A stretch of DNA of 64,000 bases from contig NC_086108.1 of assembly GCF_963921235.1 (NCBI RefSeq), positions 85,748,001 to 85,812,000 of the forward strand, written 5' to 3'. Below the pieces are notes generated by a model. The model saw nothing but the letters and a program-made list of their open reading frames with translations, was not told where the DNA came from and made no database searches. The position numbers and the translations under genes were made by a program. This stretch comes from Mobula hypostoma (lineage: Eukaryota). Below, one piece after another: positions 1-64,000 of this stretch. Numbering within the stretch: the stretch's first letter is position 1; every line of letters starts with the position of its first letter.

Positions 1-454
1 ACTGAACCTGATCCAGTGAATGGGGTGTTTGGTAGCAGGGATTCCTCCTGTGGATTTCAGCAGTAAAGCTACACCTGTTGTCATTCTGCAAGCCCCAAAC
101 ACCTGTTCCAGGTCTTCTGACTGAATATCTGATTGCCAAAGAATGGGTATCTCTGCAGAGGAACAATGCCAAGTAAGCTTTGGTAAATAAGCAGCAATAA
201 CTGTGAAATAGCTTAGAATACTTGCTTACTCTTTCCTCGGCTGCTAATCACCATGTGAAGGCAAATGTCCAGTTATGTGCCTGACGACATTTTCCTGTGA
301 AGAGATAATTCTACATACACATCCCATGTGCAGCACACATCGTACTATTCTTACCCGTGACTAGGTTTTCTTGTCCCCAACTGTAACCCTCCACCTTTCT
401 CTAGCACCCATGGCAGCACAGCAGTTAGCACGATGCCATTAGAGCTTGTGTCTG

Positions 455-3172
455 TAAGACCATAAGATATAGGAGCAGAATTGGGCTATTTGGCCAGTCG
501 AGTCTGATATGCCATTTCATCATAGCTTATCCAATTTTCCTCTCAGCTCCATCTCTGCCTTCTCCCCGTATCCCTTCACACCCTGACCAATCAAGAATGT
601 TTCAACCTCTGCCTTAAATATACACTCAGACTTGGCCTTCACAGCTGCCTGTGGCAAAGAATTCCAGAGATTCACCACTCTTAGCCAAAGAAATTCCTCT
701 TCATCTCCGTTCTAAAAGGACGCCCCTCTATTCTGAGGTGGTGGCCTCTGGTCTTAGGCTCTCCCACCGTAGGAAACATACTTCTCACATATACTCTGTC
801 AAGGTCTATCACCATTCTATAGGTTTCAATGAAGTCCCCCCTCATCCTTCTGAATTGCAGTGAATCAAATGCCCAGAGCCATCAAATGCTCTTCATATGA
901 CAAACCGTTCAATACTGGAATCATTTTCGTGAACTTCCTTTGAATCCTCTCCAGTTTCAGAAGATCCCTTCTAAGATAAGGACCCCAGAACTGCTCACAA
1001 TACTGCAAGTGAGATCTCATCAGTGCTTTATAAAGGCTCAACATTACATCCTTGCTTTTATATTCTAGTCCTCTTGAAATGAATGCTAACATTGAATTTG
1101 CCTTCCTCAATACAGACTCAACCTGCAAATTAACCTTTAGGGAATCCTGCACGAGGACTCCCAAGTCCCTTTGTACTTCAGTTTTTTAATATTTTCTCCC
1201 AGTCAGAAAATAGTTAACCCTTTTATTTATTCTATCAAAGTACATGGCCTATACTTCCTGACATTATATTCCATCTACTATTTTTTTGTCCATTCTCCTA
1301 ATCTGTCTAAGTCCTCTGTAGTCTCTCTACTTCCACAAAACTACCTTCCCCTCCAACTACCTGTATGTCATATTCAAATTTTGCCTCAAAGCCACCAATT
1401 CCATCATCCAGGTCATTGACAAATAACATAAAAAGAATCGGTCCCAACATGGAGCCCTGTGGACTACCGCTAGTCATTGGCAGCCAACCAGACTCCCTTT
1501 ATTCCCACTCTTTGCCTCCTGCCAATCAGCCGCTGCTTTATCCATGCTAGAATCTTTCCTATAATGGGACAGGCTCATAGCTTATTAATCAGCTTTATGT
1601 ATGGCACCATGTCAAAGGCCTTCCGAAAATCCAAGTACACAACATCCACCAATTCTCCTTTGTCCATCCTGCTTGTTATTTCTTCAAAGAATTCCAGCAG
1701 ATTTGTTGGGCAAGATTTTCCTTTGAGGAAACCGTGGGGACTACGATCTATTTTGTCATGCACCTCCATGTACCCTGAGATCTCCTTCTTAATAATTGAC
1801 TTCAACATCTTCCCAACCACTGAGGTCAGACTAACTGGCCTATAGATTCCTTTCTCCTGCCTCTCTCTCTTCTTCAAGAGTGGAATGAAATTTGTAATTT
1901 TCCAGTCTTCCAGAAGCATTCCAGAATCTAGTGATTCTTGAAAGATTATTACTAATTCATCCATGATCTGCTCAGCCACCGCTTTCAGAAATCTGGGGTG
2001 TACACCATCTGCTCCAGTTGACTTATCTATCTTCAGACCTTTCAGTTTCCTAAGAGCCTTCTCTCTAGTTATGGTAAGTTCCCACACTTCAAGACTCCTG
2101 GCACCTGGAACTTCCACCATACTGCTGGTGTCTTCCACAGTGAAGACTGATGCAAAATACTTATTCAGTCATCCTCCATTTCAGCCCAATATCCACTCTT
2201 GCCTCTCTTTTACACTTTATGTATCTGAAGAAACTTTTGGTATCCTCTTTAATATTATTGGCTAGCTTAGTTTCATATTCCATCTTTACCTAAATGATTT
2301 CTGTTGGTTATTAAAAGCTTCCCACTCCTCTAACTTCCCACTAATTTTTGCTCTATTATATGCCTCACTTTGGTTTTTATGTTGGTTTTGACTTCTTTTG
2401 TTAGCCACAGTTGTGTCATTTTGCCTTTAGAATACTTCCTCTTTGGGATGTATATATCCTATGCCTTCTGAATTGCTTCCAGAAATTTCAGTCATTGTTG
2501 CAACATTGTCATCCCTGCCAGTGTTCTTTCCAATCAATTCTGGCCAACTCCTCTCTCATGCCTCTGCAATTCCTTTTACTCCACTGTAATACTGATACAT
2601 CTGACTTTAGCTTCTTCTCAAATTTCAGGGTGAATTCAATCATATTATGATCACTTACCCCAAAGGGTTCTTTTACCTTAAGCTGCCTAATCAATTCTGG
2701 TTCATTGCAAAACACCAAATCCAGAAGAACTTATCCTCCAGTAGGTTCAACCACAAGCTTCTCTAAAAAGCCATCCTGTAGGGACTCTAGAAATTCCCCC
2801 TCCTGTTATTCAGCACTAACCTGATTTTCTCAATCTACCTGCATCTTGAAGTCCCCCATGACTATTGTAACATTGCCCTTTTGGCATGCATTTTCTATCT
2901 CCACTTGTAATTTGTAGGCCACATCCTTACTACTGTTTAGGGGTCTGCATACAACTCCTATCAGGGTCCAACCCTTGCAGTTCCTTAGCTCTATCCACCA
3001 CAATGATTCCTTCTGAACCTATGTCACCTCTTTCTAATGACTTGATTTCATTTTTTAACCAACAGAGCAATGTCACCCCCTCTGCCTTCCTGCCTGTCAT
3101 TTTGATACAATGTGTATCCTTGGACATTAAGCTCCCAGCTATAATCTTCTTTCAGCCATGATTCAATGATGC
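455..3172 (-). mobile_element. CR1 LINE, decayed ORF2 (APE endonuclease + RT) with 3' UTR and tail
   Basis: Minus-strand ORF fragments carry CR1 motifs: YRPVSLTSVVGKMLKSII, HGFLKGKSCPTNLLEFFE, DVVYLDFRKAFD, LYKALMRSHLQYCEQFW, and APE GVSDHNMIEF. The tail begins at ~455 (TAAGACCATAAGA). Multiple frameshifts. Confidence 0.92.
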
Positions 3173-3830
3173 TGCAGTTGATGTGACGCCAAAAACAAGA
3201 TGATCATACAGTCCCTTGTGAGTGTTGATTGTGGGGAACTTCCTGCTTGACTCCTCAGTCTCCATTTGCAGATAGGCATGTGACAAGTCACTCCTTTAAA
3301 ACCTCTCCCTGCCTGTCAAAGAAGCAAAAATGTCTTCCGTTCATGGCAGGGGATTCTGCACACTACACAGCACCAGATTGATGCTCACTTTAAGATCCCC
3401 ACATATGTGCATGACTCGGGCCTTCCCTTTCTTGATCACTGGGAAAATAGGCATGGTCCAATCATTCCATTCAACCTTGGAGAGAGTTCCAGATGCCTCC
3501 AACCTCTGAAGTTTAGCATCCATTTTAGGATATAGTGTGTAAGGCACCGGACACTTAATGGAATCTTGGTGTTGCTGCTTCACTCAATTCACTTCTGACC
3601 TTCATGCCTTTGAGTTTATCGATCCCCTTCTCAAACACCTTCTCATTAGCATTAAGCAGCTGTGCCAGTCTCTGGTTAGTGCTACCATTTGGGCTGCAGT
3701 TGCCTGTTGATGCCACACTGAAAACATTGAATTGGTGCCTGTCTGGTTGGATTTTCATCAACCATTCATGTCTGAAAAGTGCTGGCCCTCCACTTCTCAA
3801 TACATAAAGCTCTAACCATTGTTTTTGGCT
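3173..3830 (-). mobile_element. Gypsy/Ty3 LTR retrotransposon pol fragment (end of protease region + N-terminal RT)
   Basis: Reads LELYVLRSGGPALF...PVPYTL..KLQRLEASGTLSKVEWNDWTMPIFPVIKK...ICGDLKVSIN...PLP, then EDIFASL...DLSHAYLQM...TINTHKGLY...LVFGV. No LTRs seen. Confidence 0.9.
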
Positions 3831-3934
3831 TGGAGGTCCTGCCCTTTAACTTAGCTCCTAACTCCCTGAACATCCTATGCAAAGCCTCGTCACTCGTCCT
3901 ACCCATGTCATTGGTGCCTACATGGACCACGATT

Positions 3935-4158
3935 CAAAGTTGCTGGTGAACGCAGCAGGCCAGGCAGCATCTCTAGGAAGAGGTACAGTCGACGTTTCAG
4001 GCCGAGACCCTTTGTCAGGATGAAGGGTCCTGACGAAGGGTCTCGGCCTGAAACGTCGACTGTACCTCTTCCTAGAGATGCTGCCTGGCCTGTTGCGTTC
4101 ACCAGCAACTTTGATGTGTGTTGCTTGAATTTCCAGCATCTGCAGAATTCCTGTTGTT
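3935..4158 (+). mobile_element. Penelope-like element pseudo-LTR inserted as a fold-back palindrome
   Basis: 87-bp inverted arms (3934-4020 / 4028-4114) with a 7-nt spacer. 12-bp TSD TGGACCACGATT at 3923-3934 and 4159-4170. Confidence 0.85.
4027..4061 (+). ncRNA. Minimal type I hammerhead ribozyme core (Penelope pLTR type)
   Basis: GTC-CTGACGA-AGGGTCTCGGCCT-GAAAC-GTC-GAC: intact CUGANGA and GAAA boxes, GUC cleavage triplet, GTC/GAC helix I, vestigial helix III. Confidence 0.75.
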
Positions 4159-6550
4159 TGGACCACGATTTCTGGTTATTCGCCTTCTCACTTAATGAGC
4201 ACCCATTTTGAGATATCCTGGACCATGGCACCTGGGAGGCAACATACCATCTGGGAACCTTTTTCCTGTCCACAGAACCTAACTAACTGTGTTCCCCTAA
4301 CTAATGAATACCTTATTACCACAGTGTGCCTCTTCTGTCATCCCCACCCCCCAGAGGCAGACTCAGTGCCAGAGACTTGCCCACTGAGACTTTCTTCTAT
4401 TAGGTCACCACACCAACCCCCTCCCACCCCACCACACAAGGGTATTCTGCACTGGCCTCCTTAACCCCTTTCCCCTTCCTGACTGTCAACCAATTTCCTG
4501 TGTCCTGCACCTTGGGTGTAACTACCTCTCTATGTCCTATTCATCAACCCCTCAGCCTACCAAATAATCCAGTTCCAACAGCCATTCCTTAACGCGGAAT
4601 GCATCTGGGTGCACTTCTCGCAGTTGTAGTCATCAGGGACACTGGAGGTCTCCCTGCCTTCCCAGATCCCGCAAGAGGAGTATTCACACATCCTGCCTGG
4701 CATCTCTACTGTCCTAGCTGAACAGATATAAAGAAGAAGATAAAAATATTGAGATTTTCTTTCCTTTGCTTTTTCTGACTGAAGCCTCAAAGAGAAATTA
4801 ATCTGTCTAGCCCCGTTGATCTGCACCCAGACTATAGCCCTACGTACCCCTTCTATCCACATATCTATCCGAATTTCTTTTAAATGTTGAAATTGAACCT
4901 GCACCCACCAGTAGCATTAGTAGCTCATTCCACACTGTCACCACCTTCTAAGTGAAGAAGTTCCCCCTCATGTTCCCCTTAAACATTTCAGCTTTCACCT
5001 TGAACCCATGACCCCCAGTTGTATTCTCACCCAACCTTAGTGGAAGAAGCCAGCTTGCATTTACCCTGTCTTTACCCTTCATAATTTTGTGTACTTCTAT
5101 CAAATCTCCCGTCACTCTTGTACATTCTAGAGAATAAAGTTCCAACCTATTCAACCTTTCCAACCTTTCCCTATATTTCAGGTCCTCAAGTCCTAACAAC
5201 ATTTTCTCTGCACTGTTTCAACCTTGTTTACATCTTTCCTGTAGGTAGGTGAGCAAAACTGCATACAATACTCCAAATTAGGCTTCACAATCATCTTATA
5301 CAATTTCAACGTAGCATGCCAACTCCTGTACTCAATACATTGATTTATAAAGTCCAATGTGCCAAGAGCTTTCTTTATGATCCTATCTACCTGTGATGCC
5401 ACTTTCAAGTAATTATAGATATGTAGATGGGCCAGAGGGCCTGTTTCTGTGCTGTACTTCTCTATGACTCTCTGAATCTGTTCTACCACACTCATTAGTG
5501 CCCTTCCATTCACAGTGTAAGATCTACCCTGCTTAGCCCTCCCAAAGTGCAACACCCCACACTCGCCTGCATTAAACTTCATCTTCTATTTTTCAGCCCG
5601 TTTTTCCATCAAGTTCAGATGCTCCTGTAAGCTTTGATAGTCTTCCTCAATATCCACTACACCACCAACACTGGTGTCATCCATAAATTTGCTGATTTAG
5701 TTCATCACATTATCATCCAAATCATTGATATCGATGAGAAACAACAGACCCAGCACCAATCCCTGCAGAACACCACTAGTCAGAGGCCTCCAGTCAGGGG
5801 CAACCATATATAACTGCTCTCTGGCTTCTTCCGCAAAGTCAATGCTAAATCCAATTTGCAACCTCATCCTGAATGTCAAGTGACTGAACCTTCTTGACCA
5901 ACCTCCCATATGGGACCTTGTCAATGTCCTTGCTAAAGTCCATGCAGACAACATCCACTGATTTACCTTCATCAACTTTCCTGGTAACATCCTCAAAAAA
6001 CTATATAAGATTAGTTTGACATGACCTACCATGCATCATGTTGACTATCCCTAATCAGTCCCTGTCTATCCAAATACTTGGATATCTAGTCCCTTAGAAT
6101 ACTTTTCAAAAGTTTTCTCACTATTGTTGTTAGACTCATCAGCCTATAATTTTGTGATTTATTCTTAGAGCCTTTCTTAAATAATGGAACAGTATTAGCT
6201 AATCTCTAATTCTCTGGCACCTCACTCGTGGCTAAGGATGTTTTAAATATCATTGCTAGGGCTCGTGCAGTTTCCGCACTAGCCTCAAACAGGGTTTAAG
6301 GGAACACTTTGTAAGGTCCTGCAGATTTATCCACCCTAGTTTGCCACAAGACTGCAAGCACCTTCTTTGTAATCTCACATCTATAGACTGTGCGTGCATT
6401 TCCCGAGTAAATACAGATGCAAAAGTCCATTTCAGATCTCCCCACCTCTTTCAGCTTCATGCATAGATAACCACTTTGATTTTCCAGAGGACCATTTTTG
6501 TTCATTGCTATGCTTTTGCTCTTAATATATCTTGTGAAGCCCTTAGTATT

Positions 6551-6678
6551 AATACACCACCCTCATGAAGGGTCTTGGCCCAAAACATCGACTGTTTACT
6601 CTTTTGCATAGATGCTTCCTGGCCTGCTGAGTATTGTGTGTGTTGCTTGGATTTCCAGCCTCTGCAGATTTCCTCTTG
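6551..6678 (+). mobile_element. Penelope pLTR fragment with degenerate hammerhead core
   Basis: CTCATGAAGGGTCTTGGCCCAAAACATCGACTG followed by the GATGCT..CTGGCCTGCTGAGT body. TSD TTAGTATT at 6543-6550 and 6679-6686. Confidence 0.8.
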
Positions 6679-7824
6679 TTAGTATTCTCCTTCACCTTTT
6701 CTGCTAATGGAACCTCATGTCCTGATTTCTTTTTGAGTGTTCTTTTGCTCATCAAGTACCTCATTTGTTCATGTCTTCTTTTTCTTAACCAGGGCCCTGA
6801 TGTCTCCTGAAAGCCAAGGTTTCCTATACCTGTTATCCTTGTCTTTAATCTGACAGGACATACAAATTCTATACTTTCAAAATTTTGCTTTTGAAGGCTA
6901 CCCACTTACCAAGTACACCTTTACCAGAAAACAGTCTGTACAATCCACAATTGCTAGATCCATTCTGATAGCATCAACATTGGCCTTTCTCCATGTTAGA
7001 ATCTGGATCAAACTGTCCTTTTCCATTTGACAACTCTTTCCCATCTAGCCTTTTTACAGTATGGAGTTCCAGTATGCGGAAAATTAAAATCATCTACTAT
7101 CACAACCTTAGGTTTCTTGCAACAGCCTGCCATCTCTCTACAAATTTGATCTCTAAATCCTGTGGACCAGTGCATGGTCTATAATACATATGATACTATT
7201 AATGTGATGATATCTTTCTTATTCCTCATTTCCACCCATAAGGCCTCACCAGATGAGCCCTCCAACCTGTCCTGACTGAAATGCCATGGCAATTTCCCTG
7301 ACTAGTAATACCACCCCTCCCACTTTCATCCCTCCCACTCTATATGTCTAAAACAATGGAACCCTGGAACATTGACCTGTCAGACCTAATGGCTGAAATG
7401 TCACAATTCCCTGTGCTGATCCATTCCCTAAGCTTATCCATCTTTTCTACAATACTCCTTGCATTGAAATATATGCAGCTCAGAACATTCGTTCCAACAT
7501 GATCAGCCTTTTGCTTTCTGACTTTGCATGTGGGCTTAACATAATTTTTCTCCACAACCACTCTATTATCTGTTCTGGCACCCTGGTTCCCATCATCGCC
7601 CCCCCACACCGCCCCCCCCCCGCAACTCTAGTTTAAACACTCCACACTGCTGCCTCTGTGCAGCAGTTACAAACCCCCTTCCCACCAGGTTATCAGTCCC
7701 TCTCTATTTCAGCTGCTAACCATCCCTTCTGTACAGGTTCCACCTTTCCTGGAAGAGAGCCCAGTGATCCAGAAATCTGAAGCCCTCCCACCTGCACCAA
7801 CTTCTTAGCCACATGTTAAACTGT

Positions 7825-7954
7825 CCTGCCGAAGAGTTTCGGCTCAAAATGTCGACTGTACTCTTTTCCTAGATGCTGCCTGACCTGCTGAATTCCTCGA
7901 GCATTTTGTGTGTGTTGCTCGGATTTCCAGCATTTGCAGATTTTCTCATGTTTG
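7825..7954 (+). mobile_element. Penelope pLTR fragment with degenerate hammerhead core
   Basis: CCTGCCGAAGAGTTTCGGCTCAAAATGTCGACTG start. TSD AAACTGT at 7818-7824 and 7955-7961. Confidence 0.8.
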
Positions 7955-8480
7955 AAACTGTATAATCCTTCTATTTCTGGCCTCACTAGCATGTTTCTCG
8001 GGTAGCAATCCTGAGATCATGACTCTGGCGGTCCTGTCCTTTAATTTGGCACCTCTACTGCCTGAATTGACTTTGTAGAACCTCGTCACCCATCTTACCC
8101 ACGTCATTGGTCCAACATGGACCACGTCTTCTGGCTCATCCTCCCTCTTAGAGATGTCCCTGGTCCTGATATCTGGGAGGCAACAAATTATCTGGGAATC
8201 TTGCTCTCATCCACAAACCTTCTTTGTGTTCCCTTAACCAGCGAATCCTCTATCTGAGTCACAGAGCCAGATTCAGTGCCAGAGAACTTAACCCTCTGGC
8301 TTTCCCCTGTTAGGTCATCCTCTCCAACAGTATGCAAAGTGTTATTCCTGTTAATGGGGGAATGGCCACAGGGTTACTCTGCACTGGCTGCCTATCTCCT
8401 TTTCCCCTCCTAACCCAGTTACCTGTCTTCTGCACCTTGGGTGTAAATACCTCCTTGTATGTCCTTCTATGTACCACCTT

Positions 8481-8672
8481 GGGGTGTATGGGGTGTCAGG
8501 GAGGGGTAGTACCTCTAGTGGGGGAGCATGTCACGTCCTTTTCAAGGCAGTTAGTCCACTTTTGGTCCCCACCTGGCACTCAGCTCTCACCTGTGGCTCC
8601 CTGTAGCTGTTTGCATGTGACAGCGGCCACACCCCGGGCAATGGCTTCGACAAGCCGGCTAAACGAGGTGAG
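8481..8672 (+). ncRNA. HDV-like self-cleaving ribozyme (copy 1)
   Basis: P1 GGGGTGT(8481)/ACACCCC(8629). P2 CTCACCTGT/AC-g-AGGTGAG. P3 GGC/GCC. L3 starts TCC and pairs with GG(8636). P4 TGGCTT/AAGCCG. J4/2 GCTAA with putative catalytic C8659. Confidence 0.72.
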
Positions 8673-8761
8673 GTTAGCCGACGGGTCTCAAACCCTTGGT
8701 GAGATAGGGAGTTGTCTATCCCAGCATGTGAAGACAGACTCCAGCGGATTGAGCGGATGAG

Positions 8762-9030
8762 ACCATAGAAAAACTACAGCACAGAAACAAGCCTTTTGGC
8801 CCTTCTTGGCTGTGCCGAACCATTTTCTGCCTAGTCCCACTGACCTGCACACGGACCATGTCCCTCCATACACCTCCCATCCAAATATCTGTCCAATTTA
8901 TTCTTAAATGTTAAAAAAGAACCCGCATTTACCACCTCGTCTGGCAGCTCATTCCATACTCCCACCACTCTCTGTGTGAAGAAGCCCCCCCTAATGTTCC
9001 CTTTAAACTTTTCCCCCCTCACCCTTAACC
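8762..9030 (-). mobile_element. CR1 3' end fragment
   Basis: LRVRGEKFKGNIRGGFFTQRVVGVWNELP...LDRYLD plus 3' UTR. Confidence 0.9.
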
Positions 9031-11074
9031 CAATGGAAGGTCCTACAGTCAAGAAGGCGGTCTCTGCAAGCGTCGTGGAACCTGTAGAACAGGACAAGAC
9101 ACAGAAGTCGTCCTGGTCATCCACTGCACCTAGTCCAATCTCCAGCCATCTCGACTCTGTCTTGTCACTGAATCCAGATAGGAATTGGGAAGAGAGAGTG
9201 AGGCTGACGCTGCGCAACTCTCCCTCACTTAAATCCAAATCATGTGCTAGTCTCGACACAATATGGTATTGAAGTCCTCATCGACGTCGACGATGGATGA
9301 ACAATGTACCACCTTGTACCCCTCATCCTTACAAATGATCCAGTGTTCATCCATTTCCAGCTCTAACTCCTTAACACATTCTGTTGGAAGCTGCAGCTGG
9401 ATGCGCTTCCTGTAGGTGTAGTTGTCAGGGTCAATGGAGGTCTTCTCCCTTGCATGTCCTACAAGACGAGCATTCTCATGTCCTGTCTAGCATCCTCACT
9501 GCTCTAAATGTGCAATAAGAAAGAAATAAAGAATAAATAATGAAGACAAAAATCAACCTATAGCCTTCACCTCCCCTTGCCAAAGCTCCAACTCCCCACT
9601 CCAGCACTGGCCCTCTCACACAATGGCCGTTCAGCTTAAACCTAACTTTATTTTTATTGGTTCTTGCCAAGTGTCTGATTACGCACAATCCAATCTCTCC
9701 TCAGGAACTGTGGTGAGCAGTAAGTGCTGACTGCCCCGCTCGCTTCTTTTAAATTCCCTTTCCCTCTGCTCAATCCGCTGTCTCTTTGGGACTGTGCTGC
9801 GCAAAATGTGCCAGCTGTCCTTACTCACTTATTGTATCTTTCTCTCCCTCTACACTATCTGGTGTCTCCTCGAGACTGGTGCACTGTGTATGGCTCATTG
9901 GGCCGGAAGAACCTGTTGTACAATTTGGCTCCAACTAACCAAGTAGTAAATTAAAAAAAACATTATCATCCCCATTCTTTTCAGTAGGCTCTCTGCTTAT
10001 CAGTGCATCAATCCTCCCACACTTCTTTCTCAGGGGTGTACAGCAACAGTGGTTCCCCTTGATTGATGACTTCTACCACATGTTCTAGAGCAGGACTGAG
10101 GGAAGGCAGTGGGGTCATTTTTGATTACCTATGTTTGGGAACTGGATGAGTGAGTTTTTGAGAATGCACAGGTCAACTAGAACCAGCACCAACTCAGTTC
10201 TCTCCCGCCACTTCCAAAGGTAATCAGCAGAGTCCTGCAGTTGAGACCATTCAGAAAGCTTCTGCTTACTTTCAACAGTGTATGGAGATTTAGGTCCAAC
10301 TGTACCATGGAGTCCAAATGACAACTTTACCCCAAGCTTTGGTTCAGATTAAACGCCAAGTTGCTGCAGGTCAGGGGGATTCTCCCAGTAAATTGAAAAA
10401 TGTTACTGTTGTGCCATTAAAAACCATTATAATTCCTCCAATCCTCACAAGAAATGTTCTCAACCTCCTCTCCCCTGGAGTTTACCCATCAACTACAAAG
10501 CTTTACTCTAGCTAGTTAACTGTGTTTTACTCGGCTCTTCACTTTCCACTCCAATCTGGTTAGGATGTCAGCCAATAACAAGTAAATGAAGACTTAGGTC
10601 ATTCTGGGTACTTATCCTGCTCCTTGCCTATCTAAAACCTGCACTTTTGTCCTGTAAGGACTTTTAAGATTGATGCACAAAAGTTTTCACACCATAATTA
10701 TGAGAGCTGAAGACGCATTTACTTTTCGAGTCAAGTGTCCTTGAAGACGTGTACAAGTCACTGAGGGAATTAAAGTGAGCTGACAGAGTAAATTTTGAAT
10801 TATGAAGTGGAAAGGTTGACTTTTGTAGCTGTAATTTTGCTAATGTTCAGATGCTGGTAGAGAGAGTATAAAAGATTTTATGTAGCTCTGTGGTTGATGT
10901 AAAAGATGCGGCAAGAGAACCTTGACTTACCTTGGGTAACCTTTACTGCAATCCTTGAGCTACCAACATCTAGCAGTGCTCCCTTGTGAACCATTCTGCT
11001 CCTCACTGCTGACAGAAACACTTTCTCAGCCACATGGGCATATCCGAGCTATACAGTAATTTTTCTGTGATGTT

Positions 11075-11296
11075 ATTCTCTGCCACAGGAAACAGTTGAG
11101 GCCAGTTCATTGGCTATATTTAAGAGGGAGTTGGATATGGCACTTGTGGCTACGGGGATCAGGGGGTATGGAGGGAAGGTTGGGGCGGGGTTCTGAGTTG
11201 GATGATCAGCCATGATCATAATAAATGGCGGTGCAGGCTCGAAGGGCCGAATGGCCCACTCCTGCACCTATTTTCTATGTTTCTATGTTTCTATGT
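11075..11296 (+). mobile_element. CR1 3' end, (TTCTATGT)n-tail subfamily
   Basis: Near-identical to 22651-22937 and 46493-46728. Confidence 0.88.
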
Positions 11297-11299
11297 TAA

Positions 11300-11735
11300 G
11301 CCAAAGAAAGAGATCCTCCTCGCTCATCTCTCTTTTTGTTCTCTTCTCCATATTAGCTCCTCGCTCACCTTTTTCTTCTCCTTACCTACCCATCACCTTA
11401 TGGTGCACCTAATCCTTTTTTTCCCATGGTCTACTCTCCAGTCCTATCAGATTCTTTCTTCTTCAGTCCTTTACCTTTTCCACCTATCACCTCTCAGCTT
11501 CTCACTCCAACCATCCTCCCCAAACTACCTACCATCCCCCTCAAATGGTTTCACCTATCACCTGCCAGCTTGTACTCCTTCCCCTCTCTCATCATCTTAT
11601 TCTGGCTTCTTTCCCTTCCTTTCCAGTCCATATTAAGTGTCTTGGCTCATAATATTGTCAGTTGATAGATGCCTGACTTGCTGAGTTCCTCTAGCACTTT
11701 GTATGTGTTGCTCTGGATTTCCAGGATCTGCAGAA
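11300..11735 (+). mobile_element. Penelope pseudo-LTR, degraded
   Basis: Pyrimidine-rich pLTR (CACCTATCACC motifs) followed by the GATGCCTGACTTGCTGAGTTCCTCTAGCA body. Confidence 0.7.
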
Positions 11736-12117
11736 ATGGATTTTCTGGTTTCCAATCCACCTTGCTTTACTACATTTTCATCTACCTAAACCATCTGCTG
11801 AGATAGAGAAGCAGGTAACACTTCATGTCAAAACATTTTGCCAGCTATGGGAAAAGTTTTTAAAAAAACAAGTTTTATGTTGTAAAGAAAAGCAAAAGTG
11901 GCAAAGAATAAAGGTTTATGATGGCGAAGAGAACAGAAAAAATTGAATGATTCATGTGCTGATAGAGGTGGAAGAATACCATCTCTCCCGACTAAGCAAA
12001 TTACAGCTTCCCCAAAGTCAGCAATAAATATGATGATTTCAGATAATCATCCATTTCACTTGGTACCTCAAACATCTCGCTCAGCTCTAGTCATGCCACT
12101 GAATCTTTCCTTCCCGG

Positions 12118-13515
12118 AATCAGAATCAGGCTTAATATCACTGGCATATGTCAAGAAATTTGTTGTTTCGCTGCAGCAGTACATTGCAATATATAATAGT
12201 AAAAAGAAACTATAAATTACAATAAGAAACATAATAAAATAAATTAAATATGTAGTGCAAAAAGAGAGCAAACGTTAAAAACGTGAGATAGTGTAGATGG
12301 GTCATTGTCCATTCAGCAACCTGATGGTGAAGGGGAAGAAGCTGTTTCTGAAATGTTGTGTGTGTCTCTTCAGGGTCCTCTTTGTGTCTCTTCCTCCTCT
12401 TTGATGGCAGCAATGAGGAAAGGGCATGTCCTGGGTGATAGCAATCCTTAATGATGGATGCCGTCTTTTTGAGGCATCTCCTTTTGAAGGTGTTCTCAAT
12501 ACTGGGAAGGCTAGTGCCCATGATGGAGCTGGTTTGATTTACAACTTTCTGCTGCCTCTTCCAATCCTGTGTACCAGACAGTATGCAACCAGTTAGAATG
12601 CTTTTCACGGTACACCTGTAAAAATTTGTGAGCGTCTTTGATGACGTACCAAGTCTCCATAGACTCCTGATGAAATATAGCCGCTGTTAAGCCTTCTTTA
12701 TAATTGCATCAATATATTGGGTCCAGGATACATCTTCAGAGATGTTGACGACCAGGAATTTGAAACTATTCTCCCTTTCCATTGCTGATCCCTCCAGGAC
12801 AGGTGTGTGTTCTCTCGACTTCCCCTTCCTGAAGTGCACAATCAATTCCCTGGTTTTACTGATGCTGGGTCTAAGTTTGTTGTTGCAACACCACTGAATC
12901 AGCTGATTTATCTCACTCCCGTACACTTCCTTGGCACCATCTGAAATTCTGCCGACAATAGTTGTGTTGAACAAGTTGGGTCTTTATTCTTTGGAGCATA
13001 GAAGGTTGAGGGGGGACTTGATAGAGGTATTTAAAATTATGAAGGGATCGATAGAGTTGACGTGGATAGGCTTTTTCCATTGAGAATGGGGGAGATTCAA
13101 ACAAGAGGGCATGAGTTGAGAGCTAAAGGGCAAAACTTTAGGGGTAACAAGAGAAGGAACTTCTTTACTCAGAGAGTGGTAGCTGTGTGGAATGAGCTTC
13201 CACAGAAGTGGATGAGGCAGGTTCGATGTTGTCATTTAAGGTTAAATTGGATAGCTATATGGACAGGAAAGGAATGGAGGGTTATGGGCTGAGTGCAGGT
13301 CGGTGGGACTAGGTGAGAGTAAGCATTCGGCATGGACTAGACGGGCCGAGATGGCCTGCTTCCGTGCTGTAATTGTTATATGGTTATATGGTTATATCAT
13401 CAGATTTATAGATGGTGTTTGAGCTGTGTCTAGCTACATGCTTGTGGGTGTAGAGAGAGTAGAGGAATGGACTAAGCTTGCACCCTTGACATGCGCCAGT
13501 GTTAATTGTCAGTGA
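12118..13515 (-). mobile_element. Rex1/Babar LINE 3' part (RT C-terminus + UTR), split by CR1
   Basis: TTIVGRISDG..VYGSEINQLIQWCCNNKL..SKTRELIVHFRK, SIIKDCYHPGHAL, FRNSFFP. (GAATCA)n tail at 12118. Confidence 0.88.
12968..13395 (+). mobile_element. CR1 3' end fragment
   Basis: RLFPLRMGEIQTRGHELR...NFFTQRVVAVWNELP and (ATATGGTT)n tail. Same subfamily as 18597-19345. Confidence 0.9.
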
Positions 13516-13799
13516 GGCATTTAGTGGAGATGAGAAGAAATTTCTTTACCCAGAGCGTAGTAAGTCTTGAAATTTCTATGCTGGTGAGGGCTAGGGAGGC
13601 TTAGCTGCTGAATATAATCAGGAAAGAGAACTATAGATTTTTAGATGTAAGAGAATAAAAGAATACATGATTAGTCCAGGAAAGTACTACTGAGATAGAA
13701 GTCTGCCATGGTCTTGTGGAAGATGCAGCAAGGCAAGGAGTTAAAATAATATGTAAGCATTGATGGTGTGCAGATAGTGTGCTAGGAGATATCTCTGAA

Positions 13800-15045
13800 C
13801 AACACGCACACGATGTTGGAGGAGCTCAGCAGATCAGGGAGCATCTGTGGAAATGAATAAACAGTTGACATTTTGGGCTGAGCCCATTCATCAGGACTGG
13901 AAAAGAAGAGGGAAGATGCCAGAATAAAAAGCTGAGGGAGGGGGAGGAGGACCAGCTAGAAGATGATAAGTGAAGCCAGGTGGGTGGGGAAGGGGAGATG
14001 AGGTAAGAAGCTGGGAGGTGACAGGCGGAAAAGGCTAGAGAAGAAAGAATCTGATAGGAGCTGAGAGTGGACCAGGGAGAAGGGGAAGGAGAATGGGCAC
14101 TGTTAGAGTGAGTTTTTGGGTAGATGATTCATTTACACTTAAATGACTCTGGCCACCAGTCTCCTGTTTGACAAAGTACTGTGGATTGAGTTCACAATAA
14201 TGCATTTCCTAAGAGCTGTGAATATCGCAATACTAGCCAGACGCTGCAGATGGAAGTGGGAAGTTTACAGGTATTTTCGAAGACGGCCTTATCTATACTT
14301 TATAAATATGAATTGTCCTCTATGTTAGCACGTAAAGTACCAAATAAATGTGTTGTGGATTTAACTTGCACTCCTAAAGGCTGTGAGTACCAACCCAGAC
14401 ATGTTGGTGTCGGGAGGAAAGGATGAAGTCAGAAGGTGTGATGTTTTGTAGGTAGCTTCAAAAGGAAGCACTGTCTATGCACTGTCTATAACTTTGTAAA
14501 TAGCGATTGCCCTTTGTGTTTAGCATATAAATATCAAGCCCACGTTGGGCTAGTAGACCTTTCTATCGAAAGCGTCTCCATCTGTAAGAAGCCTGCTGTA
14601 CCCTGTTTTGTCGAATAAAGAAGCTGATTTGTATCTACTAGTAACTCTGTCTCTCCGATGATTTCATCCACACCACAACAGGCACCAAGAAGAGGTGATA
14701 CGCAGATGATGAGAAGAGGCAAGAGGCTAGAGTGGGAAATGGAAGTGGAGGGGGAGAAATTACCGGAAGGAGAAATCGATGTTCATGCATTCAGGTTGGA
14801 TTCTACCTCGATGGAATATGAGGTGTTGCTCTTCCACCCTGAGAGTGACCACATCACGGCAGAAGAGGTGGCTATATTGAAATGGGAACGTGAATAGGAA
14901 TTAAAATGGCTGGCCACTGGGAGTTTTCACTTTTAGTGGATGGAGCCGAGCTGCTCGTAAAAGTAGTCCTGATTACACTGGTGTAGAGAGAGGAGCACTG
15001 GATACAGCAGATAACCCCAACAGATTGTCGGGTAAAGTGTTGCCT
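13800..15045 (-). mobile_element. Penelope-like element: GIY-YIG endonuclease remnant + downstream pLTR, interrupted by a solo LTR
   Basis: QHFTRQSVGVICCIQCS..LY (GIY-YIG), ..HFNSYS.., EEQHLIF...MNIDFSFR*. pLTR with hammerhead CTGATGA..GGGCTCAGCCC..AAAATGTC at 13862-13899. Confidence 0.82.
14101..14680 (+). mobile_element. Solo LTR (580 bp)
   Basis: TGTT...AACA termini, 5-bp TSD GGCAC (14096-14100, 14681-14685), TATA-like CATATAAATA at ~14524, AATAAA at ~14614. Confidence 0.88.
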
Positions 15046-15280
15046 TCTCCTTCTCCCACCCTGTATCCCTTTCACCAAGCAATTCCCACCATCCCTTCCC
15101 CTCCTGGTTTCACCTATCACCTTGTGTTTCTCTCTCCCCTCCCCCATCTTTTAAATCTAGTCCTCACCTTTATTTTTCTCCAGTCTTACTGAAGGGTCTC
15201 GGCCTGAAACGTTGACTGTACTTTTTTCCATAGATGCTGCCTGGCCTGCTGAGTTTCTCCAGCATTTTGTGTGTGTTGCA
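15046..15280 (+). mobile_element. Inverted Penelope pLTR at the 5' truncation point
   Basis: Opposite orientation to the adjoining body. Hammerhead-derived CAGTCTTACTGAAGGGTCTCGGCCTGAAACGTTGACTG at 15181-15218. Confidence 0.78.
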
Positions 15281-15568
15281 TTGTCAGTGGATTGACTTGA
15301 GCGATAAGCAAACTGGAAAGGATCCATTGTAGCCAGAAGTAAGGCTTTAATGTGCTCCCTGACCAGTTGCTCAAAGCATTTCATAACCGTTGATGATAAT
15401 GCCACCGGACAATAGTCATTTAGGCAGGTTACTGTTGCCTTCTTTGACACTGGAATGATGGCTGCTGCCTTGAAAACTGAGGGTACAGTGGACTGTTCAA
15501 GAGATATGTTGAATATATACATTAGCACCTCAGTTAGCTGGGCTGTGCAGTCTTTCAGAACACAACCT
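15281..15568 (-). mobile_element. Rex1/Babar RT fragment
   Basis: VLKDCTAQLTEVL..IFNISL..CLNDYCPVALSSTVMKCFEQLV..DPFQFAYR. Confidence 0.85.
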
Positions 15569-15569
15569 A

Positions 15570-15820
15570 TTTTGATTAGTCCTACCAAAATGTAGCACCT
15601 CACATTTATCAGCATTAAATTCCATCTGTCATCTTTCAGCCCACTCTTCTAACTGGCCTAAATCTCTCTGCAAGCTTTGAAAACCTACTTCATTATCGAC
15701 AACCTCCACCTATCTTAGTATCATCTGCATACTTACTAATCCAATTTACCACCCCATCATCCAGATCATTAATCTATATGACAAACAATATTGGACCCAG
15801 TACAGCTCCCTGAGGCACAC
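15570..15820 (-). mobile_element. CR1 RT fragment
   Basis: [35 protein letters not shown]...MEFNADKCEVLHFGR on the minus strand. Confidence 0.85.
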
Positions 15821-16367
15821 AATATGCATTATGTTTGGTAATTAAATGTGGAAATGAAGGGATTCAGAAGCATACAAAGTTTCTATTGAATCAATATTTG
15901 TATATAACTGGTCAATTTCTGGGTAAATATGGCATTTCTTGGTTCAAACTTCATAGCATTGTGGTGTCAGGGACCATGCTGCTCTTCTTGTGCACGAGTA
16001 AAATGAAATGTGATTGAGGAATGAATGCAAGTTGTCAGAGTCCAGTTAATCGATGACAAGTAAACCTCACTCAGGTCGGCTGTTGCTCAAACCCTTAAGT
16101 CCAGATCTTCATCTCCTCCAATAGCTCCTCTTGCAGTTGTCAACCTGAGGACATGCAGAAGTATCGTTGATGTAGAAACAAGCCTGCCATCTCCTTCACC
16201 CTTCAGTAAAATTGCCATCGCTGCTTACCTGGATTCTGAAAACTTGCACTTGTTCCTCAATCACTAGTGCACAAGTAAATGGCTGCTGTCACCAAAATGT
16301 TTGACCAAAAAAAAAATGCCATTTTTTATATGGAAATTGACAAGTTGAAATTGGAATGAGATTGGAA

Positions 16368-18595
16368 AGATGGCGGCGCATTCAGACGCAGCCGCCACTC
16401 TGTTCCCGGGTGTAATAGTTTGTCTGTGTCCTGTGTGTCTTTGTTAATGACAGGAAAATACTGCTGGCTATTAAGTATACTGTGCACAGCAATTCCACCT
16501 CACTAGTGAACTGTTGGACTGCAGACGAGCTCCGCAGCTTGGGCTTACTGCCCACGCCATTGCCTGCTTCAGACATTCGCAGGAGATGCCGTCGAAAGCG
16601 ACGTGCAAGAAAACAAAAGAGGGGTGAACTCGCTGGGGAACTGGAGAGGCTTAGATCGAAGCCCTTCAGGCCAGTTCTGTCTTCATTCTTACTGGCAAAC
16701 ATCCATTCTCTTCAAAATAAATAGAACTACCTGCACCTGATGCTGAACCAGCGAGAGACGAGGAGCATCTGTGTACTAATTCTCACTAAAGATTGGCTGT
16801 GGGACTCCATACCAGATGCGACCATCCAGCTGGAGAGTTTCAGCGCCTTTTGGACTAACAGGAGCCCCGTGAACTCAGGCAAGACCCACAGAGGCAGTAT
16901 CTGTATTTACACAAATAAGAATTGGTTTAGCAGAGACACCCCACTGTTCACAGACAATTGAGTTCATTTTTGTGAAGTGCAGACCATTTTATTTACCAAC
17001 AGAGCTCTCTACAGTTGTGTTGGTAGCTGTATATATCCCCCTCATCTGCTAATGCCAGCAAGGCACTGCGTGAGCTCTACAGCACCATCAGTAACTTTCA
17101 AACCAAACACCCTGATGATACCTTCATCGTCTCTGGTGATTTTATCCATGTGAATCTAAAGACAGTCCTGTCTGAATTCCACCAGCCGTTGGTTTTGCTA
17201 CCAATTACACTCGACCTGGTTTATAGTAACATGCCCGGTGCAGAAAAGTAGTTCCTCGACCACACATTGGGCTCCCAGATCACTTATCTGTAATGTTAAT
17301 TCCAGCATACAGACCACTGATAAAACCAGTTCAAAAGGTGGTGAAAACCTAGCCTGAGGGGTCTTCTCAGCACTGCAGGACAGAGCTGCTGTGAAAACAA
17401 GAACTGGAGAGCATTCAGGGAGACTGCAACCTATGACAACCACGTTAACATTGAGCAATAGGTGGATTCTGTAAACAGCTACATAGAGATATATACTGAG
17501 GATGTTACAATCACAAAACACATCCGGGCGAGGGCAAGTCAGAAACCAGAGTCCGTGCATGGCTGAGGGATTGTGATGATGCCTTTAGATTGGGGGATGT
17601 GACAGCTCTCAGGGAAGCAAGAACTGTGCATTACTGCTCCATCAGGAAGGCGTAACGGGAGCATTCAGAGAATACGCAGCCACTTCTGTGATAACAGGGA
17701 CACAAGGTGTATATTAGATTATTAGGTTATGAGGACATGCAGTCCTCTTTTATTGTCATTTATTAATGCATCCATTAAGAAATGATACAATATTCCTCCG
17801 GTGTGATACCACAGAAACACAGGACAGACCAATACTGAAAAACTAACAAAAGCCACATAATAATAACATATAGTTGCAACAGTGCAACAATACCATAACT
17901 TGATGAAGAACAGGCCGTGAGCACAGTAAAAAAGTTCAAAGTCTCTCGAAAGTCCCACATCTCACGCAGATGGGAGAAGGAAGAAAACTCTCCCTGCCAT
18001 GCCCGACCACAGTCTGACTCTGAGTCGTCCGAAAACTTCGAGCTCCGATCAGCCTTCCGATACCGAGTACTGAGCACCATCTCTACCAAACGCTTCGACC
18101 CCAGACTCGGTCTCCAGCAGCAGGCAAAGCCGGGGATTTTTGGGGCCGTTCCTCCAGAGATTCTCAATCACATAGTAGCAGCGGCAGTGAACCGGGCATT
18201 TCAGAAATTTCTCCAGATGTTCCTCTGTGCCTTCTCACGGCTGTCTCCATCAAATCAGAATTGTACATGGCCCCTATTTAAGAAATACGATATCATTTCA
18301 CTGGAGAGACCACGCGCGCTGCGTTACACCACCATCTTTTCCTCCCGCCTCCCGCCATATATGGCAAGGAATTCAGAAGATTACAGACTACAAGTCAACC
18401 CTGCGCGTCAGTAACCAGGATACCTCATTCCCTGATGGACTAAACGTCTTTTACACCGTTTTAATGCACAGAACAAAGTGCTGGTGAAGAAGATAACTCT
18501 TCCCTCAGGGGAGCAAACACTCTGTCTGGCTGAAACTAAGGTGAGAAAGACCCTGGCCAGAGACAACCCATGCAAAGCTGTGGGACCCAATAATA
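16368..18595 (+). mobile_element. Rex1/Babar LINE 5' part (AAGATGGCG start, APE domain), interrupted
   Basis: AAGATGGCGGCG start, RRRCRRKRRARKQKRG, LLANIHSLQNK, VKCRPFYLP, SGDF, then [11 protein letters not shown] after the insert. Confidence 0.82.
17715..18330 (-). mobile_element. Non-autonomous Rex1-like element (5' AAGATGG start joined to a 3' UTR)
   Basis: Minus strand begins AAAAGATGGTGG near 18335 and ends AATGACAATAAAAG...(CATAAC/TAATC) tail. It interrupts the Rex1 ORF. Confidence 0.6.
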
Positions 18596-18596
18596 T

Positions 18597-19345
18597 ATGG
18601 TAGGGCATTGAAGAATGCAGTAGAACAGAGGAATCTAGGAATCATGGTGCATAGTTCCCTGAAGGTGGAATCTCATGTGGATAGGGTGGTGAAGAAAGCT
18701 TTTGGTATGCTGGCCTTTATAAATCAGAGCATTGAGTATAGGAGTTGGGATGTAATGTTAAAATTGTACAAGGCATTGGGCAGGCCAAATTTGGTATATT
18801 GTGTACAGTTCTGGTCACCGAATTATAGGAAAGATGTCAACAAAATAGAGAGAGTACAGAGAAGATTTACTAGAATGTTACCTGGGTTTCATCACCTAAG
18901 TTACAGAGAAAGGTTGAACAAGTTGGGTCTTTATTCTTTGGAGCGTAGAAGGTTGATGGGGGACTTGACAGAGGTATTTAAAATTATGAGGGGGATAGAT
19001 AGAGTTGAAGTGGATAGGCTTTTTTCCATTGATAGTGGGGGAGATTCAAACAAGAGGACATGAGTTGAGAGTTAAAGGGCAAAAGTTTAGGGGTAACATG
19101 AGGGGGAACTTCTTTACTCAGAGAGTGATAGCTGTGTGGAACGAGCTTCCAGCAGAAGTGGTTGAGGCAGGTTCAATGTTGTTGTTTAAAGTTAAACTGG
19201 ATAGCTATATGGACAGGAAAGGAATGGAGGGTTATAGGCTGAGTGCAGGTCAGTGGGACTAGGTGAGAGTAAGCGTTCGGCACGGACTAGAAGGGCCGAA
19301 ATGGCCTGTTTCCATGCTGTAATTGTTATGTGGTTATATAGTTAT
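18597..19345 (+). mobile_element. CR1 3' fragment (RT C-terminus)
   Basis: LGIMVHSSLKVESHVDRVVKKAFGML...LVYCVQFWSPNYRKD...LERRRL.GDL. Confidence 0.92.
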
Positions 19346-20033
19346 ATTTCAGCTGTTAATAACCAATTAAATCCGTGTGTTAAAGGTCAATAATACTTGA
19401 GAATTATTAAAATTACAGTTCAGCAATAAGAGTTGCCTAGGAGCCTTTCGTTTGCATCTTTATCTTGTCTTTTTATGATCAGTGACCTTGGTTCTGAGGC
19501 TTGAACAGAAGGTCTGTACAAGAGTTAGGCTTCCAAGGGCCATGTCTGCACACTGCCTCTGTCAGCATATCACCTTTACTGTTACCTTAGTGAACTTTCG
19601 CACATAGAAAGGCTGTACAAAGTGTCTGTGCTCCGTTCCGTTAGCGCTCATTTTAACCCTTGCTTTGGAGCAATTTCCACTCATCCGCGGTGCTTCATGG
19701 GTAGCACATTTCAGAATGTAGTTGCTCCACAACTCAATTGAGTGTAGCCAGATTAGAAATGGGCGACTGCCAGATGACCTGAGGGAAGGGAGCAATGACT
19801 CTGAGCATTGGGGAAAAGGATTTCTCTAGTGACTGTCCCTGGAATTGAGATTATAGTGCCTCAGTTATGCATGGGGCAGGAAGTTCGAAAGAATAATATG
19901 GATTCAGTTATTATGGGAGAAAATGTACTTTCATGGCCACAATGCGATCCCAAGATAATATGTTTTCTTCTAGATGCCAGGGATATCACTGAGCAACTTC
20001 AGAAAATTCTGGCAGCCCAGAAGTTGGGCTGAT

Positions 20034-20350
20034 TAGTTAAGGCATCCATTAGTCTTGTGAGACCATGGATCTGCGCCTGGAAAGTCCTCACTCTGCAGGG
20101 CGCAGGCCTGGGCAAGGTTGTATGGAAGACAGGCAGTTGCCCATGCTGCAAGTCTCCCCTCTCCACAACACCGATGTTGTCCAAGGGAAGGGCATTAGGA
20201 CCCATACAGCTTGGCACCAGTGTCGTCGCAGAGCAATGTGTGATTATGTGCCTTGCTCAAGGACACAACATGTTCCCTCGGCTGGGGCTGGAACTCACAA
20301 CCTTCAGGTAGCTAGTCCAATGCCTTAACCACTTGGCCATGTGCCCACAC
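20034..20350 (-). mobile_element. tRNA-derived SINE (copy 1)
   Basis: A box TGGCCAAGTGG, B-box-like GAGTTCCAGCC, core TGTGTCCTTGAGCAAGGCAC. TSD TGGGCTGAT at 20025-20033 and 20351-20359. Homologous to 58800-59110. Confidence 0.85.
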
Positions 20351-20519
20351 TGGGCTGATATTGGCATATGTATTGTTGGATTAGAAGGCATGTGCTATAA
20401 GGAGAAATTGGATAAACTTCAGTTGCATTCAACTCTGAGGGGATATCTGACAGAGGTTTATAAAGTTATAAGAGGTGCAGACAGCCAGTCTCTTTTCACC
20501 ATGGTTGAAATATTCCCCT

Positions 20520-20785
20520 GGGTGTTAGTGCATTGCTATTACAGCTCGGGGCATTGGCGTTCAGAGTTCAATCCCGGCCTCCTCTGTAAGGATTCTCTGC
20601 ACATCCCCCCTGTGGAATGAGTGGGTTTTCTCTGGGTCCTCTGGTTTTCTCTCCCAGTTCAAAGATGTACTGGTTATTAGGTTAACTGGTCATTGTAAAT
20701 TGTCCCATAATTAGATTAGGGTTAAATCGGGGTTGTCAGGGGTTAGTGAGCGGTTTGGCTCAAAGCTGTAAATAAGTAAATAAAT
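20520..20785 (+). mobile_element. V-SINE (HE1-like)
   Basis: GAGTTCAATCCC B box, V-domain GTGGGTTTTCTCTGGGT..CTGGTTT, TAAATTGTCCC, (TAAA)n tail. Confidence 0.78.
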
Positions 20786-21044
20786 GTCTGGTACCAGTGG
20801 GCAAATCATAAACACAAGAAACTCAGCAGATGCTGGAAATCCAGAGTAACATACACAGAATGCTGGAGGATATCGGCAGGGGGAGATGATGCATGGTGAA
20901 GGGTTTTGGATTGCTGGTGAGTAGTTTTGGGAAGAGCTGGAGACTATACCCTCTTTAGAAGGCTTACTAGTTCTGTAGGAGGGGGAGGAGATTTGGGGTA
21001 GTTTAAACTAATATGGCAGGAGGTGGAATAAGAAGTAAATGTTC

Positions 21045-22240
21045 TGGCGCTTATGCCAGGATCCTGCACATTGATTTCAGTTCAGCGTTCAATACCATCA
21101 TCCCGCAGAGACCAGTGGAGAAACTGTCGCTGCTTGGCCTTAACACTGCCATGTGTCGCTGGATTCTGGATTTCTTGACCGAGAGACCACAGTCAGTCTG
21201 TGTTGGCAGGAACATCTCTGACTCCATCACACTGAGCACTGGGTCCCCACAAGGCTGTGTGCTTAGCCCACTGCTGTTTACACTGCTAACACATGACAGT
21301 GCAGCCAGATTCAAGGAGAACCTGATCATTAAATTTGCTGATGATACCACAGTGGTGGGGCTCATCAGCAAAAATGATGAGACAATGTACGGGGAGGAGG
21401 TCAAACACCTGGAGAGCTGGTGCAGGGATAACAACTTGATGCTTAATGTCACCAAAACCAACGAGATTATCGTCGATTTCAGACAGTCTCAGCCTGAGCA
21501 CACACCCCTCAGCATCAGCGGCTCCACAGTGGAGAAAGTGGAAAACATCCAGTTCCTTGGGGTGCAGATCTCGGACAATCTCACCTGGTCCAGGATCACC
21601 ACTGGGATTTTGAAATGGGCCCAGCAGAGATTGCACTTTCTGAGGAAGCTTAAACAAGCATCACTCCTCACTAAAATCTTAACTACATTCTACAGAGGCA
21701 TGGTTGAGAGTGTGCTGACCTTTTGCATCACAACCTGGTACTCCAGCTGCAGTGCTGTCGACAAAAAAGCCTTGCAGAGGGTGGTTAGGGGAGCAGAGAA
21801 GGTTATTGGGGTCTCCCTACCTTCTGTCCAAGACCTCTTTCAGAGTCAATGCCTCCAGAAGACACGGTACATCATTAAAGACCCCTCACACCCTCTCCAT
21901 GAACTGTTTGTTCTTCTGCCATCAGGCAAGCGTTACAGGAGCATCAAAACTAAAACCACAAGGCTACTAAACAGCTTCCTCCCACAGGCACTCAGACTGC
22001 TAAATAGCTGCTCTACCTGACTCTGCTTTGGACACTTTTAACTTGCACTGGACACTTATAACTTGATTTTAACTGACATGTGGCTGTTGTGTTTTACTAT
22101 TTATTGTTGTGTTTATTATTTAGTGTTGCGTTTGTTATGTTATAATTGCACTGCTCCTGGGAAACGCTGTCTCATTCTGCCCTGCAGAGCTGATGTACGG
22201 TTAGAATGACAATAAATTTTTTTGAATCTTGAATCTTGAA
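21045..22240 (+). mobile_element. 5'-truncated Rex1/Babar LINE with uninterrupted RT C-terminal frame (~325 aa)
   Basis: [61 protein letters not shown]. (TCTTGAA)n tail. The ORF start at 21013 lies in flanking DNA. Confidence 0.93.
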
Positions 22241-22650
22241 AAGGTTTGATAAAGCATGGAAAGGTTTGGGCAAGATAAGTAACACATGGCAAGAAAGTTA
22301 TAGATAGCACCAACTCAGGAGCGAGTACGAGGTGGTCTAATATAGCATTACAATGTGTATGTCCATACACAAGAAATATAAACAGTATGAAAGAGAAGTG
22401 GTGAACTGCATGTGTAGAGAGCCATTTAGATTTTCAATTTGATATCAGTAACAGATCTGGCAAAAGGTTTTAAGTATTCCTGGATTTATTTATTTGGAAT
22501 AATAAACTATACAGATGGATTTCTACTATTCAGATTATTCCATATGCCACTAAATAGTGGCAAAAATATCAAGGAGCAAATTAGCAGGGAAATGGTTGAT
22601 ATTTGCGAAATCTACCGAGTAGGGATATTCAGGGTTTCAACAAACAACTT

Positions 22651-22937
22651 ACATAGAAACATAGAAAATAGGTGCAGGAGTAGGCCATTCGGCCCTTCGA
22701 GCCTGCACCACCATTTATTATGATCATGGCTGATCATCCAACTCAGAACCCCGCCCCAGCCTTCCCTCCATACCCCCTGATCCCCGTAGCCACAAGGGCC
22801 ATATCTAACTCCCTCTTAAATATAGCCAATGAACTGACCTCAAGTGTTTCCTGTGGCTGAGAATTCCACAGATTCACCACTCTCTGTGTGAAGAAGTTTT
22901 TCCTAATCTCGGTCCTAAAAGGCTTCCCCTTTATCTT
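22651..22937 (-). mobile_element. CR1 3' end, (TTCTATGT)n-tail subfamily
   Basis: IKGKPFRTEIRKNFFTQRVVNLWNS. Near-identical to 11075-11296. Confidence 0.9.
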
Positions 22938-23499
22938 ATTTAAATATGTCTTTTTTAACAATCTCCAGATACCGCTGGACACTGGGTACTTCAAGTACTG
23001 CAGGTCTACCTCATCAGCGAGTTTCTCATTGGAGGAGCTGAAATCTGTGTGGACCGTATTGCTGCCTGCTAAGGAAAGGCATTGGAGTCAGTGCACAAAG
23101 TTGGTGTGCAGTCTAACAGCGAGGGTCTATCTTAGTCATTTTTCTTGTGATCGCGAGACACTGTTGGATATTCTTAATGTGGAATGGGTCAAGTCAGGTT
23201 CACTGAGTTATTGGCAGGACTGATGACTGTGGGGGGCCTGCGTGGCCTTGGTTGTAGCACAGACTAGGCCCCATGCTGCGGTGTCACCTTGTGCAGCCAG
23301 CTAGGAGAGGTGACGTCAGAGGGGGTGAGGAATGGTGTCCACCCTGGTATTGATGGTGCTTTCCAATATTTGCTTGGTGAAAGACAAGCTGGACTGCATT
23401 TCTCTGCAGACTGCTGTGGGCTTGTTCTTGCCGATGATATCCATGGAAACAGGGACTTGGGCTACAATATTTTTTCATGTGACTGTATGCTTACTGCTA

Positions 23500-24865
23500 T
23501 CCTAAAAGCTCTTTATTGACTACAGCTCAGCATTCAATACCATCATCCCTTCATAACTAATGAATAAGTTCCAAGATCTTGGCCTCAATGCCTCCTTCAC
23601 TTGCAGACTCCAGTTAGCTTGAATTGGCAATAATAGGTACACCACAAGGCTATGTGCTCAGCCCCCACTCTACTTGCATTATTCTTATGATTGTGTGGCA
23701 GCACAGCTCCAATGTAATAATTAAGTTTGCTGATGATGCCCACTGTCTTTGGCTGAATCGAAGGTGGTGATGAATCAGCACAGAGGAGGGAGTTTGAAGA
23801 TCTGGCTGAGTGGTGCACAACAATAACCTCACACTCAAAGTCAGCAAGACCAAGAAGTTTATTATTGACTTCAGAGGAAGAAACTGGTCTCATGAACTAG
23901 TCCACGTTGAGGAATTGGAGGTGGAGAGGGTCAACAACTTTAAATTCCTTGGTGTTATCATTCTAGAGAATCTGTCCTGGGTCAGTGCAGGTAAATGCAA
24001 TTATGAAGAATGTATGTCAGTACATCTACTTCCTTAGGAGTTTGCAAAGATTCAGCATGACATCTAAAACTTTGACAAACTTCTAGAGATGTACAGTGGA
24101 GAGTAAATTGACTGGCTGCATCACAGCTTGGTATGGAAACACCAATACCATTGAATAGAAAATCCTACAAAAAGTACTGGATATGACCCAGTCCATCATG
24201 GATAAAGCCCTCCCCACCATTGAGCACATCTACACAGGAAGGCAGCATCCATCATCAGGGACCCCCAGCAGCCAGGATATGCTCCCTTCTTGCTACTGCC
24301 ATCAGGAAGAAGGTACAGGAGCCTTAGAACTCAACCTACCAGGTTCAGGAACAATGATTACCCCTCAACTATTAGACTCCTGAATCAAAGAGGATAACTT
24401 CAGTGAACTCCACTTGCCCCATCATTAATGTTCCAACAACCTATGACTTCCAAGGACTCTTTCATCTCATGTTCTCAAAATTTATTGCTTATTTATTTAT
24501 TATTATTATTATTATTTCTTTCTTTCTTGTATTTGCACACTTTGTTGCCTTTTGCACACTGGTTGAACACCCACATTGTCTTTCATTAATTCTGCTATGG
24601 TTATTGTTCTATTATGGATTTGTTGAGTATGCCTGCAAGAATCAGAATCTCTGTGTTGTATATGGTGACGTATATGTACTTTGATGATAAATTTACTTTG
24701 AAGTTTGAACTTTGCTATATGTGCCTTGAGCAGTGTATGACTGTTGCTGCTGTGTTTTGCACCTTGGCCTTGGAGGAACGCTGTTTAGTTTGGCTGTAGA
24801 CATGTGTATTCATGCATAGTTGAATGACCATTGAACATGAGTTTGAACCTGAACCTGAACTTGAA
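23500..24865 (+). mobile_element. Decayed Rex1/Babar 3' part plus a further 3' UTR fragment
   Basis: [37 protein letters not shown]. (TTTGAAC) tails. Confidence 0.82.
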
Positions 24866-24967
24866 ATTCTGGCCTGAAGAAGGCAGCGTTACTGGAAATG
24901 GTTTTGGGAAATGAGTTGGATAAATAGCAGCGAGGAAATGTCTGGGAAGCAGCGATCGTAATATCAC

Positions 24968-25100
24968 AGTCCTGACGTGATGTTGTCCTGAAACATTGAT
25001 TGTTTATTCCCCTTCATAGCTGCTGCCTGTCTTGCTGAGTTCCTCCAGCATTTTGTGTGTATTGCTCAAGATTTCCAGCATCTGTAGAATCTCTTGTATT
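24968..25100 (+). mobile_element. Penelope pLTR fragment with degenerate hammerhead
   Basis: CAGTCCTGACGTGATGTTGTCCTGAAACATTGATTG plus the pLTR body. Confidence 0.72.
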
Positions 25101-25299
25101 TAGGATTTCACAAGATTTGTATTGTGGTGAAGTGTAGACCACTCTGTGGTAAATGAGTCAAGAGATGAAGGGCCAATTCTATACAAAATCACATCAAACC
25201 TTAGTAGAATTGAAAGTAAGAAAATGCTTTTGGAATCCTTATAAAGGAAGATGGAGATGAGATTCTGGATGGGCTCAAAGTTGTTAAAGAGCTGATACT

Positions 25300-25860
25300 G
25301 CAAGGGCCTGCCCCAGGTTCAGGAGGGAGGCATCCATGTTGCTGAAGTAATGAAGGAAGGAGACTGCAGAAATTCTAGTTATAATTCAACAGCAGATTCA
25401 GAGGTGGTGCATGAAACTTGTAAAATTCCAAATGTTGTGTTCTTGCTGAAAAACAGGTAGGGATAAATCTAGTCATTACTCAATCCAACCTTGTCCTAGA
25501 TATCATAATCAAGGATAGAATTAGTAGATGTGGATTGATTAGAGTCAACAAACATAGCTTTAATAAAGGTAAAACAGTTCTAATTAGCCTGGCAGAGTTT
25601 TCTGCTGAAGTAATAGAGAATGGCAGTGACGGAGATATATTTGCATGTGGACTTGCAGAAGGTGCCACATAATAGGGTTGTCATCAAGTCTGAAGTCTAT
25701 GAAACAAAGGGGCTTTCTTGCTTCGATAGAAAATTGGTGAAGTAACAGCAAAGAGAAGGATATGAAACGTTCTTGTATTGGATTGGAGGGAAGTGAATGT
25801 TGGAATTCCGTGCTGGGGCCAATAAGTTTCCATGGCAATTGGAAGAGGGTTGAGGAATGG
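25300..25860 (+). mobile_element. Old CR1 RT fragment
   Basis: Degenerate HSFNKGK, IFACGLAEGAT/DLQKVPH, and GIP..VLGP-like stretches. Confidence 0.6.
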
Positions 25861-26804
25861 ACTGGTTTATTGCTCTTACACAGAGATGGTACACACTGCA
25901 CAAGATGAACTGCTCTCTTCAGTGTTTATTACTATTTTATGATTCCATGATATCTCTTGAGCTATTACATATTTAGGGACAGATGCCTTGACACATTTGT
26001 TTCACGGAGATCCACATAGTTGTGCGATGTCCTTGATGCTGAAAGCAAAAGTTGTTTCCATAAGATATAGGAACAGAATTCAGTAATTTGGCCCATCGAG
26101 TCTGCTTCACCATTCCATCATGTCTCATTTATAATCCCTCTCAAACCCATTCTCCTGCCTTCTCCCTGTAACCTTTGACACCCTTCCAATAGATTCATTA
26201 GAATTCTTTGAAGGTTAAGTACCACTCAAGGGTTGATGCATTCTATACTAAAGTGAAAGTTTTCATCTTGATTTGAATAAATGCTGCTACTTTATGTGTG
26301 ATGTGATGAAATCTGAGCTACGATTCGGCAGACTGTCAAGGTTCTTAATGCAAGCATTGAAGTAAGTCGAAGTTATTTTAGATTTCTTGATATCTATTTA
26401 TTGATCAGAACTATGGTATGTATTTCTCTGTTTATAATAAAAAAAACTGTTCAAAGACTATGTGAATTATAGTTTACTCAGAATCCACTATGTAAATTGG
26501 AGATTGCCAGCAAAAATGGATGTATTGGACTGCACAGTTATAGAAACCAGATGGAGCTGCTTCCCCAGGGGGTTATACACACAAACAAACTCGGATTACT
26601 AAGAAGCCACACACAGATGTTTTACAAGTCCACACGCTAGTTGGGTCAGGCATAATGTTTGCTGCCAATGAATCCATTCAGGAATAGCATTGGGCGGCCA
26701 ATGAGTGTGACAATTAAACCATTATTACTGTATATTTATTACACTACATGGCTTTCTTATGCTATGTTTAGTAAATTTCTTATGGCGGTTTAATGTACAC
26801 TACT

Positions 26805-27095
26805 GGCATTGTGGTTAAGTTACTAGACTAGCAACTAGGGGCCTGCCTTATTGATCTGCAGGTGTGAATTAAAATTCCATTGTAGCAGCTGGGGAATTTA
26901 AATTCAAGTAAATAAATATCTCTGGAATTAAAGTAAAAGCCAGAGTTTATCATGTAGATCCTAAAACTGCTGGATTGTGTTTAAAAGTCGAATTGATTCC
27001 CAATTACCTTCAGGGAGAGAAATCTGCTGTCCAAACATGGTCTGGCTTATGTCCAATTTCAAACCCATCAGAGTGGTTGATTGAAATGCCTTATC
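26805..27095 (+). mobile_element. Ancient tRNA-derived SINE of cartilaginous fish
   Basis: Degenerate tRNA head, then GCAGCTGGGGAATTTAAATTCAA and CCTTCAGGGAGAGAAATCTGCTGTCC..TGGTCTGGC segments (recalled family resemblance). Confidence 0.55.
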
Positions 27096-28490
27096 AAGCT
27101 ATTCATTTTAAAAGTACAGAGGGATGTACAACATATACCAGGAGCTTTCCATGAGCTAATGAGAGAAAGTAACATGGACTGCTTGTGGGCTGAATGTAAA
27201 ATAACTGTTCCATTGTTTGCTAGCTGAGAGATGGCTATACCACCACAAGCCAGATTTGGGAGCATTTGTGATAAAGTTATAAAGCATGACAGTCAGTATG
27301 TCTGTGATATACATGTAATGTTTGTTCTGTGCTAATTGTCCATTGATGTTTTTTATATCTAGCCACAATATGGCCATGGTTGTAATGTCACTTACTGCTA
27401 GCTAGATCAAATTTATGTTGCAATCTGCTAATATTGGCATCCGAGGATAAGACAAATACTTGCATGGATTTGGAAGCCAATTGTCTACTTAGGTTTTTGG
27501 TTTATTTTATGTTTCAGTGGGTCCTATTAAGAAATAATTGTTATAGATCAAGTCATCTTATTTGATTTTAAAGGACTGGCAATAGTTTTGATTGATAGCT
27601 TGCAATGATTGGTTAAAGACGTGGTTCAAGCCCATACAGGAGCACTCATAGTTCATATCACAGGCAGCTTTATGACTAGATGCTCATGATGTGGTTATTT
27701 AGTTTTGAGATACAGTCAAGTAATACAAATAATTTTTTTAATATTTCAGCACTGAAGTTACAACACTGAAAGAAGAAGTTCAACCCACTCAGCTCTCTGT
27801 AGATCAATTCCATGAGTCCCAAACATCTTCTTATTTCTTGGCTTCTCCACTCTTTTGTGCATTGCTCTGGATTTCCATTATTTGCAAAATCTCTTGTGTT
27901 TCTTATTTCCTGGTAGTCCTGCAACTTATTCTCTCAGTCTCTCTCCCATATTCATCAGCTCTCTGTGAATCTTTTATCTCGACCTACATGAAGGGGTCTT
28001 TTACAGTAGCCCATTAAGTTATCTCCCTGTCTTTAGCACATGGGAAGTCATACCAAGGAAATAAACGCATAGTCACAAGGGGAATGTGCAGCTCAGCGAA
28101 TCAGGAGGCATCTACGGAAGAAAATGGATAATTATTGTTTCAGGCCATGACCTTTCATCTGCACTGGGCAGACTGAATCTGGGTGCCTGAAGCCATAAGA
28201 TAGTAGCACTAACTGCGGCAGCATCACCAGAGAGAGAAAGTTTTCTTATACAAGTAATGAACAAGCTAAATTCAAGAGTCACTATATTGTTAAGTGGACT
28301 GCAGAAGAGTACTTGCTTTGCGAAATTTTTAGGAAGTTTCTAAATGTACTGTGTAGGAGTTATGTGTCTGTTCTCTGTCTGATTTGTATTCTGTGCTGTG
28401 GGGTTTATTATGGTAACTAGTCACATTAGTAGGGGCATGGTAAGCGTGAAGGGAATAAGTTACATACTCTTGCTCACTTCATGGCAGTTT

Positions 28491-29085
28491 CAGACATCCC
28501 ACCTCTCCTGGAAGTTCCGGGAGTCTCCCGCATATTAATAGTGGCTCCCTGATGCCCGCAAATTATATACAATATCCTGGAAATCAATTTTTTTGAGAGT
28601 GAGCGAGTGAGAGAGCGCGAGAGCAAGAGAGAGAAAGCAAGAGAGAGCATGAGAAAGAGCAAGAGAGCGCGCGAGAGAGAGCACACAAGACAGAAAGCAA
28701 GAGAGAGAGAGAGAGAGCGCGCGTGCGCGCGCCATGGGAGAGTGTTCCAAACAAAGAAAATATAAACGTATGTCACCCCAGACTACCCTAAAGTGTACCC
28801 CTGCCTAATAGGGGTCAAAAATAATGACAGTGTTGCTCGCTGCACTGTTTGCAACAGTGACTTTTCTATTACCCATGGTGGGTTAAGACTGTAAAAGCCA
28901 TGTTGAGGTGAGATTATCAGGTGTCATTCATTCATTAGCATAGCTAACGTTATTTAAACTAGCTGGCTAGCTGCTAAGGAGCTACTCTATTGCAGACATC
29001 CCACCTCTCCCGGAAGTTCCAGGAGTCTCCCGCAAATTGATGGTGCTACCTCCCTGAAATGAGTTTTTGCAGGGTGGGATGTCTG
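28491..29085. mobile_element. Non-autonomous TIR DNA transposon (MITE-like, probably hAT superfamily)
   Basis: TIR CAGACATCCCACC / GGTGGGATGTCTG, 6-bp TSD CAGTTT (28485-28490, 29086-29091), internal GA-rich microsatellite. Confidence 0.82.
28597..28732. repeat. Imperfect (GA)n/(GC)n microsatellite
   Basis: GAGAGTGAGCGAGTGAGAGAGCGCG...GAGAGAGCGCGCGTGCGCGC. Confidence 0.9.
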
Positions 29086-29577
29086 CAGTTTGTAACTTGG
29101 GACCAGCGGAGGTCATATCTTTGCTGATCACTTAATATTGCATCAGGATTGTATGTTGCTAATTGCTAATAAAGGATTGGACTCTTTGAAACAATCATTG
29201 GAGCAGAGGGTGTGCCATGCAAGTATAACAACCCCATGGCAGCCTCGGGCTAGTGGCAATTGTTTTGTTTTGATTTTAAATTAATTTTGCCACTATATAC
29301 TGTACACTGGGATATCATTGCTTCTTAATTTGTTGGCTCATGAGGCTTGGCCTCATAGGGTATATTTATCTTGATTCACCAACTGAAGATGAAGAAATTG
29401 AATGATATGTTCCATTTCTTTCGAGCAGAGAGTTAACATTTTCATTTTGAAAACTTTGTTTTGATATTGGACACATACAGATTGCAAAGTCCTCTTCATC
29501 TAAAGAGCATATCATCTTAAAGATTTCGCAGGGTCTTCATTTATTGCAATAACTCAAAGATGTTTGATAATTGTATT

Positions 29578-30352
29578 GAAACATAGAAACATAGAAGCAT
29601 AGAAAACCTACAGCACAATACAGGCCCTTCAGCCCACAAAGCTGTGCTGAACATGTCCTTACCTTAGAACTACCTAGGCTTACCCATAGTCCTCTATTTT
29701 TCTGAGTTCCATGTATCTATCCAGGAGTCTCTTAAAATACCTTATCATTTCCGTCTCCACCACCGCCATCGGCAGCCCATTCCATACACTCACCACTCTC
29801 TGCGTAAAAAACTTTACCCCTGACATCTCCTCTCTACCTACTTCCAAGCATCTTAAAACTATGCCCACTCATTCTAGCCATTTCAGCCCTGGGAAAAAGC
29901 CTCTGACTGTCCACAAGATCAATGCCTTTCATTATCTTGTACGCCTCTATCAGGTCACCTCTCATCCTCCGTTGCTCCAAGGAGAAAAGGCCGAGTTCAC
30001 TCAACCTATTCTCAAAAGGTATGCTTCCCAATCTAGGCAACATCCTTGTAAATTTCCTCGGCAGCTTTTCTATGGTTTCCACGTCCTTCCTGTAGTGAGG
30101 CGACCAGAATGGAGCACAGTACTCCAAGTGGGGTCTGACCAGGGTCCTATAAAGCTGCAACATCACCTCTCAGCTTTTAAACTTAATCCCACAATTGATG
30201 AAGGCCAATGCACCGTATGCCTTCTTAACCATAGAGTCAACCTGCGCAGCAGCTTTGAATGTCCTATGGACTTGGATCCTAAGATCCCTCTGATCCTCCA
30301 CACTGCCAAGAATCTTACCATTAATGCTATATTCTGCCATCATATTTGACCT
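29578..30352 (-). mobile_element. CR1 3' fragment
   Basis: LYRTLVRPHLEYCAPFWSPHYRKD, FFTQRVVSVWNGLP, (GAAACATA)n tail. Confidence 0.92.
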
Positions 30353-31244
30353 ATGGCTCATGGTAAATACTGTACTATGAGAATTTTAATCAATTAAGTA
30401 CAAATTTTATTAGCAGGTATGAAGTATTAAAGTCACATTATCTTCTGGCCTCCTCTCCATAGTTAAAAGACAGGTCATACGAGAACCAGGACTAGGAAAG
30501 CAAGTGTAAATTATGAGATGAGGTGATTATCTTCAAATCTCATCTCCTGAGGCTTACAACATTGGAGCTATTTGAAAGAAAAGCTTTACAAGATTGAACA
30601 ATTCCTCTTCAAGCTGGAAAAAGACTGGAACTCCTGATCAGAATGCAGAAAAGCTATGTATTTGATATCTCATAAATATTTATAATATGATGATTGAAGG
30701 TTGATTTATGGGACGGTTGACTATGGATAGAGATAGAGATTCACTGTATTACCTGAATTATATTCAACTATTCTGTGAGTTCTACAGAATTCACTGATAT
30801 TTGTGGCGTCCAGTGGAATTCAATATTTGAAAAGTCAATACAATCTGTTTGAAACGTGGTATTCTACATTTCCCTGAACTGTACTCTGTTGCAAGACAGC
30901 CTAACCTGTAGTGTCTCAGAGATTCTCTTTCCAAAGTCTGATCCAATGATCAAGCACCATAACTATTTTTTACTTGTCCATAAAATTGCAGATTGTGGAA
31001 TTAATAGATCAAAGAGATGTTTAATTGAGAAGTTATAAACTTATGAAGGATCTAAAGAGAGGCAGTAAATAGGAAAGGCTGATTCCCGGCAACTGCAAGA
31101 TTAGAGATCAGGGATGATTGTTAATAACTTATAAAAGATTTGAGGAGGAAGAGGAAATACTTTCTTACACATAGGGTTGTAGGGTTTGGAGTTCACTGAC
31201 TGTAGGGTGATAGGGACAGAAACTGTTGTCAAGTTTATTTTATT

Positions 31245-31540
31245 TTTTAAATTTTATTTAATGATACAGCAGGGAGTAGACCCTTCAAGCCATGCTGCCT
31301 AAGCAATCTCCCAATCCCGATTAACCCTAACTTAGCCACGGGACAATTTACAATGATCAATTAACCTATCCGGTACATCTTTGGACTGTGGGAAGAATTC
31401 GGAGCACCCGAGGAAAACTCATGTATTCAATGGAGAGGACGTACAGACTCCTTACGGAATGGTACCAGGAATTGAACTGTGAATGCTGGAACAACTTGAG
31501 GTGTTATAGTTTCATGCTTACTGTTATGGTATCATGGTGC
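31245..31540 (-). mobile_element. V-SINE (HE1-like)
   Basis: Reverse complement of the 20520 family (GGGACAATTTACAATG, CGGAGCACCCGAGGAAAAC, GGAATTGAAC). Confidence 0.78.
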
Positions 31541-32224
31541 CCAATGATTCCTAAGCTTAAAAAGTATTTGATTGTGTGCTCAAAATTTTGTGATGTGTAT
31601 GACTACAGCCTGAGTGCAGAAAGCTGGAATTAGTCTGGGCAACTTTTTTTCTGACCAGTGAAGAGGATGTAATGGTACACTAGCATCATACTGCTTAGTT
31701 GATTTTCTGATTTGACAAATGTCAACCATCTGCACCAAAGTAAAATTACCCTAGGCAAGAAGAATATTAGTCCAGTATTCTGTGGTGAATTGTCTAACAT
31801 GATGTTCTGCTAATGAAACAAAACCTTTCCACTCATAATGGCAAGAGATATACAATCGCGTAGGATCATGAAAAGGCCATCTGTGCTCTTGAATCCTTTC
31901 TGCCACCTAATAGATAATTTTTGGTCAGTCCAATTAGTTTCCTTAATTCTTTAACCCTTAATATGACCACATGTTAGTGCCTGTTCAAAAAATGTTAATT
32001 GACAAAGCTTCCATAACATTTTTTGGATGGTGTATTTGAGGTTTATCCTACCATTTTTATGACATTATCCATTATTTTAGGGTTATGTTCCCCTGTTCTG
32101 GCTTCTTCCAGAGGAAGGAATAATTATTTTCTTTATCTATCCCAGCTTACTCCTTTAATCATGGTCATTCTAATTATATTATGAGTTAACCTTCTGCATT
32201 CAAAAGAATACAAGTTTACTGTGC

Positions 32225-32372
32225 ACAAACAAGATAAAATCTGCATTGCTGGAAATCCAAGTAACACACACAAAATGCTGGAGGAACTCGGCAGGCCAGG
32301 CAGCATCTATGGAAAAGAGTACAGTCATCGTTTTGGGCCAAAAGCCTTCAACAGAACCTGAAGAGTCTCAAG
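32225..32372 (-). mobile_element. Penelope pLTR fragment
   Basis: ACACACAAAATGCTGGAGGAACTCGGCAGGCCAGGCAGCATC..., flanked by the direct repeat TACAAGTTT. Confidence 0.8.
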
Positions 32373-32739
32373 GTTACAAGTTTCCTGTATGTACTCTCAG
32401 CATAATTTATTCACTTTAGCCCTGTTGTTATTCTGGTGCAGCTGTGTAACATCCCCTCCAAGATCAATATATCTAGGTCCTGAATTTTTTAATAACAATC
32501 CCAAAGGCTACCTGAAAACTAAATTTTTTAGTGAGGAAACTCCATGTTGTAATAAATACTAACTCTGTAGAATTTATTTTTTCATTTATTTTCTTTCAAA
32601 AATGGAGCTTCTAGATACTAAACTGCTCACGTAGATGACCAAACAACCCTAATTTTCTGTGGGATGCGTTGGTCAAGCCATGTGGTAGTGTTGGGATGAA
32701 GTTAGAGTAAAAGCATAAGGCAGACATGGAATAAAAATA

Positions 32740-33325
32740 TTCTCAGGTCCATCTTGAGCTTCAGCTCCAGTTCCAGGCACCAGGTTCATTCCTGGTCTCC
32801 ACTGCTGGCTGTGAGGTGTTTTTACATTCTCACTTTGATCACGTAGGATTCCTCTGCATGTCCTGCTTCCTAAAAAATGTGTGGGTCAGTAGGTTTATTG
32901 GCTTGTGTAAATGGGTGGTAGCTTCAGGGGGTTGAGGGGATTGGGGGGGGGTGTAGATAGAGTTGATGGTCATGTGGGGAGCAGGGTACAAATAGGTTGG
33001 GTTTGTTGGTTATTATGGGGGGGCACAGTAGCAGAGATATTTGCCTAATGCTTTACAGTGCCAACAATTGGGGTTCAATTGCTGCTGTGAGGAATTTGTA
33101 TGGTCTCCCTGTGGTTGTGTGGGATTCCTCAGAGCGCTCTGGTTTCCCCCTACTTTCCAAAGATGTACGGGTTAGGGTTATTAAGTTCTGGACACACTAA
33201 ATGGGCACTGGGTGCATGGTTACACATGGGGCTGCCCCCATCACATCTCCAGACTGTGTTGGTCATTGATGCAAAAGACACATTTCACTTTATATTTTGA
33301 TCTGCATGTAATAAATAAAGCTAAT
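32740..33325 (+). mobile_element. Two degraded V-SINE-like elements
   Basis: GGTTCATTCC and GGTTCAATT B boxes, each followed by V-domain-like sequence. Confidence 0.55.
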
Positions 33326-35449
33326 CTAATCTCCTTTTCTTATTATTACATGTACCAAGGTAGTGAAAAATTGTGTTTTGCATGTCATCCAAACAGATGA
33401 TTTCATTACAAGATATAATGATGTACCGTAGAGCACAGTATTGGGGCCCTTGGCACACGTTGTTGTGCTGACTCTTATAAATTTGCTCCTCAATCAATCT
33501 AACCCTTCCTTCCTATGCAACCCAGAGCCCCCTCTTTTTTCTTGCATTCATGTTACTGTTTACAAATTTAAATGTCCCATAGATTCAAAAGAGCAGAACA
33601 GTTACAGGTGATGAGTAGATCTGCAGAAAGCAACTTGCAGGTGAGTTATCACACTCTGCACCATCTTGTATTTAAGTCAAGTTCAAGTTGAAATTTATTG
33701 TCATTCAACCACACGCTTGTATATAACTAAACGAAACATCATTCCACTAGGGCCAAGGTGCAAAACACAGATATCATCACACAAAGCACATATAGATATG
33801 ATATAGTTAAGGTTAGGAATATTTAAAGTGGGTTGGACTAAGTGGGCCAAAGGACTGTTACTGAGTTCTATCTCTCTATGGCTCAATTACGTTAAGTAGA
33901 GATTAAAATCTGATCCAGCATTCATAAACAACTCTTATTTAGTAACACTTTAATATTAAAGACTGAATATTGATGTGACTGCAACTGTTATTGCAAAACT
34001 GAAATGAAATCTGAAAAAATAATACCTCTGAACTAAAGCAAAATTAAAATGTGCAAAAATTCAAGCTGTAAATATTCCCATTCTGAGCTGCATCTGTCAG
34101 AACACAATGCAATTACCAAAATGGAATCAAATCTGTGTTCTGTACTACTGTAACATAAAGTCTGTGCCTCTTATTTTCTAGACCAATGTTTATTGAGGAA
34201 TTTTAAATAGAACCATATCATATCCAAGTGATATACTAAGCTATAAATGAGGCTCTTAACCCTCTAAGGACACGTGGAGGAATACTCTGATAGGAATGTG
34301 GACTTTAACGTTCTGAGGGAGTTTTAGTGCAGGACGGCTGCCGCAAGGATGGCAACCATTCTCTGGATGAATTACAAACTACAGAGGTAGTATGTAGAGA
34401 CTAGAACACAGAAAGAAAAGTACAAGAAGCAGGAATTCATGTCTTATTAAATTTAGCTGCTCTCTGACCTTCTTTGTTTTCTATATTCTACTTTCTGACT
34501 AAATTAATTATATTTTATTATCAATATTGATTTATTATTGTCACACGTACCAAAATACGGTGAAAATCCTTTCTTGCATGCTGTTTATGCAGTACAAATC
34601 ATTACACGGTGCATTGATCTTGAATAAAGTAAAACAATAACAATGCAGAATAAATTGTAAAACTATCGAAAGAATGCAGTGTAGGGAAATAATAAAATGC
34701 TAAATCATAATGAGATAGATTGTGAGGCCAAAAGTCCATTTTATCATACAAGAGGTCCATTTAAGAGTCTGTCAGTGTGATGGAAACTGTTCTTCACCCT
34801 AGTTATACGTACTTTCAGGCTTTTGTAAATTCTACCTGATGCAAGAGTGGAGAAGAGCGAATGTCCTTCTCGCTTTTCTTTCACTCACTTTCATGCTTTA
34901 TAATTAATTATCCATACCTTTTGATATGTTGTAACACTTTGAGCACCAACTCCACCTGGGTCAAAGAACTGCACATTCCAATAGTACAAATAACTTTTTT
35001 TCCAGTTTTCTTCTTAAGGATTCTATTGTGGCCTATTCACTTCTATCAGAGATTAGCTTGTCCATTATATTTGACGTTTACAGCACCTCTAATAAAAAGT
35101 CTCAATTTTCTCAGACTCTGTACCTTATATCACACATTTCTGGTATCATTCTGATAAGCTTGGTGTGCTTTCCACGTGGTTATTACATGTCTTTGATAAT
35201 AACAAGCCCCAGACTTTCCACTTTGGATTCATTTGTGTAAAGCAGGGTTTTGCTTCCTGGACATATTACATCACTATGGCAGGTTACGGTGAGATTGTGG
35301 CAGAACTCGTCCAATTTTTGGAGCAAGTATTTAGAACAGTAATATTAAATTAAAGGTACATTTGTCAGTAGTGGATGAACAGCTGGAGCAAAAAGATGCA
35401 TAAAACATTAAACAGAACTTACAGAGACATGCAAATTCACTTCAGAATT

Positions 35450-37270
35450 TTGATCAACATAGATTAAACATAAAAGCAAAAATGACATGAAGTGACACTA
35501 ATGAAACAGTTCATAGCTGCATGCAGGCTAAAACTCCTACACAGCATTCAAGTATATGCTGATAAGTGACAGGGAACATTCATACCACTGAGGAGTCAGA
35601 TAATGGCCATCTATAACAAGAGTGAATCCAGCCATCAGTTATTGAGTTCAATAGCATCCCTAAATACCATGTCCCCACCATTAATATACTGTGGATCACT
35701 GATGATCAGAAAATGGACTAGCCTTATAGTGTAAATAACCATGGCTACAAGAGCAAGGTAGAGGTTGAATATTCTGCAGTCAATAACTCGCCTTCTGACA
35801 CTCAGTCCTTTTCACAGTATTGTAAAGCACAAGTCACAAATATAATGGAATAACCTCCATTTGCAGGTCCAACAACTGTTAAAATGTTGAACTCTATCCA
35901 GAACCAAGAAGCCCATTAATTGGTGTCCTATCCACCATCCTAAGTGTACATTCACTCCACTGCACATGCTGTTACTATGCTTACGTGTCTCGTCAACAAC
36001 AACAGCATCTCACTAACAGCCACCTATTGGCAGAGGTATCAAAGGTTAGGGTCACAGGTTTAATGTTAGGATTAAGAGGTTTACAGTGGGTTTGAGGAAG
36101 AAAGTTTTCACCCAGTGGATGGTTAATATATGGAACACGCTGCCTCAGAATGTGGTGGTGATAGGTACTCTCACAACATTTAGTAATCATTTCATAGTTA
36201 TATAGGCTCATAGGTTCATTTTATTGTCAAAGTATGCATGTATAACACAACTCTGATATTCATCTTCTCCAGATAGCCATGAAGTGCAGAAAAAACATGT
36301 GACTTTTGTTAAAGAAGAGACATCAACAACACCCCCCCAGCCCAAAAAAGAAAAAGAAAAGAATTTGCATACCCCAACAACCTCCACCCTCTCTCTCGCA
36401 CAAAAAAAACTAACAGATTGCCCACATAGAGAACAACAGCTGGAACATTAAAAACCCCAAAATCCACAAAACCCTCCCTTGGAAAAAAATCAGCGATGAT
36501 AACATCAAAACCCCAAACCCCTCCCTCACAAAAAAAAATCAGGTGAGCATTTCAATCACCAAGACATAGTTGGGTTTTTGATCATGCACTGATTAAGTTC
36601 AAGTTCAGTTTTATTGTCATTCAACCGCATACATGTGTACTGCCAAATGAAACAACATTCCTCCAGACCAAGGTACACAACACAATTCATAAAACTCACA
36701 CACAACACATAAAGTAATAATACAATAAAGAAATTAACAAAATATAAAATATATTCCAGAAGATTGACATTTAACATAAGGTGCATTTACCACAGAAGTG
36801 AATGTTGTGTACACTATAAACAGTATAACACTACTGGCTTTTCATACGTGATAAGACCTGAGTGGTGGCAGGGAGCCCAGTAGTCTCAAGGCCTGTGAGA
36901 AGAAGCTGTTTCCCATCCTGACAGTCTTTGTCCTAATGTTATGGTACCTCCTGACTGGTGGAAGGGGGTCACAGAGATTGTGGGACAGATGGAAGACTTG
37001 GTAGTTTGCATGGATACGGTGGGCAGAAAGATTTGTTTTTGTGCAGTGTAACTCTGCTGCACAATGACTCTAAAAAGGCCAGGGGCAGCAAACTGTTGGG
37101 ATCACCATCTCCTTCCTTTTTATCCTAAAATCACCATTCCTTCATTATACAGGGTCAAAATCCTGGAAACGCCTTCCAACAGCACCGTGAGGCTAACTTT
37201 AAGTAAAGATGGTTAAAGAAGGTGAACCACCATTTCCTCAAGAGTAATTTGGAATGGGCCAGTGAGTGTG
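35450..37270 (+). mobile_element. Ancient CR1/L2-group LINE 3' region, split by CR1 and Rex1-UTR insertions (~36030-37070)
   Basis: YCKAQVTNIMEY-like stretch. The 3' end GGTCAAAATCCTGGAA..CTTCCAACAGCAC is shared with 51230-51620. Confidence 0.55.
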
Positions 37271-38029
37271 GAATAGGAAGAGATGAATGAAATCTGTAAC
37301 CAGCAGGTTGAATAGCATTAACAAAAGGAGAAAAAAATATTTCAGGTTAATTACAGCCAGCCAGTTGCAGTACAAAATGGAAGGGTGAATAACTGAAGAT
37401 TTTAAATTTAGTGTTTGGTTCTAGGGGCTGCAGTATATTGTTGGATCTGGTGATACTGATCTGAGTTTCTTGGAAGTGAAGAACGAGGCATAAAACTTGG
37501 TGGTTACTGTCAAGTTTTACAAGTACCAAGAACGAACAAAGAAAAGAAACAGAAAAAGTAGTTGTGGTTGTCTCACCTTCAGCCTAGATATACACAAAAT
37601 TGCAGTGATAACAAGTAACTTATAAAAATAGCCAGACTGAAATGGTATCACACCTGCTGCAGAAAAACTGATAAGTGTCTATAAAAACACACCCATAAAT
37701 TTATGATTACTGAAAGATTTACTAACAATTACATGTATATGGGTCATTATATGAAAATACAAGTAAGCATAGGAAAGTTAAACTATAAGGAAGGTAATAG
37801 AAAAATATAATTTCTACATTCTAATTCGACAACATCTACATAAAAAAATGAGATACTGTTCCCTAAGCTTATATTGGGGTTCAGCGGAACAGTTTAGGAT
37901 AGATTGGTCTGAGTAGAGCTAGTATGTATGTGTTGTGGGTGCACTGTGGTCCGGAGGAATGTTGTTTCATTTAGTTGTGATTATATACACACACATATAC
38001 AGTAAGATGACAATAAACTTGAACTTGAT

Positions 38030-38480
38030 TAATAATTGAAGTGAAAGGCAACAGGAAGCTCAAATACATCCTGTGGGCTGAGCAGAGATTTCTGCAAAGC
38101 AGTCACCAAATTTACATTTGATTTCTCCGGCATAGAACAGACCGCATCATAAATTGGAAAAGGTAAGAGTGAATCATGATTTCACCTGTAGAGAATGCTT
38201 GGGTTCCTGGATGGTGGAGAGGGAAAAAAATGAAAGGTCAAGGTTTATTTTCATTCTTTTTTTTTCTCCTTGCATCTCTTCCAGACAGATCATGGATTAA
38301 CAAACCTAATCTTAACTGTTACCACCTCCACTTGTCTTGGGCTGTCTCTTCATCTCCACCCTATTATAGACATTCCCTTTGTGCTGTCCTTCCCTTCCCT
38401 TCCTCTGCAATCCAATATGTTTGATTTTTAACTTCTTTTCACTGAGACATTAACTCACTTTCGCCCCTCCGTCATTGCTG
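38030..38480 (-). mobile_element. Degraded Penelope GIY-YIG remnant with inverted pLTR-like sequence
   Basis: Minus strand reads QVKS*FTLT...CGLFYAGEIKCKFGDCFAE. Confidence 0.55.
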
Positions 38481-38859
38481 GCTGGAGCACCAAACCATGC
38501 TCGTTGGATTGTTCACCTGATGCCTCTGCAGATCCCCAGGCAGAAACTTGGCTGGCAACCAGTAGAACTTCCCACTAAAATTCAGCCATTGTGACTGTTA
38601 ACCAAAACTTCAAAATCACATTGAAGAAGATGGCTCTGCTGTTGCATACCAGCTTCTTGTGCATGTGATTTCAGGTGGATTGCTTCGATAGGAGTTTCAG
38701 CTGTGTGAGACAAATCAGCATAGTGTCTGATTGGCGAAAGAAGCAGCAAGCAGGTAAAATAGCACATTCTACTTGTTTCAGTGAAGTGATAGGCACATGG
38801 GAGCTGTGCATTGGAAGGATTGATTGTGCTAAGTCTGTGCAAGATAATGCAGAGGGAAT

Positions 38860-41640
38860 GGCTTTAACATCTATTCTCATGAAGTTCTTTGAGATGCAGG
38901 CCATGGTGCATGGTGAATCCAGCCTTCCAACCAATCTCGGCCCACTGCGATTTGCCTACATTAATACAGGTCTGTGGTGGATGCCATCTCCTTGGAAAAT
39001 ATAGATAGTAAAGGCTTCTATGTCAGACTATTGTTTATTGACTACAGCTGCCTAAGAACTGTTTGCCTTCGGAGGGCCGAGATCTCATGGCTCTGGAAAT
39101 AGGCGGATGGAAGTTCGGTGTCCGGGTAGGAGATCAGTGTGCCGTGGGAGATGGAAGATCTAAGACTGTGTGCCCAGAGACCTGAGATCTTTGGGCACAG
39201 AGCTTGAAAAAAGCAATGCAATGGACTTTTAACATCATAAACCAGCGAGTTGTTTGTTATATCTCCCCTCTCGCTGTGAAATGGAGACATCTCTCTCTCC
39301 CTTATTGGGGAGAGAGAAAGCCTGTGGTATGTTGAATATTGGATGAACAAGTAGCCTTTGGAGTACTACAAGACTATGTCTTTGCTGTTGCTTTGCTCAT
39401 GCTTGAGTGCTCGGTGGTGGGTGCCGATGCTTTTTTTGCCAGTGGGGGGGGGAGGGGGGATCATTGCTTGCTGCCACATATGCGCGGGAGTGAGGGGAGC
39501 TTGGGGGGGACTTTGAGTTTCTAACATTTGACTGTCATTCATTCTTTGGGGGCACTCCTGTTTTTCATGGATGGTTGTGAAGAAAAAGCATTTCAGGATG
39601 TATATTGTATACATTTCTTTGACATTAAATGTATCTTTGAACCTTTGAGCTCTACCTTCAAGACTCATCACCAAACTCCAGATCTTGCCAGCCCTTGCCC
39701 TCCTTTGATCCTTGACTTCTTGACCAACAGACAGCAATCAATAAAGATAGGCAGCAACATCTCTGCCACCATTATTCTCAACTCTGTTGCTCCACAAGGT
39801 TGTGTCCTCAGCCCCCTACTCTACTCTCTGTACACTCATGACTCTGTGGGCCAATTCTGCTCTAAATCATCTACAGGTTTACAGATGATACCACCATAGT
39901 GGGCCATATCATAAAAATGATGAGTCAGAGAACAAGAAGGAGACAGAGAGCTTAGTGATATGGTGTCAGCACAACAACCTTTCCCTCATTGTCAACAAAA
40001 CATAAGAGCTGGTGATTGAATTCAGGAAGTGGGTGGTCCACATGCTGCTGCCTACATCAAAGGTGTTGAGGTTGAGAGGTTTGAAAGTTTCTAATTCCAA
40101 GGAATGAACATCACAAATAGCCTCTTCTAGTTCGACCATGTTTACGTAATGACCAAGAAAGCTCACCAATGCCTCGACTTCCTCAGGAGGTTAAAGACCC
40201 TGTCATCTCCTACTAATTTTTGTCAAAGCAGTCTATCTGGATGACTAATGGCTTGGTATGGCAACTACTCTGTGCCTGACCTCAAGAAACTGCAGAAAGT
40301 TGTGGACACAGCTCAGAACATCATGGAAATTAACTTCTCCTTTATGGACTTTGTCTATATTTCTCATTGCCTCAGTAGAGCAGCCAGATAATCAAAGATC
40401 CCACCTACACCACTGGACTCCCAATGGCAGAAGATGCAAGAGCTTGAAAGCACTTGCCACTATGCTCAAGGACAGCTTTAGAATTAGAATCTCAAAAGCT
40501 TTAGAATTTACTTAAATTCCACCCCAGAACATGAAGGAGTAAAAATATTTGCATTATGACTCTATCACAATGTACAGACATGTGAATTTAAAAGTCTAAT
40601 GGCTCTAGAAAGAACCTGTCCCGTAGCCTGTTGGTTCTGGCTTTAATGCTGCGGTACCGTTCGCTAAAACAGTTTATGGTTGGAGTGACTGGTGTCCTCG
40701 ATGATGTTCCAGGCCTCCTTTCTGCACTTGCTGCTATTAATGTCCTCAGTGGAGGGAAGTTCGTGTCCACAGATGCACTGGGCTGCCCATACCACTCTCT
40801 GCAATGCCCAGCGATCAAGGATGATATAATCCCTGTACCAGGCAGTGATACAGCCGGTCAGGATGCTCTCAGTGGTGCCTCTGTAGCAGGCCTTGAGGAT
40901 TTGGGGGTTCATGCTGAACTTCATCAGTTGACTGAGGTGGAAGAGGCGCTGTTATGCTTTTTTTTTGCCATAAAGCCAGTGTATATAGTCCAGGTAAGAT
41001 CATCGGTGATGTGTATACCGAGGAACTTGAAACTGCTCACTCTCTCAACTGCAGTCCCATTGATGTTGATCGGTCTCTGTTCCTCCTGTAATCTACAACC
41101 GGTTCCTTTGTTTTTGGACATTGAGGGAGAGGTTGTTTTCTGTGTCAGGGTGTCAACCTCTCCTCTTGTAGGCTGTCTCATCACTGCTAGAAATCAGGCC
41201 GAACAAAGTCGTGTCATTTGTGAATTTGATCAGCAGAATGGAGTTGTGTGTGGCAGCACAGTCGAGGGTGTAAAGGGCGTAGAGAAGGTGACTCACGATA
41301 CAACCTTTGGGGATGGGGGGGCACCTGTGCTGAGGGAGCCCATCCTTACCACCTGTCAGCGATCTGATAGGAATTTTAGGATCCAGCTGCGCAAGGTGCA
41401 CAGCTTCTATCTTGCTGTAATAAGACTATTAAACAGTTCCCTAGTACGACAAAATGGACTCTCGACCTTGCCAGTCTAGCTCATTATGATCGTTCGCTCA
41501 TTGTTTACCTGCACCACACTTTATTCTGTACTCTGTTATTGTTTTACCTTGTGCTTCTGCAGTGCACTGTGTAGGAGCGTTATGCAAAACAAGCTTTGCA
41601 CTGTTCCTCAGTACATGTGACAGTAATAAAGCAGTACAAT
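38860..41640 (+). mobile_element. Decayed Rex1/Babar RT-3' element carrying two insertions (39055-39645, 40479-41399)
   Basis: [49 protein letters not shown]. Resumes FYLAVIRLLN after the insert. Confidence 0.8.
40479..41399 (-). mobile_element. Rex1/Babar 3' fragment, antisense insertion
   Basis: IKFTNDTTLFGLI, VERVSSFKFLGIHITDDLTW, ESILTGCITAWY. TSD ACAGCTT at 40472-40478 and 41400-41406. Confidence 0.88.
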
Positions 41641-44600
41641 TTGCTTTTGATACAGAAGCATTTGCAAAGGAATCTTACATTCATCTGTTGAGAGTGCATT
41701 TATTTATTTTTTACATTTACTAGCTCCTGGAAACTCTGTTAATCCCATGCCTCTTCTCTCCATTGCTTCTAATCTGTCGTCATTCATTAACAGAAGCACT
41801 TGCCTTCAGCCTCTCACCTGTGGTTTTAGTTGCTTCAGGGCATCAAGAAAAGACACATAACACATTGCTTTTAGACTATCACTGTATAGCGCTTTTGACT
41901 TTTGTCATAAAGTGCATTTTAGAATGTAGAGTCATCTTTACTTCAGCTTTCCCTGCACATCTGCTCAACGGAAACAACGTGTAGGTTAGGCAGTTTGCCT
42001 TGTGATTCTACAGATTCCCAATGTTCAGTCTTTTAGCTGATTTAACAAGGAGGGTGAACAGAACATTTTTATGTATTCAGAGCATAAATGAAGGCCCCAC
42101 CAAAGGCAGATAGATCTTATTAAAAATCATGACCTGATAACATCATTAGTACAATAATCTAATACGCAATGATGTGAATCGTAGAACACAGAACATTAAA
42201 CTGTTACAGCACAGGATCAGGCTGTTCAGCCCAATATGTTGTGCCCTACTAATTAAATTAGTAACCAAATGGCCAATAAGTAATCACTTCTGCTTTCACA
42301 TTGTCCATATCCAAAATTCAAAAAACAAACTAAATGTATTATCAAAATAATGAACGTACATTATTACCAAATACGACCCTGAAATTTTCTTGCTGGAAAA
42401 AAGAAATACATTAATTATGAAAAAATCTACATGAGAAAAGACTGACAAATATCCTTTGAGTTGGAAAATCCACATCAGAGGTGAGTAAAAAGAGCTGCTT
42501 TTTAATCAGGATGGCAAACGAAAGTTTCGTGGTAGTTTCTCTGAGTTGAGGACCAACCAATCAACAAGAGGGATTCATTTGAAAGAGCCAATGAAAATAA
42601 TTCCAGTGCAAGCAGAGCGGCCATTGTTTTGGAGTGTGCCAGTCTTTAGAGTGTCTTTGGCTCATGAGGCTTGGGTGAGATTAATTGTTTGTAAGTTACA
42701 CTCTCTCAGTTCTTATTTGTTCATTCTTTATCTATTAGGGCATAGTAGTTCAGTGAAAATGGCTCCGGGGTGCTGTTTTGTACTCCGCATGGGATGTGGG
42801 AAGTCTGGGAGATCTCCAGTCTCCAAGATAAACACATCTGCACCAGGTACACCATGTTGCAACTCCTGAGAGAACGTATTAAGGAACTGGAGCTGCAGCT
42901 CAATGACCTTCAACTCACACAGAAGAATGAGGAGGTGATAGACAGGAGATAAGAGAGGTGGTTACCCCTAGATTGCAGGAGATAGCTAACTGTGTTACTG
43001 TCAAGTGAAAGAGGGGATATGCCCAGCCAGTGCAGAGTATACCTGTAGCTGTTCCCCTCCCTCAATAATAAGTATACAATTTTAGATACTATTGAGGAGG
43101 ATGACCTACAGTGACCGGGTGTCTGGCAGTAAATCTGGTGCTGTGGCTCAGAAGAGCAGAGCAGTGAAGAGGACTGCAGTGTTGACTGGAGATTCCTTAG
43201 TCAGAGGAACAGCGAGGAGGTTCTGTGGGTGCGATAAACATCAGGATGGCATCTTGCCTCCCTGGTGCCAGGATCAGGAATAGCTCGGATCAGGTCCATG
43301 GCATTTTCAAGGGTGAAGGTGAGCTGCCAGAGTCTTGGTGCATATTGGCACCAATGACATAAGCAGACAAGGTGAGAATGTCCTGAATAGAGACTTTAGG
43401 GAGCTGAGAAAACTGAGAAGCAAGGCCTCCAGGGTATTAATCTCTGGATTGCTGCCTGTGCCATGTGACAGTGAGGGTAAAAATAGGATGACTTGGCAGG
43501 TGAATGTGTTTCTGAGGAGCTGGTGCAGGGGGCAGGGGTTCAGATCTGTGGATGACTGGGATCTCTTTTGGGGGAAGCTATGATGTATACAAATGAGATG
43601 GTTTATATCTGAACCTGAGGGGGACCAACATCTGTGTGGGCAAGTTGGCTAGAGTTGTTTGGGTGGGTTTAAACTGATTTGGCAAACAGCAGCAATGTGT
43701 AGTGAGACTCCAAGTAAGGAGAGGTTGATGATAGACAAAATTGCAGTCGACAGAATGAGTTGCAATGTTAAAGGGGGACAAAGTTGAAAAGGGTGACCAC
43801 TTTATGTTTATATACACTTTATGTTTATACTTGAAAGCGCGCAGTATATTGATTAAGGTTGTTGAACTTGTAGAACAGTTGCAGGTTGGCATGTATGATG
43901 TCGTAGGCAAAAATGAATCATGGCTGAAGGAAGATTATAGCTGGGTGCATAATGTCCAAGGATACACATTGTATCAAAGGGACAGCCAGAAAGGCAGAGG
44001 AGGTGGTGTGGCTCTGTTGGTAAAAAAGTTAAATTAAATCATCAGAAAGAGGTGACATAGGGGCAGAAAGTGTTGAATCATTGTAATAGAGCTAAGGAAT
44101 TGCAAGGGTAAAAAGACCCTGATGGGAGTTAAATACAGACCACCAAACAGTAGTAAAGGTGTGGTCTACAAATGACAACAGGAGGTAGAAAATGCATGCC
44201 AAAAGCACGATGTTACAACAGTCATGGGGGATTTCAATATGCAGATAGATTGGGAAAATCAGGTTGGTGCTGGATTCCAAGAGGAGGAATTTCTAGAATG
44301 CCTATGAGATGGCTTTTTAGAGCAGCTCATGGTTGAGCCCACTAGTTATTCTCAATTGGGTGTTGTGCAATGAACTGGAATTGGCGATTAAGGTAAAGTA
44401 ACCCTTAGGGGTAAGTGATCATAATATGCTCGAATTTACCCTGAAATTTGGGAAAAAGAAGCTAAAGTCAGATGTATCAATATTACAATGGAGTAAAGTG
44501 AATTACAGAGGCATGAGAGAGGAGCTCGCTAAAATTGATTGAAACTAACACTGGCAGGGATGACACCAGAGCAGCAATGGCTGGGAGTTCTTGGAGCAAT

Positions 44601-44650
44601 TTGGAAGGTGTGTGATATATATATCCCGAAAAGGAAGAAGTATTCTAAAG

Positions 44651-47600
44651 TCATAGTCATAGTCATAGTCATACTTTATTGATCCTGAGGGAAACTGGTT
44701 TTCGTTACAGTTGCACCAACCAAGAATAGAGTATAATATAGCAATATAAAACCATAAATAATTAAATAGTAATATGTAAATTATGCCAGGAAATAAGTCC
44801 AGGACCAGCCTATTGGCTCAGGGTGTCTGACCCTCCAAGGGAAGAGTTGTAAAGTTCGATGGCCACAGGCAGGAATGACTTCCCATGATGCTCAGTGTTG
44901 CATCTCGGTGGAATGAGTCTCTGGCTAAATATACTCCTGTGCCCAATCAGTACATTACGTAGTGGATGGGAGACATTGTCTAAGATGGCATGCAACTTGG
45001 ACAGCATCCTCTTTTCAGACACCACCATCAGAGAGTCCAGTTCCATCCCCACAACATCACTGGCCTTACGAATGTGTTTGTTGATTCTGTTGGTGTCTGC
45101 TACCCTCAGCCTGCTGCCCCAGCACACAACAGCAAACATGATAGCACTGGCCACCACAGACTCGTAGAACATCCTCAGCATCGTCCGACAGATGTTAAAG
45201 GACCTCAGTCTCCTCAGGAAATAGAGACGGCTCTGACCCTTCTTGTAGACAGCCTCAGTGTTCTTTGACCAGTCTAGTTTATTGTCAATTCATATCCCCA
45301 GGTATTTGTAATCCTCCACCATGTCCAGACTGACCCCCTGGAAGGAAACAGGGGTCACTGGTGCCTTAGCCCTCCTCAGGTCCACCACCAGCTCCTTAGT
45401 CTTTTTCACATTAAGCTGCAGATAATTCTGCTCACACCATGTGACAAAGTTTCCTACCATAGCCCTGTACTCAGCCTCATCTCCCTTGCTGATGCATCCA
45501 ACTATGGCAGAGTCATCAGAAAACTTCTGAAGATGGCAAGACTCTGTGCAGTAGTTGAAGTCTGAGGTGTAAATGGTGAAGAGAAAGGGAGACAAGACAG
45601 TCCCCTATGGAGCCCCAGTGCTGCTGATCACTCTGTCGGACACACAGTGTTGCAAGCACATGTACTGTGGTCTGCCAGTCAGGTAATCAATAATTCATGA
45701 TACCAGGAAAGCATCCACCTGCATCGCTGTCAGCTTCTCCCCCAGCAGAGCAGGACGGATGTTGTTGAACACACTGGAGAATTCAAAAAACATGACCCTC
45801 ACAGTGCTCGCTGGCTTGTCCAGGTGGGTGTAGACACGGTTCAGCAAGTAGACGATGGCATCCTCAACTCCAAGTTGGGGCTGGTAGGCAAACTGGAGGG
45901 GATCTAAGTGTGGTCTAACCATAGGCCAGAGCAGCTCCAGAACAAGTCTCTCCAGGGTCTTCATGATGTGGGAGGTCAATGCCACCGGTCTGCAGTCATT
46001 GAGGCCACTGGGGCACGGTGTCTTAGGCACAGGGACGAGGCAGGACATCTTCCACAGCACAAGAACCCTCTGGAGACTCAGGCTCAGTTTGAAGACATGG
46101 TGAAATACGCCGCATAGCTGAGGGGCACAGGCTTTGAGCACCCTGGTACTGACACCATCCAGGCCTGCAGCCTTGCTTGGGTTGAGATGTTTCAACCGTC
46201 TTCTCACCTGTTCAGCTGTGAAGCCTGTCTTGGTGGTTTCGTCTGGGGAAGGGGTATAGTCATGAGAGCAGGGTGGCGAACTGTGAGGAGGGGTAGGAAG
46301 GGAGAGTGAAATATGTGTTGTTTGGGGGCCGACAACAGATGAGACATGTGGGGGATGGGCAGGGGCCACAATGTCAAATCTGTTAAAGAACAGGTTAAGT
46401 TCGTTGGTCCTGTCCACACTGCCTTCAGCTCCTCTGTTGCTAGTTTGCCGGAACCCAGTGATGGTCCTCATCCCACTCCAGACCTCTCTCATGTGGTGAA
46501 TCTGTGGAATTCTCTGCCACAGGAAACAGTTGAGGCCAGTTCATTGGCTATATTTAAGAGGGAGTTAGATATGGCCCTTGTGGCTACGGGGGTCAGGGGG
46601 TATGGAGGGAAGGCTGGGGCGGGGTTCTGAGTTGGAGGATCCGCCATGATCATAATAAATGGCGATGCAGGCTCGAAGGGCCGAATGGCCTACTCCTGCA
46701 CCTATTTTCTATGTTTCTATGTTTCTATGTTGTTCTGCTGGATTTTCCACTCAAGCTTCCTCCTATACCTGTCTTTAGCCTCCCTGATCCTGGCTTTCAG
46801 GTCCCTCTGTATTGCCCTCAGCTCCTCCCTATTTCCATCTCTAAACACCCTCTTTTTAGTGTTCAGGATGTCCTTAATGTCCTTTGTTACCCATGGCTTG
46901 TTATTTGAATAACAAAGGACAGTTCTTGTTGGAATATTGCAGTCCACACAGAAGTTGATGTAATCAGTGATGCACTCTGTGAGCCCATCAATATCCTCTC
47001 CATGTGGCTCACAGGGTGCCTGCCAGTCTGACACCTCAAAACAACCCTGGAGCAGCTCATAAACCTCCTCCGACCATTTCCTCACTGTCCTCGAGGTTGC
47101 AGGTTTACTCTTCACCAGAGGCACGTGGCAGGGTTTGAGATGCACCAGGTTGTGATCTGACCTTCCCAATGGGGGGAGGGGAGAGGAGCTGTATGCATCC
47201 TCAACATTAGCACACATCAAATCCAGAGTCCTCTCTCCTCTGGTTGTACAGCTCACATACTGCGTGAAGTTGGGCAGTGTTCTAGCCATGGTAACATGGT
47301 TGAAGTCACCCGAGATGGTAATGAGGGCACTCGGGTGCTGGGTTTGTAATCTGGCTATGACGGTGTAAATAATGTTACACGCTGACGTCGGGTTGGCAGA
47401 AGGAGGGATGTACACAACAACCACAACTGCATGTGAGATTTCCCTTGGCAAATAATATGGACGGAGTCCAACAGCAAAAAGTTCAATATCCGGGCTACAA
47501 ACACTCTCCTTGATCATAATATGACCAGGATTGTACCATCTGTTGTTTACCAGAACAGCAAGCCCCCCTCCTTTACGCTTACCGCCTGCAGTGCAATTCC

Positions 47601-47667
47601 AGTCAGCCCGAACGGTCTGGAAGCCCTCTATGGAAACGTTTTGGTCGGGTATGCCCTCATGCAGCCA
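44651..47667 (-). mobile_element. Rex1/Babar LINE (APE-RT, ~3 kb) inserted in CR1
   Basis: 322-aa APE frame (GLRPYYLPRE, ISGDFNH, LGRSDHNLV), 265-aa RT frame (RPVALTSHIMKTLERL), LQKFSDDSAIVG, (GACTAT)n tail. Confidence 0.93.
46493..46728 (+). mobile_element. CR1 3' end nested in Rex1
   Basis: VVNLWNSLPQETVEA and (TTTCTATG)n tail. Confidence 0.9.
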
Positions 47668-48424
47668 CAAAGGCAGATGACACAACTGTGGCTGCCAAGG
47701 GAAGTCAAAGCCAACATAAAAGCCAAAGAGAGGACATATAATAAAGCAAAAATTAGTGGAAAGTTAAAGGATTGGGACGTTAGAGGTTTGTGAAGCTTTT
47801 AAAAACCAGCAGAAGGCAATTAAAAACATCATTAAGAAGGTAAAGATGGAATACGAAAGTAAGCTAGCCAATAATATTAAGGAGGATACCAGAAGTTTCT
47901 TCAGATACATAAACTGTAAAAAAGTGGCAAGAATAGATATTGGACCACTGGAAAATGATGCTGGAGAGGTAGTAATGGGAGGAAAAGGAAATGGAAGACA
48001 AACTGAATAAGTATTTTGCATCAGTCTTCAATATGGAAGAGACTAGCAGTATGGTGGAAGTACCAGGTGTCAGTGATCATGAAGAGTGTGAAGTTACAAT
48101 TACTAGGGAGACAGCTCTCGAAAAACTGAAAGGTCCAAAGGTAGATAAGTCACCTGGACCAGATGGTGTAGTGGTGTTCCACAGGGGTTTGTGTTGGGAC
48201 CAATCGTTTTATGTTATATGGCAATGATTGGATGATGACTTTGTTGCGAATTTTGCAGGTGATACGAATATAGGTGGAGAGGCAGTTAATTTTGAGGAAA
48301 TAGATCGGCTACAGAGGGCTTAGACATATTCAGAGAATGGGCAAGGAAGTGGCAGATGGAATTCAGTGTCGGGATGTGTATGGTCATGCACTTTGGTAGG
48401 AGAAATGAAAGGGTTAATTATACT

Positions 48425-48715
48425 TATTATTTATTTGTCGCCAAACAATTGATACTAGAACATACGATCATCACAGCGATATTTGGTTCTGCGCTTCGCG
48501 TTCCCTGGAGTGCAAATTGATATTAAATATTAAAAATATAAATTATAAATCATAAATAGAAAATAAAAAGGGAAAGTAAGGTAGTGCAAAAAAAAAACTG
48601 AGAGGCAGGTCCGGATATTTGGAGGGTATGGCCCAGATCTGGGTCAGGATCCATTCAGTAGTCTTACCACAGTTGGAAAGAAGTTGTTCCTAAATCTGGC
48701 CATACGAGTCTTCGA
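48425..48715 (-). mobile_element. Rex1/Babar 3' end
   Basis: Reverse complement of the 57690-57965 3' end (KTRMARFRNNFFPTVVRLLN). Confidence 0.85.
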
Positions 48716-49169
48716 AATTATTTTCTTCTTAATTATTTTCTAAATAGAGATAAAATGCACAAATCAGGGGCACAAAGGGACTTGAGAGCACTTGTGCAGG
48801 ATTCCCTAAAGGATAATTTGCAGGGGAGTTTGTGGCTTTAACAGGGTGGATGTGGAGATGATGTTTCCATCGGTGGGAGTATCTCAGAATAGAGGGGCAT
48901 CCTTTTAGAATGGAGATGAGGAGGAATTTCTTTACCAGAGAGTAGTGAATCTGTGGCAATTGTTGCCACAGGCAGCTGTAGAGGCCAAGTCTTTAAGCAA
49001 ATTCAATGCAGAGGTTGATAATTTTTTTACTGGACATGGCATGAAGGGAATCTGGGAGAAGGCAGCTGATTGAGGCTGAGAGGAAAATAGATTAGCCATG
49101 ATGAAGTGGCAGAACAGACTCGACGGGCCAAATGACCTAATTCTGCTCCTGTATCTTATGGTCTTATAG

Positions 49170-49960
49170 TATTAATATGCAACCACCCTATCAAGTTGTA
49201 GCCACTTTCAGTGAGTTATGAACTTGGACCCCAAGATCCTTTGGCTCATCAATACTGTTAAGGTGATTAACAGTGTGCTGTCCATTAATATTTGCTCTCC
49301 CAACGTATAATAGTTTAAATTTGGCCAGTTTAAACTGCCATTTCTCTCACCATGTCTGCAAGTGAGCTACATCCTGCTGCATCCTTTACCAGTCTTCTTT
49401 GCTATTCACAACACCGGAAAACTTTGTAATGTTTGCAAACTTACTAGCCCACCAATCGATATTTTAACTAATCTTTTATATACATGTATATCACAAACAG
49501 CAGTGGTGCCAGTACAGATCCTTGCAGTACCCCACCAATCACAAATCTCCAATCAGAATAAGTTCCATTGACTACTTTCCTCTGTCTTCGGTGGACAAGC
49601 CATTTCTGGATCAAAGTGGCCAACTGACCATGGATCCCATGCACCTTAATCTTTTGAATGAGCTTCACATGAGGGACCTTGTCAGGTGCCATACTAAAAT
49701 TTATGTAGAGTACAACCACAGCTCTACTTTCATCACCTCCTCAAAAACCCAAGTCAACTTAGGACATGCCTTGCCCCATACAAATCCATGCTGATTGTCA
49801 CAAATTAGACTATGGTTTTCCAATTGTTCATAAATCCAACCTCTGGGAATTCTTTCCAGTACCTTCTGTACTACTGATGTGAGACTCACCAGTCTATAGT
49901 GTCCAGTAATATCCTTTATTTTCCATCTTGAATAATGGGACATTAGCTACTTACCAGCCC
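49170..49960 (-). mobile_element. Older CR1 RT fragment
   Basis: YRLVSLTSVVQKVLE, QHGFVWGKAC, DKVPHVKLIQK, GGVLQGSVLAPLLFVIY. Confidence 0.85.
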
Positions 49961-50139
49961 TGCTCTACCTATAACCTTGTAGTGAGTGGAAGGATCAATC
50001 TAGCAGAAGGTCATTGTCATCTTATTCTTGTTTCTTGATGATGCCCAGAGCAGTACTGTTTATCGTTGTTTTTTCCCTCCTCCAGGCCAGTGGGGGTTCC
50101 AGTGCTTTGGGGATTTATCCTGTACCACTTCCTTGACAC

Positions 50140-50998
50140 GTTGAAGCTGCACCTTCTCTAACATGCTGGTAGAGAGAGTTTTATTTGGGTTTTTAGCGCT
50201 GGAAATAGTTACATTTGGACACGTCTCATTAGCAGGGCAGCAGTATGGTCGCATTGTTTATTCCAGGGACCAGCTGATTGCGCTTATGCCGGCCGGGTTT
50301 AGCGAGCAGAGCGGCGGACACCCCTGCTGAAATCTGGAGGAAAACACACAGAGGATGCAGAGGGGGATCACAAAGGCGAGGAAAGAGGACCGGGTCAAGA
50401 CAACAGAGACTTACGGAGAAGAGGAGTTCGGTGGGTAATAAAATGGACGAGTTGACGGCGCTAGCCAGGCGTCAGAGAACATTTCAGGAGTGCAGTGTTA
50501 TGTGTTTTACTGGGGCTGCACGAGGACATACCCGATCAAAACTTTTCCATGGATGGCTTCCAGACCTTTCGGGCTGACCGGAAGTGCACTGAGTGCAGTA
50601 AGCATAAAGGAGCTGGGGGCTTACTGTTCTGGTTAACAATGGATGGTGCAATCCTGGTCATATCACGATCGAGGAACGTGTTTGTAGACCGGATATTGAA
50701 CTTTTTGTTGTTGGACTCCGGCCATATTCCACCGAGATACAACACAGGGCATCACGGGAGGTTGTTCCTGCTTATGGCCATCGAACTTTGCAGCTCCTCC
50801 AGTGGAGGGTCAGACACCCTGAGCCAATAGGCTGGTCCTGAACTTATTTCCATCTGGCATACTTTGCATATTGTTATTTGATTGTTTGTGGTTTTTGTAT
50901 TGCTATATTTATGCTCTATTCTTGGTTGGTGCGGCTGTAACGAAACCCAATTTCCCTCGGGATCAATAAAGTATATCTATTTATCTATCTATCTATCT
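50140..50998 (+). mobile_element. Internally deleted Rex1/Babar copy (5' end joined to 3' end)
   Basis: SVGNKMDEL..ECSVMCFT and ELFVVGLRPY joined to IPPRYNTGHHG. 3' UTR shared with 44651-44915. (TATC)n tail. Confidence 0.85.
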
Positions 50999-51229
50999 TG
51001 ATCTTTTATGGAAGAAATTTTGGTTGATCTTCATAAGGCCTGTATTTGCAGGCATGTGAACTCAGCAGACTGAAAGGAAACAAATTAAATCCCTACAGGA
51101 TAAACCGCAGCCTCCACTGTTCTGAAAGACATAACATGTGAACCACAAGGAAAATCATTGCTGGGGCCTTGTAGATCTGAAGTAACAACCTGTTTTTAAA
51201 AAAAAGAAATTTGGTTAAGTTTAACAACC

Positions 51230-51620
51230 TTCAACAGCAGCATCAAAGCTCAAGAGCTTGATATTGTACAGGACAATTCAGCTTGCATTCCCATCCACTC
51301 CCATTCACTCACTTCACCAATGATATTCAGCAAATTACCTTAGGCAGCACTTTCTAAGCTCACAACTTCGACCTGATAAGGGCAACAAACGTACAGGGAC
51401 ATCACCCTCTGGAAGTTGCTCTCCAAGCACGATATCCTGACTTGAAAAATATCACCATTCATTCACCAGTCCTAGTACTTTCTCCCCAACAGCATCATAG
51501 GTATACACACATCTCAAAGATTGCAGAGGTTCCAGAAAGCAGCTTCCCATCACCTTCCCAAGGGCAACTAAGGACAAGTAATACTGGGCTAGCCTGCACA
51601 GCCCACATTCCTTGAATAAA
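51230..51620 (+). mobile_element. Ancient CR1/L2-group LINE 3' end
   Basis: Similar to 35870-35960 and 37070-37270. Confidence 0.55.
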
Positions 51621-51669
51621 TGTATTTGAAAATAGAGCAGAAAACAGCCACTACAATTAAGGCCTCAAT

Positions 51670-52150
51670 ATAGCAAAGATATGGAACCTTTAGAGAGGGT
51701 GCAGAGAAGATTTACCAGAATGCTGCCTGGATTAGAGGGCATGTTTTATGAGAATAGGTTGAGCGAGCAAGGAAGGGGTTTTCTCTTCAGGGAGAAGGAG
51801 GATAAGAGGTGACTTGATGAAGGTGTACACAATGTTACTGGCAGCAGAGACTTTTTCCCAGGGTAGAAATTCTTAATATGACAGGGCATAATTTCAAGGT
51901 TTTGGGAAAAAGCATAGGTGGGATGTCAGAGGGTCATTTTCGGGCACAGAGGTAAGGAGGTGCATGAAGTGGGCTGCCAAAGGTACAGATACATTGGCAC
52001 AGGTACAGAGGCAGATACATTGGGGACATTTAAGAGACTTTTAGATAGGTGCATGGATGAAAGATAAATGAGGGTTATATGAGAAGGAGAGGTTACATTG
52101 ATTTTAGAGAAAGTTAAAGGGCCAGAACAACATTGTGGGCTAAAGGACCT
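51670..52150 (+). mobile_element. CR1 3' fragment
   Basis: LERVQRRFTRMLPGLEG..RGDL, FKRLLDRCMD, (TGTTCTA)n tail at ~52155-52170. Confidence 0.85.
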
Positions 52151-52229
52151 GTACTGTTCTATGTTCTATGTGGACTGGGCCTTAAAACCCAGGAACATAG
52201 CCTGTCACATCTCTTGGTATGCATGATGA

Positions 52230-53600
52230 AAAAATCAGTTTCTCCTAGTTAGTGCAGTGGGAGCCCTGCATTGAGTTTAATCAGAAACTTGCTGAGTGCA
52301 TGTGAAAACAATTTAAAGGATTTGTGAATTTGTTGAAGAATCACTTTAAGCCAATGACAAGTGAGATTATACAAACATGTAAGTTTGATTTATGTTTAAG
52401 GAAACCTAATGAAACATTGGCTGAGCGTGAAGCTAAATTAGAATGGGTTTCTCCAAGTTTTGATTGTGCAACTCAAAATGCTTCGAGACAGGTTAGTGTG
52501 TGGGATCAATAACAATTGGATTTCGAGGTGGTTGTTAACGAAGGTGAATCTGACCTCTATTGACATACTGAAAATTACCCAAGCAATAGAATCAGCAGGT
52601 ACAGACATGTTGGACTTGAGAGCAACTATTCCATGTAACAGGATGCGCCCAGAGCAAGTGACAAAGTGCACTGTAATGAAGTAAACGAAAACATCATTTC
52701 AAAAAGGTGAGGAAAGATCGTTGTTGCTGTGAAGGGAAACTTGTGCTGTCTGTAAGCTGACTTAAGGCAAGAAAAGAGTCATTTATGTATGTCATTTCAA
52801 AGTCCATCCTGCCAGATTTCTAAAAATGAAGCTGAACAAACAAAATTAATATAAGTAAAACAAGGCGCATAAAATTCTGACCATGTAAAAGAATCAAGTG
52901 AAGACTGCAGTAAGAGGAAAGGTTTATACAGCTTAACAAAAAAAGTGGCTGACTTCATAAAAGTATGTGATCATAAAAATGGATGACAGGGATGCTTAAT
53001 ACTGATGAATCAGACATGAATATGCAGCCAGGTGGGTTGGGAACATTACACCCACATTTAGCAAAGCACAGTCAGCCCAGAATCCTACACAAGTATAGAC
53101 ATTGAAGAAGCTGGAGTTCCTGACATAACAGGGAAATATCAAAGACAGTTAAAACATTGCCATCCATTGTTGCAGAATTCAGACCAAATCAGTTGAAAAT
53201 AAGCTGACTGGAAAAATTTCCCTAGATTCCCTTCATTGTGTTAAAAAGGTGAGATTGGAATATCAGAAGAGGTACTGGAGATATGAAAAGCTTTTCAAAG
53301 AAGAGCTGAGCTTGTTAAATGATTCAAATCAATGCCCACATTGATCCCTGCACTACACCGTAGTTCTTCAAAACATGGTTAGTTCTTCAGGCAATGAAAT
53401 CAAATTTGCAGGCAGAAATCTGAAAAGAAAATAACTTAAGTCATTCAGTACTCTGAGTGGGCAGCATGCATTGTTAATATTAAAGCATGAGAGATCCATC
53501 AGGATTTGTGGCGATTACAAGTTGACTGTTAATTGAATCTCATCTCTGGAATGATATCCCTTCCAAGCATAGAAAACCTTCATGTGGTTCTGTCTGAAAT
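52230..53600 (+). mobile_element. Highly decayed Gypsy gag-pol remnant
   Basis: gag: LLKNHFKP..SEIIQ..F, MLRDRLVCGINN. RT: QYSEWAA..IV..SIRICGDYKLTVN...YP. Confidence 0.82.
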
Positions 53601-54149
53601 TTAGCTAGTATTTCAGCTGATTTCCCCTGAGTTCAAAGAAGGGCTTTGACCTTGAAAGTATATAAATATGCTGTTGTTTTCAAAGTTAGGAAATGCCATG
53701 GAGATACTAAGGCTCTCAAATATTTTGTTGAACGATATTGAATTACAGTTGTTTTGTGTGTTCTCCTTCAAGCCAACAGGGATCATGGTGCTTTTAAGGT
53801 CTTTTGTCACTGCTTTGATTTTTGGCAGATACAACTTTGGTTGACCTCCGCAAGGGTTAAAGACTTAAAGAAATAAATAGATTTCCCAAAGGATGAAATT
53901 CAACCTCAAAATTTGTGTGTTATGCTCAGACCTCAAGGGATGCTGTGAACTTTCTTGAGTCAGACTTTCCCGGATTGTGCTTGTGTTCCACTACCCACCC
54001 TAGCAGATTATTCCTACAGGCCCAGACTGTGGCTTAGCACTCAGTACCACTCACCATCCACAGCTCAAGGCTTTAATCATCTGGTTGTCTTTCATTGTAA
54101 TTGAGTTGTGTTGCTAAGATCAGCCTCCACTTTGTTCAACTCTTGAGCA

Positions 54150-54620
54150 TCGCGGCTTGGTATGGCAACTGCTCTGCTTATGATCACAAGAAACTGTAGA
54201 GAATTGTGAACACAGCCCAATGCATCACAAAGACTAGCCTCCCCTCCGCTGACTTGTTTGCAATTCCTGATGCCTTAGCTGAGCAGTCAACATAATAATG
54301 GACTCTTCTGACCCTGGCCATCCTCTTTTCTCCCTGTTTCCATTGGTCAAATGACACAAAAGCTTAATAGCATGTACCACCAGACTTGAGGACTGCTTCT
54401 ATCCCACTGTCACCTCATTCACTAAGAAATGATCTCTGCTCTCCCAAGCTACCTCACCGTGGCCCTTACATTTCATTTGTCTGTCTGCTCTGCACTTCCT
54501 CAGGAATGGCATTTTGTTTTTCGTTACACATCCTTGATGTACTGATGCACTGTGTCCTGATGGCAAGAAAACAAAACACTGCTCTTTGGTACAGATGACA
54601 ATAATAAATCAATACCAAGT
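54150..54620 (+). mobile_element. Rex1/Babar 3' fragment
   Basis: IAAWYGNCSA..KKL*RIVNTAQ, TTRLEDCFYPTV, UTR ending ATGACAATAATAAA. Confidence 0.75.
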
Positions 54621-55146
54621 TATAGTACAGCTCAAAAGTCCTTTTGAAATCAGAACATATTTTCTGCATATTCATGTGTAAATGTTTCATTCAGAAATGC
54701 GCTGATGAATGGCACTGTTGAAATCAGCTTTCACATGGTGTAGGGTTGATACTGTTAATTTAATAGGAGCGAAATAATTACTCAGATTCACCAAAACAGC
54801 TGGTTACCATTCAATTCAAAGGCTTTCATTATTATTTTAGAAATGTTAATGATAACAAATTGAAGAAATGCCCTCTTGTTTCAACACAAGCACATAGGAA
54901 ACAGAGGCAGAAACAGACCACCTCATCAATTTCACTTTCCCCACCCAGATCCACATTTGCTGATTCATTCAGTGTTTTTATTTCCAATGATCACAGCCTC
55001 GAATGTAACCAAAGACTGGAGTATCCAAAAATTCTCAACCCTCTCCTACTCTCATTCCTAAAGGGCTGACATCTTAACCTAACTGTGAATCCTATTTGTG
55101 GATACTTCAGCAAAGGTGTATTCAGAGTCATAGTCATAGAGTCATA

Positions 55147-55337
55147 GGGGTATATGCGGTGTCAGGGAGGGGTAGCACCTCTGGTGGGGGAACATGTCGC
55201 GTCCTTTTCAGGGCGGTTAGTCCACCTTTGGTCCCCACCTGGCACTCAGCTCTCACCTGTGGCTCCCCGTAGCTGTTTGCATGCGACAGAGCCACACCCT
55301 GGGCAACGGCTTCGACAAGCCGGCTAAACCAGGTGAG
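55147..55337 (+). ncRNA. HDV-like self-cleaving ribozyme (copy 2)
   Basis: P1 GGGGTAT/ACACCCT with a G1-U wobble. P2 CTCACCTGT/AC-c-AGGTGAG. P3 GGC/GCC. P1.1 GG 55301. GCAA. P4 CGGCTT-CGAC-AAGCCG. GCTAA with C55324. Confidence 0.72.
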
Positions 55338-55718
55338 GGTAGCTGACGGGTCTTAAACCCTCGGTGAGATAGGGAGTTGTCTATCCCAGCATGTGAAGAC
55401 AGACTCTGGCAGATTGAGCGGACAAGACCAGCGTAAAGGCCAACGGTCAAGAAGGCGGTCTCTGCAAGCGTCGTGGAACGTGTAGAGCAGGACAAGACAC
55501 AGAAGACGTCCTGGTCATCCACTGCGCCTAGCCCCATCTCCAGCCATCTAGACTCTGTCTTCCCACTGGATCCAGATGGGAACTGGGAAGAGAGAGTGAG
55601 GTTGACGCTGCGCAACTCTCCCTCACTTAAATCCAAATCACGCGCTAGTCTCGACACCATCATTATGGTGTCGAGGTCCTCTTCGACGTCAACGATGGAC
55701 GAACAACAACAACAACAA
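55147..55718 (+). mobile_element. Non-autonomous RTE-related retroelement (copy 2, uninterrupted)
   Basis: (AAC)n tail at 55702-55719. TSD CATAGAGTCAT at 55135-55145 and 55719-55729. Collinear with 8481-9303. Confidence 0.82.
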
Positions 55719-56614
55719 CATAGAGTCATGGAGAGTCACACAGTCATAGCGAGAATATATAAACTCCACACAGATAGTGCCCGTGTTCAGGACTGATCCC
55801 TGGAGAAATATGTATTGAAATTAACCATTTGATGTAACAAAATGGAGCAGACAATCCCAAAATGTTAAGAATGCCAAGCTAATGTGCTGCAAAATGTATA
55901 CGTGGCTACAACAAATGTGCTTACTAAAGGAAGATATGACTGCCAGCAATCATTGTAATGAATATTGTGCAAAAATAGGGAAGTAGGAGAGATGAGCCAA
56001 CTACAACAAATGTATTGGAAGGATTGAACTTGCTGGAAGAGGTAACCTTGTCTCGGTTTTATGCATAAAAAGAATGCTTTGTAAACAATGTCCCACCATC
56101 CCAGATTGGAGTGGAGGTGAACTTCCCCCTTGCAAGTAATAAAGGTGTGTGACAAACCTCTACTCAGAGTCTGTATGGTGTTTTATTTTGTGAAATTTAG
56201 TGGAGAAATACTCAACATCTCTGATCTTTGATGGTCAGTGGTAGCAGCTCTTCCAGCTGCGCCTCTGTTCTTCCCACTCTACTTTTAGTTGTGCACATCA
56301 GGTACATCCAGGAGGAAGTTGATGACTGTCATAGGGCAATGATTGTCAGCTGGTGGTGTTCTGCAAAGGATATTTTTCCTTTTGTTAATAAAAGTTGCTC
56401 TCCCAGAACTTTGAAAATACATTTTTATATTGTGCCTGAAGGAAGTAATTAAGCCTTTCTTTCTATTTAACTTTAATAATGCCATCAAAGACATTAAGAA
56501 GCCATTACCACAATTTCAAGAAGTATTTCCCTCATTTTGATAATTGTATATAATTTATGAGGGAAATTTCTATGGAGGGCAGAAACCTCTGGATTATCAG
56601 AACCACAACAAATA

Positions 56615-58115
56615 CACTCAGTGCCCACTTTATTAGGTACACCTATTCGTTAATGGAAATATCTAATCAGTCAATCATGTGGCAGCAACTCAATACATAA
56701 AAGCATGCAGACATAGTCAAAAGGTTCAGTTGCTGTTCAGATCAAACATCAGAATGAGGAGGAAATGTGATCTAAGTAACTTTGACTGTGGGATGATTGT
56801 TGGTGCCAGGCAGAGTGGTTTGAGTATCACAGAAACTGCTGATCTCCTGGGATTTTCACACATAACAGTCTCTAGAATTTACAGAGAATGATGCGAAACC
56901 CAAAAACATCCAGTGAGTGGCAGTTCTGTGGGTGAAACTGCCTTGTGAATGAAAGAGGTCAGCAATGAATGGCCAGACTGGATCAAGCTAACAGGAAGGT
57001 GGCAGTAACAAATAACCACATATATGTGTACTCAGCCCCCTACTGTACTCACTGTACACCCATGATTCTGTAAGTTTGCTGATGACACAACATTTGTAGG
57101 CCTTATCTCGGGTAATGATGAGTTTGAGTACAGAGAGGAAATTAAGAACCTGGTGGCATAGTGTGAAGACAATAACCTATTCTTCAACGTCAGCAAGACG
57201 AGGGAGTTGGTTGTTGACTTTAGGAGTAACGGACCACACGACCCAATTTACATTGGTGGTGCGCAAGTGAAACAGGTCAAAAGCTTTAAGTTCCTTGGGG
57301 TCAATATCACAAATGACCTGATTTGGTCCAACCAAGCAGAGTCCACTGCCAAGAAGGCCCACCAGCGCCTTTACTTCCTGAGAAAACTAAAGAAATTTAG
57401 CCTGTCCCCTAAAACCCTCACTAAATTTTATAGATGCATCGTAGAAAGCATTCTTCTAGGGTGCATCACAACCTGGTATGGAAGTTGTCCTGTCCAAGGC
57501 CGGAAGAAGCTGCAGAAGATCGTGAACACAGCGCAGCACATCACACAAGCCAATCTTCCGCCCTTGGACTCACTTTACACCACACGCTGTTGGAGCAGAG
57601 CTGCCAGTATAATCAAGGACACGACCCACCCAGCCAACACACTTTTCGTCCCTCTTCCCTCTGGGAGAAGGCTCAGGAGCTTGAAGACTCGTACGGCCAG
57701 ATTTGGGAACAGCTTCTTTCCAACTGTGATAAGACTGCTGAACGGATCCTGACCCAGATCTGGGCCGTACCCTCCAAATATCCGGACCTGCATCTCAGTT
57801 TTTTTGCACTACCTTACTTTCCAATTTTATATTTTCTATTTATGATTAATAATTTAAATTTTTAATATTTACTATTGATTTGTAATCCAGGGAGTGGGAA
57901 GCACAGAATCAAATATCACTATAATGATTGTACATTCTAGTATCAATTGTTTGGCGACAATAAAGTATAAAGTATAAAGCAGTAAAGTGCAGAAGAGCAT
58001 TTCCGAACGGACATGTCGAAACTTGAAGTGGATGCGTGATAGCAGCAGAAGACCACGGACATACAGAAATACACTCAGTGGTACCTCCTGTACCTAACAA
58101 AGTGCCTACTGAGTA
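56615..58115 (+). mobile_element. Tc1-family non-autonomous transposon with N-terminal transposase remnant, split by Rex1
   Basis: TA-flanked TIRs CACTCAGTGCCCACTTTATTAGGTACA / TGTACCTAACAAAGTGCCTACTGAGT. HTH remnant MRRKCDLSNFDCGMIVGARQSGLSITETADLLGFSHITVSRIYRE. Confidence 0.88.
57025..57975 (+). mobile_element. Rex1/Babar 3' fragment
   Basis: CVLSPLLYSLYTHD, KFADDT, 181-aa frame ending LPSGRRLRSLKTRTARFGNSFFP. (AAAGTAT)n tail. Confidence 0.92.
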
Positions 58116-58174
58116 TAAGCTGGCCATTCTGCCCATCGTGACATGCTTGATTTTCAGCTGACTATAATTGGCAA

Positions 58175-59530
58175 ATTCATTTATTATTGTCACATGCACT
58201 AAGGTACAGAGAAAACCTTTGTTTTATATGCCATTTCATCCCATCACTGTACTGAGGTAGTACAAGGGCTAACAATAGCATAATATAGAGGAAGTGCAGC
58301 GCTGGCAGACAAGGTGGTTTAGGGCCAAAACAAGGTAGATTTTGAGATCAAGAGTCTATCATTTCACACTAGGGGACCAGTCAATAGTCTTATAAGAGTG
58401 GATGGAAGATGTCCTTGAGCTTGACGGTACGTGCTTTCAGGCTTTTGTGTCTTCTGCCTGATGGGAAGGAGAGGAATGGAGAATACTTGAGGTGGGTTGG
58501 AGTGTAGACAGCGAGAAATGTAGACAAAGTTCATGGAAGGGAGTCAGGTTTCCATGATGTGCTTAGCTGTATCCACAATGCTCTGTGGTTACTTGCAGTA
58601 TTGGGCAGTGCAGTTGCCAACCCAAGCCATGATACTATGACCAGGCAGGAGGTACTGAAACCTGAAGTCCCACACCACCATGTTCAAGAACAGCTAATTT
58701 GCTTCAAACCTAATCATTACAGGTTAGCAATACTATGACCACTTTGACAACTTTGCACTACCAAGGATTGTTATTTTTTGTTCTAATTATAATCATCAAT
58801 TAATAATAGGCATCCGTTAGTCTCATGAGACCATGGATTGGCACCTTGGAAGGTTTCCAAGGTGCAGGCCTGGACAAGGTTGTATGGAAGACCGGCAGTT
58901 GCCCATGCTGAAAGTCTCCCCTCTCCACACCACCAATGTTGTCCAAGGGAAGGGCACTAGGGCCAATACAGCTTGGCACCGGTGTCGTTGCAGAGCAATT
59001 TGTAGTTAAGTGCCTTGCTCAGGGACACAACATGCTGCCTCAGCTGAGGCTTGAACTAGCGACCTTCAGATCTCTAGACCATCATCTTAACCACTTGGCC
59101 ACGCGCCAACATGATCATCTTTTAAAAATTGTGTATAATTTACAATGTGTTTAATTTATCTTTTTCTTGTGAATGTTGCTGATATGATGCTATGTGCCAG
59201 CTATGCTTCTACAAATAGGTTTTTCATTGCATCCGTGCATGTGACAATACACTCAACTTTGACTTTGAATTGATCCAGGTAAGATGCTTTCTATTGTGCA
59301 TCTGGGAAAGTAGTGAGAGTCAAAGGGGACATGCTTAATTTCTGTAGCCTCTGAGAAAGACGAGACGCCACTGAGCTTTTTTTTTGCCATGGCGTCTACG
59401 ATGCTGGACTGGGACAGCGTATTGGTGATGTTCACACATCAGAATTTCAAGCGCTCTTTCCTCTTGACCTCAGCACTGTTGATGTACACTGCCTCCCTTT
59501 CTGAAGTCAAAAACCGGCTCTTGTTTTGAA
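58175..59530. mobile_element. Cluster of degraded Rex1 3' fragments in both orientations
   Basis: AAAGCACGTACC/TTCAAGAACAG segments, GACAATA..(CTTTGA) tails, ESILPG remnant. Confidence 0.6.
58800..59110 (-). mobile_element. tRNA-derived SINE (copy 2)
   Basis: Homologous to 20034-20350, with TGGCCAAGTGG A box and GTTCAAGCC B box. Confidence 0.85.
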
Positions 59531-59689
59531 GTGGATAGTGGACCAATATGTATATAGTGTACTTTGAAAACAATATACACATGGCTATGGAATTACCGCA
59601 AAACAGCTGCATGAAATTTCTAATACTTGTGTTGCTCAGTTGAGGCAGATCCCTTTTCCCAAGCAGAGGTGCAAACATTCTATAATATA

Positions 59690-60234
59690 TGTAATGGCTT
59701 CTTTGTAATGTTCACTGCTGAGGTAACGGTTTCTCTGCAGCAGAAATGTTTGGGTTACTGCTGGAGATAACAGGATTGTTAGCCAATCGGGGATTGTTGT
59801 TTTGTCTTGTGTATCTGGAAAGAGGTTGTTTTCGTAGTCTTTTGTTGAGAAGAGATGAAGAGGGAAGACTCGTGTGGAGAGAGCTGGTAGACCACCGGAC
59901 AGAGTGGACTGGGACCTGAGGGTCAAAAGGTCGATGACGTTCGGAGGAGATCGATGCTGGAAGAATGACTACTGAGTAAGCTCCAAAGAGACTTTGACTT
60001 TGAATTAGGCCCTTTTTTGTTTTTGTTTATTTTCATTACTAAGCCTATATTCAGATTAAGATTCACAAAGTGTATCATTTAATTGCATATGGTGTACTGT
60101 CTGATATTTTGCGCTGTGGGTTTGTAACTGGGGGTACATTACACAGCATTCACACAAACGTGATTACCCAGTTTAGTGGGGCCGAAGGCTGATTCCCCTA
60201 GACGAACGCGATCTGGCCGAGCCTGAGGGTTACA
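59690..60234. mobile_element. Solo LTR (545 bp)
   Basis: TGTAA...TTACA termini with 4-bp TSD TATA (59686-59689, 60235-60238). Confidence 0.75.
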
Positions 60235-60939
60235 TATACAACAAGGAGACATGATTTTTCTGCTACTTTCTCTGGCAGAGGCCTGCAGCAAGTGATCCTT
60301 ACCACCCAGCTCATTCAAGTCAAAGAATTTATGAATAGCTTGAGAGAATAAATATGGAACCATCAAAATGGTTCTTTTGGACAACCAGCAGGAAGTCATG
60401 AAGATTAAGGATCTGCTTGTTTTTTTAGCAATAGTTCTAATTCTCCAGGGCATTTTTTGACATTGCTCAGCCCTTCCCAAATATTGCCTCCTCTCCCAAG
60501 AGGAGCCTCTCTCCATGAAAGCTACTGCAAAGTTCCAGCATACTCATGGATCCCACATCAATAAAGCTTGACAACTCAACAATAGTTGAGGTTCAAGCCT
60601 GGTTTTCACTTTTGAGGAGTGGTTCCCATGCTCAGTAGACTTATTTGAAACAATAATTCAACCAATAGGGCAGGCAGAATATGTTATAACTGTGCTTCAG
60701 AGGGCTGGCATCAATGGTTAAGCCAGAAAATGATTAGGTTGATCAATTATAATCCTATTTCCCCATTGTAAACTTCAATATTCTTATCTCTGAAATGCTT
60801 ATCTGAATACCTCACACATTGCATTTAGAGATGAAAGTTCTTGTGTGCTCGTGCTGCAGTTGTGATGGGAATAAGCAGAAGATGTGAAAATGTCTCATTT
60901 ATCAGCTTTCTCCAGCAATTGCACTGCCACCTTGACCGA

Positions 60940-61430
60940 GTACTCTGCATCCAAAGCAACATGCAGTGGTATAAGTGAAAGTTCCCTTCAGGGGAAGATG
61001 GGATTTACTTGCACCTTGTCTAATTTAGTGCATTGCATTCTGTGGTCACAGTGTGATGTCCTTTAGATTGGAGAAGCCGGACACAGATCGTATGTCTGCT
61101 TTGGAGAATCATTCTGAATGATGCACAAGGGCACCGCAGTTTTCTGTCACTTCAGTTCTCCATCCTACTGATATCTACCTTTCCTGTCAGTGGCCTCGTT
61201 CATCGTTACAGCAAAGGTCAATATAAACTCGAGAGATGGAACCCTGTCCTCTGTGAGTTGGCACCATGGCACATCACAGAATACAGCAAACTTGAGAAAA
61301 CCTGCAGTGCTCAAAAATCCAAAGAAACACATACAAAATGCTGGAGGAACTCAGCAGGCCAGCCTGCGTCTATGGAAAAGAGTAAATCGTTGATGCCTCG
61401 GGCCGAGACCCTTCTACAGTCCTGAATACA
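60940..61430 (+). mobile_element. Degraded Penelope GIY-YIG remnant (+) abutting a pLTR fragment (-, 61280-61430)
   Basis: FTCTLSNLVHCILWSQCDVL*IGEAG. The pLTR contains GGGCCGAGACCCTTC. Confidence 0.7.
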
Positions 61431-61889
61431 GTCCTTTATGTGTTGCATAGAGTACATCAATTTAGCAAAAACAGTCTGCTGTATTTTAGTGATTAAAGAT
61501 TCCAATCTTTAATCTCTAATCTCAAGACTATTTTTCCTCTGTCCTGTTTTATTTTATCAGATTTCATTCATTTCTTATTTACACCCATACCAGATGAATA
61601 TTTTGCTATTTACTAGCCTTTGCCACTCTGTCTCAATCAGCACCCACACAACTTGTCTTTCAACACGCTTACCTGACATATTGAGCCTTCAGATTTATAT
61701 TTGAATTAGCAACAGCTGATAACTTTTCAGTTTTTGTAAGAAAATCTATGATTATTTTCTAAAGGTCATTTGCGATAACATTTTACCTCATTGCTTGTTG
61801 AATTTCTCCTCTTGCAATCCTTTCTATAATGTTACAATCACAGTGGAAAAAAAGCAGTCAGGGTAGTGTACAGACCTCAAGTCTATGCA

Positions 61890-62860
61890 CCAGGACCACA
61901 CAAGTGAGCTAATAGTGCAGCTCTATAAAACATTGGTTAGCACATTTGGAATATTGTGTTCAGTTTTAGTTGCCTCATTATGGGAAAGAAGCTTTAGAGT
62001 GGGTGCAGAGGAGATTTACCAGGATGCTGCCTGGATTAGAGAAGCATATCTTATGAAGAGAGGATGAGTGAGATAAGGCTTTTCTCTTTGGAGCAGAGGA
62101 TGAGGGGTGACTTGATAGTGGTGTACAAGATGAACAGAGGCATAGATGCACAGAAACTTTTTCCCAGGATGGAAATGGTTATTGCAAGAGGGTAAGATTT
62201 GATGCATCTCATTTCCAATGCCTATATCTTCCTACAGAAATGAGATGCTATCGCAATATCTTGGGCATCTCATACTTGGACCACATCACAAACGAGCAGG
62301 TCCGCAAGACCATCCAGCCCCACATTGGCCCCCATGAAGACCTTCTCACAATGGTGAAGGAAAGAAAGCTGAGATGGTACGGCCACATAACAAGATCCAG
62401 AGGCCTTGAAAAGACCGTTCTACAAGGAACTGTGGAGGTGAAAAGAAGGAGAGGTTGACAGAGGAAAGGATGGATGGACAACATTAAAGAATGGACAGGG
62501 AAAACGTTTGCGGTGAGCCAGGCTCTGGCACACAACCGCGACAGAAGGAACAGACTGGTGCAAAGCTTGACATGACGGCACCCCGACGACTCCACCAGGA
62601 GTTAAGGGCACAAGGAAGGAAAGAAGGATGATTTTATGGTGATGTCAGAGGTAAGGTTTTTATACAGAGAGTGGTTGGTGCCTGGAATGTGCTGCCTGGG
62701 GTGGTGATTGAGGCAGATACTTTAAGGAAATTCATGAAACACTTAGATACGTGCATGGATAACAGAAAAAAACCAGGGCTATGTAGGAGGGGAGGGTTAG
62801 ATTGATCTTAGAGTAGATTAAAGGACCAGCACAACATCGTTGGCCTGTACTGTGCTGTTA
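61890..62860 (+). mobile_element. CR1 3' fragment split by RTE
   Basis: QLYKTLV, RFTRMLPGL, FFIQRVVGAWNVLP. Confidence 0.82.
62200..62628 (+). mobile_element. RTE-clade LINE 3' fragment
   Basis: EMRCYRNILGISYLDHITNEQV..KLRWYGHITR..VLQGTVE..RRRG..WMDNIKEWTG, (AAGG)n tail. Confidence 0.88.
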
Positions 62861-63686
62861 TGTTATTTTTTTTTGAGATACAGTACAGAGTAGGCCCTTC
62901 CTGCCCTTTGAGCTGTGCCCCTCAGCAATCCCTGATTTAACCTGGGCCCAGTGATTCTCAATGGGGCGTTCGGAAGAAATAGAGGTCAGAGGGCATTCAA
63001 GATTCTTTGTGGGGGGGCAGCGGTAAGCGGCCCGAGAACTGACCAACCATTAGTAGATCAGGCACTTCCAAAAAAAAGGGATGAGGCACTGGAACACAGG
63101 AAGAACCTTAGAATTGCAGGCGGTGAAATAGAGACAATCAGTGACCTTGAGAATTCCTCTTGCGGTGTTCAAAGTGACCTCAGCTTCATATGTGCGGTCA
63201 AGAACCATCTTTGGGGATTATCAGACCTTACGTGAGTGGTTAATCTTGCTAACTAGGATAGTATAAAGGTAGATTGATGAACATCATCCCTATCCTGACT
63301 AACATTCAGATTCCGATCTGAATCCTTGTCAACATAATGTTCGCCATTGTGATCGTCTTCATCTTTGCCTCACCGTTTCTTTGTGTGCCACTACCATCGT
63401 TCCATCTGTGTCAACTCACTGTCATCATCAATATCTAATAGACATTCCCAGTTTGTGTTAATTTTTAATTTTAATTGAACCCGTTGATGATAGATAAATA
63501 CTTATGACGCAATCTTTATGCGTCTAAAGGTGGTGAAGTCTTGAATTCTAATCCTGCTAAGAAACAGAAACTATAGGAAGTTCGTAAATGCAATGTTATA
63601 TACCTGGAGTATGGTTTTATTCTGTTGCTGTCAGATCAGCTATGCTCCATGTGTCTTATTTGTAATACTGTACTGTTCGAAGGGCG

Positions 63687-64000
63687 GAGCTTAGTCATGA
63701 TGGTGCTAAATGGCGACTCCTTGCGTTGCAAATTCGGAAACAGCTCCATTTATATCTTTGATATCTCTTTTTCTCCTCCCTTTCAAGGTTCTTTTGAAGA
63801 CCCTGACCTGGAGTTGCGCTCTGACTTCAGTTCTTTGTGGGTATGGGACCTGCTCTCAGGGCCTCAAAATGGGCTGCTTTTTGATATCCCAAGGACGTGG
63901 CCTGGAAGACCTTCAGGGTGCCGGATTTTCATGGCTCTGGAGGCCGGCTGATTCACGGTTGGTGCCCCTGACTGAGGCATCGCGGGAGAACACTGAACAT
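63687..64000 (+). mobile_element. 5' end of a Rex1-related non-autonomous element, running off the window
   Basis: ATGATGGTGCTAAATGGCGACTCC start resembling the AAGATGGCG 5' ends; relatively GC-rich. Confidence 0.4.

Follow-up and report, generated by a model that had tools for sequence, protein, structure and literature searches.

HDV-like ribozymes are established at the 5′ ends of the R2, L1Tc/Ingi and RTE retrotransposons (Ruminski et al. 2011, as cited in PMC5786205 and PMC6765202). The R2 ribozymes vary in P1, P2 and P4 and slightly in the spacing of L3 (PMC3774820), L3 itself is 7 nt long in the antigenomic HDV and CPEB3 ribozymes and one nucleotide longer in genomic HDV (bioRxiv 2022.09.22.508989), and a large structured J1/2 speeds cleavage (PMC4908430). 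Deletion derivatives that carry a ribozyme head are known for R2, as SIDEs and R2/R1 hybrid SIDEs (PMC3414825), and for L1Tc/Ingi, as NARTc, RIME and SIDER (PMC4035085). The manner in which RTE 5′ ends are formed is also of practical value, because RTE 5′ UTRs serve in gene-writing templates (PMC13708176).

Here we analyze a 64,000-nt stretch of the Mobula hypostoma genome (NC_086108.1, positions 85,748,001 to 85,812,000; "the window"), which contains a short non-autonomous element whose first base opens an HDV-like fold. The element is built to work as the HDV-like retrotransposon ribozymes do, a biological role that is already known, and departs from them in the size of L3; the novelty lies in an extra helix within that loop.

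Results

An HDV-like fold begins at the first base of the element

P1, P2, P3, P1.1 and P4 are all present in nested double-pseudoknot order, and J4/2 holds the predicted catalytic C followed by N-A-A (Table 1). The initial annotation had assigned these parts, including the GGC/GCC pairing of P3, the UCC of L3 facing GG, GCAA and a J4/2 of GCUAA, exactly where we find them, and its J1/2 of about 100 nt measures 97 nt; it was also right that G8481 directly follows a target-site duplication (TSD), here 12 bp long. While the HDV order that it described stands, its treatment of the fold as canonical does not, as it missed the 28-nt L3 with its 6-bp hairpin. The P1 5′ strand occurs a second time at 8490–8496. 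P1, which in HDV-like ribozymes comprises 6–7 bp from the cleavage site, pairs 7/7 in the window copy, in the consensus sequences of its family (A) and of a sister family (C), and in the metagenome loci L206, L207, L208 and L211; it contains a mismatch in the G6A subfamily and in L209.

Table 1. Parts of the element copy at 8469–9315, and a second copy, in window coordinates
Feature	Position	Strand	Remarks
Left TSD	8469–8480	+	12 bp, ATGTACCACCTT; exact repeat at 9304–9315; G8481 adjoins
P1 5′ strand	8481–8487	+	pairs 7/7 with 8629–8635; G8481 is element base 1 and predicted cleavage site
J1/2	8488–8584	+	97 nt; folds as a single long P1.2 hairpin
P1.2 outer stem	8491–8500 with 8572–8581	+	buries second P1-strand copy (8490–8496)
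P2 5′ strand	8585–8594	+	pairs with 8663–8673, one bulge
P3 5′ strand	8595–8597	+	GGC, pairs with GCC 8626–8628; invariant, but required by the metagenome search pattern
L3	8598–8625	+	28 nt; eight canonical-looking bases, then inserted hairpin, then G
Extra L3 hairpin	8606–8624	+	6 bp, 7-nt loop; 8606–8611 pairs with 8619–8624
P3 3′ strand	8626–8628	+	GCC
P1 3′ strand	8629–8635	+	
P1.1	8636–8637	+	GG; L3 starts UCC, which can pair with GG
J1.1/4	8638–8641	+	GCAA
P4 hairpin	8642–8657	+	
J4/2	8658–8662	+	GCUAA; predicted catalytic C is C8659
P2 3′ strand	8663–8673	+	bulged C at 8664, invariant in 8/8 rows
RTE 5′ UTR-derived body, part 1	8674–8765	+	element nt 3–521 78% identical to L206 5′ UTR
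Segment complementary to L3-hairpin loop	8724–8730	+	candidate third pseudoknot; post hoc, weak
Later insertion, inverted LINE 3′ end	8766–9032	−	about 73% identical to other window repeats; reads as LINE ORF C-terminus; missing from other copies
RTE 5′ UTR-derived body, part 2	9033–9261	+	element nt 232–505 76% identical to FamC 5′ UTR
RTE 3′ tail	9262–9303	+	stem-loop and CAA repeat; 26/31 nt identical to FamC 3′ end
Right TSD	9304–9315	+	exact repeat of 8469–8480
Second family copy, uninterrupted	55147–55710	+	G6A, G11C; P3 region damaged

We searched both strands of the window with an HDV descriptor, a check that had been proposed with the initial annotation, and find the 8481 site as the sole match, with none in Markov controls of 30.3 Mb and 18.6 Mb (49 Mb); the descriptor was written after the element had been seen and allowed an L3 of 7–9 nt, or of 16–40 nt with a hairpin. 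Rfam returns nothing at the gathering score for the window element, and a single irrelevant, non-ribozyme match at E ≤ 10. Nested folding of the 200-nt strand is no better than that of shuffles (z = −0.6), a calculation that cannot test a pseudoknot, and the nested pairing probability of P1 ranges from 0 in sister family B through 0.001 in A and 0.03 in the window copy to 0.73 in C. By the descriptor search, the fold at 8481–8673 is a real HDV-like fold and beyond chance; self-cleavage of this head is its predicted activity.

Helices covary across lineages

A core-motif scan of metagenomes yielded seven loci, six of them distinct. The search pattern prescribed P3, the beginning of L3, the P1.1 GG, GCAA and J4/2 and demanded no pairing in P1, P2, P4 or the L3 hairpin; invariance of the core bases in the six homologs is thus no evidence, because the pattern required them. 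Covariation, also proposed as a check with the initial annotation, is found in five helices: in an alignment of eight sequences 17 of 44 pairs show compensatory change and 90.9% of cells pair, and in one of 12 core sequences the corresponding values are 13 of 27 pairs and 91.3%. Not one of 500 shuffles matches the observed covariation in either alignment, by a control that ignores relatedness among the sequences, and slid partners pair at only 34–47% in the eight sequences and 28–49% over both alignments. Changes on both sides of a pair occur in P1 (2/7), P1.2 (3/10), P2 (4/10), the L3 hairpin (5/6) and P4 (3/6, rising to 4/6 in the 12-sequence alignment), and the long-range P1 covaries on both strands in L206 and L207. 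Covariation within family A is uninformative at 97% column identity.

The consensus heads of families A, B and C differ by about 18% and yet retain P1, P2, P3 and the L3 hairpin, and in A and C also P4, through compensatory changes. Sister families B and C likewise retain the catalytic C, the adenines of J4/2 and the GG of P1.1 in their consensus sequences, and the search that led to them required none of these. The long J1/2 hairpin is similar in all seven lineages folded; in A, B and C the second P1 strand is sequestered in its outer stem, and pairing from G10 has a probability of 0 in all four sequences tested. Departures from the common build are found among the metagenome loci, of which just 3/7 pass the strict descriptor: L210 is without P1 and P2, and P4 is broken in L208. 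L208, L209, L210 and L212 share the ribozyme build, with a hairpin that is very different in sequence and with other sequence downstream, and L209 apparently ends in a short RTE 3′ piece. The variant with the L3 hairpin may span several RTE lineages. Viral contigs gave six matches to a looser pattern, none of which passes the descriptor.

L3 contains an additional helix

L3 measures 26–29 nt and contains an inserted helix in all ten rows tabulated, as compared with the canonical 7–8 nt. In the eight-sequence alignment 95.7% of the hairpin cells pair, and most of the two-sided changes in this hairpin stem from one divergent group (L208, L209 and L210). All six distinct metagenome homologs form the hairpin, whose pairing the search pattern did not require, and the two sister families keep it as well. 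A search for further L3 variants returned 37 matches that are consistent with mutated copies, as judged from the matches alone. Our literature search found no report of an L3 insertion or helix in HDV-like ribozymes; its scope lay outside Ruminski 2011, Webb 2009, Webb and Luptak 2011 with their supplements, Repbase and Dfam, which may bear on novelty.

The extra helix is inserted after the eighth L3 base, past the P1.1 bases and the G facing the first L3 U. In terms of the HDV structure, the helix therefore probably points outward, away from the active site. If the ribozyme is active, the HDV catalytic core can accommodate a natural helix of 17–20 nt in one of its loops; engineering would gain a new site, and motif searches would merit repeating with a relaxed L3.

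CAYG is retained in the loop region of this hairpin across the lineages tabulated. For A, B, C, L206 and L211, one shared segment, about 50 nt downstream of the ribozyme, offers the best complement of the loop to be found within 150 nt, with 6–7 bp; the complement lies at the homologous place in these 5 of 10 rows and not in the other five. Between C and A both loop partners differ in a compensating way, each by a CpG-type change; these are two of only four such changes among 21 CpGs, a coincidence expected in about 3% of cases by chance in a post hoc comparison. A third pseudoknot between the loop and the downstream segment is a minority possibility that we would favor much less than its absence. 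The broader proposal is that a wide RTE lineage is headed by active HDV-like ribozymes of a subclass not described before, and that this third pseudoknot tunes cleavage or locks the cut 5′ end. We regard it as similarly doubtful though worth stating: if true, searches that fix L3 at 7–8 nt would miss the subclass, and ribozyme-headed RTEs in animals would be far commoner than counted.

Copies of family A share a sharp 5′ end

The family consensus is about 565 nt with its CAA tail, in keeping with the initial estimate of about 570 bp, which does not hold for the window copy; that copy spans 823 bp because of the inverted insert at 8766–9032, which we take to be the 3′ end of a CR1-type LINE. 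The 3.48-Gb genome contains at least 4,369 copies. Counting 30-mers at up to two mismatches gives 3,130 matches at nt 12–41 and 4,369 near nt 420–450, with none for reversed controls, and therefore about 70% of copies reach the 5′ end while about 30% are 5′-truncated. Copy 5′ ends do cluster at G1, another of the checks proposed at the outset: 25 of 30 copies start at G1 and five at nt 2–4, with no shared upstream sequence, in a sample of the first 30 copies that match the 5′ 30-mer exactly, in which only copies reaching nt 12 could be counted and two represent one duplicated locus. A sequencing run of another organism contributes 122 contigs that break off at the same point into unrelated flanks. 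The sequencing runs listed as carrying the element include no RNA run, and the four examined consist of contigs, in which RNA ends do not show. T is found at −1 and at −2 in 17/30 copies each, reflecting target preference or untemplated addition. Flanking repeats of 7–17 bp, some of the short ones probably due to chance, are present in 45 of 58 copies, 23 of them ending within 1 nt of G1.

Copies lie 3.6% from the consensus (23 of 30 kept). The ribozyme region at first seemed especially conserved (2.2% vs 4.5%); this was rejected, as the values became 2.5% vs 2.2% (p = 0.46) once 7/30 truncated, composite, nested or duplicate copies were dropped. The full descriptor is passed by 11/30 copies, and the G6A subfamily (4/30 copies) has an uncompensated A-C in P1. 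As first annotated, the element has no tRNA head and no transposon ORF: no tRNA gene was found in it, and the second copy, on which the frame search was run, has no frame over 160 codons.

A composite subfamily (5/88 copies: L013 at about 2017–2200, L019, L177, L185 and L193) carries a tRNA-like short element at nt ~517, where an 11-bp hairpin at the body–tail junction holds it in its loop, and has a tail that differs from that of the main family. At L192 one element copy is inserted near the 3′ end of another. Elsewhere in the window, 3921–4127 is an inverted repeat with 100-nt arms that are 92% complementary and 7 nt apart.

The element derives from an RTE by internal deletion

By homology the element is a bipartite non-autonomous RTE of about 565 nt, a 5′ UTR joined to a 3′ tail by internal deletion, and not a SINE. 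SINEs in the strict sense have a tRNA, 7SL or 5S head; here there is no tRNA and no Rfam match, and the head is homologous to RTE 5′ ends. What remains of the initial proposal of a ribozyme-headed SINE-like family is that the family is non-autonomous and so headed; the SINE-like novelty falls away, since internally deleted elements of this class are known in R2 and L1Tc. The 5′ part is 78% identical to the RTE 5′ UTR of L206 (element nt 3–521), 76% to that of L211 (1–426) and 75% to that of L269 (1–498), each of which runs into an endonuclease/RT frame. The metagenome locus L207 also continues into such a frame, giving four autonomous RTE copies with the same head (L206, L207, L211 and L269). 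The junction of 5′ UTR and tail lies near element nt 505–520, and the 3′ end, with its CAA repeats, matches the end of an RTE family that we call FamC, a short match with E about 0.003.

FamC was found by a search with an RTE C-terminal motif (495 matches), in which 27 of 30 loci proved to be one young family. It has a single endonuclease-RT frame, whose protein finds only generic RT clusters in a protein-atlas look-up; the RTE clade label is based on this single frame, the tail and a by-eye match to named RTEs. No FamC head was detected, as 0/30 5′ loci pass the descriptor or a covariance model, and in a search with the whole L206 5′ UTR all 40 scored candidates are headless FamC copies that match only from nt 221–228. 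FamC 5′ ends are ragged: they scatter across about 400 nt and continue into GC-rich coding fragments; ragged ends are expected in a 4-kb LINE from truncation alone. The fragments lie upstream of 1501 (L146–L175, e.g. L164:1039–1290), and that of L164 encodes a glyoxalase-family frame (E 6.8e-12), presumably MCEE, while those of L161 and L172 appear to us to resemble MOSMO and OTUD5. They look like pieces of host mRNA captured after loss of the ribozyme head.

At 76% identity and with no head, FamC was rejected as the direct parent of the element. Two RTE families bearing DUF6451 were rejected as well, with no blastn match and no descriptor or model match in 33–35 loci. These families (L076 at 1757–4813 on the minus strand, with a frame of 1,018 codons, L083 and L092; and L078 and L080) have heads unrelated to that of the element, the head of the first being, we presume, twister-like. 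A direct parent was not found in the Mobula hypostoma genome.

A search with a sister motif, drawn from variants in the other organism's run, gave 851 exact matches. Of the 30 loci classified (L219–L248), 18 belong to an older family B, 11 to family C, whose tail is different, and one is a decayed autonomous headed RTE (L234, extended as L269). The head is common to B and C (82% over nt 1–380) but their tails differ, the last ~130 nt of C being unrelated to those of A. Family C starts at G1 in 7/12 cases. Family B starts are scattered, with 3/18 at G1 and 5/18 at nt 9–11, near the second P1 strand (L220, L222, L224, L225 and L232); the latter could represent cleavage at G10, decay or alignment error, and L220 looks like an alignment error. 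The head is thus kept in three non-autonomous families with different tails and in four autonomous copies, and FamC is without it. Judged by offset and by eye in the supplement of PMC5786205, RTE-3_AMi would have its consensus start near element nt 232, the point from which FamC is homologous as well, and this named family may be headless too.

Discussion

The account that best explains these data, and one that we hold with good confidence, is that the element is a deletion derivative of an RTE 5′ UTR and tail whose HDV-like head would free unit-length RNA that is mobilized in trans. The 5′ UTR of an RTE-clade LINE would have been joined to an RTE 3′ tail by internal deletion; a copy in a transcribed region would be read through from a host promoter, and the ribozyme would cut 5′ of G1 to release the unit-length RNA, with G1 used rather than G10 because P1.2 sequesters the duplicated P1 strand. 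An RTE protein acting in trans would then bind the tail and insert the RNA by target-primed reverse transcription, whose footprints, a TSD and a CAA tail, are present; FamC is most likely the best candidate for this partner.

An unlikely alternative in our estimation is that the head is of ribozyme descent and has lost the ability to cut, its active site being blocked by the L3 helix. G1 would then be set by an internal promoter, and the fold would guard the 5′ end from decay or provide a protein-binding module. There is precedent in that the L1Tc head doubles as a promoter (PMC3383444) and that the fold reportedly protects the template RNA of R2 (PMC13708176); L3 is also far outside the published 7–8 nt, and FamC spreads without any head. 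A promoter, however, would not need a P1 that starts at base 1 and covaries on both sides, nor does loss of cutting sit well with the catalytic C, J4/2 adenines and P1.1 GG in sister families that were found without requiring them. It is less likely still that the ribozyme worked in an autonomous ancestor and is now a passenger, the sharp 5′ end of family A being copied from one or few source transcripts. Inserted copies do decay neutrally, the ribozyme showing no added conservation, and an uncompensated P1 mismatch has spread in the G6A subfamily; but neutral decay of inserted copies is expected under either reading, mismatches occur at the top of P1 in about a quarter of R2 ribozymes (PMC3774820), and the heads of A, B and C have kept their helices across ~18% divergence.

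That G-rich repeat sequence matches the fold by chance is largely refuted, and we give it almost no weight. The post hoc descriptor, the empty Rfam result and the z of −0.6 would fit such a match, but 49 Mb of controls hold none, five helices covary, and the L3 hairpin appears unprompted in six of six distinct metagenome matches, as against 0/6 viral matches to the looser pattern that pass the descriptor.

With the HDV-like ribozymes of R2, L1Tc/Ingi and RTE, the head shares the nested double-pseudoknot order, the catalytic C in J4/2 and an element start at the first base of P1, and with drz-Agam-2-1 it shares a large structured J1/2 (PMC4908430). It differs in an L3 of 26–29 nt with a 5–6 bp helix rather than 7–8 nt, a bulged C in P2 adjoining P3 and a duplicated P1 strand in P1.2. 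Our literature search for RTE ribozymes in vertebrates or sharks, with Ruminski 2011 and Webb 2009 outside its scope, found no report. The twister T-variants of Perere-3, an RTE-clade element of Schistosoma, likewise set the RTE 5′ end next to the TSD, but belong to another ribozyme class and have a P1 that depends on the target site, where P1 is wholly internal here (PMC8501958).

Like the R2 SIDEs, NARTc, RIME and SIDER, the element is non-autonomous and combines a ribozyme head with a LINE 3′ end, and its head is reused with other tails, as in sister family C (cf. the R2/R1 hybrids); unlike them, it belongs to the RTE clade and is inserted in dispersed fashion with TSDs, in thousands of copies in a 3.5-Gb animal genome. 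Its closest counterparts in composition are the bipartite RTEs WALLSI3, RTESINE2, MAR4 and Bov-A, which also consist of an RTE 5′ UTR and 3′ end with no ORF (PMC5786205). By eye, the distal body and tail of the element correspond to blocks aligned in the supplement of that paper for WALLSI1A with RTE-3_AMi and WALLSI1 with RTE-1_NV, and two head motifs have no match in one of its text supplements. The difference is that the element keeps the extreme 5′ end with its ribozyme, a link that the paper only suggests (PMC5786205). If active, the element would be a concrete case for the suggestion made there that the propensity of RTE, Ingi and R2 to spawn bipartite non-autonomous elements is due to their ribozyme heads, and the presence of three headed derivatives and a headless autonomous family in one genome makes that suggestion directly testable.

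Follow-up and report, generated by a model that had tools for sequence, protein, structure and literature searches.

A dispersed RTE-derived retroposon family with a probable HDV-like ribozyme at its head in Mobula hypostoma

The element at 55147-55720 (+) of the window, the 64,000-nt stretch of DNA analyzed here, is a worn and decayed 565-nt non-coding retroposon belonging to a large family (family A), and we infer, with a probability of roughly 0.8, that an HDV-like ribozyme freed the source RNAs of this family at their first nucleotide, G1, and that the enzyme of an RTE LINE copied them in trans. Source RNAs would arise by read-through in longer transcripts, the ribozyme would cut them just before G1, the RTE enzyme would copy the cut RNA in trans via its 3' stem-loop into new sites, and the inserted copies would afterwards decay neutrally. 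The argument draws on directly observed features, namely the architecture of the family, its parent, its target-site duplications (TSDs), its modal start, covariation between families in P4 and J1/2, and the neutral decay of its copies. HDV-like ribozymes are known in R2, L1Tc and RTE elements (PMC6765202, PMC7761336, PMC5786205), that of RTE as a prediction (PMC5786205). The element is real and the ribozyme probable; the evidence put forward in the original prediction, a structure-respecting pattern of differences between two copies, was wrong. The features are as follows, with helices named by HDV numbering.

55136-55145 (+): 5' TSD of copy 2, 10 nt, then one extra A
55147-55153 (+): 5' strand of P1 (nt 1-7, pairing with nt 149-155); predicted cleavage directly before 55147
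55154-55249 (+): J1/2 structured domain, a long irregular hairpin of ~95 nt; covaries between families
55250-55260 (+): 5' strand of P2, 11 bp with 55328-55339, one bulge
55261-55293 (+): P3 and L3 (UCC..G), with an extra 5-6-bp hairpin inside L3
55294-55302 (+): 3' strand of P1 and GG of P1.1; G1-U in copy 2 via CpG decay
55307-55322 (+): P4, 6 bp; compensatory changes among families A, B and C
55323-55327 (+): J4/2, with the predicted catalytic C at 55324, then AA
55650-55675 (+): deletion junction of copy 2, an 11-bp inverted repeat
55676-55720 (+): RTE 3'-terminal stem-loop and (CAA)n tail
55720-55729 (+): 3' TSD of copy 2, its first A common to tail and TSD
8481-9304 (+): copy 1, family A, with a 12-nt TSD and a nested insertion

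The presence of a second copy with its own TSD (10 nt, against 12 nt in copy 1) and of a GGGG start at 55147, as in copy 1, was correctly recognized in the original prediction; its end coordinate of 55718 falls slightly short, copy 2 ending at 55719-55720. Copy 1 is ~90% alike to copy 2 and is split at ~8766-9036 by a nested insertion of ~265 nt, a reverse-strand fragment of another repeat that matches 13205-13313 and 19061-19263. By itself copy 2 adds little, being damaged and one among thousands. A core pattern found 1,839 exact matches in the 3.48-Gb genome (reversed control pattern, 0); family A made up 83 of the first 100 matches listed by our own count, and the match rate among sampled copies (27/59) suggests a family of ~3,000 or more copies, over a thousand in any case. 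Identity to the majority sequence is 95.5-97.6%. TSDs of 7-17 nt in 72/108 copies, together with (CAA)n microsatellite tails, are hallmarks of TPRT. Evenly spaced samples totaling 200 kb of the genome held no family A copy and one copy of sister family B, so the two copies in 64 kb are above average.

Several loci have histories of their own. Some, such as L025 and L026, are segmental duplicates, and at least 11 copies (L244-L254, C5:123.8-124.2 Mb) lie at 20-55-kb spacing in what we take for a tandem segmental duplication, since the two examined have common flanks. Three of 29 copies (L037, L041 and L049) carry 5' inversions resembling twin priming, the term used for such rearrangements, and L231 and L273, two family A copies, each carry an insertion of one and the same short repeat at their junction.

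Family A corresponds to nt 1-521 plus the last ~45 nt of a ~4.1-kb RTE LINE in the same genome, which was found with a search pattern that excluded the usual deletion junction. Sequence continued past nt 521 into a longer element in 8/20 fetched regions and in L264, and four loci (L261, L263, L265 and L266) extend ~3.5 kb as far as the 3' end known from family A; L266 contains an APE-type endonuclease domain, below the curated cut-off, and RVT_1. All parent copies examined are broken. They start at the same 5' position as family A, and the five that cover P1 all have G6 and a perfect 7-bp P1. Assignment to the RTE clade came from the presence of a single ORF, from a tblastn match to an RTE-type ORF and from the published supplement alignments. 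With both ends derived from an autonomous APE-RT RTE, an internal deletion and no ORF, the element is, as judged from its sequence, a bipartite non-autonomous RTE, an identity that follows from the parent and from the matching layout in the Kojima supplement. A tRNA- or 5S-headed SINE was rejected, the head being the LINE's own 5' end and not derived from a small RNA. As candidate parents, 32 DUF6451 loci and the RTE family of L087 failed, and none of 30 3'-end variants was attached to an ORF. An unrelated RTE family (L093, L099 and L100), with a 988-aa open frame in L093, has a conserved ~110-nt 5' segment, a further candidate for a ribozyme-like fold.

In the full-length parent, the arms of the junction repeat lie ~3.5-4.5 kb apart, one where the 5'UTR segment ends and the other at the 3' end. 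In family A, 10-11 of 11 positions of the arms pair in 4/4 parents, with 2-6 windows pairing equally well when G-U is allowed. In the family B parent (L276, L282 and L283), the corresponding position holds an 18-nt segment of different sequence, which pairs with the 3' end at 15-16 of 18 positions and is the sole such window in 3/3 elements. Twenty short B copies between them display 15 junction forms, and a further five carry longer junctions close to the helix. Among L113-L132 and L275-L284, the varied B junctions around the 18-nt complementary segment suggest repeated independent origin. By eye, RTE-1_PSi and RTE-3_AMi have 9-nt complements at the corresponding place (PMC5786205). Duplex-energy ranks, available for single decayed copies only, are modest (1, 7, 17, 26, 46, 47 and 61 of 331-492 windows). 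Repeated template jumps across paired RTE ends are the likely origin of such deletions, as far as sequence can tell. The fuller proposal, that reverse transcriptase jumps across the 5'/3' helix, of 11 bp in family A and with 17 of 18 positions paired in family B, recurrently yield short elements whose ribozyme is an active HDV variant with an L3 hairpin, we hold tentatively, with doubt slightly outweighing belief. If true, end-pairing jumps would explain why RTE so often gives bipartite elements, and an L3-hairpin HDV variant would have been missed by standard models. A literature search returned no paper on 5'/3' end pairing of this kind.

The first 194 nt of the element are predicted, probably correctly, to fold as an HDV-like ribozyme. 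Five helices (P1, P1.1, P2, P3 and P4) can be drawn in nested double-pseudoknot order in families A, B and C and in the parent, the putative pseudoknot topology of P1, P1.1 and P3 being read from complementarity; L3 holds the CC of P1.1 and a conserved G, and GG-GCAA precedes P4. HDV-like ribozymes are characterized by a catalytic C in J4/2 followed by A, a G1 pair, and a U and a G in L3. All of these are present in the three families, and the C is altered in 2/49 copies. HDV-like L3 loops are typically 7-8 nt long, a common trait rather than a demonstrated requirement. L3 here departs from it, with a ~19-nt hairpin after its eighth base, or between P3 and P1 in a less stable reading (-6.5 versus -5.2, -5.7 versus -3.2 and -7.3 versus -2.9 kcal/mol, the hairpin-inside-L3 form being the more stable in all three families), and the ribozyme is therefore filed as an HDV variant. 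The non-canonical hairpin may impair catalysis; in copy 2 it is short by one base. The minimum free energy fold contains an extended P3 that could compete with P1, and the folding energy of nt 1-200 is no better than that of shuffles (z -0.6 to -1.0). Rfam gave no match in the window at the gathering score and no HDV family for copy 2 at E<=10; for the clean copy L060 its sole match was the HDV family RF02682, a weak one (13.2 bits against a cut-off of 44, E 3.9), whose alignment falls on the P1.1-P4-J4/2 motif. A literature search found no paper on L3 insertions in HDV-like ribozymes, and the supplements of Ruminski 2011 and Webb 2009 may already show one.

Evolutionary evidence for the fold comes from comparison between families. 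The sister families B and C have the same start and core as A, with two-sided changes in P4, where 5/6 pairs have changed on both sides, and in J1/2; the three families are ~15% apart in the ribozyme region, and the catalytic C and its flanking motif are invariant. In an alignment of 38 sequences (the two window copies, the best 10 of 29 A copies that cover the region, 4 parents, 12/23 B and 10/19 C, a choice that favors intact copies), 94.2% of cells are paired, against 38-49% in slid controls, and 10 pairs are altered on both sides, a count attained in 57/500 shuffles. P1, P1.1, P2 and P3 show no covariation, being invariant between families, and the pseudoknot consequently rests on the motif match; an nhmmer search over 275 sequences found no more distant family that might supply covariation for P1, P2 and P3. 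In a further group, B2 (L142, L154 and L156), a B-type ribozyme head is joined to a different 3' half, which carries a motif often seen in alignments of RTE 5'UTRs.

The differences between the two window copies tell another story. The four base differences originally named do exist (G1-C versus G1-U, U-G versus C-G at the base of P4, a G or C bulge, and an A6-C mismatch), but the claim that the differences mostly respect the structure does not hold: 18 differences in nt 1-200 touch 9 predicted pairs; 3 of these survive in both copies, and 6 are disrupted in one of the two (one each in P1, distal P2 and the L3 hairpin, and three in J1/2). Two of the three supposedly structure-respecting changes, G1-U and the P4 U-G, are recurrent CpG decay (C155T in 9/56 copies, C162T in 5/56), the C allele being dominant in four public runs as well, and the third, C185G, is private to copy 1. 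Copy 2 differs further in that C144 is absent and C11 present. A6 marks the subfamily of copy 2, the parent having G6; an earlier view of A6 as the majority allele was rejected as an ascertainment effect, with G found in 14/17 of a position-ordered set. Wobble pairs that arise from CpG decay imitate covariation, and caution is needed in reading them.

That each inserted copy is selected to retain an active ribozyme, as first proposed, is very improbable. In a set of 59 copies ascertained through their 3' ends, 26 pairs were kept and 48 broken by substitutions in helices, against a neutral expectation of 27.1/46.5 derived from the downstream mutation spectrum; copy-level covariation is absent in family A, and substitutions are random with respect to the helices, a result that goes against the prediction on its own terms. 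CpG sites decay at 10% within helices, the same as outside, and the core is damaged in 23/27 full-length copies and intact in 4/27. A slightly lower non-CpG substitution rate in the core than downstream (38/3075 versus 158/9000, p=0.057) and a single two-sided change in J1/2 of copy 1 lean the other way. Inserted copies decay neutrally, and selection acts on a few source elements, not on copies such as copy 2.

The idea of a ribozyme-defined start is supported by other evidence: the modal start at the predicted G and the family-level covariation favor it, whereas the two-copy comparison does not and starts are not uniform. The 3'-ascertained copies begin at nt 1 in 27/59, at nt 2-20 in 14/59 and further in in 18/59, so ordinary truncation is common; 33/59 begin within 4 nt of the predicted cleavage G. 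In the position-ordered set (30 loci, less five B/C loci and one duplicate), 15/24 begin at nt 1. No upstream sequence is common to copies before G1, extra bases there being absent in 28/47 and otherwise short, AT-rich and unrelated. A fixed start by itself cannot tell self-cleavage from an internal promoter, which, as in L1, also gives a modal full-length start. An internal promoter could have set the start here, with the HDV-like fold vestigial or serving only translation or protein binding, and would equally predict the modal start. We consider this unlikely, in that the observed start falls where the P1/P1.1 register independently places the scissile position, and the catalytic C and the motif around it do not vary among three families that differ by ~15% in this region. 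It would better accommodate the non-canonical L3 and the spread of the A6 subfamily despite its P1 mismatch, which counts against the ribozyme reading, P1-type mismatches having been linked to activity loss (PMC3774820). A translation role would fit with the finding, tentative in view of their decay, that seven parent copies (L255, L257, L260, L261, L263, L265 and L266) have no in-frame ATG from the upstream stop to the endonuclease motif. No cap-derived extra G marks the start, G standing at -1 in only 8/68 full-length copies. T stands there in 49/68 (72%), against 36% in the flanks and 13/33 at truncated ends, an excess that may point to a start 1 nt further upstream and would suit a promoter; the T lies mostly within the TSD (17/28 gap-free junctions), fitting an A added on the cDNA or a target preference. 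Either of these may account for it most simply. The pattern of -1 and extra bases resembles Drosophila R2 junctions (PMC3774820). Release of the source RNAs by an HDV-like ribozyme thus remains our preferred reading.

Family A resembles known systems in most respects. The bipartite RTE elements MAR4_MD, RTESINE2, WALLSI3 and RTE-N2_Lch (Kojima 2018, PMC5786205) likewise consist of a 5'UTR and a 3' end without an ORF, with a microsatellite tail and a length of ~550 nt; the excerpted text gives no ribozyme model or 5'/3' pairing for those families, and its supplement yielded no cartilaginous-fish member ('CMi', 0 matches). By eye, opossum MAR4_MD has the same two-part layout and turtle RTE-11_PSi and RTE-2_CPB the same 5'UTR, region ~360-510 matching RTE-11_PSi 370-519 and RTE-2_CPB 363-521, and the 3' end matches RTE-1_PSi (PMC5786205). 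Over ~150 nt of non-coding 5'UTR (window 55506-55650), identity to turtle RTE-11_PSi is ~93% by eye (PMC5786205), a likeness that could reflect horizontal transfer or strong constraint. Literature listings contained no publication on a shark or ray ribozyme retroposon. Should the family A ribozyme prove able to cleave, a hairpin in the active-site loop would be compatible with HDV-like catalysis, and vertebrates would contain more HDV-like ribozymes than have been counted. The R2 SIDEs of Drosophila (PMC3414825) are also internally deleted, with an HDV-like ribozyme head and variable 5' junctions; they belong to the R2 clade and are rDNA-specific and rare, and their self-cleavage has been shown, whereas family A is dispersed, with over a thousand copies, 7-17-nt TSDs and predicted cleavage only. 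Ribozymes of the drz-Agam-2 type (PMC4908430) share the large structured J1/2 and extended P2 of ~11-12 bp; the text consulted mentions for them no extra hairpin inside L3 like that of family A. Ribozyme-headed bipartite retroposons are thus already known; less ordinary are the L3 hairpin and the 11-18-bp complementarity between 5'UTR and 3' end, whose sequence differs between two RTE families, with deletions recurring there.
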